Made by a program: the position numbers and the translations under genes
Origin: Candidatus Omnitrophota bacterium
Lineage (GTDB): Bacteria > Ratteibacteria > UBA8468 > B48-G9 > DTJG01
DNA length: 64,000 nucleotides
Reading direction: 5' to 3'
NCBI GenBank assembly: GCA_023819255.1
Contig: JAMWBU010000001.1
Coordinates: 16,348 to 80,347 of the forward strand
Part shown: positions 1 through 64,000 of the stretch, piece after piece
How positions within the stretch are numbered: the stretch's first letter is position 1
How the letters are laid out: each line of letters begins with the position of its first letter
The notes under the pieces: model-generated
The model's database searches: none
Seen by the model: only the letters and a program-made list of their open reading frames with translations
Told to the model about the DNA's origin: nothing

Positions 1-324
1 ATCCTTTTGATGGTTTCTCCAATGATAGAACAGGGAATGGAAGTAAGATTGCCTGTTTCCGGCACCAGCAAAATGGCTGTTGAAAAAAGTGTTGTTCTTA
101 CCATCGCAAAGGGCGGAAAAATATTCTGGGGAAACAGAGAGATCAGTTCGGGCAATCTTGAATCTATTGCCCGGGAAACAATTTCTCGAAATCCAGAACT
201 TGGTATTGTGATAAAAGGGGACCGAGGCATAAGTTATCAGGAACTTATTGATGTTCTGGACATCTTGAAGCGAGCTGACATAAAAAAGATTGGCCTTGCA
301 ACAGAGGCGCGACCTGTGCGATGA
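1..324 (+). CDS. tolR: Biopolymer transport protein ExbD/TolR, C-terminal part; 5' end lies upstream of the window
   Basis: The 105-aa translation matches the periplasmic C-terminal domain of ExbD/TolR (…VLTIAKGGKIFWGNREIS…IVIKGDRGISYQELIDVLDIL…). It sits directly upstream of tolA-like, tolB and pal. The first M at 7 is probably internal. Confidence 0.7.
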   Translation: MLLMVSPMIEQGMEVRLPVSGTSKMAVEKSVVLTIAKGGKIFWGNREISSGNLESIARETISRNPELGIVIKGDRGISYQELIDVLDILKRADIKKIGLATEARPVR

Positions 325-1121
325 AAAGATCTTTGTTGCTTTCGATCTTTGGACATATGTTGCTGATATCTTTGTTCATTCATAATAATTACAAAATGAA
401 AGCAAAAGAAACTGAAAATGTATATGTGGTTGATTTATTAAGTTTGCCGCCAGCGATAACTGTTTCAAATAATATAATATCAGCTTTCAGGGTTGAAAAT
501 GCTCAAGCGTCAGGAGGAATGACAGAAGAGAGGTCTTTTCCAACTGTAAAATTTTCATCTAACAGAGACAGAGTAGAAAAAAATGAGGCTGAAGATTTTT
601 CCACCAGTGAAAATTTTTCTTCCGATCAGTACATTTCAAGGATAAGGGAAAAGATGGGGCTATCGATGTCTTCAACATCCGCTGGCAATACACCTTTGTC
701 AGCAAAAGAAATACCATCTTCGCATCCAGAACGAGAGAAAACAAGGTCTCTGGCTTCAAAGATTTTTCCATTGTCAGCTGAGAATTCAACAGGTTTTTCT
801 GTTGGGATCCAATCTTCTGGTTTACCGTCAGGAAATATTATTCCTCTTGATTACCTTGAGAATATCAAGCTTTCTCTTCAAAAAAAATGGAGACTGCCGG
901 AGGAGAAAAATTATTCTCTCACTTCTGTGGTTTCATTTCGCCTTAAAAAAGATGGAACAATCGCAGACATTATCCTTGAAACAAGTTCTGGTGTGAGGTC
1001 TTTCGACGAGAGCGCGATGCAGGCTGTAAAGGAAACCGGAAAACTGGAGCCCTTGCCGCCAACATATAAACTCAATTATCTTGATGTTACAGTAAAATTT
1101 AATATGAGGGGGATAGAATGA
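321..1121 (+). CDS. tolA: TolA/TonB-family protein with an N-terminal membrane anchor and a TonB_C-type C-terminal domain
   Basis: An N-terminal TM helix (LLLSIFGHMLLISLFI) is followed by a low-complexity linker and a TonB C-terminal-like domain (…LKKDGTIADIILETSSGVRSFDESAMQAVKE…VKFNM). It lies between tolR and tolB and overlaps the tolR stop by 4 nt. Confidence 0.6.
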   Translation: MKRSLLLSIFGHMLLISLFIHNNYKMKAKETENVYVVDLLSLPPAITVSNNIISAFRVENAQASGGMTEERSFPTVKFSSNRDRVEKNEAEDFSTSENFSSDQYISRIREKMGLSMSSTSAGNTPLSAKEIPSSHPEREKTRSLASKIFPLSAENSTGFSVGIQSSGLPSGNIIPLDYLENIKLSLQKKWRLPEEKNYSLTSVVSFRLKKDGTIADIILETSSGVRSFDESAMQAVKETGKLEPLPPTYKLNYLDVTVKFNMRGIE

Positions 1122-2353
1122 GAAAACACATTTTAATATTGTTTGGATGTCTTTTTACCCTGACAAATCTTTATGGGCAGAGCAGAGTAACAATTGAAAT
1201 TACATCATCTCTGGAGACAAAAACTGCGTCTTCAATTTTGATTGCAGTAGAAAAAGATGCCTTCTTTGAGAAATTTTCCTTGCAGCTGGCAAAAGACCTG
1301 GAAAATTCGGATTGGCTGGATATAAAAAGTGTAGCGTGGAAGACGGAATTTAACATTAGTTCGGAAATGGAAAAAGCCTCCAGAGAAAATGTCAGGCTTT
1401 TGATTGTGTGTGAAGCTAAAGAAAAGCTCGAAGTAAAGGTTTACGATATATTTGAAAAATCTTTGATTTTTGAGTTTAAGACTGACATAGAAAAATCACC
1501 TGTTGATCTTGCTCATACTGTTTGTGATGAAATTATTTATCGGCTAACAGGCAAGCCCGGTATTGCAAAGAGCAAGATACTTTATATGACCAGGACCAAA
1601 GATATCCACACCATAATGATGGCTGATTACGATGGCTCAAACGCAACGCAGATCTTTTCCGCACAATACATCATAAATTATCCGAGGTGGTTTCCTGGCA
1701 TGGAGAAGGTCCTTTTTCTTTCATACAGAAAGACATTTCCATCCCTTGATCTTCTGGATTTGAAGACCAGGCAGATGGAAACTTTTCTTTCTGAACCCGG
1801 CTTGAACGCCTGTGCGTCATTTTTTAGAAATCAGTCGATGGCAGCCGTAGTTCTCAGTAAGAGCGGAAATCCAGATATCTATATAGTTGACCTCAAAGGA
1901 AAAATTATCAGAAGAATCACAGAGAAAAAAGGAATCAACGCATCCCCTTCTGTTTCGCCGGATGGACAGGATATTGCGTTTGTTTCTGACAGGGATGGGA
2001 AGACAAGGTTGTGGGTAATGAACCCTTCAGGATTAAATGTGAGGAAGGTTGATATTCCCTCAAACTACACAACTTCTCCGTGCTGGTCACCGGATGGAAG
2101 ATACCTTGCTTATGCTGTCAGGTACGGAACAGAGATGTTTATTGAAATATATGATTGGAACACTGGTAAAAGAAAACTTTTGACTAATGGGATCTCATGG
2201 GCCGATGCTCCTTGCTGGGCTCCAGATAGCAGGCATTTGATTTTTACCCGGCAGGACAGGTATCAGAATTCTCTCTGGGCTATTGACATACATAATCTTA
2301 AGATGAAAAAGATTGCTGATAACGCATGGAGCGGATGCTGGGCGCTTCGTTGA
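1118..2353 (+). CDS. tolB: Tol-Pal system beta-propeller protein TolB
   Basis: Signal peptide, then an N-terminal TolB domain, then repeated beta-propeller blades (SPDGQDIAFVSDRDGKTRLWVMN, SPDGRYLAYAV, APDSRHLIFT). Gene order is tolR-tolA-tolB-pal. Confidence 0.85.
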   Translation: MRKHILILFGCLFTLTNLYGQSRVTIEITSSLETKTASSILIAVEKDAFFEKFSLQLAKDLENSDWLDIKSVAWKTEFNISSEMEKASRENVRLLIVCEAKEKLEVKVYDIFEKSLIFEFKTDIEKSPVDLAHTVCDEIIYRLTGKPGIAKSKILYMTRTKDIHTIMMADYDGSNATQIFSAQYIINYPRWFPGMEKVLFLSYRKTFPSLDLLDLKTRQMETFLSEPGLNACASFFRNQSMAAVVLSKSGNPDIYIVDLKGKIIRRITEKKGINASPSVSPDGQDIAFVSDRDGKTRLWVMNPSGLNVRKVDIPSNYTTSPCWSPDGRYLAYAVRYGTEMFIEIYDWNTGKRKLLTNGISWADAPCWAPDSRHLIFTRQDRYQNSLWAIDIHNLKMKKIADNAWSGCWALR

Positions 2354-2395
2354 CAAAATGGAAGTGTCTGGTATAATCAACCAAAAGGAGGAGAT

Positions 2396-3040
2396 ATGAA
2401 ATTAGAAAAAGTAATATGTGTTGCGCTTTCCGCTGTAATTTTGTCCTTGATGCTTTCCGGTTGCTGCCCTTATTCTAAGAAAAAGACAGCAGAGAAAGAA
2501 ATTCAGCCAGCTGTTGAGGCTGTTTCTCCACAGAAAACTGCTATTGTACAGAGAGAAGAACCGTCTGTTCCTTTGCCTGTAAAGCCCGATATCGAAAAAG
2601 GGAAGGCAACCTCGGCAGAAGTGAAAATTGCGACTACTGGCGGTGAGATACCTGTTGCAAGACCTGAAGGCGATATGAAATTTGTTGAGCCTGGAGAGCA
2701 ACTTAAAGAAATATTCCAGCCAATCTATTTCGATTTTGACAGGTACAATATAAGAACATCCGAGCAGAGCAAGTTGAAAATCCTGGCAGAATATCTAAGA
2801 AAAAATTCAGAGATTTCAATCCTTATCGAAGGGCATTGTGATGAGCGCGGAACAGATGAGTACAACCTTGTGCTTGGGGAGAAAAGGGCTTTGAGTACAA
2901 GAAACTTTCTGATTGGACTTGGCATCGCGCCAGCAAGGATTTACACAATAAGTTATGGAGAAGCAAGGCCAGCAGATCCCGGACACAATGAAGAAGCGTG
3001 GACGAAAAATAGAAGGGCTGAATTCAAAATAAAACAATAA
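2396..3040 (+). CDS. pal: Peptidoglycan-associated lipoprotein Pal (OmpA-family C-terminal domain)
   Basis: Lipobox (LSGCC), then an OmpA_C-like domain: IYFDFDRYNIRTSEQSKL…IEGHCDERGTDEYNLVLGEKRA…NRRAEFKI. RBS aaggagga 8 nt upstream. Confidence 0.9.
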   Translation: MKLEKVICVALSAVILSLMLSGCCPYSKKKTAEKEIQPAVEAVSPQKTAIVQREEPSVPLPVKPDIEKGKATSAEVKIATTGGEIPVARPEGDMKFVEPGEQLKEIFQPIYFDFDRYNIRTSEQSKLKILAEYLRKNSEISILIEGHCDERGTDEYNLVLGEKRALSTRNFLIGLGIAPARIYTISYGEARPADPGHNEEAWTKNRRAEFKIKQ

Positions 3041-3043
3041 ACA

Positions 3044-3868
3044 ATGAAAAATATGCGAAATTTTCTGATACTAATTTTCCCTCTTTTTATGCTGGCAGGT
3101 TGCACTACAATTGTCAGCAGGGAAGATCTTGACGCATTCAAGACAGAAATTGAGCAAAAGCTTGCGGTTGTTGAGAATAATAGTTTAAAAAATTCAAAAG
3201 AAGTCAATGATGGCATTAACAATCTCAAACAATTACATCAGCAGCAACAGGAAACAATTATGGGTGTGGCTGAAGAGAGCAGAGGCCGTATTCAGGAATT
3301 GAAGATTGCTATTGACGATTCAGCCCAGAGTCAGAGAAAGGAATTTGAATTTTTTAAAAAAAACCAGGAAGAAAAAAATTCACAGTTTGGTCAGGATATT
3401 GATACGATTAAAAAGTCTCAGAATGAATTAATGCGGACATCGGCATCACTGATGGATTCTATGGTAAATCTTCAGAAGGACCTTCTGGCTTTAAAGACAT
3501 CCCTTCAACAGGTTGCCAGCGAATTTGACGCGATGAACAATAGAAAATTTATTGACGAGGCAGAAATTTTAAAACTAAAAAAATACTATGATGGACAGAT
3601 AGAGACCTTGCTTAATGAAATCGTGAGACAGGAAAGCGAAATTTTCGCGTTGAAACAGGTTTATCAAAAAAAGCAGGCGTCTCAAGATTTTGAGGTTACT
3701 GGTCACGATTCCAGAGAGATGGCGACAGCGAGGTATCACACAGTGAAAAAGGGTGAAACTCTTTCCGGCATAGCAAAAAAATACAACACAACAAGTCAGA
3801 AACTACGGGAAATAAATAAGTTGAAAACTGATACTGTCACAATTGGTCAAAAACTTGTAATACCATGA
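3044..3868 (+). CDS. Coiled-coil lipoprotein with C-terminal LysM domain. It occupies the CpoB/YbgF position after pal; alternatively a FimV/TsaP-like pilus-associated peptidoglycan binder.
   Basis: Lipobox (MLAGCTT), then a long Q/E/K-rich predicted coiled coil, then a C-terminal LysM motif (YHTVKKGETLSGIAKKYNTTSQKLREINKL…GQKLVIP). It follows pal and overlaps the pilD start. Confidence 0.6.
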   Translation: MKNMRNFLILIFPLFMLAGCTTIVSREDLDAFKTEIEQKLAVVENNSLKNSKEVNDGINNLKQLHQQQQETIMGVAEESRGRIQELKIAIDDSAQSQRKEFEFFKKNQEEKNSQFGQDIDTIKKSQNELMRTSASLMDSMVNLQKDLLALKTSLQQVASEFDAMNNRKFIDEAEILKLKKYYDGQIETLLNEIVRQESEIFALKQVYQKKQASQDFEVTGHDSREMATARYHTVKKGETLSGIAKKYNTTSQKLREINKLKTDTVTIGQKLVIP

Positions 3869-4668
3869 AAGAATTTCTTGTCTTTCTTGTTGGCGCATGT
3901 TTCGGTAGCTTTGCAAATGTTTGCATATACCGCATGCCAAGAAATAAGTCAATTGTTTTTCCCGGGTCTTTCTGTCCGAAATGTCGCCACGCAATATACT
4001 GGTATGATAATATACCGATACTCAGCTATATATTACTTGGCGGCAGATGTCGCTACTGCAAAAAAAACATTTCATCAAGATATCCGATAATCGAAATTAT
4101 TACAGGAGTTTTAACGCTTCTTCTTTTTCAGAAATTTTGGGCAGCAGGTTACTACTGTGAGTTTCTATTTTATTTTGTTTTTACGCTCGGTCTTATAATC
4201 ATAAGCGGCATAGATTTTGAAACATTTCTGGTCCCGGATATTATTGTTTTGCCTCTTATTCCTTTGGGCCTTCTGGGTGCGCTTTTGTGCGAGAATTTTT
4301 TTATTCCGCAGTCAGGTTCATACATCGCCCTTACAAGATTTTTCTACAGTCTTTCAGGTGTGTTAACCGGGGCATTTCTTGTGCTGTTTCTTATGATAAT
4401 TGGCAGGATTGTCTGGAAAAAAGAGGCAATGGGCGGAGGAGACCTTAAATTGCTTGCGGCCATAGGCGCCTTTCTGGGATGGAAAGGTGTTTTTCTTTCC
4501 ATATTTTTTGGTTCGATTCTGGGCACAGTGATAAGTGTGGCTCTAATATATTCGAAAAAGAAGAAATGGGATGATTATGTGCCATTCGGTCCTTATCTTG
4601 CGATAGGGGCTGTGCTGGCGATGTTGTATAAAGGTAATTATTTCCTTTCGCTTTATTTCATTCCCTGA
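3865..4668 (+). CDS. pilD: Type IV prepilin leader peptidase/N-methyltransferase (A24 family)
   Basis: N-terminal tetracysteine motif (CPKCRH…CRYCKK), a polytopic membrane region and the A24 peptidase signature GGGDLKLLAAIGAFLGWKG. Confidence 0.9.
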   Translation: MKEFLVFLVGACFGSFANVCIYRMPRNKSIVFPGSFCPKCRHAIYWYDNIPILSYILLGGRCRYCKKNISSRYPIIEIITGVLTLLLFQKFWAAGYYCEFLFYFVFTLGLIIISGIDFETFLVPDIIVLPLIPLGLLGALLCENFFIPQSGSYIALTRFFYSLSGVLTGAFLVLFLMIIGRIVWKKEAMGGGDLKLLAAIGAFLGWKGVFLSIFFGSILGTVISVALIYSKKKKWDDYVPFGPYLAIGAVLAMLYKGNYFLSLYFIP

Positions 4669-4670
4669 AC

Positions 4671-5210
4671 ATGAGTGAAGTGATTCTTGAACTGGTTGAA
4701 GAGTTTTTTCAGCAAAGAAAATATTTCACCGCGCGGTATGAAAACCTTATACTGATCAGAAAAATTAAAAGTCAGCAGGAAAGTTCTGAAACCGGTTTTA
4801 TTCTTGATGAGTCGGGTGCGGAAAATCTATCAGCAGCAGTTGTCAAAGCGCTTGCCTGGCATACCTGTAAGATTACAACTCGGGTCCTAGAAACATTTCC
4901 AGAAATTCTTGAGTTTGCCCGCCAGGACCGAATAAAAAAATTTGCCGAGTGGTTTGGCGGGGAACGGTTTGTGAAGTTGTTGATTATTCCGCAGTTTCCC
5001 GCTCATTTTGAGTTAAGACAAAAAGTTATGAAACGGCTAGAAGATACAGGAATCGACCATATAATGACAATACCGTCAATTATTTCAGGAGTCATTAACA
5101 GAATCGAACCGAGGAAAGTTTATTCTTCGCCAATCTGCGATTTATTGAGAATTCTCAAGTTTTACAATATTATTTCTCCGACAGGCGAGCAGATGGAATT
5201 ACCACTTTGA
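4671..5210 (+). CDS. Hypothetical protein; no recognisable motifs
   Basis: 179-aa ORF tightly packed between pilD and recG with a 4-nt overlap with the recG start. No conserved signature recognised. Confidence 0.45.
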   Translation: MSEVILELVEEFFQQRKYFTARYENLILIRKIKSQQESSETGFILDESGAENLSAAVVKALAWHTCKITTRVLETFPEILEFARQDRIKKFAEWFGGERFVKLLIIPQFPAHFELRQKVMKRLEDTGIDHIMTIPSIISGVINRIEPRKVYSSPICDLLRILKFYNIISPTGEQMELPL

Positions 5211-7243
5211 CCATGTTATTGCCAGAAACATCAGTGAGGATGATTCCCGGCGTGGGCCCGCAGAGAATGGAACAATTTTTAAATCTGGGCATCAGCACGG
5301 TTCAAGATCTCCTTTTCCATTTTCCAAGAAGATATCTTGACAGAAGACAAATTAAGAAAATAAGCGAGATACTCCCGGGTGAAATTGTTTCCCTGAAGGG
5401 CGAGGTAATTGCCGCGGAAGAAAAGAAATTGCGTAGGATTTCTTTGATCAAAATAGCTGTTTCTGATGGCACAGGTGTGATCTTTCTGATTTTTTTTAAT
5501 CAGAATTATATTATCAATATTCTGAAAACCGGTATGAAGGTTTTTGCATATGGAAAGGTTGAGCAGTATGAGAAAAATTTGCAGATGAACAATCCACTTT
5601 TTGAGATCATAGAAAAAAAAAGGCCTGACTATATTCTTCCTGTCTATTCCACTGTTTCAGGATTGTCTCAGAATTTTATCAGGAAGTGCATAAAATACGC
5701 GCTAAAAAATCTCGAGAGTTTTTCGCCTGATATTTTGCCTTTAGAAGATAGAAGCAGGCTTAAACTTTCGAACATGAAGCATGCCATTACAAATATTCAT
5801 TTTCCGCAGAATCAGGTTAATTTAGAGAGGGCGAGAAGGCACCTGATTTTTGATGAATTCTTCAAACTTCAACTTGGGCTGTTGTACAAAAAAATCTGTG
5901 CCGGTGGCTCATCGGACAGTGTAGATGAAAATAAATTCAGAAGTTCATTAGTTCATATTTTTCAACAAATGCTGCCGTTCAGATTGACGGATGATCAGGT
6001 AAAGGTGATCGAAGAGATTTTGAAAGACCTGAACGCCGGCAGATTATTAAACCGTCTTCTTCAGGGAGAAGTGGGTTCAGGCAAAACCGTCATTGCCGTA
6101 TTTTTTCTGTGGCTTTTTGCCAGGGAAGGATTGCAGGGCGTTTTTCTTGCGCCAACCGAAATTCTGGCTGAGCAGCATTATCTCAACTGGCATCCTTTTT
6201 TTCTTTCTTGCGGGATTGAATGCGCTTTACTTACAGGGGGGCTCCCTGATAAAATGAAAAGGGAAATATGTTTCAGGATCGAAAAAAACGAAATAAAAGT
6301 TTTATTTGGAACTCATGCCCTTTTGAACGAAAAGATCAACTATCCGGGATTGAAAGCGATTGTTGTTGATGAGCAGCATAAATTTGGTGTTGAACAGAGA
6401 AACCTGCTTCAAAAGAAAGGAAGTCGAATCCATTATCTGGCGATGAGCGCAACTCCTATTCCAAGAAGCGTCGCTCTTGCTTTTTATGGAAATATTGACC
6501 TTTCAGCAATTGGCAGTTTGCCGAAAGGAAAAAGAAACGTTGTTAATTATTTATTCAGGCATGATGAAATTGAAAGGGTTTATGAGTTTATTAAAAAACA
6601 GGTTTCTGAACAAAAACAGGGATATTTTGTGGCTCCGACTATTGAAAGTTCAGAAGAGTCGTCAGTTGCGCATCATTTTAATAACATATCGACAATTGTG
6701 GGTCCAGAAAAAGTGGGATTATTGCATGGCAGGTTATCAGGCGCGGAAAAATCCATTGTCATTGAAAAATTCAGAAAAAAGCAAATTTTATTGATTGTTT
6801 CAACAACTGTTATAGAGGTTGGTCTGGATGTGCCGGATGCGAACTTCATCGTTATTGACCAATCTGAAAGATTCGGATTGTCGCAGCTTCATCAAATGCG
6901 GGGAAGAGTTGGCAGGAGTGGTGAAACAGGATACTGTATTTTAATTTACTACACAGATGATCCGGATGTTCTTGGACGGCTTGAATCATTTCTTGAAATA
7001 GAAGATGGTCTTAAACTGGCGGAAATAGACCTGTCCCTGAGGGGCCCGGGAGACCTGCTCGGTGTACGACAGCATGGAATTCTTCCTCTTAAGATTGGCA
7101 ACATAATCAAGGATATAGAGGTTCTTACAGAATCTCGTAAGGAGGCAGAAAGAATTCTAAAAAATCGTCTTTATCTGAATGGAAAATATATGAGGGTTAA
7201 TCAGTACCTTCAGCAGGTTATGAAAGGCAAGATAATTGATTGA
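5207..7243 (+). CDS. recG: ATP-dependent DNA helicase RecG
   Basis: N-terminal wedge/OB domain. Helicase motifs GEVGSGKT (Walker A), DEQHKFGV (DEQH box) and QLHQMRGRVGR (motif VI). Length 678 aa. Confidence 0.9.
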   Translation: MTMLLPETSVRMIPGVGPQRMEQFLNLGISTVQDLLFHFPRRYLDRRQIKKISEILPGEIVSLKGEVIAAEEKKLRRISLIKIAVSDGTGVIFLIFFNQNYIINILKTGMKVFAYGKVEQYEKNLQMNNPLFEIIEKKRPDYILPVYSTVSGLSQNFIRKCIKYALKNLESFSPDILPLEDRSRLKLSNMKHAITNIHFPQNQVNLERARRHLIFDEFFKLQLGLLYKKICAGGSSDSVDENKFRSSLVHIFQQMLPFRLTDDQVKVIEEILKDLNAGRLLNRLLQGEVGSGKTVIAVFFLWLFAREGLQGVFLAPTEILAEQHYLNWHPFFLSCGIECALLTGGLPDKMKREICFRIEKNEIKVLFGTHALLNEKINYPGLKAIVVDEQHKFGVEQRNLLQKKGSRIHYLAMSATPIPRSVALAFYGNIDLSAIGSLPKGKRNVVNYLFRHDEIERVYEFIKKQVSEQKQGYFVAPTIESSEESSVAHHFNNISTIVGPEKVGLLHGRLSGAEKSIVIEKFRKKQILLIVSTTVIEVGLDVPDANFIVIDQSERFGLSQLHQMRGRVGRSGETGYCILIYYTDDPDVLGRLESFLEIEDGLKLAEIDLSLRGPGDLLGVRQHGILPLKIGNIIKDIEVLTESRKEAERILKNRLYLNGKYMRVNQYLQQVMKGKIID

Positions 7244-7935
7244 AAATGAATACAGAAAAAATTGTTGTTTTGATACCGGCGCACAATGAAGAGAAAGCTA
7301 TTGGCAAACTTATAAGCCAGGTTAAAAAGATTATACCGTTAGTTTATGTTGTTGACGATGGCTCTACGGATAATACGGCAATAATGGCGGAACAAAATGG
7401 CGCGATCGTGATCAGGCATCAACAATGCATGGGCAAAGGCGCGGCATTGAAAACAGGATTTAATCGCATTCAAAACCCTCCATTTGAGGTTGTTATCACG
7501 ATGGATGGAGATGGGCAACATTCTGTTTCAGACCTTCCGGTTTTTCTTGATGCGATTGGAAAAAAGAAAAAGGCCGGGATAGTTGTGGGGAAGAGGACAA
7601 TTAAAGGGACAAATATGCCTTTCATCAGAAGGTTAACAAATCTTTCAATGTCGATTCTAATCTCCATTCTTGCTTTGCAGTGGATACCTGATTCCCAGAA
7701 TGGTTTCAGGGCTATAAGAACAAATGTATTGAAAGGAATGCCGCTTGTAAGCTGCCACTTTGAGACTGAGACAGAAATACTTTTACGGGCTTCGTGGAAA
7801 GGAGTGAAAATCGCTTCTGTTCCTGTTAGCACGATATACAATAATGAAAAGAGCAAGATAAAACCAACAAAAGATACAATAAACTTTTTCTCAATGCTGT
7901 TAAAACTTTGCTTTTTTGTATGGAAGAAAAAATAG
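7240..7935 (+). CDS. GT2-family glycosyltransferase, polyprenyl-phosphate sugar transferase-like (DPM1/GtrB/ArnC-like)
   Basis: IVVLIPAHNEEKAIGKLI…VYVVDDGSTDNT…ITMDGDGQH DXD-type motifs, plus a C-terminal hydrophobic segment. Confidence 0.75.
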   Translation: MKMNTEKIVVLIPAHNEEKAIGKLISQVKKIIPLVYVVDDGSTDNTAIMAEQNGAIVIRHQQCMGKGAALKTGFNRIQNPPFEVVITMDGDGQHSVSDLPVFLDAIGKKKKAGIVVGKRTIKGTNMPFIRRLTNLSMSILISILALQWIPDSQNGFRAIRTNVLKGMPLVSCHFETETEILLRASWKGVKIASVPVSTIYNNEKSKIKPTKDTINFFSMLLKLCFFVWKKK

Positions 7936-8567
7936 ATTTTGAGAGATTACGAAAAGAAATGGTCAGGCATCAGATACAGGGCAGGGGAATTACTAATGAG
8001 AATGTACTGACAGCTTTTCTCAAGATACCGCGGGAGGAATTTGTTCCGCAGGAGATGAAAAATTTTGCCTATGATGATTGTCCGCTTCCTATTGGTTCTG
8101 GTCAAACAATCAGTCAGCCATATATGGTGGCAATTATGACTGAACTGGCAGAGCCTGAAAAAGGTGATAAAGTACTTGAAATTGGAACCGGTTCAGGTTA
8201 TCAAACATCGCTTCTTTGTGAAATGGGTTGTGTGGTTTACTCAATGGAAAGGATTCCAGAACTTGCAGAAAGAGCAAAACAAACACTGGAAAAACTGGGA
8301 TATAAACCCGTAATTATTATTGGTGATGGCACGCGGGGTTGTCAGGAAAATTCGCCGTATAAAATAATTATTGTGACCGCGGGTGCTCCAGAAATACCAA
8401 AATCGCTTGTCGAACAACTTGATGAAAACGGCAGAATCATTATTCCTGTTGGAGATATGTTTTCGCAGGAACTGATTCGTGGAATAAAAAGAAAGGGAAA
8501 ACTTATTCGGGAATTTCATGGTGGTTGTCAGTTTGTGCCTTTAAAGGGTAAGGAAGGCTGGAAGTAA
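7920..8567 (+). CDS. pcm: Protein-L-isoaspartate O-methyltransferase
   Basis: GSGQTISQPYMVAIMTELAEP…VLEIGTGSGYQTSLL SAM-binding motifs. The ORF opens at 7908; MEEK at 7920 is the more likely start. Confidence 0.85.
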   Translation: MEEKIDFERLRKEMVRHQIQGRGITNENVLTAFLKIPREEFVPQEMKNFAYDDCPLPIGSGQTISQPYMVAIMTELAEPEKGDKVLEIGTGSGYQTSLLCEMGCVVYSMERIPELAERAKQTLEKLGYKPVIIIGDGTRGCQENSPYKIIIVTAGAPEIPKSLVEQLDENGRIIIPVGDMFSQELIRGIKRKGKLIREFHGGCQFVPLKGKEGWK

Positions 8568-9197
8568 TCAGGGTTTTTTAATTTTTCCAAACTTGTGTTT
8601 AATAAACCAGATAACGCAAACAATGATAACAAGAAAAATCAGGTATTCAAATTTTCTGTAATAAATCTCAATATGTGACCAATTCTGGCCAAGAAAAAAA
8701 CCAATGTATGAAAGAAAGTAGGACCAGATAAGAGAGCCCAAGAATGTCAGTATGCAAAATTTCAAAAAGGGTGTTTTTGCAACACCAGCCGGCAGTGAAA
8801 TAAAAGTTCTAACGGCAGGCATTATTCTTGAAAAAAACACTATTGAATCTCCATATTTTCTGAACCATTTTTCAGCTGTATCATAATCCTGTTCTGTAAT
8901 CAAAATAAATTTCCCATTTTTTCTTATCCATTGTCTTAGCAATCTATCTTCAAGCCAGAAGCCAAGCCAGTATGCTCCAACTGATCCGACAAGGTTTGCA
9001 AAAGCGCCTGTAAAACTGAGAATGTGTATGTTCATCTTTTCAGCAGAAACAAGATATCCCGCAAAAGGCATTGTAATCTCGGATGGGATCGGGATAAGAG
9101 CTGATTCAAAGGTCATAAGAATGAACACGCCAGCATAGCCTGTTTTTTCAATCACAGAAACGATAAGACCGGCAATGTATGAAAGGATGTTTTCCAC
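8568..9197 (-). CDS. DedA/SNARE-associated family inner membrane protein
   Basis: VFILMTFESALIPIPSEITMPFAGYL… DedA signature with several TM helices. Confidence 0.75.
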   Translation of the reverse strand: MENILSYIAGLIVSVIEKTGYAGVFILMTFESALIPIPSEITMPFAGYLVSAEKMNIHILSFTGAFANLVGSVGAYWLGFWLEDRLLRQWIRKNGKFILITEQDYDTAEKWFRKYGDSIVFFSRIMPAVRTFISLPAGVAKTPFLKFCILTFLGSLIWSYFLSYIGFFLGQNWSHIEIYYRKFEYLIFLVIIVCVIWFIKHKFGKIKKP

Positions 9198-9217
9198 CGC
9201 ATTTCCTCTTGATTAAA

Positions 9218-33274: not shown

Positions 33275-33679
33275 ATGGAAAAGATAGTAATCAGAACCAC
33301 GAAACGAAAACAGATGGTTGACATCACAGGCCAGGTGTCTTCAATAGTTCAGAGAAGTAATGTCAAAACTGGTCTGTGTTTTGTATTCATACCTCACACG
33401 ACATGCGGGATTACGATTAATGAAAATGCGGACCCTTCGGTTAGAGATGACTTGCTTTTTTTTCTTTGCGAACTGGTTCCCGAAAATTCTGGATACAGGC
33501 ACTCAGAAGGTAATTCAGACGCGCATATTCAGTCGAGCATAGTGGGTCAATCAGTGTCAATCATTGTTCAGGACGGAAATCTTGCTTTAGGCGTCTGGCA
33601 GGGAATATTTTTATGTGAATTTGATGGACCCAGAACAAGAAGCGTCTGGGTACAAATTTTAGATATCAGAAGTTCATAA
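33275..33679 (+). CDS. YjbQ/UPF0047-family protein (secondary thiamine-phosphate synthase-like)
   Basis: …FIPHTTCGITINENADPSVRDD…SDAHIQSSIVGQS… family signature. The internal MEK start avoids overlap with the aminopeptidase gene. Confidence 0.7.
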   Translation: MEKIVIRTTKRKQMVDITGQVSSIVQRSNVKTGLCFVFIPHTTCGITINENADPSVRDDLLFFLCELVPENSGYRHSEGNSDAHIQSSIVGQSVSIIVQDGNLALGVWQGIFLCEFDGPRTRSVWVQILDIRSS

Positions 33680-33691
33680 GTTATTAAGTTA

Positions 33692-34525
33692 ATGATAATG
33701 GAAAAAGTGCGATATTACATAGGTGGAAAGGGGATCGAATTTGTCTGCGAAAATACAGGGAAAAACATATTCGCCGACGCAATCATAATTTTTGATAACC
33801 GAAATTCTAAAAGAAAAATACAAATAGATTGGCCATCTTTCGCTGAGAGTCAGGGTGTGGAAAAATTCAGAGAAAAAATTAAAAAACTTATTTTTTCCGC
33901 TGCAGGACAACCTTGCGATCATCTGGAGCTTGTATTTTCAAAAAGGGGAAGTGATTACGTGCCGATTAAAGAAGGATGGCGCATTTTTGTCGAGGAAATG
34001 CTACAAATGTCAGAACAGAATGCATTTAAAGAAGCGGTGGTAATGATTGCGGATGAAAAGGATTTCAGAATATGTCTGAAGGAGGTTGAACCGTTGCTTG
34101 TGAGCCTTTCGTCAAAAACATTTAAGAACCCCTATCCGGCGGTGGACGCGATTATAAAGAAAGATAAGGGTGTGGTGCTTGTTTACAGAAAAAATCCACC
34201 TCCGGGGTGGGCGATACCCGGCGGATTCATAAACTATGGCGAATCAGCTGAAAACGCAGCAGCAAGGGAAGCTTTGGAAGAAACCGGGCTTCATATTAGA
34301 AATCTTGAGTTATTCGGTGTTTTTTCAGATCCAGGCAGGGACCCTCGCTTTCACACAATTTCCATTGTTTATACAGCGGAAGGAAGGGGAACTCTAAAGG
34401 CGGGAGATGACGCTTCCAGAGTGGGGATTTTTTCGCAGGAAGAACTTCCGGACAATATGGCGTTCGATCATAGAAAAATCCTTCAACAATTTTTCAAAAG
34501 GCAAAAAAAGGATATGAAATTATGA
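33692..34525 (+). CDS. Two-domain protein: uncharacterised N-terminal domain plus C-terminal NUDIX hydrolase
   Basis: Nudix box GGFINYGESAENAAAREALEETGL in the C-terminal half. The N-terminal 150 aa have no recognised motif. Confidence 0.7.
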   Translation: MIMEKVRYYIGGKGIEFVCENTGKNIFADAIIIFDNRNSKRKIQIDWPSFAESQGVEKFREKIKKLIFSAAGQPCDHLELVFSKRGSDYVPIKEGWRIFVEEMLQMSEQNAFKEAVVMIADEKDFRICLKEVEPLLVSLSSKTFKNPYPAVDAIIKKDKGVVLVYRKNPPPGWAIPGGFINYGESAENAAAREALEETGLHIRNLELFGVFSDPGRDPRFHTISIVYTAEGRGTLKAGDDASRVGIFSQEELPDNMAFDHRKILQQFFKRQKKDMKL

Positions 34526-35523
34526 ACTTAATAACTTCTGATAAAGGAAAGGTATTAAGTGGAATGAGGCCGACAGGACCTCTGCATATAGGCCATCTGT
34601 TCGGAGCTCTGGCAAATTGGAAGAGACTTCAGGATGAGGGATACCAGTGTTTTTATATGATTGCCGACTGGCATGCATTAAGCACGGAGTATCAAAATCC
34701 GGGCGAGATAAGGAATAACACATTCGAAATTGCGCTTGATTTTTTTTCCTGTGGGCTTGATTATGAAAAGTCGGTTGTATTTGTCCAATCCATGGTCAAA
34801 GAACACGCTGAACTGAATTTGATTCTTTCAATGCTTGTTCCCATTCCGTGGCTTGAGAGAAATCCTGTTTATAAAGAACAGATGCAGCAGTTGCAGGAAA
34901 GAGACATTGCCACTTATGGTTTTCTTGGTTATCCGGTACTTCAGGCGGCTGACATTCTTATTTATCGAGCGGAATATGTGCCAATAGGCGTTGATCAGCT
35001 TCCACATCTTGAACTTACGAGAGAGATTGCCCGAAGATTTAACTATCTTTATGGAAATTATTTTCCTGAACCAAAAGAACTGTTGACAGAGACGCCAAAG
35101 GTTCCGGGAATAGATGGCAGGAAAATGAGTAAATCCTATGGAAATGCTATATTCTTGAAAGATTCAGACGAACAAATTCGTGCAAAGGTTTCAAAAATGT
35201 TTACCGACCAAAAACGGCTTTATAGAAAAGACCCCGGACATCCTGACGAATGCGCGGTTTTTGATTATAGAAAACTTATTTCAAAGCAGTATCAACAGAT
35301 AAAACAGCAGTGTTTAAAAGCGGAGATAGGTTGTGTGGAATGTAAGAAGCAAATGGCAGAAGAACTGATAGAATATCTTGAACCCATTCAGAAAAAAAGG
35401 AAAGAACTTGAAAAAGACGCAGAACAGGTATGGGAAATTGTGCGCGAGGGTTCAAAAAAAGCATCATCTGTCGCAGAAGAAACAATGAAAGGTGTGAGAA
35501 AACTTGTTGGACTGGAGATCTGA
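34522..35523 (+). CDS. trpS: Tryptophanyl-tRNA synthetase
   Basis: PTGPLHIGHLFGAL (HIGH) and KMSKSYGN (KMSKS). Confidence 0.9.
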   Translation: MNLITSDKGKVLSGMRPTGPLHIGHLFGALANWKRLQDEGYQCFYMIADWHALSTEYQNPGEIRNNTFEIALDFFSCGLDYEKSVVFVQSMVKEHAELNLILSMLVPIPWLERNPVYKEQMQQLQERDIATYGFLGYPVLQAADILIYRAEYVPIGVDQLPHLELTREIARRFNYLYGNYFPEPKELLTETPKVPGIDGRKMSKSYGNAIFLKDSDEQIRAKVSKMFTDQKRLYRKDPGHPDECAVFDYRKLISKQYQQIKQQCLKAEIGCVECKKQMAEELIEYLEPIQKKRKELEKDAEQVWEIVREGSKKASSVAEETMKGVRKLVGLEI

Positions 35524-35527
35524 TAAA

Positions 35528-36661
35528 ATGGCAGTATCAATTAACAAATTAGCAAGAAAGAGTCTTTCATTAATAGAACCATATGTCCCAGGTAAACCAG
35601 CAGAAGTTCTTTTCAGGGAAAAAGGTATTTCAAGAATCATTAAGCTTGCGTCGAATGAAAATCCTTTTGGACCATCTCCAGAGGCATTAAAAGCGATAAA
35701 GAAAAAATTGTCGGGCATTAATAGATACCCGGAGGGTTCCGCTTTTGAATTGAAGGAAAAACTCGCCTGCTTATTGAAAACAAGAAACGATCAAATAATT
35801 GTTGGAAACGGTTCAAGCGAGATAATAAGCATGGCAATCCAGTCTTTTTGCGAGCCCGGGGATGAAATTGTTTTTCCCAGTCCGTCCTTTATCATTTACA
35901 AAATTCTTGCCCATGCTTTTGGCGCCATACCCGTTACGGTTAAATTGAACAGTGATATGAGATATAACATAGAATCTTTTTTTGAAAAAATCTCAGGAAA
36001 AACAAAAATTGTGATATTGTGCAATCCAAACAATCCCACAGGTTCGCATATAAATAAGAAACAGTTAGAGAAATTTATGAAAAACATCCCGGAAAGAATC
36101 GTTATACTTTCTGACGAGGCATATTTTGAGTATGCCGAAGACCCGCAGTTTGGATCCTGTATCGATTGGCTTGGAAGAAAGAATGTGATAGTAACAAGAA
36201 CCTTTTCAAAAATATATGGGCTTGCGGGGTTAAGAATTGGCTATGGAATTGCTACGCAGGACATAATAAAAACAATGGAAAAGATAAGACCGCCATTTAA
36301 CACAACATCACTGGCTCAATATGCAGCGCTCGCCGCCATTGATGATCACGTTTTTGTGGAAAAATCTTTGATAAACAACAGGAAAGAGAAAAAATTTCTC
36401 GCAGAAAACCTGAAAAATCTTGGCTTTAATGTTTTTCCAAGCCAGGCAAATTTTATATTTTGCAGTCATAAGCTTAATGCAGGAACTATATGCAAAGAAC
36501 TTGAAGAAAAAGGGATTATTCTCAGACCTATGGCTGGTTTTGGTATGAAAGATAATTTTATTAGAATAACGATAGGAAAACCGTTTGAAAATCGTCTTTT
36601 AATCAAAGAACTGAGATCAATAATTGCCAGGGGAGGTTATCATGAAAAAACTGGGAGTTAA
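35528..36661 (+). CDS. hisC: Histidinol-phosphate aminotransferase
   Basis: LASNENPFGPSPEA…, PLP-lysine region …TFSKIYGLAGLRIGYG…. Class II aminotransferase, 378 aa. Confidence 0.85.
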   Translation: MAVSINKLARKSLSLIEPYVPGKPAEVLFREKGISRIIKLASNENPFGPSPEALKAIKKKLSGINRYPEGSAFELKEKLACLLKTRNDQIIVGNGSSEIISMAIQSFCEPGDEIVFPSPSFIIYKILAHAFGAIPVTVKLNSDMRYNIESFFEKISGKTKIVILCNPNNPTGSHINKKQLEKFMKNIPERIVILSDEAYFEYAEDPQFGSCIDWLGRKNVIVTRTFSKIYGLAGLRIGYGIATQDIIKTMEKIRPPFNTTSLAQYAALAAIDDHVFVEKSLINNRKEKKFLAENLKNLGFNVFPSQANFIFCSHKLNAGTICKELEEKGIILRPMAGFGMKDNFIRITIGKPFENRLLIKELRSIIARGGYHEKTGS

Positions 36662-37370
36662 TGTCGACCACGTCGCAACACTCAGACAGGCAAGAAGAGG
36701 AATGTTTCCAGTTCCTGTGGTAGCTGCAGGAATATGTGAAATCGCTGGATGCGACTCGATTGTCTGCCACTTAAGGGAAGATAGGCGGCACATTCAGGAT
36801 AGGGATGTATACCAGCTCAAAAACACAGTGAAAACTCTTAATCTTGAAATGGCAATGAGCGATGAGATTATTGAAATTGCGCTGAAGGTCGTACCTGCGC
36901 AGGTTACCCTTGTGCCAGAGAAAAGAGAGGAACTTACAACAGAGGGTGGCCTGGATGTGTTGAAAAATAAAACAAAGCTTAAAGAGACAGTAAAACTGTT
37001 TCATGACAGAAACATTGTTGTAAGCACGTTTATTGAACCTGAATTTGAGCAGATCGACGCGTCCAGAGAAGCAGGCGCTGACGCAATAGAAATTCACACG
37101 GGCAGATATGCTGAATATTTTGAAGCAAATCAGGAAGAAAACTGGCAGAAGGAGCTTGACAGGATTTTAAAATCCGCAGAATATGCAATGTCAACAGGAC
37201 TCAAGGTGCATGCCGGACATGGACTTGATTACAAAAACATATTTCCGGTGCTCAAAGTACCGCAGATAGAAGAGTTTAATATTGGATACAGCATCATATG
37301 CAAGGCTCTGTTTACAGGACTTTACGAAGCCGTTCAAGAAATGGTTCGACTGATAAAAAAGGGTCAATAA
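36642..37370 (+). CDS. pdxJ: Pyridoxine 5'-phosphate synthase
   Basis: MKKLGVNVDHVATLRQARRG…CHLREDRRHIQDRD… PdxJ signature. GGGGAGG RBS. Confidence 0.9.
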   Translation: MKKLGVNVDHVATLRQARRGMFPVPVVAAGICEIAGCDSIVCHLREDRRHIQDRDVYQLKNTVKTLNLEMAMSDEIIEIALKVVPAQVTLVPEKREELTTEGGLDVLKNKTKLKETVKLFHDRNIVVSTFIEPEFEQIDASREAGADAIEIHTGRYAEYFEANQEENWQKELDRILKSAEYAMSTGLKVHAGHGLDYKNIFPVLKVPQIEEFNIGYSIICKALFTGLYEAVQEMVRLIKKGQ

Positions 37371-37704
37371 AACAAAAATAAAGCCACAGAAAGTCTTTGT
37401 TTTACCAAAACCCCTGTTTTTATCAATAATGTTTTTATTAGCCTATATCCGCACTGCATCAAAATACGAAAATTTGATAGACTCAGTTTTGTTCTGGTTG
37501 TGAATAACTCTGAATAAAATATATTTAATAGGTTCAAGTATTTGATTTACAGGCGTTTAAGTTTTCTAATGTCGCATAAGATATATTATGTAAACTTTTA
37601 TGGTGCGGCTACCTTGTAGGATGTTGTTCAATGTTATTATAGATACATTAAAATGCCAGGAATGTTATAATTAAAAATTTTTTTTAATAAGATTTACTTA
37701 AGTA

Positions 37705-38436
37705 TCATTTTTTCAGTGCATTACGCTTTAAGGTGAACCGCATTAAAATTAACGTAATCTCATAAAGAAGAATCATGATTCCGGATACTATCAGCATCGT
37801 AAAGCCATCTATTGTAGGAGTAATAAGAGCTGCAATGACGAATATGACGACATATGCAATCCTTCTCATTTTTTTGAGCCAGTCAATTTCAATGATTCTA
37901 GAGATTCCCATAAAGAACATGACCACTGGAATCTGGAAAATAAGTCCCAGAATAAGGTTCATCCAGATTATAAAAGATAAATACTGGTTTATTGTAATCA
38001 TTGGTTCCATGATGCCGGCTCCAAATCCAAAAAGGATTTTAAGGCCTGCTGGAACAATTGCAAGGTGACTGAGGCATATTCCAGAATAAAAAAGGATAAC
38101 TCCTATAAAAAGGCACAGACCAAGCATTTTTCCTTGTTGTCTGGTAAGTGCTGGTTTTACAAATACATATGTTTGATAAAGTATAAATGGATAGCTGAGT
38201 AATAACCCTGAAAAAAGCACTATTTTTATAACAGAAAGAAATGGTTCTACTGGAGAAATGAAAACAGGGTTTTTTTGAAGGTTTTGAAGTGGGTTGACAA
38301 TGTACTTAAGTATATGTTTATTAAAGACATAGGATAAAATACAAGCAAGAGAAAACCATATCAGGACAAGAATAATCCTTTTTCTGAGCTCTTCAAGGTG
38401 ATCAAGAAATGTTCCATTCTGGGCAGAATTTTTCAT
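37705..38436 (-). CDS. tatC: Twin-arginine translocase subunit TatC
   Basis: FLDHLEELRKRIIL… N-terminus and a six-TM layout. 243 aa. Confidence 0.85.
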   Translation of the reverse strand: MKNSAQNGTFLDHLEELRKRIILVLIWFSLACILSYVFNKHILKYIVNPLQNLQKNPVFISPVEPFLSVIKIVLFSGLLLSYPFILYQTYVFVKPALTRQQGKMLGLCLFIGVILFYSGICLSHLAIVPAGLKILFGFGAGIMEPMITINQYLSFIIWMNLILGLIFQIPVVMFFMGISRIIEIDWLKKMRRIAYVVIFVIAALITPTIDGFTMLIVSGIMILLYEITLILMRFTLKRNALKK

Positions 38437-38624
38437 TCCTCATTCTTGTTATCTTTTTCTTTTTCGTTCTCTACATTCTTTTCCACCTCTTTGAGTCCTT
38501 TTCTAAATTCTCCAATCGCTTTGCCGAAGGACCTGCCGATCTCTGGCAATCTTTTTGCTCCAAAAAGAAGCAGGACTATCAGTCCTATTAAAATCAGTTC
38601 CTGAGCACCTAAGTTCATATTCAC
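38433..38624 (-). CDS. tatA: Twin-arginine translocase subunit TatA/E
   Basis: LGAQELILIGLIVLLLFGAKRLPEIGRSFGKAIGEFRKG: TM helix, hinge FG and amphipathic helix. Confidence 0.85.
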   Translation of the reverse strand: MNMNLGAQELILIGLIVLLLFGAKRLPEIGRSFGKAIGEFRKGLKEVEKNVENEKEKDNKNEE

Positions 38625-38639
38625 CTCCTGATTGTTATG

Positions 38640-39227
38640 CTAAGCATAGTTTCCATTATAGATATAGACCCTTTTTTCGCCTTTGTTTGTAACCCTTATG
38701 GCTGCCTCTTTTGTTGTGACGGGACAATTTTCTTCACAGAGACCACAGCCAGTGCATATTTCAGGATTGACAATGGGCCTACCCTGTCCATCAAGATATA
38801 TTGCATGTACAGGACAGAACTCAAGGCAGACCAGGCACTCCTTTTGATGTGTCCATACCAGACATTGGTTTTCATAAATCCTGGCGGTTCCGATTTTTAT
38901 TGTTTCCTGGTTAACATTTCTGATTGCTCCTGTCGGACAAACTTTGCCGCAGCTCTGACACAGAATACAGCCCTGTTCTCTTGGAATTATTTCAGGAGTT
39001 GTCCCGTTTTCAAAAGATCTTTCCAGACGAACCTGCTTCAAACATTTTGCCGGGCATGCTCTTATGCACTGTCCGCACCTGACACAGAGTTTTGAAAAGA
39101 ATTTTTCTTCAACTGAGCCAGGAGGTCTGATAAGGAAGTTTTTTCTAAATCTCTTTATTAATGTACCAGGGAGTAAAATGGCAATGGCAACTGCTGTAAG
39201 AGATACCAAAAATTCCTTTCTATTCAC
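38640..39227 (-). CDS. Polyferredoxin with four [4Fe-4S] motifs and a Tat-like RK signal (NapG/MauM-like)
   Basis: Four CxxCxxCxxxCP motifs (CVRCGQCIRACP, CILCQSCGKVCP, CLVCLEFCP, CTGCGLCEENCP). N-terminus NRKEFLVSLTAVAIAILLPG resembles a Tat signal with RK instead of RR. Confidence 0.7.
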   Translation of the reverse strand: MNRKEFLVSLTAVAIAILLPGTLIKRFRKNFLIRPPGSVEEKFFSKLCVRCGQCIRACPAKCLKQVRLERSFENGTTPEIIPREQGCILCQSCGKVCPTGAIRNVNQETIKIGTARIYENQCLVWTHQKECLVCLEFCPVHAIYLDGQGRPIVNPEICTGCGLCEENCPVTTKEAAIRVTNKGEKRVYIYNGNYA

Positions 39228-39855
39228 CCTTTTTCCTTTTTTTCAAAATATTTCCTGTTAATGTGTAAAATCTTCCGAGCGGACAAACGTAGTTGCACCA
39301 TAACCGCGGAAAAAGCACACTGCTGAGTACTATTATGGACAAAAAAACAACCCATAATTTCACCCCTGTCATCGCCTGACCGAGGATAACAAAAGGATCA
39401 AAGATAAATCCCGTGTAAGGAAATGAAAAAATAAGCGTGCTAAGAGAAGATGCGAGAACAAAAATAAGAATCCAGAGGCTTGTTTTTCTTAATATTTTTG
39501 GCGAGGTAAACGAAACCTTCCATAATCTTCTGAAGACAAGCAAATTAAGGTAATCAATGCTTCCGCCGAGCGGACACAACCAGAAGCAAAAAAAGTTACC
39601 CGCAATAATAATTAATAAAATCATAATAAATCCAGGCAACAGAAAAATAAAGAATTTACCTGAATTGATAAGAGTTTCCAGCGCGAGTAAGCCATTAATT
39701 TTGAAGTACATAGTGACAGGAATTTTTTCAGGTAAAGGGAAAACAGCGGTCTTGTGCAAAAGAAAGAAGAAAAAGAAAATGCTTGTAAGTTGAACCAATC
39801 TTCTAAAGATCAACCTTTTTTTCAGTCCGTTATGTAAAAAGAATTTTTCAAACAT
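39220..39855 (-). CDS. Integral membrane protein with two CX3CP motifs (NapH/MauN/CcoG-type membrane module, lacking the C-terminal ferredoxin domain)
   Basis: Four predicted TM segments. CFWLCPLGG and CNYVCPLGRF motifs. Confidence 0.55.
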   Translation of the reverse strand: MFEKFFLHNGLKKRLIFRRLVQLTSIFFFFFLLHKTAVFPLPEKIPVTMYFKINGLLALETLINSGKFFIFLLPGFIMILLIIIAGNFFCFWLCPLGGSIDYLNLLVFRRLWKVSFTSPKILRKTSLWILIFVLASSLSTLIFSFPYTGFIFDPFVILGQAMTGVKLWVVFLSIIVLSSVLFPRLWCNYVCPLGRFYTLTGNILKKRKKGE

Positions 39856-40768
39856 AGGTTAATTTGACTTTTGAAAGGTCTGCGATGCCAAGACCCATCT
39901 TCTCTGCTATCTGCAGATGCCTGACTTCTGATGGATTTACTCCAAGCAGTGTCGCTCCATAGGCATCAAGGGCAACAAAATCCAGTCCTCCGCATACAGT
40001 TCTGGTTTCTTTTACTTCGCCTGGTCCCTGCGGACCTCTTGTAAGGAGGATTCTTGTGGCGTCAACGATCGTAAAGGCTGGCTTCAAAAAAGAAGAAATA
40101 TCAACAATACACTGATTAAGATCTGTTCTATGGAAAAACCCTCTATCCCTGACTGCTCCCATCCAGTTTTTCATTGAAATTGTTATTCTTGCCTGAGAGC
40201 CATGGACTTTTGCAACAGGAACATTTACAAGCACATCAGCATCAAGGATATCTTCAAGTATACTGGCTTCTTTGAGCACTGCGCCATTCGGAATAGACAC
40301 TGTTCTGAATTTTTCAGGAGCCCTCATTGTTCCTCCAGCATTTTCGACAGCATCCTTGATGCCTGTTGTGACAAATGTTGTTTGCCATGGGTTGCAGGTT
40401 ACATCTGTCACAATAATAGAAGAAGCACCCGCATTTCTGCACATTTTCACCAGGGCTCCGACAACTTCAGGATGGGTTGTCGCCGCTTGCTCTGGGGTCC
40501 TGTTCCATGCGATATTGGGTTTTATGACAACCTTGCTTCCCTTTTTGACGAATTTATTGATAGCGCCCATCGCTTTTACTACGCGAAATGTCATTTCTTC
40601 AGGTGAACCATTTTTTGAAATAAAAATTTCTGATGAGGATTCAGCCGCCACAGATGGAGTTTCTGAAATCCTTGTATATTTTGAGGCAATTAATCCAAGG
40701 GTCGCAACAATACCTGTTTTTAAGAATTCCTTTCTGTCCATAATGCCTCCTTTTTTGTTGAATTTCAA
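39848..40768 (-). CDS. DUF362-domain protein with a Tat-like RK signal peptide
   Basis: …VVIKPNIAWNRTPEQAATTHPEV… DUF362 core. N-terminus MDRKEFLKTGIVATLGLIAS…VAAES. The start may be the internal MDRK at 40741. Confidence 0.6.
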   Translation of the reverse strand: MKFNKKGGIMDRKEFLKTGIVATLGLIASKYTRISETPSVAAESSSEIFISKNGSPEEMTFRVVKAMGAINKFVKKGSKVVIKPNIAWNRTPEQAATTHPEVVGALVKMCRNAGASSIIVTDVTCNPWQTTFVTTGIKDAVENAGGTMRAPEKFRTVSIPNGAVLKEASILEDILDADVLVNVPVAKVHGSQARITISMKNWMGAVRDRGFFHRTDLNQCIVDISSFLKPAFTIVDATRILLTRGPQGPGEVKETRTVCGGLDFVALDAYGATLLGVNPSEVRHLQIAEKMGLGIADLSKVKLTYV

Positions 40769-41572
40769 TTACTTAGCAGAAAAAGTTTAACCTTTTTCTT
40801 AATGTCGTTATTCCCGATGTTTTGATTATAGCACCAGTCAGGTATTCCGGCAAGCGAAATCAGGATCTTAAATTTTTTACGTTTTTTCTGGCATAAGTCG
40901 AAAGAGCTTTTTTCATGGATAACGGGTTATCTGGCGCCCTGATTCTTTTTGAGTTTATTTCGGTCTTTAATTTATGTTTCACTCGATTGGAATTTTTTTG
41001 TTTGGTGTATCCATAAATTAGACTTCAATTACAGGGTCGGGTTTATTATTTTTTTTATACTGCAAGAATAAACGAAGAAATTAAGAGCGCGATGAAAATA
41101 ATCCTATTTTTTTAAGGAAAGGGTTTTATTTTTGTTGATTTTCAGGGGTACTTCATAGTGTTGGTATAGTACGATGTTGTGGCGATTCAGGAGAATGCTT
41201 TTCAGGTGGGACATTCTTCTGCATCCGCAATTCCAGTTTTGAGTGCGAATTTTTCTTGTTCTATTTCTGCAGGGAATTGTAGTGGATTTTGGAAATCAGG
41301 GTATATCTGCAGTCCCCCCCTGCCCTTTCCCGAATGCGGTAAGACGAGTAAAAAAAAGCAGATGAACTCTCAAAATCTTTTTTACCTCTGACCCCGAATA
41401 AAATTCAAAAGAATCATTTTTTCCTGGAAGCGGGTTCGAATAGGTGCCGCAATGATCTGGTCGTATTTTTCTACTATGAGATCTCTTTCAAATTTTAACG
41501 AAGTTTAAATATAGACTGCATTATGAAGTTAATATAATATTAACTTCGCAACTTCACTACTTCATAACTTAA

Positions 41573-44329
41573 TTATTTTTTCTTTTTCCTGATATCTTTC
41601 TTTTCTTCCACCGCTGCCTGGGCCGCGGCGTGTTTCGCGATACACACTCTAAAAGGAGAGCAGGAAACATAGTTCATTCCGACCCTGTGGCAGAATTTTA
41701 CTGAATCCGGGTCTCCGCCGTGTTCGCCGCATATGCCGACCTTAAGATTGTTTCTTGTTGCTCTGCCCCTTTGAATGCCTGTGGAAATGAGTTCTCCAAT
41801 GCCTTCCTGATCAATGGTCTGGAACGGGTCGGATGGAAGGATTTTTTCTCCAATGTAGTCGGGTAAAAAACCGCCTATGTCGTCTCTGGAAAAGCCGAAC
41901 CCCATCTGTGTGAGGTCGTTTGTTCCAAAAGAGAAAAACTCTGCGACTTCAGCCATTCTGCCGGCTGTAAGTGCCGCTCTCGGAATTTCTATCATTGTTC
42001 CGAACATAAAAGGTATCTTTTTCAGGCCGAGATGCGAGCATACTTCTTTATAGACACGGTCGAAGATTTTTCTTTGATGGGTGAGCTCGTTAACAGAGCA
42101 AGTGACAGGGATCATTATTTCTGGCAATGCTTTCTTTCCCGAGAGGATCAGCTCTCCTGCTGCCTCGAGGATAGCCCGAAACTGCATTTCAGAGATTTCG
42201 GGATAAGTGATGCCGAGTCTAACCCCTCTGTGTCCGAGCATCGGGTTGCTTTCTCTCAATGAATCTGCTCGCCTTCTCAATTCTTCGATATTTATATTGA
42301 GTTCCCTGCCAAGGGCTAAAAGTTTTTCTTCATCATGAGGAACAAATTCATGAAGTGGCGGGTCGAGCAATCGAATCGTTACCGGATAACCATTCATAAC
42401 TTCAAGCGTGGCTTTTATATCATTTTTCACAAATGGGAAAAGTTCGTCGAGAGCTTTTTTTCTTTCTTCTACCGTTTTGCTCATAATCATTTTTCTGAGC
42501 AAAAACAAAGGTTTATCGCTGCCTTCTCCATAAAACATGTGTTCTGTTCTGAAAAGACCTATGCCTTCCGCTCCGAATTTTAAGGCTTTTCCCGCATCCT
42601 CAGGAGTATCAGCATTGGCGCGTACTTTTAATTTCCTCACCCTGTCGATTATTTTCATAAATTCGCCATAAGATTGATTGTGATCAAGGTCAATATCCAC
42701 AAGAGGCAATTTTCCATTATAAACAAGTCCCTTTGTGCCATTGAGCGAGATCCATTCACCTTCGCTTATTACACTGCCACTTTTTGTTCTGAAAGATTTG
42801 TTATCAGCCGCCAATTCTATATCCGAACAACCTACAATGCAGCACTTGCCCCATCCTCTGGCCACCAGCGCCGCATGAGATGTCATTCCGCCTTTGCTCG
42901 TGAGTATCGCCTGGGCTTTGTGCATACCATCCACGTCTTCAGGAGAAGTTTCTTCTCTTACAAGTATTACTTTTTCTCCACGTTGCGCCCATTCAACTGC
43001 GTCTTTTGATGTAAAAACGACTCTGCCAATGGCTCCGCCAGGGCCGGCAGGCAATCCTTTTGCTATGGGTTTTGTTGTTGCTTCTGCTTTTGGATCGATC
43101 ATCGGCAAAAGCAGTTCAACAAGTTGTGATGGCGCGACCCTCATTACGGCTGTTTCAGCATCGATGAGTTTTTCTCTGTGCATATCGGCAGCCATTCTGA
43201 CGGCCGCGACGCCGTTTCTTTTTCCTACTCTGCATTGAAGTATGAAGAGCCGTCCTTTTTCAATTGTAAATTCAATGTCCTGCATATCTCTGTAGTGCTT
43301 TTCAAGTTTTTTCTGAATCCTGTCGAGCTGTTTGTATACATCTGGCATCAGGGATTCAAGAGTCGGCAGGTGTTTGCTCTGTTCATTTTTTGAATACTGG
43401 TTGATCGGCGCAGGAGTTCTAATACCCGCAACCACATCTTCTCCCTGAGCATTAACAAGGTATTCGCCATAGAACTGGTGTTCGCCTGTTCCCGGGTTTC
43501 TGGTAAAGGCAACTCCTGTGGCGGAATCATCGCCCATATTTCCAAAAACCATCGTCTGGACGTTAACAGCTGTTCCCCAGTCATCAGGTATTTTTTCTAT
43601 GCGCCTGTATTCAACCGCGCGTTTGCCATTCCACGAAGCAAAAACGGCTCCAATGCCGCCCCAGAGTTGTTCAACAGGATCATCCGGGAATTCTCTTCCA
43701 AATTTTTCTTTAACGAGATGCTTAAACTCTTTAATTAAAAGATTCAGGTCTTCTACTGTTAACTCTGTATCGCTTTTGTAGTTTTTTTGTTTTTTGAGTT
43801 CTTCGAGTTTCTCGTCCATAAGTTTTCTTACGCCTTTGCCATCTTCGGGTTCGATGCCCTGGGCTTTTTCCATTACAACATCAGAATACATCATAATCAG
43901 TCTTCTATAGGCATCATATACGAATCTTTCATTGCCGCCGCTCTGTTTTATCAATCCCGGAATGGTTTTACTGGTGAGGCCGATATTCAGGACTGTTTCC
44001 ATCATTCCAGGCATTGACCTTCTTGCGCCGGAACGAACAGAAACAAGCAATGGATTTTCAGGGTCTCCGAATGAGCGACCCATAAGTTTTTCAACTTTTT
44101 TTAGAGCGGTTTGAACCTCTTTCTTCAAAGTTTTTGGATAGTTTTTTTTGTTCTTATAATAATATGTGCAAACCTCAGTTGTGATCGTGAATCCTGGTGG
44201 AACAGGTAATTGTAGATCAGGATGGCCGGCCATTTCCGCAAGGTTTGCTCCCTTGCCACCCAGAAGTTCCTTCATTTTTTCATTGCCGTCTGCTTTTCCG
44301 CCTCCAAAAAAATATACATATTTTGCCAT
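41573..44329 (-). CDS. ppdK: Pyruvate, phosphate dikinase
   Basis: MAKYVYFFGGGKADGNEKMKELLGGKGANLAEM N-terminus, phosphohistidine domain (GGMTSHAALVARGWG) and C-terminal PEP-utilising domain. 918 aa. Confidence 0.95.
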   Translation of the reverse strand: MAKYVYFFGGGKADGNEKMKELLGGKGANLAEMAGHPDLQLPVPPGFTITTEVCTYYYKNKKNYPKTLKKEVQTALKKVEKLMGRSFGDPENPLLVSVRSGARRSMPGMMETVLNIGLTSKTIPGLIKQSGGNERFVYDAYRRLIMMYSDVVMEKAQGIEPEDGKGVRKLMDEKLEELKKQKNYKSDTELTVEDLNLLIKEFKHLVKEKFGREFPDDPVEQLWGGIGAVFASWNGKRAVEYRRIEKIPDDWGTAVNVQTMVFGNMGDDSATGVAFTRNPGTGEHQFYGEYLVNAQGEDVVAGIRTPAPINQYSKNEQSKHLPTLESLMPDVYKQLDRIQKKLEKHYRDMQDIEFTIEKGRLFILQCRVGKRNGVAAVRMAADMHREKLIDAETAVMRVAPSQLVELLLPMIDPKAEATTKPIAKGLPAGPGGAIGRVVFTSKDAVEWAQRGEKVILVREETSPEDVDGMHKAQAILTSKGGMTSHAALVARGWGKCCIVGCSDIELAADNKSFRTKSGSVISEGEWISLNGTKGLVYNGKLPLVDIDLDHNQSYGEFMKIIDRVRKLKVRANADTPEDAGKALKFGAEGIGLFRTEHMFYGEGSDKPLFLLRKMIMSKTVEERKKALDELFPFVKNDIKATLEVMNGYPVTIRLLDPPLHEFVPHDEEKLLALGRELNINIEELRRRADSLRESNPMLGHRGVRLGITYPEISEMQFRAILEAAGELILSGKKALPEIMIPVTCSVNELTHQRKIFDRVYKEVCSHLGLKKIPFMFGTMIEIPRAALTAGRMAEVAEFFSFGTNDLTQMGFGFSRDDIGGFLPDYIGEKILPSDPFQTIDQEGIGELISTGIQRGRATRNNLKVGICGEHGGDPDSVKFCHRVGMNYVSCSPFRVCIAKHAAAQAAVEEKKDIRKKKK

Positions 44330-44377
44330 TTTATCTTTCCTCCCTTATGAAAATAAGCTGCGGTGAGTAAAAAAATT

Positions 44378-45307
44378 TTATACCTTTTTGAGAATTTCGT
44401 CAAATTCTGTCGATTCAAAAAATTTCTTCATTTTAGCGATGTCATTTCTTATGGCTTCAACCAGCGCTTTAGCATTATTAAATCTTTCAGGATTTCTTAT
44501 TTTTATCAGAGGGATAACTTCGAAATTTTTGCCGTATGAATCGCCTATTTCAATATTCGGAATATGCACTTCAAATGAAACTGTATTAAATGTTAAGGGT
44601 TTCCCGTAGAAAAAAATAGCTCTGTAAAATCTGCGTCGTAATCTAACCAGACAGACGTAAATTCCTTCCGAAAGAGGATTACTTCTGTTTTCAATTTGAA
44701 GATTTATTGTGGGGAAGCCTATGCTTTTGCCTTTTCCGCGTCCTGAAATGCATTTGCCTTTCAGCGAGTACCATCTTCCCAGCATTTTTCTCGCCTCAGA
44801 AAATTTTGAGGATTTAATCAGCCGTTTTATTTTGCTGCTGCTTACAACCTTACCTTCTATTACCACCGGACTGAATAATTTAATGGCTGCTCCACTCTGC
44901 TTCGCCCACGATTTGAGAAACTCAATATTGCCTTTTCGATGAAATCCGAACCTGAAGTCATGTCCAACAACGATTCCTTTAATTTTGAATAACTCAGAAA
45001 GTTTTTTCAAAAAATTCTGGTGCGAGATTTTCTGTATTTCGATGAATTCAGCCCAGATGCATAATTCGATGCCACTGTTTTTTAAGGCATTCAGTCTTTC
45101 ATTCCAGGTGTTCAAAATTGAAATAGCAGGGTAGTTTTTTATCGTGAAAATTGCAGGCGTGCAATCATAGATTTTTGACATTTCAATTATTTCGCTGACA
45201 ATCTTCTGATGCCCTATGTGAAAGCCATCAAATTTTCCTATGCCAATTACGCATTGTATTATTTTTTCGCTTTTAAAATGGTTTATATTGACAATCTTCA
45301 TTTTCAT
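44378..45307 (-). CDS. ribF: Bifunctional riboflavin kinase / FMN adenylyltransferase
   Basis: N-terminal nucleotidyltransferase (GKFDGFHIGHQ) and C-terminal riboflavin kinase domain (GRGKGKSIGFPTINL). Confidence 0.85.
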   Translation of the reverse strand: MKMKIVNINHFKSEKIIQCVIGIGKFDGFHIGHQKIVSEIIEMSKIYDCTPAIFTIKNYPAISILNTWNERLNALKNSGIELCIWAEFIEIQKISHQNFLKKLSELFKIKGIVVGHDFRFGFHRKGNIEFLKSWAKQSGAAIKLFSPVVIEGKVVSSSKIKRLIKSSKFSEARKMLGRWYSLKGKCISGRGKGKSIGFPTINLQIENRSNPLSEGIYVCLVRLRRRFYRAIFFYGKPLTFNTVSFEVHIPNIEIGDSYGKNFEVIPLIKIRNPERFNNAKALVEAIRNDIAKMKKFFESTEFDEILKKV

Positions 45308-45327
45308 AATTTAATAAGTTATTAACT

Positions 45328-46440
45328 TCATAACATCATTGAAAAAATTTCAACAAAATCGTTCTTGCTGAATGTTGTTTTCATGTTTTTAAAAGCCCTT
45401 TCGCATCCTTTGACCGCCATTTCCGCCAGGATTGGAATATCTTTTTCCTTTACATTGACTTCCCGTAATGTTAGGGGCAGTCGCATTTGTTTATACATGG
45501 TGAAGATGGAGTCGATACTCAGGATTTTTTCAATTTCTTCAACTTCTTCTTTATAGGTGTGTGTTTTCAAAAACTGTAATGAATAAGGAAGACAGAGGGC
45601 ATTTGCTTTTCCATGGTGAATTTTGTATCTTATTGTTAATCCGTATGCCATACCATGGATGAAGATTGTGCCGGTGTGATTAATAACGAAACCTGCGTAC
45701 AATGATCCCAGAAAAACCTTTTCGGCGTGCTCAAGGGATCGATCACTTGCTTTAACGATGTTTTCCCCAATTAACCTGGTCGACTCTCGTGAAAAAATCC
45801 GTGTGAGATGGTTTGCTTTTTTTGAAAGGAATCCTTCTATTGCATGGCAGAGAGCATCCATACCGGTGCCTGCGATAAGTGAGCCATCAAGTGTGTTCAA
45901 AACCAGAGGATCAAGAATAGCCATTTTTGGAATTATTTTTTCGGATGAAACAGTTTTTTTTGTATTTGCATCATTATCAATGATTACTGCGTATTTTGTG
46001 ACCTCGCTGCCGCTTCCGCAGGTTGTTGGTAAAGCAATAACAGGAACAGGTTCGTTCTGAAATTTTTCTTCTCCAAAATAATCCTGAAGTTTTCCTTCGT
46101 TTCTTATTAAAACAGCAGCGGCTTTAGCAACATCCATTGCGCTACCTCCGCCAATCGCTATAATCAGATCAGCACCACATATTTTGCCGATATGTGCGGC
46201 CTTTGCACAATCATCTATAGATGGCTCAGGTGTGACTTCTTCAAAAAGATGAAAATTCATCTTGATATCCTTCAGTGCATTACATACTGAATCAAGCAGA
46301 CCTGTGGAACGGGCGAATCTTCTACCTGTAATAACAAGAGCTGTTTTACCAAATTTTGAAACCTCCGAAAGATTATTTATTATGCTTTCTTTGCCAAATA
46401 TCACTTTTGTCGGTAGGAAAAACTTTATATCGTTTAACAT
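45328..46440 (-). CDS. Iron-containing (group III) alcohol dehydrogenase
   Basis: GGGSAMDVAKAAA nucleotide-binding motif and His metal ligands (HGMAYG…HH). Confidence 0.8.
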   Translation of the reverse strand: MLNDIKFFLPTKVIFGKESIINNLSEVSKFGKTALVITGRRFARSTGLLDSVCNALKDIKMNFHLFEEVTPEPSIDDCAKAAHIGKICGADLIIAIGGGSAMDVAKAAAVLIRNEGKLQDYFGEEKFQNEPVPVIALPTTCGSGSEVTKYAVIIDNDANTKKTVSSEKIIPKMAILDPLVLNTLDGSLIAGTGMDALCHAIEGFLSKKANHLTRIFSRESTRLIGENIVKASDRSLEHAEKVFLGSLYAGFVINHTGTIFIHGMAYGLTIRYKIHHGKANALCLPYSLQFLKTHTYKEEVEEIEKILSIDSIFTMYKQMRLPLTLREVNVKEKDIPILAEMAVKGCERAFKNMKTTFSKNDFVEIFSMML

Positions 46441-47621
46441 ATCTTTTCTCCTGTGATTACTCTTTCAATGCTTATTACAGGGACAGAAGCCGGATAGTCA
46501 GGAAATGGTCCCTGTCTGGATTTATTTCTTTTAAGTTTAGACATATCGCCATCCACCGGATTATAGAATTCCCAGAATTTTCCAGTAGATTTGAATATTT
46601 CATTAATATTTTCAATACATTTTTTTGCGATATTGACTGCCAGGTCATTGAAACCATATCTTTGAAGACCCGCGCAAATCCAGAATGTTTCAGAAGGCCA
46701 CATACAACCACGCCACAGGTCAAGTTCAAATTTTGGTTCTGAAAGCGAAACAGCAGGTATACCTTTTGTTCCAGCGAATTCTTTTGGATTTTCCAGCAAA
46801 GATACAATTCTATGTGCATCTTCGGTTGAAGCCAGACCGCTTATCAAAGGCCAGAAAGACGCTGTTGTTTTCTTTGCGTTCATGCCTGTAAGGTCGTAGT
46901 CACAATAAGCACCAACAATTTCATCCCAGAAATATCGCAGCACAATGGTTTTCAACTCCTGGTGCGCAATTGTAAGTTTTTGTTTCTCTTTTTGCCTATC
47001 GAGTTTGTCAGCAAAAAAAATAAGATTTTCTATGTATAACAGGATCTGACAGTTAAGGTCGATACAGGGAAAAGGACCTAGTTCAGTGAAATCCCAGCGT
47101 GGAGAATTTTCATAACCTGACTCAGGGGAGTTTTTCTCATCCGGAAAGCTGTCAAAGTACCAGAATAAGCCAATTCTATCTTTTCTGTTTTCTTCCCACC
47201 ATTTTAGATTTCTCATTCCTGACTCAAAACAAAAAATGGCGAATTTTTCGTCCCACTTCTTTTCTATAATTTTTTTTGCGACAAAGTTCCATACAGGCGG
47301 ATGACTGTATTTATAAATTCTTCCTTTTTCTGTGGACGAATAAAGAGCGTCTGATTTAGCAATGACCCTGGCTGCCAGCATGCTATTATCTTCTTTCATA
47401 GAATATTTGAGATACTGAATAATAAGATGCTTTGCCTGTTCTATATTATACTGGGCTATTTCATGAGCGATTACAGGGGTTTCCCATCCCCCAAATCCCT
47501 TAACGGGATAACATTTTCCGATTGAAATCCATTCCCCTTCGAATGGATATTCTGCCCGGTATGTTGCATCGTCGACAATTTTTTTCCAGTAAGCAATCGT
47601 GTTCATTTGAGCATTCCTCAT
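46434..47621 (-). CDS. (alpha/alpha)6-barrel glycoside hydrolase-like protein (GH63/MGH-like; family assignment tentative)
   Basis: ESGYENSPRWD-type acidic motif and Trp-rich composition typical of GH63/GH37-clan hydrolases. 395 aa. Confidence 0.4.
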   Translation of the reverse strand: MRNAQMNTIAYWKKIVDDATYRAEYPFEGEWISIGKCYPVKGFGGWETPVIAHEIAQYNIEQAKHLIIQYLKYSMKEDNSMLAARVIAKSDALYSSTEKGRIYKYSHPPVWNFVAKKIIEKKWDEKFAIFCFESGMRNLKWWEENRKDRIGLFWYFDSFPDEKNSPESGYENSPRWDFTELGPFPCIDLNCQILLYIENLIFFADKLDRQKEKQKLTIAHQELKTIVLRYFWDEIVGAYCDYDLTGMNAKKTTASFWPLISGLASTEDAHRIVSLLENPKEFAGTKGIPAVSLSEPKFELDLWRGCMWPSETFWICAGLQRYGFNDLAVNIAKKCIENINEIFKSTGKFWEFYNPVDGDMSKLKRNKSRQGPFPDYPASVPVISIERVITGEKIC

Positions 47622-47781
47622 ACCAGATTGATTTCTTTATAGCATTGTTGCTCTGCTTGTTTCATTTGCATTCCCCTGAGAAAGGGAAATGCGAAGGTAG
47701 ATTTGATATTTTTCGAAATCAATCAGTGTTTTTATAATTTTATCGTAAATTTATTATTTCCAGATAAAAACATCTGTATTA

Positions 47782-48870
47782 TCACAAATCCTCATTTCCC
47801 TTAGGATAGGATCCTAAAATTTTGAGGAATGTACAGTTTTTCTCAAGTTCCTCAAGCGCCTTTCGGACATTGACATCATCTCTGTGCCCGATAAAATCCA
47901 TAAAGAAAATATATTCCCATGCCTTTTTCTTTGTTGGTCTGGATTCAATTCTTGTTAAATTAATTCCATATTTTTTAAATGGCACAAGCATATCATGAAG
48001 AGCTCCAACTCTATCTTTTACAGAAAACATCACAGATGTTTTATCATCATTGCTTGGCCTGGAATCCGTTCTGCCAATTACGAGAAACCTCGTGACATTT
48101 CCCCTGTAATCCTCGATGTTTGATGCGACGATACGCATTTTGTAAAGGGTTGCAGCGATTGCAGAACCTATTGCAGCAGTGCCCTTCCTTTTGCTTGCCA
48201 GATTTACTGCATACGCGGTGCTCTCAGTTTCTATAAGTTCAGTGGAAGGAAGATTTTCTTCAATCCATCTTTTGCATTGCGCAAGAGCCTGAGAATGAGA
48301 ATAAACCTTTTTAATCTTTTTTATCGTGGATTCTCTGGAAAGCAAGCAATGATGAATTTTTATTATGATTTCGGCTGCGATCTTCAGATTGCTGTCAACA
48401 AACATATCAAGAGTATGAGTGACAATGCCTTCATTTGAGTTTTCAACCGGAACAACTCCGTAATCCGCATTTCCTTTTTCAACCTGTCTGAACACATATT
48501 CAATTGTTCTGCACGATGCATAAGTATTCTTTTCTCCAAATTGATACAGGGCCGCTTGATGAGTAAATGTTCCGGCTGGTCCAAAGTATGCTACAGTAAG
48601 GGGCCTGTAGAGAGACCTGTACATCTTTAAGATTTCATACATTATGTTTTCTATATCTTGATTTGATAACGGTCCTTTGTTGAGGTTTCTGATTCTGGTA
48701 ATAATTTTTCTTTCTCTTGCAGGGTCGAATGCCGGGAGGTTAGTATTTTCTTTCACTTTGCTGATATTGCGAACAACTTCTGCCCTTTCGTTTAGTAGTT
48801 TTACCAATTCACTATCAATCCTGTCAATCTGTTTTCTTAACATATCAAGTTCCATTTTATTCATTGCCAT
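47782..48870 (-). CDS. pheA: Bifunctional chorismate mutase / prephenate dehydratase (P-protein) with ACT domain
   Basis: N-terminal CM_2 (LDMLRKQIDRIDSELVKLLNERAEVV), PDT domain and C-terminal ACT. Confidence 0.85.
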   Translation of the reverse strand: MAMNKMELDMLRKQIDRIDSELVKLLNERAEVVRNISKVKENTNLPAFDPARERKIITRIRNLNKGPLSNQDIENIMYEILKMYRSLYRPLTVAYFGPAGTFTHQAALYQFGEKNTYASCRTIEYVFRQVEKGNADYGVVPVENSNEGIVTHTLDMFVDSNLKIAAEIIIKIHHCLLSRESTIKKIKKVYSHSQALAQCKRWIEENLPSTELIETESTAYAVNLASKRKGTAAIGSAIAATLYKMRIVASNIEDYRGNVTRFLVIGRTDSRPSNDDKTSVMFSVKDRVGALHDMLVPFKKYGINLTRIESRPTKKKAWEYIFFMDFIGHRDDVNVRKALEELEKNCTFLKILGSYPKGNEDL

Positions 48871-49925
48871 TTCTCCCAGTTTGATATAATTTCCTCGGGT
48901 GTAATTTCAATCCCTGTTTTAACAGCACCTATTCTCACGGGCAACACAAATCTATATCTGCCGTCTTTTGTTTTTTTATCAAATAGCATTGATTTCGCAG
49001 CCGCTTCGGCTGTAATACCACTTTTAGTTGGGAGACAGTACTTTTCTACCAGAGACTTAACTTTTTCGAATGTTGAATAGGAGCAAATTCCCTTTTTGAA
49101 AGCAAGAAATGTTTCGCCTACCATTCCAACTGAGACAGATTCACCATGATTCAATTTCTTGCTGTTTATTTCTATCGCATGTCCTATGGTATGGCCGAAG
49201 TTTAGAATCTCACGAATACCTTTTTCCTCTTTTTCATCGGTTTCAACTACACGCTTTTTAATCAAAACGCATTCGGGGACAAAATATTTTAGATGTTTGC
49301 GAGTTTCCGATGCGTCTATCTTTATTAGATAATTAAATAACTTTTTGCTTCTGATAACAGCGCTTTTTATAACCTCAGCCATACCCTGAGATATTTCTCT
49401 GTCCGGTAAGGTTTCAAGTGTTGAAAAATCCATCACAACAAAAAACGGCTGATGAAATGCGCCAACGAGATTCTTTCCCCATGGCAGATTTATTGCTGTT
49501 TTTCCGCCAATTGAGGCATCTACCTGCGCCAGCAATGTTGTTGGAATTGATACAAACCGAATACCTCTTAAGTAAATGGATGATACAAAACCAGCAAGAT
49601 CGCAGATAACTCCGCCGCCAAGGGCAACAATAACATCGGTTCTTTCCATACGATACAGAGAACATTCTTTAAGCAGATTGTAAGCGACATTGAATGTTTT
49701 TGAAGATTCCCCTGGTTTTACGGTCAATACCTTAACTTTATTACCTGCTGCTTTTAAAGAATTGACAACGATTTGTGAAAACAGTTTGCCGGCATTTTCA
49801 TCAGTTACTACAAGCACTTTTCCACCGCAGTTATGCTGTTTTATCAGATACCCAAGTTTGCTTAAATGACAATCCAGGTAAACCGGATATTTTTCTTTTT
49901 TAAGAGAAATAATTATTTTTTTCAT
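48861..49925 (-). CDS. aroB: 3-dehydroquinate synthase
   Basis: LGGGVICDLAGFVSS and metal-binding His motifs. 354 aa. Confidence 0.85.
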   Translation of the reverse strand: MKKIIISLKKEKYPVYLDCHLSKLGYLIKQHNCGGKVLVVTDENAGKLFSQIVVNSLKAAGNKVKVLTVKPGESSKTFNVAYNLLKECSLYRMERTDVIVALGGGVICDLAGFVSSIYLRGIRFVSIPTTLLAQVDASIGGKTAINLPWGKNLVGAFHQPFFVVMDFSTLETLPDREISQGMAEVIKSAVIRSKKLFNYLIKIDASETRKHLKYFVPECVLIKKRVVETDEKEEKGIREILNFGHTIGHAIEINSKKLNHGESVSVGMVGETFLAFKKGICSYSTFEKVKSLVEKYCLPTKSGITAEAAAKSMLFDKKTKDGRYRFVLPVRIGAVKTGIEITPEEIISNWEKWQ

Positions 49926-50026
49926 TTTTCAGCTCAAAGAAAATTATAACATATTTTGTTTCTTACAGGGACAAAAAGCGTTAATTTTTTCCAGAGTTGT
50001 AGTATAATAAAAAGCGGGGATATGTC

Positions 50027-51307
50027 ATGATATTCAGGGTAAAAAAAACAGATATCTTAAAAGGTTGTGTTGAGATACCGGCCAGTAAGTCCCACACAAT
50101 AAGGGCAGTGGTGATTGCTTCTCTGTCAGCCGGACAGTCGAAAATTTTTCATCCTCTTGAGTCCCTTGATACGATGGCGGCTGTTAACGCGTGCAGAGCT
50201 TTTGGCGCAAAAATAAGCACTGAAAAAGGTTTCTGGACTGTCGACGGATTTAACAGAAATCAAAAAAGACCTGAAAAAGCACTGGATCTTATGAATTCAG
50301 GAACTTCATTTAATTTAATGTGTGGTGTAGCTGCTCTTGGAAACTTTGATGTTGTACTTGATGGAGACGAATCATTAAGGACAAGACCTGTTGAACCTTT
50401 ATTATCTGCTTTAAGAGAACTTGGCGCAGACGCTTTTTCAATAAATCAAAATGGAAAACCCCCTGTAAAAATAAAAGGTCCTGTATGTGGAGGAAGAGCA
50501 AAGGTTGATGGCATCAACTCGCAATTCGTTTCTTCTTTGCTAATATCTGCTCCTCTGGCTGCTGGTGACACAGAGCTGATTGCCATAAACCTTCATGAGA
50601 TACCTTATGTGAAGATGACTCTTAAATGGCTTGATTCTCAAGGAATAAAATACGAAAAGTCTGAAGACTTATCCCATTTTTATATTAACGGCAAGCAGGA
50701 ATATTTACCCTTTGTGCGGGAAATACCGGGCGACTGGAGTTCTGCCACATTTCCTTTAGTAGCAGCAGCCATTACAGAATCAGATGTTCTTGTGAAAGGG
50801 ATTGATGTTAATGATGTTCAGGGAGACAAAAAGGTTATTGATTATCTTAAACAGTTTGGCGCTTGCGTTAATGAAGAAAAACAGGGAATAAGAGTTACAA
50901 AAGGAGATTTGAAGGGTCTGGAGATGGATTTAAACGCAACACCGGACGCGTTACCTGCTATGGCTGTGCTTGGTTGTGTCGCAGAAGGTTCTACAAAGCT
51001 TTTTAATGTTCCTCAGGCGAGAATAAAAGAGACAGATAGAATCAGGGTAATGGCGCGTGAGCTTTCAAAAATGGGCGCAGATATTCAAGAAATAGAAGAC
51101 GGTTTGATAATTCGAAAAAGTTTCTTGAAAGGCACAGTTGTTGATGGACATAAGGATCACAGGATTGTTATGGCTCTTACTCTTGCAGGATTAATTGCCA
51201 GAGGCGAAACGATTATTACAACTGCTGAATGTGTTTCAATTACATTTCCGGAATTTTTTGAGGTGATGAAGGGACTCGGCGCGAATATTGAAATAGAAAA
51301 CCAGTAG
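50027..51307 (+). CDS. aroA: 3-phosphoshikimate 1-carboxyvinyltransferase (EPSP synthase)
   Basis: N-terminal SKSHTIRAV…, LMNSGTSFNLM and RPVEPLLSAL motifs. 426 aa. Confidence 0.9.
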   Translation: MIFRVKKTDILKGCVEIPASKSHTIRAVVIASLSAGQSKIFHPLESLDTMAAVNACRAFGAKISTEKGFWTVDGFNRNQKRPEKALDLMNSGTSFNLMCGVAALGNFDVVLDGDESLRTRPVEPLLSALRELGADAFSINQNGKPPVKIKGPVCGGRAKVDGINSQFVSSLLISAPLAAGDTELIAINLHEIPYVKMTLKWLDSQGIKYEKSEDLSHFYINGKQEYLPFVREIPGDWSSATFPLVAAAITESDVLVKGIDVNDVQGDKKVIDYLKQFGACVNEEKQGIRVTKGDLKGLEMDLNATPDALPAMAVLGCVAEGSTKLFNVPQARIKETDRIRVMARELSKMGADIQEIEDGLIIRKSFLKGTVVDGHKDHRIVMALTLAGLIARGETIITTAECVSITFPEFFEVMKGLGANIEIENQ

Positions 51308-51352
51308 AAATTAAGTCAGGTGCGGTGCTGTATAAATAAAATCAAAAAGATA

Positions 51353-51856
51353 TTAAAAAGATGCAAGCATCCGCTGAACACTGTCGACGGTTTCATCAAC
51401 AGAAAGCGCAGAAGTATCTATTATTCTATCGGCAAAACGCGAAAAGTCGTGGTCTCTTATCATCTGCCTCATATACGCCAGGGCGTGTTGTTTTTTTATC
51501 AGGGTTTTACTCTCTTTTTCAGGATGCAGGCGAAGTAGTATCACAGCAGGTTCTGCTGTAAACCATATAATGATGCCGTTGTTTTTCAAACTGTATCGCG
51601 ATTTTTCACAAGAAATAGCATCAGGTCCAACTGAAATTAAGCAGTTTTCATAAAGAGCATACTGCTCTATTATTTTGCTTTCGATGTTTCTTAAATATTC
51701 TATTCCCTTAACCTGAGATATATGGGCGATTCTGTCTTTTTCCAGTTGTTCTATTATATGTTCAACATCAATCAACTGCCTGCCCAATCTTTTTGCAAGT
51801 ATTATTGCTGTTTCTTTTCTCCATGTTCCTTTGAATCCTGCAAAAACTATTTTCAC
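51353..51856 (-). CDS. aroK: Shikimate kinase-fold protein with a degenerate Walker A and altered catalytic motifs
   Basis: Collinear with E. coli AroK. The P-loop reads GFKGTWRK instead of GxxGxGKS/T, DSD is DVE and GGG is GPD. Overlaps the aroE stop by 4 nt. Confidence 0.5.
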   Translation of the reverse strand: MKIVFAGFKGTWRKETAIILAKRLGRQLIDVEHIIEQLEKDRIAHISQVKGIEYLRNIESKIIEQYALYENCLISVGPDAISCEKSRYSLKNNGIIIWFTAEPAVILLRLHPEKESKTLIKKQHALAYMRQMIRDHDFSRFADRIIDTSALSVDETVDSVQRMLASF

Positions 51857-51860
51857 TTCT

Positions 51861-52739
51861 TTACCTTAATTGCAATTTTTCTATAAAGCCGAATAGAGCT
51901 TTTTTCATTTCTTTTATTGGAGCTTTCTTTTTTGTCCATAGTGTAAAAGATACAGCGCCCTGAAAAACAAGCATGGATAAACCATTCAGACACCTGATGT
52001 TTTTTTGTTTCGCTGATAAAATCAAAGCGGTTTCTCTGTTGTAAACTATGTCATACACAAATACTTTCTCGTTGAGATTATTGCCTTTCACCAGAATGGT
52101 ATCATCATTTTTCATACCAGCTGAAGTAGTATTAACGATAAGGTCAACATTTTTCCATATTTTGCTGTCGTTTCTTTTTTCAAAAGGAATGATTTCTGCG
52201 TTTTCAAATCTGAAATTTTTCTTAAGATGTTCCTTCAACATTTGCGCTTTTTCAATTGTGCGATTACATATCAAAATTCCAGAAATACCGGATTTGACAA
52301 GAGCCCCTGCTATTGCATATGCTGAACCGCCTGCACCAAACAGAAAAACAAGCTTTTTCTCTGGAGAAAAATTTCCATCTTCTTTCAAGGAATGTAGAAA
52401 ACCAGTTCCATCTGTCGTATATCCCTTCAAAAATCCATTTTCGTTCACTATGGTATTTGCGACACCGAGAATCCGCACTTCCTCATCTGCGGCATCGAGA
52501 TACCTGACAACTTCTTTCTTATGCGGAATTGTTATATTGATTCCCTTTATTCCAAAGATTCTGATAGATTCAACAGCGTTTTTTAGCTGTTCGGGTCTTA
52601 CCTCAAAAGGCACATAAACCCAGTTAAGGTTGCAAAAATGAAAGGCAGCATTTTGAAAAACTGGAGAAAGAGAATGCTTTACTGGCCAACCGAAAACACC
52701 TGTGAGAATTGTTTCGCCTGTTATAAGCATCTTTTTCAT
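51861..52739 (-). CDS. aroE: Shikimate 5-dehydrogenase
   Basis: VFGWPVKHSLSPVFQNAAF substrate-binding N-terminus and a Rossmann domain GAGGSAYA. Confidence 0.85.
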   Translation of the reverse strand: MKKMLITGETILTGVFGWPVKHSLSPVFQNAAFHFCNLNWVYVPFEVRPEQLKNAVESIRIFGIKGINITIPHKKEVVRYLDAADEEVRILGVANTIVNENGFLKGYTTDGTGFLHSLKEDGNFSPEKKLVFLFGAGGSAYAIAGALVKSGISGILICNRTIEKAQMLKEHLKKNFRFENAEIIPFEKRNDSKIWKNVDLIVNTTSAGMKNDDTILVKGNNLNEKVFVYDIVYNRETALILSAKQKNIRCLNGLSMLVFQGAVSFTLWTKKKAPIKEMKKALFGFIEKLQLR

Positions 52740-52934
52740 ACTGATATTTTAAATTTTTATTCTGTTTTCATCAACTTTTGATTCACGTGCCATACTGAGG
52801 TTTGTGTTTTATACCAAGCCGCTTTGTATAGTATGGCATCTTTATCTTCTTTGTTTTTCTCCCCTCTAAAAAAAAGAATCAATTTTTTGTTTTATTTCCT
52901 TTTATGATACTGGCACTCGAAACTCTAACTTTGA

Positions 52935-54008
52935 ATGCAAATTCGTATTAATCTGCAATTCAATCTATGTTATTATATCAATATGATTATGATACCTAAA
53001 TTTGGGCTTAAAAGATTTTCAATAAACAAGACGAAAAATATAATAAATATTTTGATTATAGGTTTAAGTTCTATTGGAGATAATCTGTTAATTTCGCCAT
53101 CCATAAGGTTGATCAAGGATTGTTGTGAGAATTCCTCCATTGATTTTGTTGTGGGTCCAAGAGCTGCTGCTTTCGCAGAAAAAAATCCGTTATTCTCAAA
53201 CACTTACATCTGGGATAAAAAAACAGGGGTAAAAACTCTTATAAAAATTATAGAAAACAGGAAATACGATCTTATAGTTGATTTCAGAAACTCCTTGACT
53301 CCATTTTTCTTAAATGCAGAATGCAGATTAACTTTTTTTGTTAAAGAATTGTTTTCAAGGAAGAGTTCAATCCATGAAGCAGAGAGAACAGTTAGATTTC
53401 TTGAGCCATATTTTGGAAAGATGGAAAGCGTGGAATTATATTTTCCTCTTTATGAGGCGGAAATTGATGAATACAAAAAGGTTTTTGAAAGAACCGGAAT
53501 TTCTCTGGATTTAGATAATTTTATTGTTTTGAATCCAGGGGCAGCTTTTGAAAAGAAAAGATGGGATAAAGACAGGTTTGCTGAGGTTGCGAGAGCCATC
53601 ATATCAAAATATGGCGTGAAAGTTATAATTGTCGGAAGCAGTAATGAGATTGATTTAGCCGGGGAAATTGCCGCGAAAATACACGATGAAAGAGTTTTTA
53701 GCCTTGCTGGTCAAATCAGCTTCAGGCAGCTTGCCTGCCTTCTATCAAAATCTAAATTATTGATCACGAACGACACAGGAACAATGCATCTTGCCTCAGC
53801 AATGAAGTGTCCTGTGATCGCGATTTTCGGTCCTGGAAATCCATTAAGATATGGACCCATCGGCACAAAAAGCATCGTTCTTCATACAGAAAGAAAATGC
53901 TTTCCCTGCAGATTGGAAGCGAGATGCAACAAGAATTTTATTTGTATGAATGATGTAAAAGTGCAGGATGTTATCTCTGCAGTTGATAATCTCTTGAAAA
54001 CGCGCTAA
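52935..54008 (+). CDS. GT9-family glycosyltransferase (ADP-heptose:LPS heptosyltransferase-like)
   Basis: …VLNPGAAFEKKRWDKDRF…LITNDTGTMHLASAMKCPVIAIFGPGNP… GT9 signature. The start may be the internal M at about 52983. Confidence 0.75.
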   Translation: MQIRINLQFNLCYYINMIMIPKFGLKRFSINKTKNIINILIIGLSSIGDNLLISPSIRLIKDCCENSSIDFVVGPRAAAFAEKNPLFSNTYIWDKKTGVKTLIKIIENRKYDLIVDFRNSLTPFFLNAECRLTFFVKELFSRKSSIHEAERTVRFLEPYFGKMESVELYFPLYEAEIDEYKKVFERTGISLDLDNFIVLNPGAAFEKKRWDKDRFAEVARAIISKYGVKVIIVGSSNEIDLAGEIAAKIHDERVFSLAGQISFRQLACLLSKSKLLITNDTGTMHLASAMKCPVIAIFGPGNPLRYGPIGTKSIVLHTERKCFPCRLEARCNKNFICMNDVKVQDVISAVDNLLKTR

Positions 54009-54012
54009 AAAT

Positions 54013-54855
54013 TTATTCTGATTCAAGCCCCCAATTTTTCATATTTTCAAAGCTAATCTTTATTGCATCCCAGAGAGGATAAAGAGGAGAAAAGTCCATT
54101 TCCATTATTGCATATTTTGCGCTGGATTTTTTTGCTGCTGGAAGAATTTTTTGCCAGTTAAGATTACCAGTTCCGACAGGTACCATCGCCTGTTTATTAT
54201 CGGGGGACATTCCCATATCCTTGAAATGTATTGAGTTTAACCTTTTTGCATAATTTGTAATCCACTGAGCAGGGTCCCCCCCTCCATATTGAACCCAGTA
54301 TGTATCTATCTGCGCGGTAAGGGTACTTTCTGAGCTGCCCTCCATTATAATTTCAAGCCATGTTTTACCATCGCATTTTGCAAATTCAATTCCATGATTG
54401 TGATATCCGAGAGTAATTCCGTGTGCCTTCAGTGTGGAGGCAGCCCTTTCTATTTTTTCAGCTATTTTCTTTATGGCATCGATATCATGCGATTGAGAAC
54501 CAGGCCAGCTGATATTGCAGCAAAGGGCATTGAGTTTTGTCTGTTCGCTGGCAATGGCTTCTGGTTCTTTCAGTATTCTGTCAAGTCCGGTATGGCTTGA
54601 ACATATTTTCAATCCATTGTCATCCATAATTTTTTTAAACTGTTGTGGGTCGAGATTTGCCAGTCCTGCTGTTTCAACATATCTGTATCCGATATCTGAC
54701 AGTTTCTTTACAGCTTTCGAAAACTCTTCTATAGAACCATAAAATTCCCTGATAGTGTATAATTGAATTGCAATTTTCACTTTCCCCTCCCTGTGGTTTG
54801 ATTTTAACTGGCAGATATTTAATTCGAGTTTTATTTCTCTGTCAAATTTTTCCAC
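54013..54855 (-). CDS. Sugar phosphate isomerase/epimerase (xylose isomerase-like TIM barrel)
   Basis: IAIQLYTIREF… N-terminus and conserved His/Glu/Asp metal ligands (HNHG, IHFKD). Overlaps the ABC ATPase stop. Confidence 0.7.
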   Translation of the reverse strand: MEKFDREIKLELNICQLKSNHREGKVKIAIQLYTIREFYGSIEEFSKAVKKLSDIGYRYVETAGLANLDPQQFKKIMDDNGLKICSSHTGLDRILKEPEAIASEQTKLNALCCNISWPGSQSHDIDAIKKIAEKIERAASTLKAHGITLGYHNHGIEFAKCDGKTWLEIIMEGSSESTLTAQIDTYWVQYGGGDPAQWITNYAKRLNSIHFKDMGMSPDNKQAMVPVGTGNLNWQKILPAAKKSSAKYAIMEMDFSPLYPLWDAIKISFENMKNWGLESE

Positions 54856-55634
54856 GATTCAGGGATACCAAAAACATATGGTTTCCCTGATACTGGATGC
54901 GGATAAACAAGAACATTCGTGTGATAAACATCTTCTATGATTTCGAATTTTATTACATCCTGAACTTCTCCAAATTTTATTACAGAACCGTTTTTCAGTA
55001 AAAGAATATTTTCACAATACTGGGAAGCAAGGTTGAGGTCGTGAAGGGCAGCAAGGATCGATAAATCTGATGTTTTTTGAAGAGTTTTTAAGAGGTCAAG
55101 AAAGGCAAATTGAAATCCAATGTCAAGATGTGATGTCGGTTCATCGAGAACAATTAATTCTGGTTCCTGAACAAGGCATTGAGCAAGCAGAACTCTTTGT
55201 TTTTCGCCTTCTGACATCTGAAAAATTGTTCTATCAAAGAACGGAGTTAGCTCCATTTGCTTTGAAATTGACACAATGATTTCAATGTCTCTTTTTGAGG
55301 GATTGCGAAAATCTGATGAGAATGGATATCTTGCCATCAAAAGTAATTCCTTTACAGTATATGGATATGCAATTTCAATATCTGATGGTAAAAAAGAGAC
55401 ACTTTTAGCAAAATCGCGGGCTGAAATTTTTCCTGTGTCAGTGTTTTTAAATAACACCTGTCCCTTTGAGTGTCGAAGAATTTTCACCGCGGTTTTTAGC
55501 AGAGTTGATTTTCCACTGCCATTTGGTCCAATAACTCCCACAAAATTTCCTTTTTTCATTTGAAAACTGATGTTGTGAAGAATTTCTTCTTTGCCATAAG
55601 CAGCACTGACATTTTTGAATTCAAGTATTACCAT
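54831..55634 (-). CDS. btuD: ABC transporter ATP-binding protein, corrinoid/iron-siderophore type (BtuD/FepC-like)
   Basis: GPNGSGKSTLLK (Walker A), LSEGEKQRV (signature) and VLDEPTSHLD (Walker B). Confidence 0.8.
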   Translation of the reverse strand: MVILEFKNVSAAYGKEEILHNISFQMKKGNFVGVIGPNGSGKSTLLKTAVKILRHSKGQVLFKNTDTGKISARDFAKSVSFLPSDIEIAYPYTVKELLLMARYPFSSDFRNPSKRDIEIIVSISKQMELTPFFDRTIFQMSEGEKQRVLLAQCLVQEPELIVLDEPTSHLDIGFQFAFLDLLKTLQKTSDLSILAALHDLNLASQYCENILLLKNGSVIKFGEVQDVIKFEIIEDVYHTNVLVYPHPVSGKPYVFGIPESWKNLTEK

Positions 55635-56608
55635 TTTTGTTTTCTCGCTGTTTTGAGAAGTAAGAAAACAAATATTATACCGCCAAAAAAGCCGCTTATA
55701 ACACCTACTGGAATTTCAATCGGTTGTACGATTGTTCGTGCAAGGGTATCAGCAAGTATCAAAAAAGAGCCTCCAACCAGTATTGTGGATGGTATCGTTT
55801 TTTTGTGGTCTGCTCCGACCAGGATTCTTACAGCATGCGGAATTACAAGACCCACAAAGCCAACAAGTCCGGCAAGAGAAACGCAGTATCCGGTAATCAA
55901 TCCTGTGATGACAAACCAGATGTATTTTTTCTTTTCCGGGTCAAGCCCGAGTGCGACAGATTTTTCTTCGCCCATTGAAAAAATATTAAGTTGTTTCCAG
56001 AACAGCCATGTGACCGCGTACGCGGGCAAGAGAAATAGAGGAGCAATTTTGAGAACATCTGATTGATAACTGCTCAGATTTCCCATAAACCAGATTACTG
56101 CTTCCATAAACCGTTCTTTTTGTAGCAATGTTATTACAAGCAGAGAAAAGGAAGAGAATATGAAATTTAGCATTATTCCAATTAGAATCAGTGTCCCCGC
56201 AGATAGTTTTCTTATTGATGCAGCCAGCAGCAGAACAAGTATTGATAAAATGCTGCCGGCAAACGCAAAAACAGGTATGGATGCCATCTGTCCCAGAATA
56301 ATTCCAGCAGCGATTCCAATGCTGGCTCCTCCGGAAATACCCAGTATGTAACTTTCAGCAAGTGGATTTTTCAGGATTGCCTGTAATATCAGTCCTGACA
56401 GTGAAAGACCGGATCCAACCAGAAAGGCGCACCACACTCTTGGTATCCTGATTTGAAAAAGAATTGTGCTTTCAAATTGATAATCATAAGGTTTTGAAAA
56501 TATTCTTATCAATTTCAGTGGAGAATAAGTTTCAATACCCGAGCAGACTCCTGTGAGAATGGCGACACCTGTTAATGTAATGATTAATAAAGATGCTTTC
56601 TTTTTCAA
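55628..56608 (-). CDS. btuC: ABC transporter permease, FecCD/BtuC family
   Basis: Polytopic, about 9 TM. FecCD signature region …LAESYILGISGGASIG…. Confidence 0.8.
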   Translation of the reverse strand: MKKKASLLIITLTGVAILTGVCSGIETYSPLKLIRIFSKPYDYQFESTILFQIRIPRVWCAFLVGSGLSLSGLILQAILKNPLAESYILGISGGASIGIAAGIILGQMASIPVFAFAGSILSILVLLLAASIRKLSAGTLILIGIMLNFIFSSFSLLVITLLQKERFMEAVIWFMGNLSSYQSDVLKIAPLFLLPAYAVTWLFWKQLNIFSMGEEKSVALGLDPEKKKYIWFVITGLITGYCVSLAGLVGFVGLVIPHAVRILVGADHKKTIPSTILVGGSFLILADTLARTIVQPIEIPVGVISGFFGGIIFVFLLLKTARKQKW

Positions 56609-57438
56609 TTTTTCAGAAATTCTGAAATGGTTTTGATGGACCTTAGAAAACTCAAGGGAGTTGGGCTACAGAAGTCATAGTCGTCCACCCGAAAAATTTG
56701 ATTTTTTTTGACCGCTTTAACATTTTTAAATGAATTCCAGAAATTCATTGCGTATTCGTCTTCTCCCATTCCCATTACAATGATGACATCAGGGTTCCTT
56801 TTGATCACTTCTTCAACATTCACTGTGATATATTTTGTTTTTATGTTATTAAAAATATTTGTGCCTCCGGCATAAAGCGAGATTTCATTAAAATAGGTAT
56901 TTGAACCAGCAGTAAAAAGAGGTCGAGTGCCTATCTGCCAGAAAATTGTTTTCTTTCTGGCAAATCTTTTTTGCCTGTATTTTATAAGTTCGAAATCCAC
57001 ATCATCAATGATTTTTTTTGCAATATCCTTTTTTCCGAATATTTCAGCAAGTGTGAGAAAATTATTCTTGAGATTTTCATAATTTACCACTTCATCAAGG
57101 ACCTTAACCTTTATTCCTAAATTTATAAGGTTTTCCACAGTTTGTTTGCGATTACCTTCTTTGCTTGCGATTACTATGTCAGGTTTAATTTTTATTATTG
57201 CCTCGATATTTGGATCCAGCAAAGTTCCTATAATTTCTCTTCCTTTTTTTACCTCTGGCTTTTCGTGAATTGTAACACCGATGATTTCTTTTTCTATTCC
57301 AAGTAGCAGTAAATTTTCGGTAATATAAGGTCCAAGAGAAACTACCCTTGAAAATTGCCGTGATGTTGTTTCAGAATGACAATTGCAGGTTAAAATTGTC
57401 AGAATAAAAAAAAACATTACTAAAATTTTTCTCATCAT
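56605..57438 (-). CDS. btuF: Periplasmic substrate-binding protein, class III (BtuF/FepB-like)
   Basis: Signal peptide, then RVVSLGPYITENLLLLGI…IIGV typical of the BtuF/FhuD fold. Confidence 0.7.
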   Translation of the reverse strand: MMRKILVMFFFILTILTCNCHSETTSRQFSRVVSLGPYITENLLLLGIEKEIIGVTIHEKPEVKKGREIIGTLLDPNIEAIIKIKPDIVIASKEGNRKQTVENLINLGIKVKVLDEVVNYENLKNNFLTLAEIFGKKDIAKKIIDDVDFELIKYRQKRFARKKTIFWQIGTRPLFTAGSNTYFNEISLYAGGTNIFNNIKTKYITVNVEEVIKRNPDVIIVMGMGEDEYAMNFWNSFKNVKAVKKNQIFRVDDYDFCSPTPLSFLRSIKTISEFLKN

Positions 57439-58334
57439 TTGATCTCATAAAGCGAAACAGTCTGCGCAATTTTTTTAATATGCAAAGAAGTTGTACCGCA
57501 ACAGCCGCCAATGATTGATGCGCCAGCTTCTATCAGTTTATAAACATATTGCGCCATATCTTCTGGAGTATCAGGATAAACAGTTTTACCTGAAATGAGC
57601 TGTGGAACTCCAGCATTTGGTTTTACCCATACCGGGAGATTTGATGCTTCTTTCATTTCTTTTGCGATTACAACAAAATCCTTTATTCCAGAACCGCAAT
57701 TTGAGCCGATAACATCTGCTCCATTATTTTTAAGCAGAGTGGCACATTCTGAAGGGCTCTGCCCCATCAGTGTTTTATAACCCCTTGCTCCTGGATTGAA
57801 AGTAATGCTGACAACAACTTCTTTTGAAATTTTTCTTGCTGCTATCAATGCGCAAACCGCCTCTCTGACATCGCTCATAGTTTCAATGACTATTCCATCG
57901 GCTCCTGCATTTATAAGTATCTGCACCTGTTGACTGTAACAATCGAAAACTTCTTTTTCGCTCAATGTTCCATACGGCTGTAAAAGTTCTCCTGTCGGAC
58001 CCACAGACGCAAAAACCAATTTATTTCCGGCTACCTTTTTTGAAATTTTAACACCTGAACTATTTATTCGTTCAATCCTATCCTCAGCGCCAAACTTTTT
58101 CAATTTGAAAAAGTTTCCGCCAAATGTGTTTGTGAGAATTATATCTGCTCCGGCTTCTATGTATGATCGCGCTATCTTTTCTATTATCTCTGGATGTGTG
58201 ATGTTCAATAATTCAGGATAGATTCCCTTCGCACATTTTTCTTTTGAAATTTCAGTGCCCCATGCTCCGTCTGACACAAGAATTTTTTTTTTGTTCAATA
58301 ACTCCAGTAGATTGCTCATATTTTTATTATACAA
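57435..58334 (-). CDS. Homocysteine S-methyltransferase domain protein (MmuM / MetH N-terminal-domain-like, Zn-dependent)
   Basis: …LVSDGAWGTEI…ADIILTNTFG… and the zinc-binding GGCCGT motif. 299 aa. Confidence 0.75.
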   Translation of the reverse strand: MYNKNMSNLLELLNKKKILVSDGAWGTEISKEKCAKGIYPELLNITHPEIIEKIARSYIEAGADIILTNTFGGNFFKLKKFGAEDRIERINSSGVKISKKVAGNKLVFASVGPTGELLQPYGTLSEKEVFDCYSQQVQILINAGADGIVIETMSDVREAVCALIAARKISKEVVVSITFNPGARGYKTLMGQSPSECATLLKNNGADVIGSNCGSGIKDFVVIAKEMKEASNLPVWVKPNAGVPQLISGKTVYPDTPEDMAQYVYKLIEAGASIIGGCCGTTSLHIKKIAQTVSLYEIK

Positions 58335-58343
58335 CAGTTCCGG

Positions 58344-59054
58344 TTATTCAAGATCATACAGTGACGCGTCTGAAGAAAGATCCCCAAGATTTTTATCGTT
58401 TGCGCTTGTGTTATACTTCGTTCCAATAGATTCAACATGACCGTCGCAAAATAGAACATTTGCTCTTTCATTATGCCTGAAATGCGTATTTGGGCCAAAA
58501 TAATAGATGTCTCCCGGTGCTCTTAAATAATTATTCGCAATTGTTTCTGAAGTCCAGCTTGACCAGATTGCGCTATCTGCCACAAGAACGGTCTGTGATG
58601 GATTTTGAATTCTACTTAATTTTGCAGGCAGGTCTGCCTGTCCTACCCAATCAGAATATCCTCCCCCAATATACGATGCATTGTAGGCATATCCAGTATA
58701 CGGCCTATCGTATGATTTAAGAGTGAATCTCGAGGGGCACTGGAAAACCTTTTCATTAAGGTATTTTCCAATTATACCCGGTTTCCAGTTTGTCCAGTCA
58801 TCAGTTGCAAAGTCCCAGCCGATTTCACCTGTAAATGAAGCATAGTATGTGGGTGGGAAAAATTCGTCATTATCCTGAACATACATTGCAAAGGCAAGAT
58901 ATATTTGTTTTAAATTGCTCAAGCAAACTGCAGATCTTGCTTTTTCTCTTGCCTTTGCCAGCACTGGTAATAGTAGCGCTGCCAGTATAGCGATTATAGC
59001 CACCACCACCAGAAGTTCTATCAGAGTGAAACCTGACTGCCTTTTCCTGTCCAT
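58344..59054 (-). CDS. Prepilin-type N-terminal cleavage/methylation domain protein with a C-terminal DUF1559 (H-X9-DG) domain
   Basis: [32 protein letters not shown] (G|FTLIE prepilin motif). [13 protein letters not shown] fits H-X9-DG. Confidence 0.8.
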
Positions 59055-59076
59055 ACTGACTCCTTGTTTTATGCGG

Positions 59077-59330
59077 GCAAAATAAAAACCCGCCTGACGG
59101 CGGGCTGCACCCTGATTCCTTTGCCCATCATCGCGTCCTGTGCTCCGCAGGGTCGCTTTAATCCGTCTCGCAGGCAGGTCTTCTGACTTCTCTTATTCTG
59201 ACCAGCCTTCCCATTCATATGAACAGTGGCACTTCAGGCCAGAATCACCCATCAGGATATGGGTCGAGTTACAGCGCCGGGAGCGTGTCTGATTTTCACA
59301 GACTTCCCTATTAAGCCAACTTTTGGCGCC
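59077..59330 (-). promoter_or_regulatory. Cobalamin (AdoCbl/B12) riboswitch with an intrinsic-terminator expression platform
   Basis: Minus-strand RNA reads …UUAAUAGGGAAGUCUGUGAAAAUCAGACACGCUCCCGGCGCUGUAA…GUGCCACUGUUCAUAUGAAUGGGAAGGCUGGUCAGAAUAAGAGAAGUCAGAAGACCUGCC…. These match the cobalamin riboswitch cores (AGGGAA, GUGAAAAUC, GCCACUG, and the B12 box AGUCAGAAGACCUGCC). It is followed by the hairpin CCCGCC-GUCA-GGCGGG plus UUUUUAUUUU at 59077..59104. The region is GC-rich in an AT-rich genome. Confidence 0.8.
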
Positions 59331-59415
59331 TGCGAAATTTGAAATTATTTTAGAATATTTTTTTTTATCTGTCAAGGGTCTGAATTGCGCCACAGTAAAT
59401 CTATCCAGAGAGGTG

Positions 59416-60237
59416 TCATATAAACATTATTCCTGCGTATCCAACCACCTGTTCAAAATCCCCTGAAACATTCCCGCTATTTGTATAATCAACAAGTATT
59501 CCCTGTCGGGCTTCAAGAATTTTTGATGCGGTAATTGCGGCAGTGATCGGTGCGAAACCGCATATACTAATATCATGTTCTGAAACAATGTTCAAAAACT
59601 CATCTGCGTCAAGTTTGAGTATTTTTTCGATTGCCATTCTGTCTTTTTTCTCTGCCTGTTCAGCCGGTTCATAGTGAGTGAAATCCGAACTTGCAACTAC
59701 AATCGCATTTCTTTTTATTTCGCTAAGTGCCAGGGCAATTGAATATCCTATTTCATACCATGGATTTGCATCATACATGCTTGAAATTAAAACAGGTACA
59801 ATTTTCACAGCAGGATTTAAAAATTGCAGAAAAGGAACCTGTACTTCAATGGAATGTTCGGATTTGTGTGACATAGAATCAATTTGAAGATATCTGCTTT
59901 TCTCAAGCAACTTTTTTCTTATTTCAGTGTCTATTTCAACATTACCAATCGGTGTTTCCCACTCATCGCTATCATCTATTGCATAAGGTTCGCCGTAGCC
60001 ATGATGGTTTGGCCCGAGTATAATTGCTGTTTCAAACTGAGCAATTTTTCCGTAGACCTTACCTGCTGTTTTTCCGCTGTAGACATAACCGGCATGCGGG
60101 CAGATGATTCCCTTTGGGATGATTTTATTTTCTTCGTATACAATGTATTTTTTCAAATCTTCAATGAGATTGGTTTTCATTCCGGGGTAAAAATACCCGC
60201 TTACAGATGGTTTTCTGATTTTTTTCATTTTGATCAA
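59416..60237 (-). CDS. MEMO1-family protein (AmmeMemoRadiSam system protein B-like)
   Basis: …GIICPHAGYVYSGKTAGKVY… and overall Memo-like dioxygenase-fold motifs. 273 aa. Confidence 0.7.
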   Translation of the reverse strand: MIKMKKIRKPSVSGYFYPGMKTNLIEDLKKYIVYEENKIIPKGIICPHAGYVYSGKTAGKVYGKIAQFETAIILGPNHHGYGEPYAIDDSDEWETPIGNVEIDTEIRKKLLEKSRYLQIDSMSHKSEHSIEVQVPFLQFLNPAVKIVPVLISSMYDANPWYEIGYSIALALSEIKRNAIVVASSDFTHYEPAEQAEKKDRMAIEKILKLDADEFLNIVSEHDISICGFAPITAAITASKILEARQGILVDYTNSGNVSGDFEQVVGYAGIMFI

Positions 60238-61043
60238 TAACTCAGTTTAACCGCAAGTGTTTTCAGAAAATCCCTTGCCTTTGTTATGTCTGCTTCCGGA
60301 TTTTTTCCAACTTCTCTTTCGATAGTAAAAAATCCGTTAAAACCGATATCTTTCATTGCTTTTAGATACTCGGGGAAATTTACATTTCCTTCACCAAGTG
60401 GCAGTTCTTTCCACCTTTTTTTCCCATTTTCGTCAGCAAGTTTAATTCCGTCTTTCGCATGTGTGTGGACTATATAGTCTTTCAACGTATATACACCTTT
60501 TACAGGGTCATCGCCAGCCACCATAACAAGATTTGCCGGGTCATAATTAACCATGATGCCGGGATTGTTCAATTCCACCAATAGTTTTTTTAGAATTTCT
60601 GCTGGCTCAGGCCCGGTTTCAGTAGCTAACACAATTCCTTTATTTGCGGCATAATTACCCACTTCTGGCAGGGATTGCAGCAAGAGTTTCCATTCAACAG
60701 CCTCTTGATTTTCCGGCACAATTCCAATGTGAGTCGTTACAATTTTTACTCCGAGCTCAAGCGCAAGGTCAATTACTTCAATGGTTCTACCAACACGCCA
60801 GTCAAGGGTTTTTGAATCTGTGAAGCCATGTCCTCCAAAATCTCCGACAATTGCCGATATTTCAAGCCCGAGGTCAGACACAAACTTTTTAAAATCACTT
60901 CTTGCGGTTTTGGACATATTTGCTGGATCCAGTTCTCCTTTCGTTGCATACGGCTGAATTCCATCAAGGGACAATTCCTTCGCTTTTTTTATTGCGTCTT
61001 TGACAGGAATTCTGAAACAATCAGGAATGACTCCGATTTTCAC
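60234..61043 (-). CDS. Sugar phosphate isomerase/epimerase (xylose isomerase-like TIM barrel), second copy
   Basis: Same fold signature with conserved E/H/D ligands (…ATETG…, …HTHAKDG…, …FTIERE…). Distinct in sequence from the 54013..54855 copy. Confidence 0.65.
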   Translation of the reverse strand: MKIGVIPDCFRIPVKDAIKKAKELSLDGIQPYATKGELDPANMSKTARSDFKKFVSDLGLEISAIVGDFGGHGFTDSKTLDWRVGRTIEVIDLALELGVKIVTTHIGIVPENQEAVEWKLLLQSLPEVGNYAANKGIVLATETGPEPAEILKKLLVELNNPGIMVNYDPANLVMVAGDDPVKGVYTLKDYIVHTHAKDGIKLADENGKKRWKELPLGEGNVNFPEYLKAMKDIGFNGFFTIEREVGKNPEADITKARDFLKTLAVKLSY

Positions 61044-61327
61044 TTTTCCTCCTTTTTTTGTTGTGATTGGATAGAATTTTCTTCAAGAAATATTTCAATG
61101 GCTGCATCCGGACATATTATTGAACATTTTTTGCAACCCTTGCAACTATTACTGGAAACTTCAATGAAATGGTAGCCAGAAGCGTTGAACGATTTTGAAA
61201 GAATCAAATTTTTTTGCGAACATACATCTATACAGAGTCCGCATCCCTTGCATCTATTTTTTGCGATTTTTACACTAAACCTTTTCCCCACGAGAATTTC
61301 TCCTTGAGCGTCCTCCAGAAATCCCAT
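61040..61327 (-). CDS. 2x[4Fe-4S] ferredoxin
   Basis: CKGCGLCIDVCS and CKGCKKCSIICP motifs. The annotated start overlaps the nadK 3' end by 58 nt, so the true start is probably downstream. Confidence 0.65.
   Translation of the reverse strand: MGFLEDAQGEILVGKRFSVKIAKNRCKGCGLCIDVCSQKNLILSKSFNASGYHFIEVSSNSCKGCKKCSIICPDAAIEIFLEENSIQSQQKKEEK

Positions 61328-64000: not shown

What the first reader, a model, noticed from the sequence alone, without database searches (positions are those of the whole stretch)
37705..40768. tatA-tatC co-operonic with a NapG-like polyferredoxin, a truncated NapH-like CX3CP membrane protein and a DUF362 protein
Five genes are translationally coupled on the minus strand: DUF362, then a 4-TM protein with two CX3CP motifs, then a 4x[4Fe-4S] ferredoxin, then tatA, then tatC. 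NapG/NapH-type modules are quinol dehydrogenases, but here there is no Nap catalytic subunit. Instead there is a DUF362 protein of unknown function that appears Tat-exported. This looks like an uncharacterised periplasmic redox module wired to the quinone pool, encoded together with its own Tat machinery.
Basis: partly seen in the sequence, partly recalled or inferred. Interest (0 to 1): 0.65.

Follow-up and report, generated by a model that had tools for sequence, protein, structure and literature searches.

The report
Exported DUF362 redox module with Tat
Five overlapping genes in an Omnitrophota genome encode a folded-protein export machine (TatA/TatC), its two cargo proteins and a membrane partner; the cargo pair and partner form an unstudied redox module outside the cytoplasm, found in about twenty bacterial phyla, whose catalytic subunit probably carries the rare nickel-pincer cofactor.

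Summary
Five minus-strand genes (37705-40741) overlap by 8, 8 and 4 nt or sit 21 nt apart. They encode a DUF362 protein, a four-helix membrane protein with two CX3CP motifs, a four-cluster ferredoxin, TatA and TatC.

The conserved unit is two genes, not five. A Tat-signal DUF362 gene is followed by a NapH-NapG polyferredoxin (usually fused) in 74 of 86 genome loci from about 20 phyla. tatAC adjacency is clade-specific but arose in at least five lineages.

Two results go beyond the finding.
- In the window's clade both cargo signals read R-K instead of R-R. The adjacent TatC has Gln where E. coli TatC has E103, the residue that salt-bridges the second arginine. Sister clades keep R-R and Glu.

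The module is probably a nickel-pincer enzyme wired to an iron-sulfur chain. Substrate, direction and the quinone link are untested.

The parts
40825..40853 (-). Candidate sigma-70-type promoter (TTGCCG, 17 nt, TG-TATAAT) about 85 nt upstream of the DUF362 start
   Evidence: One search gives 10 of 12 matches with an extended -10. This is only a consensus match; the number of sites in the region is no higher than in shuffles.
39848..40741 (-). DUF362 protein, 297 aa. Tat-type signal MDRKEFLK..VAA|ES, then a LarA-fold domain. Invariant H180 (40202-40204), K191 (40169-40171) and H204 (40130-40132).
39220..39855 (-). NapH-like membrane protein, 211 aa. Four hydrophobic helices and two CX3CP motifs (39571-39588, 39280-39297). 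No C-terminal ferredoxin domain.
   Evidence: Fer4_5 at 46 bits. TIGR02163 at 50 bits against a cut-off of 213, aligned to profile positions 2-189 of 255. Motif coordinates. Positive-inside topology read from the sequence (inference).
38640..39227 (-). NapG/MauM-like ferredoxin, 195 aa. N-terminal MNRKEFL plus a hydrophobic segment followed by basic residues (likely an uncleaved Tat anchor), an RPPG motif, and four [4Fe-4S] cysteine motifs.
   Evidence: NapG model at 98 bits against 269; MauM/NapG at 80 against 179. Motifs. The same RR-helix-RPPG junction is present inside the fused homologues.
38433..38618 (-). tatA, 61 aa, preceded by AGGAGG
   Evidence: TIGR01411 at 72 bits against 53.9. 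Sequence.
37705..38436 (-). tatC, 243 aa. Glu kept at the E. coli E15 position (38389-38391). Gln at the E. coli E103 position (residue 101, 38134-38136).
   Evidence: TIGR00945 at 177 bits against 132.7. Alignments to E. coli and Aquifex TatC. The E. coli sequence was verified against PDB 9DZZ.
41525..41547 (-). Perfect 11-nt inverted repeat just after the ppdK stop codon; a possible ppdK terminator that would separate the two transcription units
   Evidence: About 30 nt of the start of this region, overlapping the repeat, is the only part of the 0.8-kb upstream spacer with any similarity in relatives.

Best explanation
The five genes encode a self-contained extracytoplasmic redox module together with the translocase that installs it.

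Export and placement:
- DUF362 is folded and loaded with its cofactor in the cytoplasm. It is then exported by TatAC through a cleavable R-K signal.
- The NapG-like four-cluster ferredoxin is exported by the same TatAC. It probably stays tethered by its uncleaved signal helix.
- The short NapH-like protein is the membrane partner. Its two CX3CP motifs face the cytoplasm.

Electron flow: electrons pass between the membrane subunit, the four [4Fe-4S] clusters and the DUF362 active site.

The catalytic subunit: DUF362 is a LarA-fold enzyme that most probably carries the nickel-pincer nucleotide cofactor. The cofactor would be tethered or ligated by the invariant Lys191 and His204, with His180 as the acid/base. 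The module would then couple hydride chemistry on a periplasmic substrate to a one-electron iron-sulfur wire.

Shown here:
- gene structure and family assignments;
- conservation of the DUF362-polyferredoxin pair;
- Tat motifs and the signal/TatC co-variation;
- the LarA fold;
- lar-gene adjacency in relatives.

Inferred: the identity of the cofactor, contact between DUF362 and the ferredoxin, and the membrane anchoring.

Unknown: the substrate, the direction of electron flow, and whether the donor or acceptor is a quinone or a cytoplasmic carrier.
For: Operon structure: overlapping or SD-spaced junctions and family matches.

Conservation: a Tat-DUF362 gene is followed on the same strand by a NapH-NapG protein in 74 of 86 genome loci from about 20 phylum-level groups. 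No other neighbouring gene family is found in more than 10 loci. In the metagenome set the figure is 65 of 80.

Topology:
- 86 of 95 DUF362 homologues carry RRxF[LI] at the N-terminus.
- Fused homologues carry 'SRRR + helix + basic residues + RPPG' between the NapH and NapG parts.
- That helix is Tat-dependent in E. coli reporter assays (PMC5449189).

Link to tatAC:
- In four loci of the window's clade, both cargos have R-K and TatC has Gln at the E103 position.
- Five RR-type Omnitrophota loci (four tabulated, the fifth in the alignment) and four loci from other phyla keep Glu.
- The second Arg salt-bridges E103 in the cryo-EM structure, and E103A abolishes binding (PMC13323110).
- Glu is found in 129 of the 150 nearest TatC representatives, Gln in 4.
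- tatAC also adjoins the module in Bacteroidota, Spirochaetia, Victivallaceae and Riflebacteria loci.

Cofactor:
- The Pfam DUF362 model hits LarA above its own cut-off, 26.1 against 24.
- The Lar_N model aligns a DUF362 relative without gaps, so that its H160, K170 and H186 fall on LarA H174, K184 and H200. These map to window H180, K191 and H204, invariant in 213-214 of 214 sequences.
- LarC, LarE and LarB, all above NCBIfam equivalog cut-offs, lie in tandem after the module in L028 and divergently before it in L094, L112 and L173. LarC adjoins the module in 13 of 166 loci, and no LarA homologue is present in any of them.
Against: - No lar gene lies in the 64-kb window or in its few recoverable flanks. 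Whether this genome makes the cofactor is unknown.
- Most module loci (153 of 166) have no adjacent lar gene.
- The residue equivalence with LarA rests on one sub-threshold HMM cross-hit (18 bits against 23.3) plus a 2-residue loop shift for His204. Direct profile-profile alignments failed.
- DUF362 lacks the LarA C-terminal domain, which supplies substrate-binding residues in the racemases.
- Passing electrons one at a time from Fe-S clusters to a hydride-type cofactor has no known precedent among nickel-pincer enzymes.
- The R-K/Gln change is a single evolutionary event in one clade.
- The NapH-like protein has no obvious cofactor that spans the membrane, so how electrons enter is unclear.
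Confidence: 0.6

Rival explanations
1. A NapGH-type quinol dehydrogenase takes electrons from the quinone pool and feeds a periplasmic DUF362 reductase that uses some ordinary cofactor, not nickel-pincer.
For: NapG and NapH are the best NCBIfam matches. NapH-like proteins are used as modular membrane electron-entry units for several periplasmic enzymes (PMC8238504). Most module loci show no adjacent lar genes.
Against: All Nap and Mau curated cut-offs are missed, and no nap, nos or mau gene is nearby. This model does not explain the LarA fold, the invariant His/Lys/His triad or the 13 loci with larC(EB) beside the module. Quinone use was not tested, and no quinone-pathway gene was looked for.
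Confidence: 0.25
2. tatAC is simply the cell's general Tat system and sits next to one of its substrates by inherited synteny. There is no dedicated relationship.
For: The whole neighbourhood (ppdK upstream, pdxJ downstream) is syntenic among Omnitrophota relatives. One relative (L092) has the three redox genes without tatAC. None of the 80 Bacteroidota-type metagenome loci has tat genes nearby.
Against: tatAC adjoins the module in four further phyla, in different orders and orientations. That is more than the roughly 1% expected for a random 16-kb neighbourhood (my estimate). A change at the TatC signal-binding residue matched by both adjacent cargos is easiest if these are the main substrates. 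A general Tat system would still show the same co-variation, so this rival differs only in degree.
Confidence: 0.3
3. The R-K signals are degenerate and the module is cytoplasmic or membrane-associated on the inside. The signals would be vestigial, like that of NapF.
For: R-K is a weakened motif in E. coli assays (general knowledge). NapF is also among the ferredoxin's hits (62 bits) and is cytoplasmic with a vestigial signal.
Against: All close and distant homologues keep full Tat motifs. The fused form is experimentally Tat-inserted. The compensating Gln in TatC and the retention of tatAC in the operon argue for continued export.
Confidence: 0.05
4. DUF362 is not catalytic. It is an assembly factor or electron-carrier partner of the polyferredoxin.
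For: No substrate-related gene is conserved next to the pair. The contexts look housekeeping.
Against: It has an enzyme-like fold with about 14 invariant polar residues. Cytoplasmic relatives carry their own inserted two-cluster ferredoxin domain directly after the putative nickel-ligand His, as expected for a redox-active catalytic site. The lar adjacency points the same way.
Confidence: 0.1

Closest known systems
NapGH quinol dehydrogenase of periplasmic nitrate reductase (also NosGH, MauMN)
   Same: A four-helix membrane protein with two cytoplasm-facing CX3CP motifs, paired with a Tat-exported four-cluster ferredoxin carrying the RPPG motif. The pair serves a periplasmic catalytic subunit.
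   Different: Scores are far below the curated Nap and Mau cut-offs. The membrane protein lacks the C-terminal two-cluster domain. No nap, nos or mau genes are present. The partner is a DUF362 protein.
Dual Sec/Tat-targeted polytopic polyferredoxin (MLMS-1 Q1NSB0; Tooke et al. 2017, PMC5449189)
   Same: It is the same protein family. In most phyla the gene after DUF362 is exactly this NapH-RR-helix-NapG fusion.
   Different: In the window the protein is split into two genes and the cytoplasmic ferredoxin domain is absent. The 2017 paper assigns no function or partner; the DUF362 association is not mentioned there.
[quoted passage not shown]
   Different: DUF362 has no LarA_C domain and no Lar_N hit for the window protein. 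It is exported by Tat. It is always paired with iron-sulfur electron carriers, which racemases do not need.
NphT, the aldo-keto-reductase-type nickel-pincer enzyme found through larBCE adjacency (PMC13524815)
   Same: The discovery logic is the same: larB, larC and larE beside a non-LarA gene that has conserved His and Lys.
   Different: The fold is unrelated (TIM barrel). NphT is cytoplasmic, has no Fe-S partner, and is experimentally proven.
MsrPQ, and the substrate-linked Tat systems of Bacillus subtilis (TatAdCd-PhoD, TatAyCy-EfeB) (general knowledge)
   Same: MsrPQ is a stand-alone two-gene module with a Tat-exported periplasmic enzyme and a membrane electron-entry partner. In the Bacillus systems the translocase genes are encoded beside their cargo.
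   Different: The cofactors differ (Moco and haem b for MsrPQ). No co-variation between signal motif and TatC has been described for these systems, as far as I know.

Membership tests
DUF362 (Pfam PF04015) | Score above the Pfam gathering threshold over the whole model | tested here: met
   166 bits against 24; residues 71-263 match profile positions 1-199 of 200.
NapG / MauM-NapG ferredoxins (NF007012, TIGR00397) | Score above the curated cut-off | tested here: not met
   98.1 against 269, and 80.1 against 178.85.
NapG / MauM-NapG ferredoxins | Tat signal, RPPG motif and four [4Fe-4S] cysteine motifs | tested here: met
   MNRKEFL (R-K variant), RPPG at residue 34, and cysteine motifs at residues 48, 87, 122 and 158.
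NapG / NapH systems | Encoded with napA/napB (or nosZ, or mau genes) | tested here: not met
   None within 10 kb on either side, nor among the ten largest other ORFs of the window. None is conserved in 166 related loci.
NapH / MauN (TIGR02163, NF007013) | Score above the curated cut-off | tested here: not met
   50.3 against 213, and 48.8 against 234.
NapH / MauN | Four transmembrane helices with two CX3CP motifs | tested here: met
   CFWLCP at residue 90 and CNYVCP at residue 187, each at the end of a hydrophobic helix and followed by basic residues. The topology itself is inferred.
NapH / MauN | C-terminal cytoplasmic 2x[4Fe-4S] domain | tested here: not met
   The protein ends 19 residues after the second CX3CP, and the alignment stops at profile position 189 of 255. 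The domain is present in most fused homologues and absent in the short PVC-type ones.
Dual Sec/Tat polytopic polyferredoxin (Tooke 2017) | A single polypeptide with an internal twin-arginine motif before helix 5 | tested here: not met
   It is split into two genes here. Homologues in other phyla are fused, with SRRR + helix + RPPG.
LarA superfamily (nickel-pincer enzymes) | LarA-type fold of the cofactor-binding domain | tested here: met
LarA superfamily | Lar_N (PF09861) and LarA_C (PF21113) domains above threshold | tested here: not met
   Neither model hits the window protein even at E up to 10. Only a relative (L073) hits Lar_N, at 18 bits against 23.3.
LarA superfamily | Lys that tethers the cofactor, His that ligates nickel, and a catalytic His | tested here: inconclusive
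   A transitive alignment puts window H180, K191 and H204 on LarA H174, K184 and H200. The three are invariant. No structural superposition was possible and hhalign failed.
LarA superfamily / nickel-pincer users | Co-occurrence with larB, larC and larE | tested here: inconclusive
   Met for relatives: 13 of 166 loci, with equivalog-level LarC, LarE and LarB. Not testable for the window's own genome; none in the 64 kb.
Tat translocase (TatA TIGR01411, TatC TIGR00945) | Scores above the curated cut-offs | tested here: met
   72.1 against 53.9, and 177.3 against 132.7.
Tat translocase | Conserved signal-binding glutamates (E. coli E15 and E103) | tested here: not met
   The E15 equivalent is kept. 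The E103 equivalent is Gln101. This departure is matched by R-K in both cargos.

The most novel reading that the evidence does not exclude
DUF362 proteins are a second, large and so far unrecognised branch of nickel-pincer-nucleotide enzymes. Unlike the LarA racemases, they discharge or receive the cofactor's reducing equivalents through iron-sulfur clusters. Cytoplasmic members do this in cis, through an inserted ferredoxin domain. Exported members do it in trans, through a NapG-type polyferredoxin. The Tat-exported form would be a nickel-dependent periplasmic oxidoreductase present in about twenty phyla. It would account for many of the genomes that make the cofactor but have no LarA.
Probability: 0.45. 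Interest if true: 0.9.

Novelty: new variant of a known kind. Interest (0 to 1): 0.8.

Why it matters
- It names a concrete, very widespread candidate user of the nickel-pincer cofactor outside the LarA family. Who uses the cofactor in the hundreds of organisms that make it without LarA is an open question (PMC13524815). Nickel content and intact mass of DUF362 co-expressed with LarBCE would test it directly.
- If confirmed, it would be the first nickel-pincer enzyme that is exported and the first coupled to an electron-transfer chain. That would extend the cofactor's chemistry beyond internal hydride shuttling.
- It gives a functional partner to the dual Sec/Tat polyferredoxin family, whose biogenesis has been studied but whose role is unknown.
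- The R-K/Gln pair is a natural compensatory change at exactly the Arg-Glu contact seen by cryo-EM. It offers an evolutionary test of how Tat signal recognition can drift.

Tried and rejected
- **Sequence search against PDB.** Neither the DUF362 protein nor its 78-sequence profile found anything.
- **Profile-profile alignment of DUF362 to LarA with hhalign.** Three attempts with thin or low-diversity LarA alignments gave only non-significant matches to the wrong (C-terminal) LarA domain. An HMM built from Tat-type DUF362 alone did not detect LarA. The second large homology search returned only close LarA relatives (73-99% identity), so it did not improve the profile. Its useful by-product was the Pfam cross-annotation.
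- **AlphaFold-database fold search.** It was not available.
- **The 0.8-kb spacer upstream of DUF362.** It has no Rfam match and is not conserved in relatives beyond about 30 nt next to ppdK, so I dropped the idea of a leader RNA.
- **Promoter and terminator scan.** The number of sites is no higher than in shuffles.
- **Neighbour clustering.** It found no conserved third gene that would hint at a substrate.
- **Extending beyond the window to look for lar genes.** One end protein is not on record, and the other returned a contig that lies almost entirely inside the window.
- **Bona fide Nap, Nos or Mau accessory system.** Rejected on the failed cut-offs and the missing catalytic genes.
- **Literature.** No paper in the library assigns a function to DUF362.
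Full report
**1. What is in the window**

Five ORFs lie head to tail on the minus strand between 37705 and 40768. Pfam and NCBIfam assign them as follows:
- DUF362: PF04015, 166 bits.
- A Fer4_5/NapH-like membrane protein.
- A polyferredoxin whose best curated match is NapG.
- TatA.
- TatC.

The junctions, read from the sequence, are as the finder says:
- an 8-nt overlap (ATGTTTGA);
- an 8-nt overlap (GTGAATAG);
- a 21-nt spacer with AGGAGG before the tatA ATG;
- an ATGA overlap.

The DUF362 gene most likely starts at the ATG at 40741, behind AAGGAGG. That gives the 297-aa protein deposited for a Candidatus Omnitrophica MAG (P0001, 100% identity).

The membrane protein has CX3CP at residues 90 and 187. 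It ends 19 residues after the second motif, so it lacks the C-terminal two-cluster domain of NapH; the alignment stops at profile position 189 of 255. The ferredoxin has four cysteine cluster motifs and the NapG/NapF-type RPPG motif.

Both putative Tat signals read R-K, not R-R. The genes around the cluster are housekeeping ones: ppdK, ribF, pdxJ, hisC, trpS. There is no nap, nos or mau gene, and none of the ten largest other ORFs in the window is a redox enzyme.

**2. What is conserved elsewhere**

The same five genes, in the same wider synteny, occur in Omnitrophota relatives down to 58% identity (L001, L007-L010, L089-L091). One relative has the three redox genes without tatAC (L092).

A scan of one genome per species returned 80 loci whose record titles name about 20 phylum-level groups. 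I called ORFs in all 86 loci held at that point and searched them with iterated HMMs of the five window proteins. In 74 loci the Tat-DUF362 gene is followed on the same strand by a NapH-like protein. Nearly always this is fused to the NapG-like part in one protein of 400-600 aa.

All-against-all clustering found no other neighbouring gene family in more than 10 loci. The unit under selection is therefore the pair DUF362 plus polyferredoxin. The split, shortened form in the window is a lineage variant.

Short forms without the cytoplasmic ferredoxin domain also exist as fusions in Kiritimatiellia and Lentisphaerae. Armatimonadota-type loci carry two Tat-DUF362 paralogues before one polyferredoxin.

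**3. Location and export**

Of 95 DUF362 homologues, 86 carry RRxF[LI] at the N-terminus, and most of the rest carry near variants.

The fused proteins read, in order: four helices with two CX3CP motifs, usually two cytoplasmic cluster motifs, then 'SRRR', a moderately hydrophobic helix, basic residues, RPPG, and four cluster motifs. This is the polytopic polyferredoxin family of Tooke et al. 2017. Its fifth helix was shown to be Tat-dependent in E. coli with MBP and AmiA reporters. The authors describe it as a NapH-NapG fusion with three predicted clusters inside and four outside, and assign no function or partner (PMC5449189).

The window ferredoxin's N-terminus (RKEFL, a hydrophobic stretch, then KRFRK, then RPPG) is the free-standing equivalent of that junction. 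It has no Ala-x-Ala site, so I infer that it remains a membrane anchor. The DUF362 signal has a plausible VAA|ES cleavage site, and the AlphaFold model starts its folded domain at residue 38.

**4. The link to tatAC**

tatAC is beside the module in only 9 of the 86 loci, but these represent several lineages and arrangements:
- downstream in Omnitrophota;
- upstream on the same strand in a Bacteroidota locus (L019) and a Spirochaetia locus (L080);
- divergent in Victivallaceae (L068) and Riflebacteria (L083).

The stronger evidence is co-variation:
- All twelve DUF362 proteins at least 67% identical to the window's read R-K. From 63% identity downward nearly all read R-R; the one other R-K, P0064 at 50% identity, looks independent.
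- In four loci of the R-K clade (window, L010, L089, L090) the ferredoxin also reads R-K, and TatC has Gln at the position of E. coli E103.
- In the five R-R Omnitrophota loci (L091, L001, L007, L008, L009) and the four loci from other phyla, TatC has Glu.
- The E15 equivalent is unchanged everywhere.

I verified the E. coli sequence used for numbering against PDB 9DZZ. HMMER independently aligns window Gln101 to the Aquifex TatC glutamate.

In the 2.4-A cryo-EM structure of E. coli TatBC with a bound substrate, the second arginine of the motif forms a salt bridge to E103, and E103A is binding-negative (PMC13323110). So the arginine that changed and the TatC residue that changed are direct partners.

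Among the 150 nearest TatC cluster representatives, Glu occupies this column in 129 and Gln in 4.

This is a single evolutionary event, so its weight is mechanistic rather than statistical. It does show that these two proteins are cargos of this TatC. It also suggests they are among very few cargos, since every substrate must follow a change in the receptor.

**5. What DUF362 is**

The AlphaFold model, built from a 78-sequence alignment, is confident (pLDDT 91.9).
- Foldseek's 18 significant PDB hits are all LarA-family proteins.

Pfam places DUF362 and the LarA N-terminal domain in one clan (PMC11770544). I found cross-hits in both directions:
- The DUF362 model matches Lactobacillales LarA residues 82-245 at up to 26.1 bits, against a cut-off of 24.
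- The Lar_N model matches residues 138-188 of a cytoplasmic DUF362 protein (L073) to profile positions 144-194 without a gap (18 bits, E 0.0018).

Written out, the second match places that protein's H160, K170 and H186 on LarA H174 (catalytic base), K184 (the lysine that tethers the nickel-pincer nucleotide) and H200 (the nickel ligand). A MAFFT alignment carries these to window H180 and K191, and to H204 with a 2-residue loop shift. The register of the first cross-hit is consistent: H174 and H180 both lie 92 residues after the shared anchor.

The three residues are invariant in 213-214 of 214 DUF362 sequences, paralogues included. In the cytoplasmic relative, the inserted two-cluster ferredoxin domain begins directly after H186.

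I verified the LarA sequence against PDB 5HUQ.

**6. Cofactor genes next door**

Using LarB, LarC and LarE taken from a Lactiplantibacillus lar operon, I searched every ORF of all loci.
- In a Competibacteraceae genome (L028) the order is DUF362, polyferredoxin, LarC, LarE, LarB, all on one strand, followed by polA.
- A second Competibacteraceae locus has LarC directly after the polyferredoxin.
- A Bacteroidetes contig has LarC divergent upstream.

A metagenome scan seeded with that Bacteroidetes-type DUF362 gave 80 more loci. In 10 of them larC, usually with larE and larB, is divergently adjacent to DUF362-polyferredoxin. The DUF362 proteins of those ten loci are only 52-84% identical to one another.

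NCBIfam equivalog models for LarC, LarC2, LarE and LarB are all exceeded in L094 and L028. No LarA homologue is present in any locus, whether searched by phmmer or by a LarA HMM.

My rough expectation for a chance larC within 10 kb is about 0.2 loci in 166; 13 were observed.

This is the criterion recently used to discover a non-LarA nickel-pincer enzyme: adjacency to larBCE, no LarA nearby, and conserved His and Lys. The same paper notes that hundreds of prokaryotes make the cofactor without having LarA. It does not mention DUF362 (PMC13524815).

**7. How it most likely works**

- *Shown:* the gene structure, the families, the conserved pairing, the Tat motifs, the TatC co-variation, the fold, and the lar adjacency in relatives.
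- *Inferred:* DUF362 receives the nickel-pincer nucleotide in the cytoplasm, which explains why it needs Tat, and is exported. The ferredoxin is exported and stays anchored. The NapH-like protein holds one cluster between its two CX3CP motifs on the cytoplasmic face. Electrons move between this membrane unit, the four outer clusters and the DUF362 site.
- *Speculation:* because LarA enzymes transiently oxidise 2-hydroxy acids by hydride transfer to the cofactor, a DUF362 enzyme that passes those electrons on to Fe-S clusters would be a net dehydrogenase. Run in reverse, it would be a reductase.
- *Unknown:* the substrate, the direction, and whether a quinone is involved. The housekeeping contexts and the lack of any conserved third gene give no clue.

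**8. Comparison with known systems**

The module works like NapGH, NosGH or MauMN systems and like MsrPQ: a membrane electron-entry unit paired with a Tat-exported enzyme. It fails the membership tests for NapG and NapH. It belongs to the polyferredoxin family of Tooke et al., in split form.

DUF362 is a structural relative of LarA but not a LarA-family member, because it lacks LarA_C and gives no Lar_N hit. No paper in the searchable library assigns DUF362 a function or notes its pairing with the polyferredoxin or with lar genes.

**9. Limits**

- The window's own genome could not be checked for lar genes.
- The residue mapping is transitive and partly below threshold.
- No coordinates were available for a superposition.
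- The co-variation is one event.
- The chance expectations are rough estimates of mine.

Noticed in passing
window 40742-41572: There is an unusually long (0.8 kb) non-coding spacer between ppdK and the DUF362 gene. Relatives have one of similar length. It has no Rfam match and no sequence conservation, apart from about 30 nt next to the ppdK stop that overlaps a perfect 11-nt palindrome (41525-41547).
   Followed up: partly
window 9218-23065: A type IV pilus / type II secretion-like gene set lies on the minus strand: secretin (12460-14163), T2SSF (20153-21379), T2SSE ATPase (21383-23065) and a DUF7305 protein (10351-11649).
   Followed up: no
L073 6740-7873: A cytoplasmic DUF362 protein (no signal) with a two-cluster ferredoxin domain inserted right after the putative nickel-ligand histidine. 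It is encoded directly upstream of the Tat-DUF362 and polyferredoxin pair in a Proteobacteria MAG.
   Followed up: partly
L031 7344-7859, L104 4916-5434 and about 22 further Bacteroidota-type loci: A membrane protein of about 175 aa with no Pfam family is the commonest third neighbour (7 + 17 loci). It is transcribed divergently just upstream of DUF362.
   Followed up: partly
L003 4852-5910, L005 4906-5967 (also L013, L017, L040): Armatimonadota-type loci carry a second, longer Tat-signal DUF362 paralogue (about 350 aa) immediately before the first. The two are preceded by ndk and a secreted protein of about 200 aa with unknown function.
   Followed up: no
L070 7876-8475: A Uma2-family endonuclease gene is inserted between the DUF362 and polyferredoxin genes in one Competibacteraceae locus.
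   Followed up: no
L077 4986-8813: A Chloroflexia locus encodes a 1275-aa protein whose C-terminal part is the DUF362 domain. It has no Tat signal and no adjacent polyferredoxin.
   Followed up: no
P0064 and P0241 (proteins, not in the window): P0064, a DUF362 protein at 50% identity, also reads R-K (MERKEFLK), apparently independently, but its contig is too short to show a TatC. P0241, the nearest TatC cluster representative (56% identity), has His at the E103 position.
   Followed up: no
L062, L085 (Planctomycetota loci): The DUF362 proteins here read R-H in place of R-R (MLNRHDFLK, MMNRHNFLK), and no polyferredoxin gene follows them.
   Followed up: no
window about 31000-31500 (locus L087 8948-9451) and L005 1222-1704: A small nitroreductase-family gene (TM1586_NiRdase) lies within 5-10 kb of the module in both the window and an Armatimonadota locus. 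This is probably coincidence.
   Followed up: no

What the first reader, a model, noticed from the sequence alone, without database searches (positions are those of the whole stretch)
38640..40768. Non-canonical RKEFL Tat-like motifs on both putative Tat substrates
The two candidate exported proteins begin M-N-RKEFL-V and (MKFNKKGGI)M-D-RKEFL-K, followed by a hydrophobic h-region and an Ala-rich c-region. The twin-arginine consensus is S/T-RR-x-F-L-K. An RK pair, rather than the more tolerated KR, is rare. The same RKEFL string appears in both proteins adjacent to tatAC, which argues for a lineage-specific signal variant rather than chance.
Basis: seen in the sequence. Interest (0 to 1): 0.5.

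Follow-up and report, generated by a model that had tools for sequence, protein, structure and literature searches.

The report
Arg-Lys export signals with matched TatC
In one clade of uncultivated Omnitrophota/Ratteibacteria-type bacteria, both proteins encoded next to the Tat export machinery carry an Arg-Lys pair instead of the near-universal twin arginine, and the TatC receptor has lost the glutamate that normally salt-bridges that second arginine, which looks like a signal and its receptor changing together.

Summary
A five-gene minus-strand operon encodes DUF362 (MDRKEFLK), a NapH-like membrane Fe-S protein, a NapG-like ferredoxin (MNRKEFLV), TatA and TatC.

RK is not chance. All 12 closest DUF362 orthologues and all 16 closest NapG-like orthologues carry R-K. 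Every more distant one carries R-R. The RK group is monophyletic and nested among RR lineages that have the same operon and synteny.

The RK-clade TatCs (8 of 8 operons, 11 of 11 closest database hits) have Gln, once His, at the position of E. coli Glu103. The 32 RR-linked TatCs scored by pattern keep Glu, and the alignment shows Glu in a 33rd. The 2026 cryo-EM structure shows that the second signal arginine salt-bridges Glu103. So the two residues that changed are the two sides of one known contact.

Among 48 conserved TatC positions, Glu103 is the only one that separates the clades cleanly. Low GC does not explain it.

A second, unrelated Bacteroidota-type contig (L125) also has position 2 replaced in both partner proteins (RK and RN).

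Caveats: the main clade is one evolutionary event, no genome-wide substrate survey was possible, and export was not tested. Verdict: a new variant of a known system, with moderate to high interest.

The parts
39848..40741 (-). DUF362 protein (297 aa, LarA-like fold). Its N-terminal Tat-type signal is M-D-R-K-E-F-L-K, followed by a weakly hydrophobic h-region (TGIVATLGLIA), a basic c-region (SKYTR) and a possible cleavage site VAA|E.
   Evidence: PF04015 165.9 bits. RBS AAGGAGG before the ATG at 40741. 12/12 closest orthologues carry RKEF[LI]K and more distant ones RREFLK. AF2 model pLDDT 89.5: a helix at residues 3-22, a disordered linker at 19-34, then the globular domain. Best PDB folds are LarA racemases, TM about 0.5. 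Source accession MCM8821250.1.
40721..40735 (-). RKEFL motif of DUF362 (AGA AAG GAA TTC TTA).
   Evidence: The K codon drifts between AAA and AAG across the clade while the amino acid is kept.
39220..39855 (-). NapH-like polytopic membrane protein with two CxxCP-type Fer4_5 motifs. It is the presumed membrane/quinol-side partner.
   Evidence: PF12801 46 bits. NapH/MauN TIGR02163 scores 50 bits, below its cut-off of 213. The gene is conserved at this position in all RK and RR operons.
38640..39227 (-). NapG-like poly-ferredoxin (195 aa). Its N-terminus is M-N-R-K-E-F-L-V, followed by an 18-residue uncharged h-region with a Pro near its end, the basic stretch KRFRK, then the conserved RPPG motif.
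   Evidence: Multiple Fer4 Pfam hits. NapG PRK09476 scores 98 bits (cut-off 269) and MauM/NapG TIGR00397 scores 80 bits (cut-off 178.85). 16/16 closest orthologues carry RKEF and the rest RR.
39207..39221 (-). RKEFL motif of the NapG-like protein (AGA AAG GAA TTT TTG).
38433..38618 (-). tatA (TatA/E family). It is the only TatA-type gene in the operon, so this is a TatAC-type system.
   Evidence: PF02416 69 bits and TIGR01411 72 bits, above cut-off. Orthologues start at MNLG.
37705..38436 (-). tatC (243 aa). The signal-binding residues H13, E16 and F92 (E. coli H12, E15, F94) are conserved, but the Glu103 equivalent is Gln101.
   Evidence: PF00902 189 bits and TIGR00945 177 bits, above cut-off. 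Ungapped alignment around the PAL motif to A. aeolicus and E. coli TatC. AF2 model pLDDT 90.1, TM 0.78-0.84 to 4b4a and 9e01, with Q101 at the start of the TM3 helix. Source accession MCM8821246.1.
38134..38136 (-). CAA codon of TatC Gln101, the position equivalent to E. coli Glu103.
40825..40853 (-). Promoter-like site (TTGCCG-17-TATAAT, with an extended -10 TG) about 85 nt upstream of the DUF362 start codon.
   Evidence: This is a consensus match only.

Best explanation
This is a TatAC-type export system encoded in one operon with its two substrates. The substrates are a LarA-fold DUF362 protein and a NapG-like ferredoxin, which work with a NapH-like membrane protein as a periplasmic redox module.

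In the ancestor of one clade, the recognition pair 'second signal arginine / TatC Glu103' was replaced on both sides. Both substrates now carry Arg-Lys, and TatC carries Gln (or His) with a small residue after it. The rest of the recognition contacts are unchanged: the first Arg with Glu15, His12 and Phe94, and the consensus Phe in its hydrophobic pocket. The signals are therefore still read by TatC, with position 2 now read by a neutral polar pocket, probably together with lipid head groups.

Shown:
- the motifs;
- their clade-wide conservation;
- the TatC substitution and its exclusive association with RK;
- the operon linkage.

Inferred:
- that export is still Tat-dependent;
- that the two changes are functionally coupled;
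- that tight operon linkage, with perhaps only two clients, made the joint change possible.

The order of the changes is unknown.
For: 1. RK is found in 12/12 DUF362 and 16/16 NapG-like orthologues of the clade. RR is found in all other Omnitrophota-type orthologues and in 127 of 143 scored loci.
2. The two RK states co-occur on every contig that holds both genes.
3. An NJ tree of the mature domain makes the RK clade monophyletic and nested in RR lineages that share the same five-gene operon and the PPDK...pdxJ-trpS synteny.
4. The TatC position equivalent to Glu103 is Q or H in 8/8 RK operons and in the 11 closest database TatCs. It is E in 8/8 RR Omnitrophota operons and E in the 32 RR-linked TatCs scored by pattern, with the alignment showing E in a 33rd (L083).
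5. Of 48 positions at least 70% conserved among 146 TatC cluster representatives, Glu103 is the only one where the RK clade lacks the consensus while the RR sister clades keep it uniformly.
6. Cryo-EM of E. coli TatBC-MdoD shows the second Arg salt-bridged to E103 and the first Arg bound to E15 and F94 (PMC13323110). E103A abolishes binding, and E103G/K severely impair transport (no growth on SDS, poor growth on TMAO).
7. Single R-to-K changes are tolerated but slow in E. coli, and the second Arg can also be N or Q (PMC1182353).
8. It is not a GC effect. RR-clade loci with GC 0.27-0.33 keep AGR-AGR, and the K codon drifts synonymously.
9. At matched DUF362 divergence, TatC diverged more across the RK/RR boundary (0.39 against 0.48 identity). 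NapG-like did not.
10. An in-silico K-to-R change restores weak Pfam TAT_signal hits (17.1 and 15.0 bits) that the native sequences lack.
11. An independent Bacteroidota-type contig, L125, has DUF362 with RK and its polyferredoxin partner with RN, where 13 of 14 aligned relatives have RR and one has KR.
Against: - The main clade represents one evolutionary event, so the three coincident substitutions are not statistically independent.
- TatC has 27 clade-discriminating columns in all.
- Background R/K turnover makes invariance of K only modestly informative: 15 of 36 and 8 of 27 basic columns are invariant.
- About 10-14% of TatC cluster representatives near this one lack Glu at this position, so its loss is not unique.
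- Huang & Palmer (PMC5539426) showed that neither the RR motif nor its TatC site is strictly essential when the h-region is hydrophobic. The NapG-like h-region in the RK clade is longer and more hydrophobic. The system may simply rely less on position 2.
- No genome-wide substrate survey and no export assay were possible.
- A chemical rationale for Lys preferring Gln is plausible but was not modelled.
Confidence: 0.62

Rival explanations
1. Relaxed constraint without coupling. In a small genome with a Tat system serving very few clients, R-to-K in the signals and E-to-Q in TatC each drifted to fixation independently on one long branch. Tat tolerates RK, and binding leans on the h-region and on the first Arg and Phe contacts. 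The match to the cryo-EM contact is a coincidence, or reflects only a general weakening of position-2 recognition.
For: There is a single origin and there are 27 discriminating TatC columns. E. coli tolerates RK, RN and RQ. Hydrophobic h-regions bypass both the RR motif and the TatC site. The NapG-like h-region is more hydrophobic in the RK clade, KD 2.30 against 1.95. Other TatC lineages also lack Glu103.
Against: Under mere tolerance a K/R mixture is expected, yet K is invariant in 28/28 sequences although R is one transition away. Glu103 is the only highly conserved TatC site that flips cleanly. The DUF362 h-region is not more hydrophobic, 1.73 against 1.78. L125 repeats the 'both partners change at position 2' pattern.
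Confidence: 0.25
2. The N-termini are no longer Tat signals. They act as Sec/YidC-inserted signal anchors or ordinary Sec signals, and the adjacent tatAC is a decaying or re-purposed remnant.
For: The native N-termini give no TAT_signal profile hit. The NapG-like N-terminus lacks AxA, lost the consensus Lys of F-L-K, and has a 17-18 residue hydrophobic stretch.
Against: tatA and tatC are intact, above family cut-offs, and keep H12, E15, F94, P48, E170-region and D211-type conserved positions across a clade with only 48-88% TatC identity, which indicates purifying selection. A multi-cluster Fe-S ferredoxin and a LarA-fold protein are typical folded, cofactor-loaded Tat cargo. RR orthologues at the same position are canonical Tat signals. 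Basic c-regions (Sec-avoidance feature) and a helix-breaking Pro or Gly 13-17 residues after the motif are retained.
Confidence: 0.08
3. Artefact: wrong start codons, assembly error, or a chance match of a five-residue string.
For: The ORF list gives an upstream TTG start for DUF362 and a GTG start for the NapG-like gene.
Against: An RBS precedes the ATG. Orthologues from more than 20 independent assemblies (NCBI, JGI, ENA, Logan) start identically and carry the same motif.
Confidence: 0.01

Closest known systems
Canonical twin-arginine signal peptides (S/T-R-R-x-F-L-K) read by the TatC Glu15/Glu103 site (E. coli TatBC-MdoD, PDB 9e01)
   Same: The layout is tripartite. The N-cap residue (D/N), first Arg, x = Glu, Phe, Leu and (in DUF362) Lys are all in register. 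The c-region is basic. TatC H12, E15 and F94 are conserved. The cargo are cofactor proteins. Orthologues carry RR.
   Different: The second Arg is Lys in both substrates, and TatC Glu103 is Gln or His with a small residue at position 104. Tyr100 is not conserved in either Omnitrophota clade. The system is TatAC-type, with no TatB.
Natural non-canonical Tat signals: Salmonella TtrB and chloroplast Rieske (K-R), E. coli penicillin amidase (R-N-R)
   Same: These are natural exceptions in which one of the 'invariant' arginines is not in its usual place.
   Different: They are single proteins within organisms whose other substrates and TatC are canonical, and the Lys variants affect the first position. 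Here it is the second position, in every operon-linked substrate of a whole clade, together with a change in the receptor.
Laboratory RK/RN/RQ signal variants and TatC E103 or signal-peptide suppressor mutants (Stanley 2000; DeLisa 2002; Kneuper 2012; Huang & Palmer 2017)
   Same: They involve the same two positions, and they show that position 2 can be K, N or Q and that E103 defects can be compensated from the signal side.
   Different: Those are engineered, mostly impaired states in E. coli. This one is a naturally fixed and conserved combination.
NapGH quinol dehydrogenase module (NapG periplasmic Tat-exported ferredoxin, NapH membrane Fe-S protein)
   Same: The domain types, gene adjacency and the RPPG motif after the NapG signal match, as does the predicted topology.
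   Different: HMM scores are far below the NapG and NapH cut-offs. There is no NapA or NapB. The partner is a DUF362/LarA-fold protein of unknown activity.

Membership tests
Twin-arginine (Tat) signal peptide (TIGR01409 / PF10518; S/T-R-R-x-F-L-K) | Two consecutive arginines in the n-region | tested here: not met
   The pair is R-K in both proteins. It is conserved as R-K in 28/28 clade orthologues.
Twin-arginine (Tat) signal peptide (TIGR01409 / PF10518; S/T-R-R-x-F-L-K) | Rest of the motif in register: N-cap residue, x, Phe, Leu, (Lys) | tested here: met
   D-RK-E-F-L-K in DUF362 and N-RK-E-F-L-V in the NapG-like protein. These align column for column with RREFLK in orthologues.
Twin-arginine (Tat) signal peptide (TIGR01409 / PF10518; S/T-R-R-x-F-L-K) | Moderately hydrophobic h-region, a helix-breaker 12-17 residues after the motif, and a basic c-region | tested here: met
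   DUF362: KD 1.73, c-region SKYTR. NapG-like: KD 2.3, a Pro 17 residues after the first Arg, c-region KRFRK. Criteria are taken from PMC7317946.
Twin-arginine (Tat) signal peptide (TIGR01409 / PF10518; S/T-R-R-x-F-L-K) | A-x-A type signal peptidase site | tested here: inconclusive
   DUF362 has V-A-A|E. The NapG-like protein has none, in RK and RR clades alike, so it is probably an uncleaved anchor.
Twin-arginine (Tat) signal peptide (TIGR01409 / PF10518; S/T-R-R-x-F-L-K) | Profile HMM match | tested here: not met
   The native N-termini give no hit. K-to-R versions score 17.1 and 15.0 bits on PF10518, still below the 22.7 cut-off.
Twin-arginine (Tat) signal peptide (TIGR01409 / PF10518; S/T-R-R-x-F-L-K) | Export depends on TatC | not testable with these tools
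   This needs genetics or biochemistry.
TatC (PF00902 / TIGR00945) | HMM above the curated cut-off and a six-TM TatC fold | tested here: met
   189 bits (cut-off 25.1) and 177 bits (cut-off 132.7). The model has TM 0.78-0.84 to 4b4a, 4hts and 9e01.
TatC (PF00902 / TIGR00945) | Conserved signal-binding residues H12, E15, F94 and E103 (E. coli numbering) | tested here: not met
   H13, E16 and F92 are present. The E103 equivalent is Q101, and it is Q or H in the whole RK clade. This is a departure at one binding residue, not a reason to exclude the protein from the family.
TatA/E (PF02416 / TIGR01411) | HMM above cut-off, with an N-terminal TM helix, hinge and amphipathic helix | tested here: met
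   69.4 bits (cut-off 21) and 72.1 bits (cut-off 53.9). Alignment.
NapG/MauM ferredoxin (TIGR00397, PRK09476) | Equivalog or subfamily HMM at or above cut-off | tested here: not met
   98 bits against 269, and 80 bits against 178.85. It resembles NapG and may work like it, but it is not a member.
NapH/MauN (TIGR02163) | Subfamily HMM at or above cut-off | tested here: not met
   50 bits against 213.
DUF362 (PF04015; clan with LarA N-terminal DUF2088) | Pfam HMM above the gathering score, and a LarA-like fold | tested here: met
   165.9 bits against 24. Foldseek to LarA structures gives E 3e-7 and TM about 0.5. The clan statement comes from PMC11770544.

The most novel reading that the evidence does not exclude
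This clade has a re-specified Tat receptor-signal pair, an 'Arg-Lys translocase'. TatC with Gln at the Glu103 position would prefer, or require, Lys (or a non-Arg residue) at signal position 2. That would make it a private export channel for its two operon-encoded clients. Position 103 of TatC would then act as a general, evolvable specificity switch. The same switch could also underlie the RK/RN pair in L125, the Val/Ile-103 TatC lineage, and the tandem Glu/Gln TatC paralogues.
Probability: 0.35. Interest if true: 0.78.

Novelty: new variant of a known kind. Interest (0 to 1): 0.63.

Why it matters
The twin arginine is the defining and almost invariant feature of Tat targeting, and the structural contact that reads it (second Arg to TatC Glu103) was only resolved in 2025-26. 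A natural clade in which both sides of that contact changed together matters for four reasons.

1. It gives independent evolutionary support for the structural model.
2. It offers a ready-made pair for double-mutant-cycle tests of how position 2 is read.
3. It suggests a route to orthogonal Tat signal/receptor pairs for engineering.
4. It shows that RR-only predictors such as TATFIND and the TatP regular expression, and the TAT_signal profile HMMs tested here, report no substrates for genomes that clearly keep a Tat system.

It also ties a widespread, uncharacterised module to Tat export: a LarA-fold DUF362 protein with a NapGH-like poly-ferredoxin.

Tried and rejected
- **Other Tat-type signals.** The 64-kb window, about 199 kb of RK-clade loci and about 125 kb of RR-clade loci were searched. 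Only the operon's own two proteins turned up. The other hits were lipoprotein, prepilin or internal TatC segments. This is not a genome-wide survey.
- **Independent replicates through other TatC lineages lacking Glu103.**
  - The Val/Ile group (L170, L171, L175) sits next to a CapA-like gene whose N-terminus is cut by the contig end in all three look-ups.
  - P0393 is the second of two tandem TatC paralogues, Glu then Gln, with no informative substrate nearby.
- **GC or AT pressure as the cause of R-to-K.** Rejected.
- **TatA differences between the clades.** These are minor.
- **Riboswitch or RNA element upstream of the operon.** Nothing credible was found.
- **PDB sequence search for DUF362.** No hit. 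Fold search gave LarA.
- **Literature.** Searches for DUF362 with twin-arginine, and for Omnitrophota with twin-arginine, returned nothing. I found no report of a natural clade-wide RK signal in the library searched.
- **Complex modelling.** A signal-peptide/TatC complex could not be modelled because chimeric sequences are not accepted by the structure tool.
Full report
**What is there**

The finding's coordinates cover three of five tightly packed, partly overlapping genes on the minus strand:
- a DUF362 protein (40741..39848);
- a NapH-like polytopic Fe-S membrane protein (39855..39220);
- a NapG-like poly-ferredoxin (39227..38640);
- tatA (38618..38433);
- tatC (38436..37705).

Pfam and NCBIfam place DUF362, TatA and TatC above their curated cut-offs. 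The two Fe-S proteins resemble NapG and NapH but score far below those families' cut-offs. A promoter-like site lies about 85 nt upstream of the first gene. The exact proteins are in NCBI as MCM8821250.1 (DUF362) and MCM8821246.1 (TatC) from a 'Candidatus Omnitrophica/Omnitrophota' MAG.

**Observation check**

- DUF362 starts M-D-R-K-E-F-L-K. Its real start is the ATG at 40741, which has AAGGAGG 6 nt upstream. The MKFNKKGGI extension is not supported by any orthologue.
- The NapG-like protein starts M-N-R-K-E-F-L-V.

DUF362 has a short, weakly hydrophobic h-region, a basic c-region (SKYTR) and a possible V-A-A|E cleavage site. The NapG-like protein has an 18-residue uncharged stretch ending near a Pro, then KRFRK, then the conserved RPPG motif. 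It has no AxA site, so it probably stays as a signal anchor. That is equally true of its RR orthologues.

**Is RK chance?**

It is not. Among database homologues:
- The 12 closest DUF362 proteins (67-100% identity) all begin M-[DN]-R-K-E-F-[LI]-K. From 63% identity downwards they begin x-R-R-[ED]-F-[LI]-[KR].
- The 16 closest NapG-like proteins (61-99% identity) all carry R-K. The remaining 104 listed carry R-R, except for truncated entries.

On every contig that holds both genes the two states agree.

A neighbour-joining tree built on the mature DUF362 domain, with the signal removed, makes the RK set monophyletic. It is nested among RR lineages labelled Omnitrophota or Ratteibacteria. Both groups share the same five-gene operon and the same neighbourhood: PPDK upstream and pdxJ, an aminotransferase and trpS downstream. 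One RR member, L168, lacks tatAC at this site.

Base composition does not explain the change. RR-clade loci with GC of 0.27-0.33 keep AGR-AGR codons, while RK-clade loci (GC 0.33-0.41) have AGR-AAR with synonymous drift at the Lys codon.

**The receptor side**

I aligned operon-encoded TatC proteins with E. coli TatC, taken from NC_000913. The alignment around the invariant P-A-L motif is ungapped, both here and in the HMMER alignment to the Aquifex crystal-structure sequence.

At the E. coli Glu103 position:
- all eight RK-clade operons have Gln (seven) or His (one), followed by a small residue (G, S, A, T or D);
- all eight RR Omnitrophota operons have Glu followed by K, R or Q.

The 11 closest TatC proteins in the 5.8-billion-protein database (48-100% identity) are all Gln or His. 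The next one, at 40% identity, is Glu.

Across all loci that carry both a TatC and a DUF362 gene, the pattern-based count is 32 RR with Glu and 8 RK with Gln or His. Four further RR loci were not scored by the pattern: L083 has a one-residue insertion and shows Glu in the alignment, L095 gave a spurious match, and L035 and L102 hold only TatC fragments. No confirmed discordant pair was seen.

Among 48 TatC positions that are at least 70% conserved in 146 cluster representatives, Glu103 is the only one where the RK clade lacks the consensus while the RR sister clades keep it uniformly. H12, E15, F94, P97 and L99 are kept in both.

At matched DUF362 divergence (0.63 identity), TatC identity is 0.39 across the RK/RR boundary and 0.48 within RR. 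NapG-like shows no such excess.

The AF2 model of the window TatC (pLDDT 90.1) superposes on solved TatC structures, including the E. coli TatBC-MdoD complex, with TM 0.78-0.84. It places Gln101 at the start of the third TM helix.

**Why that residue matters**

The 2026 cryo-EM study of E. coli TatBC bound to MdoD reports the following (PMC13323110):
- the first motif arginine is hydrogen-bonded through a water to Glu15 and stacks under Phe94;
- the second arginine forms a salt bridge to Glu103, packs against Tyr100 and faces lipid head groups.

A parallel preprint reaches the same assignment. TatC E103A abolishes substrate binding, and E103G/K severely impair transport, leaving no growth on SDS and only poor growth on TMAO.

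In this clade the signal residue that changed (the second Arg, to Lys) and the TatC residue that changed (Glu103, to Gln or His) are therefore the two partners of one experimentally defined contact. The partners of the first Arg and of the Phe are untouched.

Known background:
- In E. coli, single R-to-K substitutions slow transport but do not block it, and the second Arg can also be N or Q (PMC1182353).
- Reviews call even Lys 'poorly tolerated' (PMC7317946).
- The documented natural exceptions are K-R (TtrB, chloroplast Rieske) and R-N-R (penicillin amidase) in single proteins.

**A second, independent case**

L125 is a 3.9-kb metagenome contig with GC 0.50. Its DUF362 is about 62% identical to Paludibacter-type Bacteroidota proteins, which all start MKRRDFF.
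- It encodes DUF362 with MDRKEFLK.
- Its fused NapH/NapG polyferredoxin has the internal signal-like motif SRNLFLKG, where 13 of 14 aligned relatives have S/T-R-R-x-F and one has K-R.

Position 2 is again replaced in both partner proteins of one lineage. That is what a lineage-level, translocase-level cause predicts. The TatC of that organism is not on the contig, so this remains a prediction to test.

**Mechanism proposed, and what is inferred**

*Shown:* the motif states, their phylogenetic distribution, the operon linkage, the TatC substitution and its exclusive association with RK.

*Inferred:*
- The two proteins are still exported or inserted by TatAC. The first-Arg, Phe and h-region contacts are unchanged, and position 2 is read by a neutral polar pocket (Lys amine to Gln carbonyl, and/or lipid phosphate) instead of a guanidinium-carboxylate salt bridge.
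- The change was possible because the translocase serves very few clients, encoded in cis. No other Tat-type signal occurs in the 64-kb window, in about 199 kb of RK-clade loci or in about 125 kb of RR-clade loci. These samples are syntenic and far from genome-wide.

The NapG-like signal in the RK clade also lost the consensus Lys of F-L-K and has a longer, more hydrophobic h-region (KD 2.30 against 1.95). This echoes the laboratory finding that h-region hydrophobicity compensates for defects in the RR/TatC site (PMC5539426). The DUF362 signal shows no such shift.

**Rivals**

1. *Uncoupled relaxation.* Both changes are neutral consequences of a low-demand Tat system. This fits the single origin, the 27 discriminating TatC columns and the fact that 10-14% of related TatC representatives lack Glu103. 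It fits less well with the strict invariance of Lys, the uniqueness of Glu103 among conserved sites, and the L125 repeat.
2. *No longer Tat signals.* This is contradicted by an intact, conserved tatAC in the operon, by the cargo types and by canonical RR orthologues.
3. *Artefact.* This is excluded by more than 20 independent assemblies.

**Cargo**

The DUF362 model (pLDDT 89.5) has an N-terminal helix, a disordered linker and a globular domain. The closest solved folds for that domain are nickel-pincer LarA racemases (TM about 0.5, 12-13% identity). This is consistent with DUF362 and the LarA N-terminal domain sharing a Pfam clan (PMC11770544). With the NapG-like and NapH-like proteins it looks like a periplasmic redox module of unknown substrate. 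DUF362 with a poly-ferredoxin, often next to tatAC, is widespread in Bacteroidota, Verrucomicrobiota, Desulfobacterota and others.

**Novelty and verdict**

I found no report of a natural clade-wide R-K Tat signal or of a matched natural TatC Glu103 substitution in the library searched. That library is incomplete.

I rate this a new variant of a known kind.

Main weaknesses: one principal evolutionary event, no genome-wide survey and no functional data.

Noticed in passing
L125:423-3056 (JGI994J12354_10022361): An independent Bacteroidota-type lineage. DUF362 starts MDRKEFLK (RK), and its fused NapH/G polyferredoxin has the internal motif SRNLFLKG (RN), where 13 of 14 aligned relatives have SRRTFL-type RR motifs and one has KR. 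TatC is not on the 3.9-kb contig.
   Followed up: partly
L170:1354-2097, L171:986-1720, L175:101-868; proteins P0254-P0264: A separate TatC lineage has Val, Ile or Met at the Glu103 position (FVKPALSxKVRKNL). The gene order is a CapA-like metallophosphatase gene, then tatC, then tatA. The N-terminus of the putative substrate is cut off by the contig end in every copy fetched.
   Followed up: partly
L173:9075-10744 (GCA_023381695.1): tatA is followed by two tandem tatC paralogues. The first has Glu (RREER) and the second Gln (NRRQRR) at the Glu103 position. They sit next to Moco-biosynthesis genes and a molybdopterin oxidoreductase. This could be a two-receptor system with split specificity.
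   Followed up: no
window 39848-40741: DUF362 is predicted to have a LarA (nickel-pincer lactate racemase)-like fold. K178-V-H180, H204 and C211 are invariant across 34 orthologues. A Tat-exported, LarA-fold protein wired to a NapGH-like module has no assigned activity.
   Followed up: partly
L011, L013-L016, L022-L024, L027, L028, L088, L094, L113 and others: In Paludibacter and other Bacteroidota, Victivallales and Goldbacteria, tatA-tatC sits immediately upstream of DUF362 and a polyferredoxin. Linkage of DUF362 to a Tat system is therefore widespread and not peculiar to this clade.
   Followed up: partly
L168:10001-13160: One RR-clade relative keeps DUF362, NapH-like and NapG-like genes in the same synteny but has no tatA/tatC there. 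A DUF4013 gene follows instead.
   Followed up: no
window 40769-41572: About 800 bp without a convincing ORF lies between PPDK and the operon. Several relatives (L164, L165, L168) have a gene of about 650 aa with no Pfam hit at that place, and L167 has pyruvate:ferredoxin oxidoreductase genes.
   Followed up: no
P0064 (1.4-kb contig), P0095 (Eremiobacterota, 92-kb contig), L103, L145, L146: Sporadic single variants occur elsewhere. DUF362 has MERKEFLK in P0064 and TRKELLKK in P0095. Polyferredoxins have K-R internal motifs in L103, L145 and L146.
   Followed up: no
window 10351-17795: A cluster of genes whose products have prepilin-type or type II secretion-type N-termini (for example MKKRKFIEKGFTLVELMVV and MRKGLTIIEFLLAF). 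These are Sec/prepilin signals, not Tat.
   Followed up: no

Follow-up and report, generated by a model that had tools for sequence, protein, structure and literature searches.

A pilin-like DUF1559 subfamily recurrently paired with cobalamin riboswitches and BtuFCD-type importer genes

Introduction

Why does a gene for a prepilin-type protein stand directly behind a cobalamin riboswitch, at the head of an operon that otherwise looks like one for vitamin B12 import? Few paralogous families of unknown function are larger than that of the DUF1559/H-X9-DG proteins in Planctomycetota, Verrucomicrobiota, Lentisphaerota, Omnitrophota, and Armatimonadota. A riboswitch labels function with unusual directness, marking a protein as wanted exactly under corrinoid scarcity, and its presence on a subfamily gene gives the DUF1559 family its first ligand-linked functional context. 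A first-pass annotation of the window (the whole 64-kb stretch of DNA analysed here) took the association to be undescribed, and full-text literature searches indeed returned no prior description of a B12-riboswitch-linked pilin-like family. It also suggested that the protein takes part in corrinoid capture or delivery across the outer envelope. As a whole, that interpretation is partly supported by the analysis below.

Results

The riboswitch and its operon

The transcription path on the minus strand runs from a sigma-70-like promoter through a cobalamin aptamer to an intrinsic terminator. The promoter, TTGACA-17 nt-TAAAAT (59347..59375, 11 of 12 matches), is the best sigma-70-like site in a scan of 53900..59600 and abuts the aptamer start, directly 5′ of the riboswitch. 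The aptamer (RF00174, 59156..59348) scores 93.4 bits (E 6.6e-22) against a gathering score of 31.5 bits and spans all 189 model positions (1-189) without truncation. Between the aptamer and the ribosome-binding site lies the terminator, AGCCCGCC-GTCA-GGCGGGTT then TTTATTTT (59077..59106). Its G-C-rich hairpin (59106..59087; 8 pairs, 6 of them G-C, with a loop of 4) is followed by a T-run and is present in the MFE and centroid folds alike; it makes up an expression platform whose ligand-dependent switching is predicted. The ribosome-binding site, AAGGAG (59060..59065), is visible in the sequence itself, 5 nt upstream of the ATG at 59054. The only other minus-strand terminator-like match within the operon (57352..57331) is weak: its stem has 3 G-C pairs and its T-tail is poor. 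The DUF1559 gene has the riboswitch and terminator directly in front of it and no separate regulation, as had been supposed. The span first given to the operon, 54831-59330, covers the operon genes but stops short of both the promoter and the last 18 nt of the aptamer.

The gene order read in the first-pass annotation was recovered in full on the minus strand. The gene of the prepilin-type DUF1559/H-X9-DG protein (58344..59054, 236 aa) is followed by those of a homocysteine S-methyltransferase (57435..58334, 299 aa), a BtuF-like periplasmic substrate-binding protein (56605..57438, 277 aa; PF01497, 94 bits), a BtuC-like FecCD-family permease (55628..56608, 326 aa; PF01032, 271.6 bits), and a BtuD-like ABC ATPase (54831..55634, 267 aa; PF00005, 102.9 bits). 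A 9-nt gap separates the first two genes, and the next three junctions are overlaps of 4, 4, and 7 nt. The Peripla_BP_2 binding protein, the FecCD permease, and the ABC ATPase, encoded downstream of RF00174 in one operon, have the architecture of a type II importer. Since none of the three reaches its NCBIfam equivalog cut-off (BtuF NF002894, the best match, 116 bits against 234; BtuC NF003001, 199 against 334; BtuD NF002981, 121 against 281), they are called BtuF/C/D-like; the ATPase falls under the cut-offs of all heme, Fe-siderophore, and corrinoid ATPase models.

The methyltransferase is a stand-alone domain that matches PF02574 in full length (244.7 bits, residues 19-293 of 299) and shows the Zn-site Cys motifs SNCGSG and GGCCGT in its translation. 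It lies below every NCBIfam equivalog cut-off and does not have the five modules of MetH (Hcy-binding, pterin-binding, B12 cap, B12-binding, and reactivation), PF02574 being matched alone, without pterin-binding or B12-binding modules. The gene was found again in Omnitrophota/Ratteibacteria-type operons. Two of the related loci (L087 and L092) have a separate Pterin_bind gene downstream of S-methyl_trans, still without a B12-binding module. The co-transcribed methyltransferase marks a general response to B12 starvation; thus, membership in the regulon is by itself no proof of transport.

Riboswitch linkage across relatives

Is the pairing limited to this genome? Relatives, all of them MAGs or metagenome contigs, were ranked by an HMM of the C-terminal head domain, and linkage was counted as a same-strand cobalamin riboswitch upstream. 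The metagenome series was an unbiased one, picked by head-domain motifs only. At 200 bits or more, all 20 testable loci (and all 14 clusters at 80% identity) have the riboswitch, usually 100-200 nt upstream of the start codon. It precedes 12 of the 13 loci at 140-200 bits (12/13 clusters at 80% identity), 6 of the 10 at 100-140 bits (6/10 clusters at 80% identity), and 12 of the 27 at 60-100 bits; among 60 loci of generic DUF1559 genes below 60 bits, none has one. The riboswitch is therefore more frequent the higher the head-domain score, and three of the four riboswitch-negative loci at 100-140 bits still adjoin BtuC/D(F) genes. Because of these frequencies in the relatives against 0/60 in generic loci, the pairing is not a matter of chance. 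When loci are clustered at 80% identity, at least 32 clusters have it; their flanking genes are unrelated, their locus G+C ranges from 28% to 72%, and Armatimonadota-, Verrucomicrobiota-, and Planctomycetota-labelled contigs are among them. Hence the synteny seen in one genome holds beyond it, and the B12 link claimed for DUF1559 proteins stands for a distinct subfamily and fails for DUF1559 in general.

A paralogue of so large a family might nonetheless have ended up by accident between a riboswitch and the genes that it really controls, as a passenger having no B12 function. DUF1559-like proteins are extremely numerous, with 11,914 representative clusters at E<=1e-30, and one planctomycete has 68 paralogues, 2 of them essential (PMC10632474). 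This reading, which I regard as extremely improbable, is effectively refuted by the graded linkage in the subfamily and its lack in generic DUF1559 genes. Moreover, there are units where the riboswitch governs the subfamily gene alone, the subfamily-specific head motifs are conserved, and the 64-kb window has only this one DUF1559 gene. In the best explanation, which as a whole has in my judgement an even chance of being right, the pilin-like subfamily is a distinct, widely distributed, and genuine member of the cobalamin regulon. As the pairing recurs in many distantly related uncultured bacteria, it suggests that B12 acquisition has an envelope component not described before.

In most cases, the subfamily gene shares its operon with BtuFCD-type importer genes. 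One operon (P0009, 83% identity) is identical in layout to that of the window. Two others (P0078 and P0034, 58-64% identity) carry two DUF1559 genes, S-methyl_trans, Pterin_bind, and BtuFCD, while P0105 (52% identity) has DUF1559 and then BtuFCD, and P0060 (61% identity) has CobA/BtuR, DUF1559, and BtuFCD in that order. The gene of P0022 (67% identity) is monocistronic, with an RF00174 match of 111 bits directly upstream, and in L084 and L097 the subfamily gene is likewise alone behind the riboswitch. Genes resembling cobU/cobT adjoin it in L112 and a cobQ-like gene in L137.

Adhesion is a common function of type IV pilins, and the lineage of the window, with its Omnitrophota/Ratteibacteria-type names, consists of small-celled bacteria that may depend on partners. 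Both points would suit an adhesin that is induced by B12 starvation and attaches the cell to corrinoid-producing cells or particles, without a direct role in transport. I see a slim chance of this, as the pairing spans very different lineages and G+C contents, and the tight translational coupling to BtuF/C/D argues for a stoichiometric transport partner.

The pilin-like protein

The leading protein has a class III signal peptide, in which the leader is short and basic, Gly stands at -1, Phe at +1, and Glu at +5, and the alpha-1N segment is hydrophobic (PF07963, 40.2 bits; TIGR02532, 33.2 bits). The G-1/F+1/E+5 signal (F9, E13) is invariant in 98 orthologues. In the AF2 model (pLDDT 90.5), a helix at residues 11-61 is followed by a beta-rich head of ~175 aa. 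The long N-terminal alpha-1 helix is packed on the beta-sheet head, and the window protein is thus modelled as a type IV pilin fold. The head resembles none of the known B12 binders in sequence and fold comparison, and its binding of corrinoid is hypothetical.

PF07596 (DUF1559, SBP_bac_10) is matched with 42.3 bits against a gathering score of 23.3. The alignment takes in only residues 34-79 (profile positions 2-46 of 268) and leaves the head domain outside, so the window protein belongs to a divergent DUF1559 subfamily. The H-X9-DG model TIGR04294 is matched at residues 192-210 (28.1 bits, cut-off 19); about 26 further conserved residues follow, unlike the C-terminal placement in that model. 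The subfamily is recognisable by diagnostic motifs, namely WDF, RP-x-TGYAYN, YLRAP, HFRHN...DGH, and a C-terminal tail LGDLS-x-DD-x-YDL. It shares with the generic DUF1559 (PF07596)/H-X9-DG (TIGR04294) proteins of Planctomycetota, Verrucomicrobiota, and Lentisphaerota the prepilin helix with AREKAR..C.SNLKQ and the H-X9-DG motif, and differs from them in its riboswitch linkage, its own head motifs, and the conserved acidic tail after DG.

Could the pilin N-terminus serve as a mere export signal and inner-membrane anchor? The protein would then be a membrane-tethered periplasmic corrinoid binder or chaperone, whose head binds corrinoid or docks BtuF, so that substrate is enriched at BtuCD, and which forms no filament. 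Pfam's own family name is SBP_bac_10, the BtuF-like gene directly adjoins the subfamily gene in about 15 of the 20 high-scoring loci having downstream DNA, and pilus-machinery genes are not co-localised with it. Nevertheless, F+1 and E+5, which serve pilin processing and subunit packing, are invariant, and the fold is that of a pilin rather than of a periplasmic binding protein. The monocistronic units, as well as operons with surface-anchored PEP-CTERM partners (see below), suit a role in the outer envelope better, and a periplasmic binder leaves the crossing of the outer membrane by corrinoid unexplained. I hold it to be unlikely, although it is the most probable of the alternatives to a pilin-like component acting in the outer envelope.

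Pilus machinery and outer-membrane receptors

A candidate machinery for assembling the pilin-like protein is encoded in the window itself. An apparently complete minus-strand type IV pilus/T2SS-like cluster (10351..23065), ~36 kb from the operon, has genes for a PilB-type ATPase, a PilC platform, two pilins of ~135 aa, PilM, PilN, PilO, an SPOR protein, a secretin, a minor pilin, and a DUF7305 protein. The scores are 471 bits for T2SSE, 194 for T2SSF, 137 for PilM_2, 28.8 for PilN, and 136 for Secretin; N_methyl was matched, and PilO (20.0 bits) lies under its cut-off of 22. As a rule, such genes are not found beside the subfamily gene; they adjoin it only in L130, and L093 has one T2SSE gene nearby on the opposite strand. 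As for receptors, a local search with a single E. coli BtuB query, which is of low sensitivity, returned nothing in the window or in 174 related loci (~1.5 Mb; tblastn E<=0.1, phmmer E<=10), and neither Plug nor TonB_dep_Rec families occur in six Pfam-annotated contexts.

Companion proteins in other lineages

In other lineages, a transcobalamin-beta-like PEP-CTERM protein is co-operonic with the subfamily gene. It has a fold match to solved cobalamin-binding beta-domains, whereas a Pfam search gave no family for it up to E<=10. It can be compared with the beta-domain of transcobalamin/intrinsic factor and with bacterial homologues such as RUMGNA_00854 (3u7z), from which it differs in its PEP-CTERM anchor and in the lack of a Pfam match; this comparison concerns the companion and not the window gene. 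In G+C-rich lineages, the operons of the subfamily gene also encode PEP-CTERM proteins and secreted proteins of 450-530 aa that match no known family. The transcobalamin-beta-like PEP-CTERM protein and the secreted 450-530-aa protein are two further candidate families for B12 handling at the surface. The transcobalamin-beta-like protein, which is absent from the window operon, is the more obvious candidate binder in the lineages that have it; thus, the pilin-like protein may be no binder but a conduit or adaptor.

The same G+C-rich operons, with one class of PEP-CTERM protein being transcobalamin-beta-like, would also fit a specialised pseudopilin that adapts a T2SS-like machine to the export of corrinoid-scavenging proteins and never touches corrinoid. 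However, no candidate secreted cargo is encoded in the window operon or in most of those scoring at least 200 bits, which have only BtuFCD with or without the methyltransferase, and PEP-CTERM proteins are thought to use exosortase, not a T2SS. Export of this kind is distinctly unlikely, less so than adhesion and more so than a periplasmic binder.

Discussion

The proposal, which I consider evenly balanced, is that under B12 regulation a component resembling a pilin or pseudopilin would carry corrinoid across the outer envelope to BtuF. With abundant corrinoid, the terminator would form, as is known for this riboswitch class; with scarce corrinoid, read-through would yield the pilin-like protein, the methyltransferase, and the importer. 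A prepilin peptidase would cut the pilin-like protein after Gly8, and the type IV pilus/T2SS-type machinery encoded in the window would incorporate it in a short pilus or pseudopilus, or attach it to one, that passes through the secretin; I infer such filament assembly from the pilin signal and the predicted fold. The head would take corrinoid directly or from a surface binder, for example the transcobalamin-beta-like PEP-CTERM protein. Retraction or a piston-like motion would bring corrinoid into the periplasm, to BtuF and import via BtuCD. The pilin-like protein would thus stand in for the outer-envelope step of the TonB-dependent BtuB in Proteobacteria.

The E. coli btuB riboswitch/BtuB/BtuFCD system is alike in the cobalamin riboswitch as an off-switch on uptake genes and in a type II ABC importer with a cluster-A binding protein, a FecCD permease, and an ATPase. 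Here, in contrast, the pilin-like protein takes the leading position, no TonB-dependent receptor was found in the operon, window, or related loci, and the importer proteins fall under the equivalog cut-offs named after BtuF, BtuC, and BtuD. The Bacteroides proteins BtuG and BtuH are reportedly surface lipoproteins that capture B12 and work with BtuB. They too are accessory, extracytoplasmic, riboswitch-controlled proteins from loci for B12 uptake, and they act ahead of the inner-membrane step, as proposed here for the window protein. The window protein, however, combines a class III prepilin signal with a pilin fold, lacks a nearby BtuB, and shows neither sequence nor fold similarity to BtuG/BtuH. 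Competence pili with a substrate-binding minor pilin (ComP, ComGC) take up DNA, whereas the substrate proposed here is a 1.3-kDa cofactor; the window head is larger (~175 aa) and unrelated in sequence, and uptake is here only a proposed function. Fibres of planctomycete crateriform structures bind dextran (Boedeker et al. 2017, PMC5394234). They are similar as a proposed case of nutrient capture by pilus-like fibres of PVC bacteria without TonB-type transport, and differ in that macromolecules are captured, no fibre subunit genes are named, and there is no link to DUF1559 or B12.

More tentatively, and with clearly less confidence than in the corrinoid route, DUF1559-type proteins could be substrate-specific pilin or pseudopilin adaptors for TonB-independent uptake, in which a type IV pilus/T2SS-like machine draws nutrients in through its secretin, the corrinoid subfamily being the first with an assigned cargo. 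If so, dozens of PVC-type paralogues would be explained by one machine with many cargo adaptors, and vitamins would cross the outer membrane by a mechanism that is categorically new. If the pilus route is true, genome-based prediction of B12 auxotrophy and cross-feeding in uncultured phyla, which at present scores only btuB and btuFCD, would change. B12 uptake by outer-membrane bacteria whose uptake loci carry no BtuB-type receptor is testable now.

A minor observation concerns the gene of a xylose-isomerase-like TIM-barrel protein (54013..54855, minus strand; PF01261, 66.2 bits), which had been listed as a possible further member of the operon. It is kept only in close relatives (L081, L095, and L096) and lies outside the conserved core. 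There is no minus-strand terminator between it and the btuD-like gene, and it is possibly co-transcribed with the operon.

A pilin-like gene leads a riboswitch-controlled B12 uptake operon

The gene for the pilin-like protein (59054..58344, minus strand; 236 aa; PF07963, PF07596, and TIGR04294 for the H-X9-DG motif) is the only DUF1559 gene in the 64-kb window. It is followed on the same strand by genes for a homocysteine S-methyltransferase domain protein (58334..57435, 299 aa, PF02574 only), a BtuF-like binding protein (57438..56605, PF01497), a FecCD/BtuC-like permease (56608..55628, PF01032), and an ABC ATPase (btuD; 55634..54831, PF00005). The first two of these five genes are separated by 9 nt, the next three junctions overlap by 4, 4, and 7 nt, and no convincing minus-strand terminator was found inside the operon. 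Since the importer proteins score under the NCBIfam equivalog cut-offs for BtuF, BtuC, and BtuD, they are named Btu-like here.

The leader contains a full-length RF00174 cobalamin riboswitch aptamer (59348..59156, minus strand; 93.4 bits against a gathering level of 31.5, E 6.6e-22), the only riboswitch that an Rfam search found in the window. The best promoter site of the region, a sigma-70-like TTGACA-17-TAAAAT (59375..59347, minus strand; 11 of 12 matches), abuts the 5′ side of the aptamer. Downstream of the aptamer, and still ahead of the first start codon, comes a G-C-rich hairpin with a T-run (59106..59077, minus strand), and a ribosome-binding site, AAGGAG, lies 5 nt ahead of the ATG at 59054. 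This is how an off-switch that terminates transcription is laid out; that it switches is expected from the known behavior of this riboswitch class. Thus, the first-pass annotation, which had described a B12-riboswitch operon led by a DUF1559 gene at 54831-59330, was correct about the aptamer and the tightly coupled genes; only the extent changes, as the aptamer reaches 59348 and the promoter 59375.

The operon region has a xylose-isomerase-like TIM-barrel gene on either side, both on the minus strand, one downstream (54855..54013, PF01261) and one at 60234-61043. The downstream gene has a 25-nt overlap with the btuD end if a GTG start is used, and it is kept only in close relatives. The methyltransferase of the window is a stand-alone homocysteine S-methyltransferase domain in a B12-repressed operon. 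More distant relatives (locus L087, 8748-10470; locus L092, 9637-11350) have a pterin-binding protein of its own behind this domain. The two proteins correspond to modules 1 and 2 of MetH, and no B12-binding module accompanies them.

The pairing recurs in relatives

The nearest database relatives of the pilin-like protein (52-89% identity) are labelled Omnitrophica, Ratteibacteria, and Armatimonadetes, and the head domain is very well conserved among them. The synteny is not unique to this genome: when six relatives were placed on their contigs, the flanking genes differed by lineage and the pilin-like gene was beside B12 genes in all six. One relative (P0009) has the operon as in the window, while two others (P0078 and P0034) have two tandem DUF1559 genes followed by S-methyl_trans, Pterin_bind, and BtuFCD genes. 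In P0105 the DUF1559 gene precedes BtuFCD, and in P0060 a CobA/BtuR gene precedes DUF1559 and BtuFCD. The sixth (P0022) is a stand-alone gene with a 111-bit cobalamin riboswitch (Rfam) directly in front, which, judging from this arrangement, controls the pilin-like gene alone.

Tandem DUF1559 paralogues with a mutual identity of about 39% lie behind one riboswitch in L087 (7191-7985 and 8001-8729) and L092 (8001-8753 and 8698-9579), and the arrangement recalls a major and minor pilin pair.

The riboswitch link is a trait of one DUF1559 subfamily

A metagenome scan seeded by motifs of the head domain only yielded 80 loci, whose identity ranges from 85% to 29%. Of the first 12 loci, 11 have RF00174 ahead of the gene (Rfam), and the remaining one has no upstream DNA. 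A covariance model was made from 15 riboswitches of the scan loci and run against all loci, so that part of the riboswitch calling rests on it; four of its weak matches were confirmed by Rfam as RF00174 or the AdoCbl family RF01482. A genome-collection scan by full-length alignment was rejected as a source of orthologues, as it gave generic DUF1559 genes (at most 41% identity) by the pattern of the pilin helix. Eighty of these generic loci, matched by the N-terminal pilin helix, were searched with the covariance model as the negative control. All relatives are on MAG or metagenome contigs, few of which carry a named-genome taxonomy.

I counted same-strand riboswitches up to 2.7 kb upstream, using only loci where 450 nt or more of DNA precedes the gene, and scored the loci by an HMM of the head domain. 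A riboswitch is present in 20 of 20 loci at 200 bits or more (14 of 14 clusters at 80% identity), in 12 of 13 loci at 140-200 bits (12 of 13 clusters), and in 6 of 10 loci at 100-140 bits (6 of 10 clusters). The rate is 12 of 27 at 60-100 bits, or 10 of 27 by a stricter count, as two positives from the control loci (L002 and L027) are weak matches of the covariance model without Rfam support at the gathering level, and 0 of 60 below 60 bits. In three of the four riboswitch-negative loci at 100-140 bits, BtuC/D(F) genes adjoin. The aptamer typically ends 100-200 nt upstream of the start codon. The loci at 100 bits or more range from 28 to 72% G+C and fall into 21 clusters when grouped at 60% identity. 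Among the named contigs that have the pairing are L003 (labelled Candidatus Kuenenia) and L011 (Chthoniobacteraceae), where the riboswitch is ahead of a multi-gene operon and the DUF1559 gene is last.

Because the rate falls with the head-domain score, down to none of the 60 generic loci, the riboswitch link is a trait of a specific subfamily and not of DUF1559 as a whole. The score range of the subfamily holds about 100 representative clusters (50% identity) of the 11,914 DUF1559-like clusters at E<=1e-30. The proposed tie between DUF1559 and B12 belongs to the subfamily and was not seen for generic DUF1559 genes. The same dose-response rules out a chance association and effectively refutes the reading that the pilin-like gene is a passenger, which is left with hardly any probability. 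The pairing of riboswitch and pilin-like gene is real and conserved; the subfamily belongs, almost certainly, to the cobalamin regulon, and its gene usually shares a transcript with the genes of a BtuFCD-type importer.

The pilin-like protein

The N-terminus (13 residues) is a classic prepilin (class III) signal, and all 98 orthologues compared share its +1 Phe and +5 Glu. In a confident AlphaFold2 model, whose alignment used database proteins only, a beta-rich head comes after a helix of some 50 residues (pLDDT 90.5, pTM 0.82). Both the signal and the predicted fold are those of a pilin. Invariant or nearly invariant residues specific to the subfamily include, in the head, W80, D81, T120-G-Y-A-Y-N125, Y128, D160, L177-R-A-P180, H191-F-R-H194, and D204-G205, as well as L226-S...Y233-D-L of the tail. 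Searched against PDB sequences, the family profile hit nothing beyond the pilin alpha-1 helix, and Foldseek gave no significant match against the PDB; therefore, the head domain has no close solved relative. No similarity to BtuF, BtuG, or another known B12 binder was found.

Operon architectures and companion proteins

Three architectures were found. In about 15 of the 20 high-scoring loci with downstream DNA, the riboswitch is followed by the pilin-like gene and BtuFCD, sometimes together with a homocysteine methyltransferase gene, either on its own or accompanied by one for a separate pterin-binding protein. In the second, the pilin-like gene is alone behind the riboswitch or is followed by cobU/cobT-like genes (L084/L097 and L112). 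In the third, found in G+C-rich lineages, the pilin-like gene is accompanied, in varying order, by genes for a secreted protein and a PEP-CTERM protein of about 185 aa. The secreted protein has about 410-530 aa and an N-terminal motif, S-x-VVSYSNLG...P-x-SVLGKPT (L135, 7533-8996; L121, 3384-4895; L123, 7505-8851; L126, 7413-9008; L128, 5246-6676; L130, 7365-8609), and searches of Pfam, NCBIfam, and PDB sequences found no match for it. In L164, the first gene of the operon encodes a shorter protein related to the N-terminal region of this one.

In Pfam and NCBIfam searches, the companion proteins gave one weak SCO2322-family match and no DUF4430 match even at E<=10. The transcobalamin-like nature of the PEP-CTERM companion was established by fold and not by sequence family; in the fold comparison, the next unrelated fold scores 7.1. 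These related operons thus encode a surface protein of predicted transcobalamin-like fold, and operons of the third architecture demonstrably encode predicted cell-surface corrinoid-handling proteins. These companions, by their predicted fold, strengthen the transport reading for the shared component, the pilin-like protein, which probably has some role in corrinoid acquisition at the envelope. Secretion of corrinoid-scavenging proteins by the pilin-like protein acting as a pseudopilin is a rather improbable alternative.

A possible route across the outer envelope

The window contains a complete type IV pilus/T2SS-like cluster on the minus strand (10351..23065), with a PilB-type ATPase (21383-23065), a PilC platform (20153-21379), two tandem pilin genes of about 135 aa (starts near 18204 and 17768), a secretin (12460-14163), a minor pilin (11649-12194), a DUF7305 protein (10351-11649), PilM, PilN, PilO (a match under the cut-off), and a SPOR-domain protein. 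A local, low-sensitivity search found no BtuB-like receptor in the window or in about 1.5 Mb of related loci. It may be that, under corrinoid scarcity, the pilin-like protein is processed and assembled by pilus or pseudopilus machinery, captures corrinoid or passes it to BtuF by way of the secretin, and so supplies the outer-envelope step done elsewhere by BtuB. This is the most likely mechanism, with about an even chance of being right.

A general linkage of pilus machinery with the subfamily gene was considered and rejected, as it occurs only in L130; the single T2SSE gene near the subfamily gene of L093 is on the other strand. A periplasmic binder or chaperone tethered to the inner membrane, which never forms a filament, is an unlikely alternative to the pilus-assembled protein. 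It is very improbable that the protein is an adhesin induced by starvation for attachment to B12 producers.

Comparison with known systems

The riboswitch and the ABC importer are of the type usual in B12 uptake loci, whereas a pilin-type protein is an unusual member compared with known vitamin-uptake regulons. Bacteroides BtuG and BtuH are BtuB-dependent surface B12 binders and the nearest B12 analogies, but the window protein is unrelated to them in sequence and fold. In function, the closest analogies are competence pili whose minor pilin binds the substrate and the fibres of planctomycetes, which bind dextran (PMC5394234). Papers that name DUF1559 treat it as a large family of paralogues whose function is unknown (PMC10632474). 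As the first-pass annotation had supposed, the association is apparently undescribed: no description tying the DUF1559 family, or pilins generally, to cobalamin was found in full-text literature, with subscription journals mostly outside the scope. A 2025 Planctomycetota review among this literature does not describe it, and a DUF1559/pilin link is also missing from a comparative-genomics study of B12 utilisation (PMC2667541). The finding is best filed as a pilin-like component unprecedented in a riboswitch-controlled B12 uptake locus; if pilus-mediated uptake were demonstrated, the mechanism would be categorically new.

Divergent loci

A more distant DUF1559 clade without the C-terminal tail scores 60-100 bits (L158, L161, L164, L166, and L011 at 5825-8762). 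Its genes come last in operons under riboswitch control, and the leading genes of these operons code for secreted or PEP-CTERM proteins of unknown function. In an AT-rich relative (L137, 6659-11700), the subfamily gene is followed by BtuF, BtuC, BtuD, and a CobQ-like gene, and no riboswitch was found by the covariance model of this study or by Rfam at the gathering level; the locus may have a different regulation or a divergent aptamer. L104 has near-identical cobalamin riboswitch copies at 2996-3176 and 5795-5975, 2.8 kb apart. Only minus-strand genes, including one for a DUF3800-like protein, come after the first copy, which suggests an insertion that duplicated the leader.

Follow-up and report, generated by a model that had tools for sequence, protein, structure and literature searches.

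A class-I cobalamin riboswitch as the probable leader of an operon for a pilin-like DUF1559 protein and a BtuFCD-like importer, and the linkage of a DUF1559 clade to cobalamin riboswitches

Analysis of a 64-kb stretch of DNA (hereafter the window) showed a cobalamin riboswitch on the minus strand, which very probably serves as the 5' leader of an operon of six genes on the same strand and acts as a class-I, transcription-terminating OFF switch, the 66-aa open reading frame (ORF) across it being open by chance. The riboswitch itself is an ordinary new member of the Rfam family RF00174, with the standard layout of promoter, aptamer, P13 and terminator. The first gene behind it encodes a prepilin-type protein with the DUF1559 and H-X9-DG domains. 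Among homologous loci with at least 300 nt of upstream sequence, 46 of 68 had a cobalamin riboswitch ahead of this gene, and the riboswitch-linked clade may belong to corrinoid acquisition or salvage.

The aptamer and the reading frame across it

A search of the whole 64-kb window against Rfam (cmscan, gathering threshold) gave a single match, the cobalamin riboswitch RF00174 at 59348..59156 on the minus strand, with a score of 93.4 bits (E 6.6e-22) compared to a gathering score of 31.5 bits; no tRNA or other known RNA family was detected at gathering level. The alignment was full-length, covering model positions 1-189 of 189. A cobalamin riboswitch on this strand had been proposed in an earlier note made from the letters alone, which had suggested a covariance-model search with RF00174, and the strong match bore the proposal out. 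All eight motifs listed there were found on the minus strand at their places (Table 1). Of these, only the long motifs CCCGGCGCUGUAA and AGUCAGAAGACCUGCC (the B12 box) occurred a single time in the window. The short ones recurred (AGGGAA 60 times, CCCGCC 15 times) and therefore carried no weight on their own, the joint test being the covariance model. The B12 box and the conserved junction nucleotides (GGGAA, GCCACUG, GGGAAGGC, and GCUGUAA) were all present in canonical order and spacing. The GC-rich island described earlier is real, with a GC content of 0.515 in the element vs. 0.388 in the window, but the 5' limit set for it (59330) cuts off the 5' strand of P1 (59335..59328), and the Rfam match reaches 59348.

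In the cmscan alignment, P2, P4, P5, and P6 were paired, non-canonical pairs being confined to the outermost part of P1 and a few other positions. Whether the conserved helices can form had been raised as a further check on the riboswitch reading; eight Watson-Crick pairs were found for P1, and P2 to P6 fitted the consensus structure. Among 35 homologous riboswitches, many double-sided compensatory changes occurred in P5 and in the helix of GCCACUG and GGGAAGGC (P6 region). Covariation was scored for these two helices only, because P1, P2, and P4 were misaligned across phyla, and RNAalifold recovered only 11 pairs from the 35-sequence covariance-model alignment. The minimum free energy of the leader had a z-score of only −1.65, so that thermodynamic stability alone is no evidence; membership of the aptamer in the family is established by its sequence and structure.

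At the aptamer, RF00174 scored higher than the rest of clan CL00101. Together with the presence of the P6 extension, this assigns the element to the long, class-I (AdoCbl-type) architecture, from which its ligand selectivity is predicted. Class-II aptamers for MeCbl/HyCbl do not have the P6 peripheral extension. Reference systems for class-I (AdoCbl) riboswitches are the btuB leader of E. coli and the crystallised aptamers of Thermoanaerobacter tengcongensis and Symbiobacterium thermophilum. With class-I members of RF00174, the window element shares the B12 box, the GCCACUG and GGGAAGGC cores, the four-way junction with its P6 extension, and a C-rich L5 with a downstream hairpin whose loop is complementary to it.

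The 66-aa ORF that the earlier note had reported over the same bases, and had called spurious, does exist (59393..59193, minus strand). It is open and has a GTG start, as a real small protein gene would; that it is one, with the RNA motifs coincidental, is nevertheless hardly credible. Starting ahead of the −35 box of the leader promoter, the ORF continues through the aptamer, and it has no match in Pfam or NCBIfam. In the three closest relatives (L001, L085, and L086), whose flanking protein is 80-83% identical to that of the window, all three frames of the homologous stretch are interrupted by stop codons, indels of 1, 2, and 11 nt are present, and the rate of substitution was flat over the codon positions (0.31/0.24/0.31). 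Coincidence of the RNA motifs is ruled out by the E-value of the RF00174 match. Judged from these comparisons, the ORF is a chance reading frame over an RNA element; the region is to be annotated as a cobalamin riboswitch leader and the ORF dropped. A 50-aa ORF is also present on the plus strand, at 59140..59292.

Table 1. Features of the riboswitch leader and of the operon downstream of it, in window coordinates.
Feature	Position	Strand	Basis or remarks
66-aa ORF, GTG start	59193..59393	−	overlies promoter and aptamer; judged not a gene
Sigma-70-type promoter	59347..59375	−	−35 TTGACA 59375..59370, 17-nt spacer, −10 TAAAAT 59352..59347
Cobalamin riboswitch aptamer	59156..59348	−	RF00174, compensatory changes in homologs
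P1, UCGCAGGC/GCCUGCGA	59335..59328 with 59175..59168	−	8 Watson-Crick pairs
P2 hairpin	59327..59315	−	RF00174 consensus alignment
AGGGAA motif	59309..59304	−	sequence
P4 hairpin	59303..59287	−	RF00174 consensus alignment
GUGAAAAUC motif	59299..59291	−	sequence
P5/L5, GCUCCCGGC	59284..59276	−	RF00174 consensus alignment
CCCGGCGCUGUAA motif	59281..59269	−	sequence
Core GCUGUAA	59275..59269	−	sequence
P6 peripheral extension	~59268..59190	−	model positions ~85-160; carries GCCACUG and GGGAAGGC
GCCACUG motif	59230..59224	−	sequence
GGGAAGGC motif	59212..59205	−	sequence
B12 box AGUCAGAAGACCUGCC	59188..59173	−	sequence
P13-like hairpin	59156..59133	−	fold −6.1 kcal/mol; loop L13 CGGAGCA 59147..59141
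Tract AAUCAGGGUGCA	59117..59106	−	directly 5' of terminator; core GGGUGCA invariant, first positions slightly variable
Intrinsic terminator	59077..59106	−	stem GCCCGCC/GGCGGGU, loop GUCA (59106..59087), ~−15 kcal/mol
CCCGCC / GGCGGG	59104..59099 / 59094..59089	−	sequence
Terminator U-run UUUUUAUUUU	59088..59079	−	follows stem directly
Shine-Dalgarno AAGGAG	59065..59060	−	5 nt ahead of ATG at 59054
First gene, 236-aa prepilin-type DUF1559/H-X9-DG protein	58344..59054	−	signal G|FTLIE, long N-terminal helix
Stand-alone homocysteine S-methyltransferase, 299 aa	57435..58334	−	PF02574, 244.7 bits
BtuF-like binding protein (Peripla_BP_2)	57438..56605	−	best NCBIfam match BtuF
BtuC-like FecCD permease	56608..55628	−	FecCD domain
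ABC ATPase	55634..54831	−	ABC_tran domain
Xylose-isomerase-like TIM-barrel protein	54013..54855	−	25-nt overlap with ATPase gene

Expression platform and predicted mode of switching

The promoter found by pattern scan ahead of the aptamer fits the consensus at 11 of 12 positions and is conserved in the syntenic relatives L001, L085, and L086, where TATAAT or TAAAAT is aligned with its −10 element. Transcription would start near 59340, approximately 5 nt ahead of P1. Downstream of the aptamer, the loop of the P13-like hairpin offers GGAGC, which is complementary to GCUCC of L5 (L5-L13 duplex of −9.7 kcal/mol in the window). The P13 and terminator hairpins of related leaders were taken out per sequence, the MAFFT alignment of the platform having slipped register on the 3' strands. 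Within 10 leaders of the AT-rich clade, pairing of the P13 stem was kept through double-sided changes at positions 2, 4, 5, and 7 (e.g., CCUG/CAGG, UCUG/CAGA, and UCCG/CGGA), and the L13 loops of 10 related leaders remained G-rich, with no clear covariation with L5. L13 is thus a candidate kissing-loop partner of L5, suggested by complementarity. The earlier note had placed the kissing loop between the B12 box and L5; riboswitches of this class regulate through a kissing loop between L5 and L13, and the hairpin at 59156..59133 has a fitting L13.

The canonical intrinsic terminator of the earlier note is present at 59106..59087 with its U-run. It has 8 pairs (6 G-C), a 4-nt loop, and 9 U within the next 10 nt. 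A pattern scan for terminators performed at chance level when taken alone (1 found vs. 1.1 expected in shuffles), and support for this terminator comes from its conservation at the same place in 11 of 12 related AT-rich leaders rather than from the single-site scan. In the related leaders, the basal pair switches between G-C, A-U, and G-U, and the loop measures 3-9 nt. Over 10 leaders, GGGUGCA and both terminator arms were sequence-invariant and the P13 stem and the terminator loop varied freely; the tract AAUCAGGGUGCA may have a part in an alternative (ON-state) pairing.

This anatomy suggests attenuation of transcription in the presence of B12. RNA polymerase would be driven by the sigma-70 promoter from its predicted start, and a corrinoid, most likely adenosylcobalamin, would bind the four-way-junction aptamer (59335..59168) and organise the junction, with L5 docking on loop L13 of the P13 hairpin downstream. 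The docked platform would be held in the form in which the GC-rich terminator (59106..59087 and U-run) folds. Polymerase would then stop approximately 25 nt ahead of the ribosome-binding site, with less read-through into the operon. When B12 is scarce, polymerase would read through, and the pilin-like DUF1559 protein, the homocysteine S-methyltransferase, and the BtuFCD-type corrinoid importer would be made.

A pairing for the ON state was sought with RNAduplex, matching the invariant tract and the 5' arm of the terminator against the whole leader, and no convincing antiterminator emerged. A duplex with CCGGCGCUGU of the aptamer core, at −16 to −23 kcal/mol, was a weak candidate only; it beat shuffles in the window, L001, and L085 (p = 0.04, 0.013, and 0.003, respectively) and in none of seven other leaders. 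The minimum free energy structure of the full leader (−92.5 kcal/mol) already consisted of aptamer, P13, and terminator, even without ligand. Enforcing the candidate antiterminator yielded −78.7 kcal/mol, approximately 14 kcal/mol worse. Control by the riboswitch may be kinetic.

Many cobalamin riboswitches act on the ribosome-binding site, as does that of E. coli btuB. In several high-GC homologous leaders, the aptamer is separated from the start codon by only ~20 nt and a terminator is absent, indicating that the family uses both output modes. Nevertheless, action of the window element on translation initiation, alone or besides termination, with the hairpin and U-run not being the main output, is very unlikely, since its Shine-Dalgarno sequence, located 14 nt past the U-run, was unpaired in every predicted fold and the terminator is kept in 11 of the 12 leaders of its clade. 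With termination as the preferred output, the leader differs from that of E. coli btuB, which works by sequestration of the ribosome-binding site. Transcription-terminating cobalamin riboswitches upstream of btuFCD and of cob/cbi operons in Firmicutes were reportedly described by Vitreschak and Rodionov in 2003, by comparative genomics. The window leader resembles these in having an aptamer and then a terminator ahead of a corrinoid ABC importer, whereas the Firmicutes leaders usually contain a recognisable antiterminator overlapping the terminator, which was not found in the leader of the window.

The controlled operon and the linkage of its first gene to cobalamin riboswitches

Downstream of the riboswitch are six co-directional genes on the minus strand whose boundaries overlap or nearly abut (Table 1). 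The genes for the BtuF-like protein, the BtuC-like permease, and the ATPase (54831..57438) have overlapping start and stop codons. Their products scored below the NCBIfam equivalog cut-offs for BtuF, BtuC, and BtuD (116 vs. 234, 199 vs. 334, and 121 vs. 281, respectively) and are therefore labelled BtuFCD-like, the assignment to B12 resting on the riboswitch control. The TIM-barrel gene at 54013..54855 is syntenic in L001, L085, and L086 and probably ends the operon. The arrangement from riboswitch to operon is common to the same three relatives.

The homocysteine S-methyltransferase also remained below all NCBIfam equivalog cut-offs, with the YitJ N-terminal and BHMT models as best matches. 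In metE-type logic, a B12 riboswitch represses a B12-independent isozyme, and a homocysteine methyltransferase within a putatively B12-repressed operon is in line with this; unlike MetE, the enzyme encoded here has an S-methyl_trans domain (MetH N-terminal/MmuM/BHMT-type). At L088, L093 (4610-6332), and L094, a stand-alone pterin-binding (PF00809) module comes after a homocysteine methyltransferase gene. The two proteins resemble parts of a split MetH without the B12 domain, and in view of the pterin module the methyltransferase may belong to a split MetH-like system.

The upstream flank of the operon (59416..61043, minus strand) contains genes for an AmmeMemoRadiSam-system protein B (Memo) and a xylose-isomerase-like TIM-barrel protein, so that one of two paralogous TIM-barrel genes lies upstream of the operon and the other (54013..54855) ends it. 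The gene order dxs-NAD kinase-ferredoxin-TIM-Memo-riboswitch was common to the window, L001, and L167. Elsewhere in the window, a complete type IV pilus cluster occupies 12460..23065 (minus strand), including a secretin, a SPOR-domain protein, PilN, PilM, PilC (T2SSF), two ComP_DUS-like pilins (17406..17795 and 17842..18234), and a PilB-type ATPase with an MshEN domain. T2SSE genes adjoin the riboswitch loci in L003 and L165. A survey of Omnitrophota reported that cobalamin biosynthesis is not universal in the phylum and that type-4a pilus genes are common (PMC10066038).

The 236-aa protein of the first gene has a class III prepilin signal, with a short basic leader ahead of G|FTLIE and Glu at +5, followed by a long hydrophobic N-terminal helix. 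It matched PF07596 (DUF1559) with 42.3 bits (cut-off 23.3), aligned over only the first 46 of 268 profile positions, and TIGR04294 (H-X9-DG) with 28.1 bits (cut-off 19), the motif being H194...D204-G205. Nothing like its head domain was found in the PDB beyond the pilin fold. The closest homologs were encoded in MAGs labelled Ca. Omnitrophica/Omnitrophota, Ca. Ratteibacteria, Armatimonadetes, or merely 'bacterium'. Planctomycetota, Verrucomicrobiota, and Lentisphaerota have massively expanded sets of DUF1559 proteins, and we know of no member of the family with a known biochemical function. In the literature searched, which covered few subscription journals, DUF1559 was mentioned rarely and nowhere functionally. 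No report tying DUF1559, H-X9-DG, or pilin-like proteins to cobalamin riboswitches was found there, most subscription journals lying outside the search.

By counting loci with at least 300 nt of upstream sequence, a same-strand riboswitch was found upstream at 46 of 68 homologous loci vs. 2 of 77 generic DUF1559 paralogs; the distance was within 300 nt in 38 of the 46. Target loci were obtained from metagenome contigs with a query limited to the C-terminal head, and control loci from GTDB genomes via the generic pilin N-terminus, which yielded distant paralogs only. Riboswitches were called with a custom covariance model (R1) and with Rfam, which confirmed 44 loci. R1 overlooked divergent riboswitches in L110, L111, L118, and L121 that were found by Rfam, so that R1-negative loci are not all true negatives. 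Both positives among the controls, L007 (Ca. Kuenenia) and L015 (a Chthoniobacteraceae MAG), were real riboswitches.

Binned by identity to the window protein, linkage amounted to 9/9 at 60% or above, 9/9 at 50-60%, 18/31 at 40-50%, 11/59 at 30-40%, and 0/3 below 30%; at 50% identity or more, all 18 loci were linked. The signature P-x-T-G-Y-A-Y-N predicted riboswitch linkage in 31 of 32 cases (Fisher p = 3e-18). In addition, all seven contexts retrieved by exact protein identity (52-83% identity) showed an RF00174 match of 84-111 bits upstream of the DUF1559 gene.

Gene content behind the riboswitch differed between loci. The order DUF1559-BtuF-BtuC-BtuD was present in L004 and L166, CobA/BtuR-DUF1559-BtuFCD in L003, and DUF1559-BtuF in L165 (an Armatimonadetes MAG), with a FecCD gene further downstream past a gap. 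DUF1559 stands alone behind the riboswitch in L002, and L167, which is syntenic with the window, has kept the riboswitch and DUF1559 gene with BtuFCD absent. No TonB-dependent receptor gene was found in the seven annotated operons. CobU, CobT, and CobS are encoded by corrinoid nucleotide-loop salvage genes, and CobU-CobT (DBI_PRT)-CobS followed directly downstream of the riboswitch-linked DUF1559 gene in L087 (4609-6939), L098, L103, and L128. At some loci, a second DUF1559 paralog in tandem was the operon partner. High-GC loci contained a recurrent pair of unnamed secreted families in variable order relative to DUF1559 (L131:4599-6062 and 6150-6692; also L112, L113, L115, L116, L110, L118, L147, and L160). 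One of them, fam4, comprises proteins of 300-500 aa with a signal peptide and no more than a faint similarity to the LIC_13355 lipoprotein; the other, fam6, is ~180-227 aa long with a PEP-CTERM tail. Neither belongs to a Pfam family.

Several further RNA elements were observed at the fetched loci. Two separate same-strand RF00174 riboswitches lie within 3 kb in L093 (44-224 and 2843-3023). Among the riboswitches linked to DUF1559, short variants of 123-156 nt with much lower RF00174 scores (36-48 bits) were seen at L121:3656-3778, at L110 and L118:3581-3736, and at L111:2275-2430; that of L121 fitted RF01482 (AdoCbl) best. Group II intron domains (RF00029) were matched in two loci (L003:10534-10617 and L152:144-214), and the Acido-Lenti-1 sRNA (RF01687) in a third (L148:1573-1618).

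What the linkage may mean for corrinoid acquisition

The DUF1559 gene could be a passenger between the riboswitch and btuFCD in this lineage, without a role in B12 physiology, as would be compatible with a family of no known biochemical function and a head whose only resemblance in the PDB is to the pilin fold. Such a passenger is unlikely. Against it stand the difference in linkage between homologous loci and generic paralogs, the complete linkage at 50% identity or more, and the predictive power of the signature. Linkage also persists in unrelated neighbourhoods, i.e., with BtuFCD, with CobU/T/S, after CobA/BtuR, and with DUF1559 alone. Co-regulation and co-localisation over several phyla and gene orders thus argue for the alternative, in which the riboswitch-linked clade would belong to corrinoid acquisition or salvage. 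For some direct role of the clade of DUF1559/H-X9-DG proteins with the PxTGYAYN signature in corrinoid acquisition, we consider the chances to be about even.

In such a role, the clade protein would be a prepilin-processed B12 receptor or hand-off protein feeding BtuFCD and cobUTS salvage. It could be displayed on the type IV pilus and retracted through the secretin, in the way that competence pilins bring in DNA. In Omnitrophota, Ratteibacteria, Armatimonadota, Planctomycetota, and Verrucomicrobiota it might then stand in for the TonB-dependent BtuB, although a pilus-borne B12 receptor in this specific sense is a doubtful proposition. Alternatively, it could be a membrane-anchored periplasmic binder passing B12 to BtuF. 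The first regulated gene here encodes a pilin-like protein, whereas in the btuB system it encodes a TonB-dependent receptor.

The closest functional analogy is with BtuG and BtuH of Bacteroides, accessory lipoproteins that bind B12 at the cell surface and are encoded in riboswitch-controlled btu loci. Like the DUF1559 protein, they are extracytoplasmic accessory proteins within a B12-riboswitch-controlled uptake locus. They are unrelated to it in sequence and fold: BtuG is a beta-propeller lipoprotein working with the TonB-dependent BtuB, whereas the DUF1559 protein combines a prepilin signal with a pilin-type fold. ComP of Neisseria and the ComGC-type competence pilins are minor pilins of uptake pili that bind ligands; compared to these, the head of the DUF1559 protein is twice as large and carries DUF1559/H-X9-DG, and its putative cargo would be a vitamin rather than DNA.

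The riboswitch serves as a functional label, placing a pilin-like DUF1559 protein and, in other lineages, unnamed secreted and PEP-CTERM partners into the B12 regulon. A role in corrinoid acquisition, if true, would be the first function for any member of the large DUF1559 family, and the B12-linked clade comes with a specific ligand to test. It would also suggest a route for a 1.3-kDa vitamin over the outer membrane in diderms without an obvious BtuB. The finding is valuable mainly because it points to a member of the B12 regulon that is conserved and apparently unreported.
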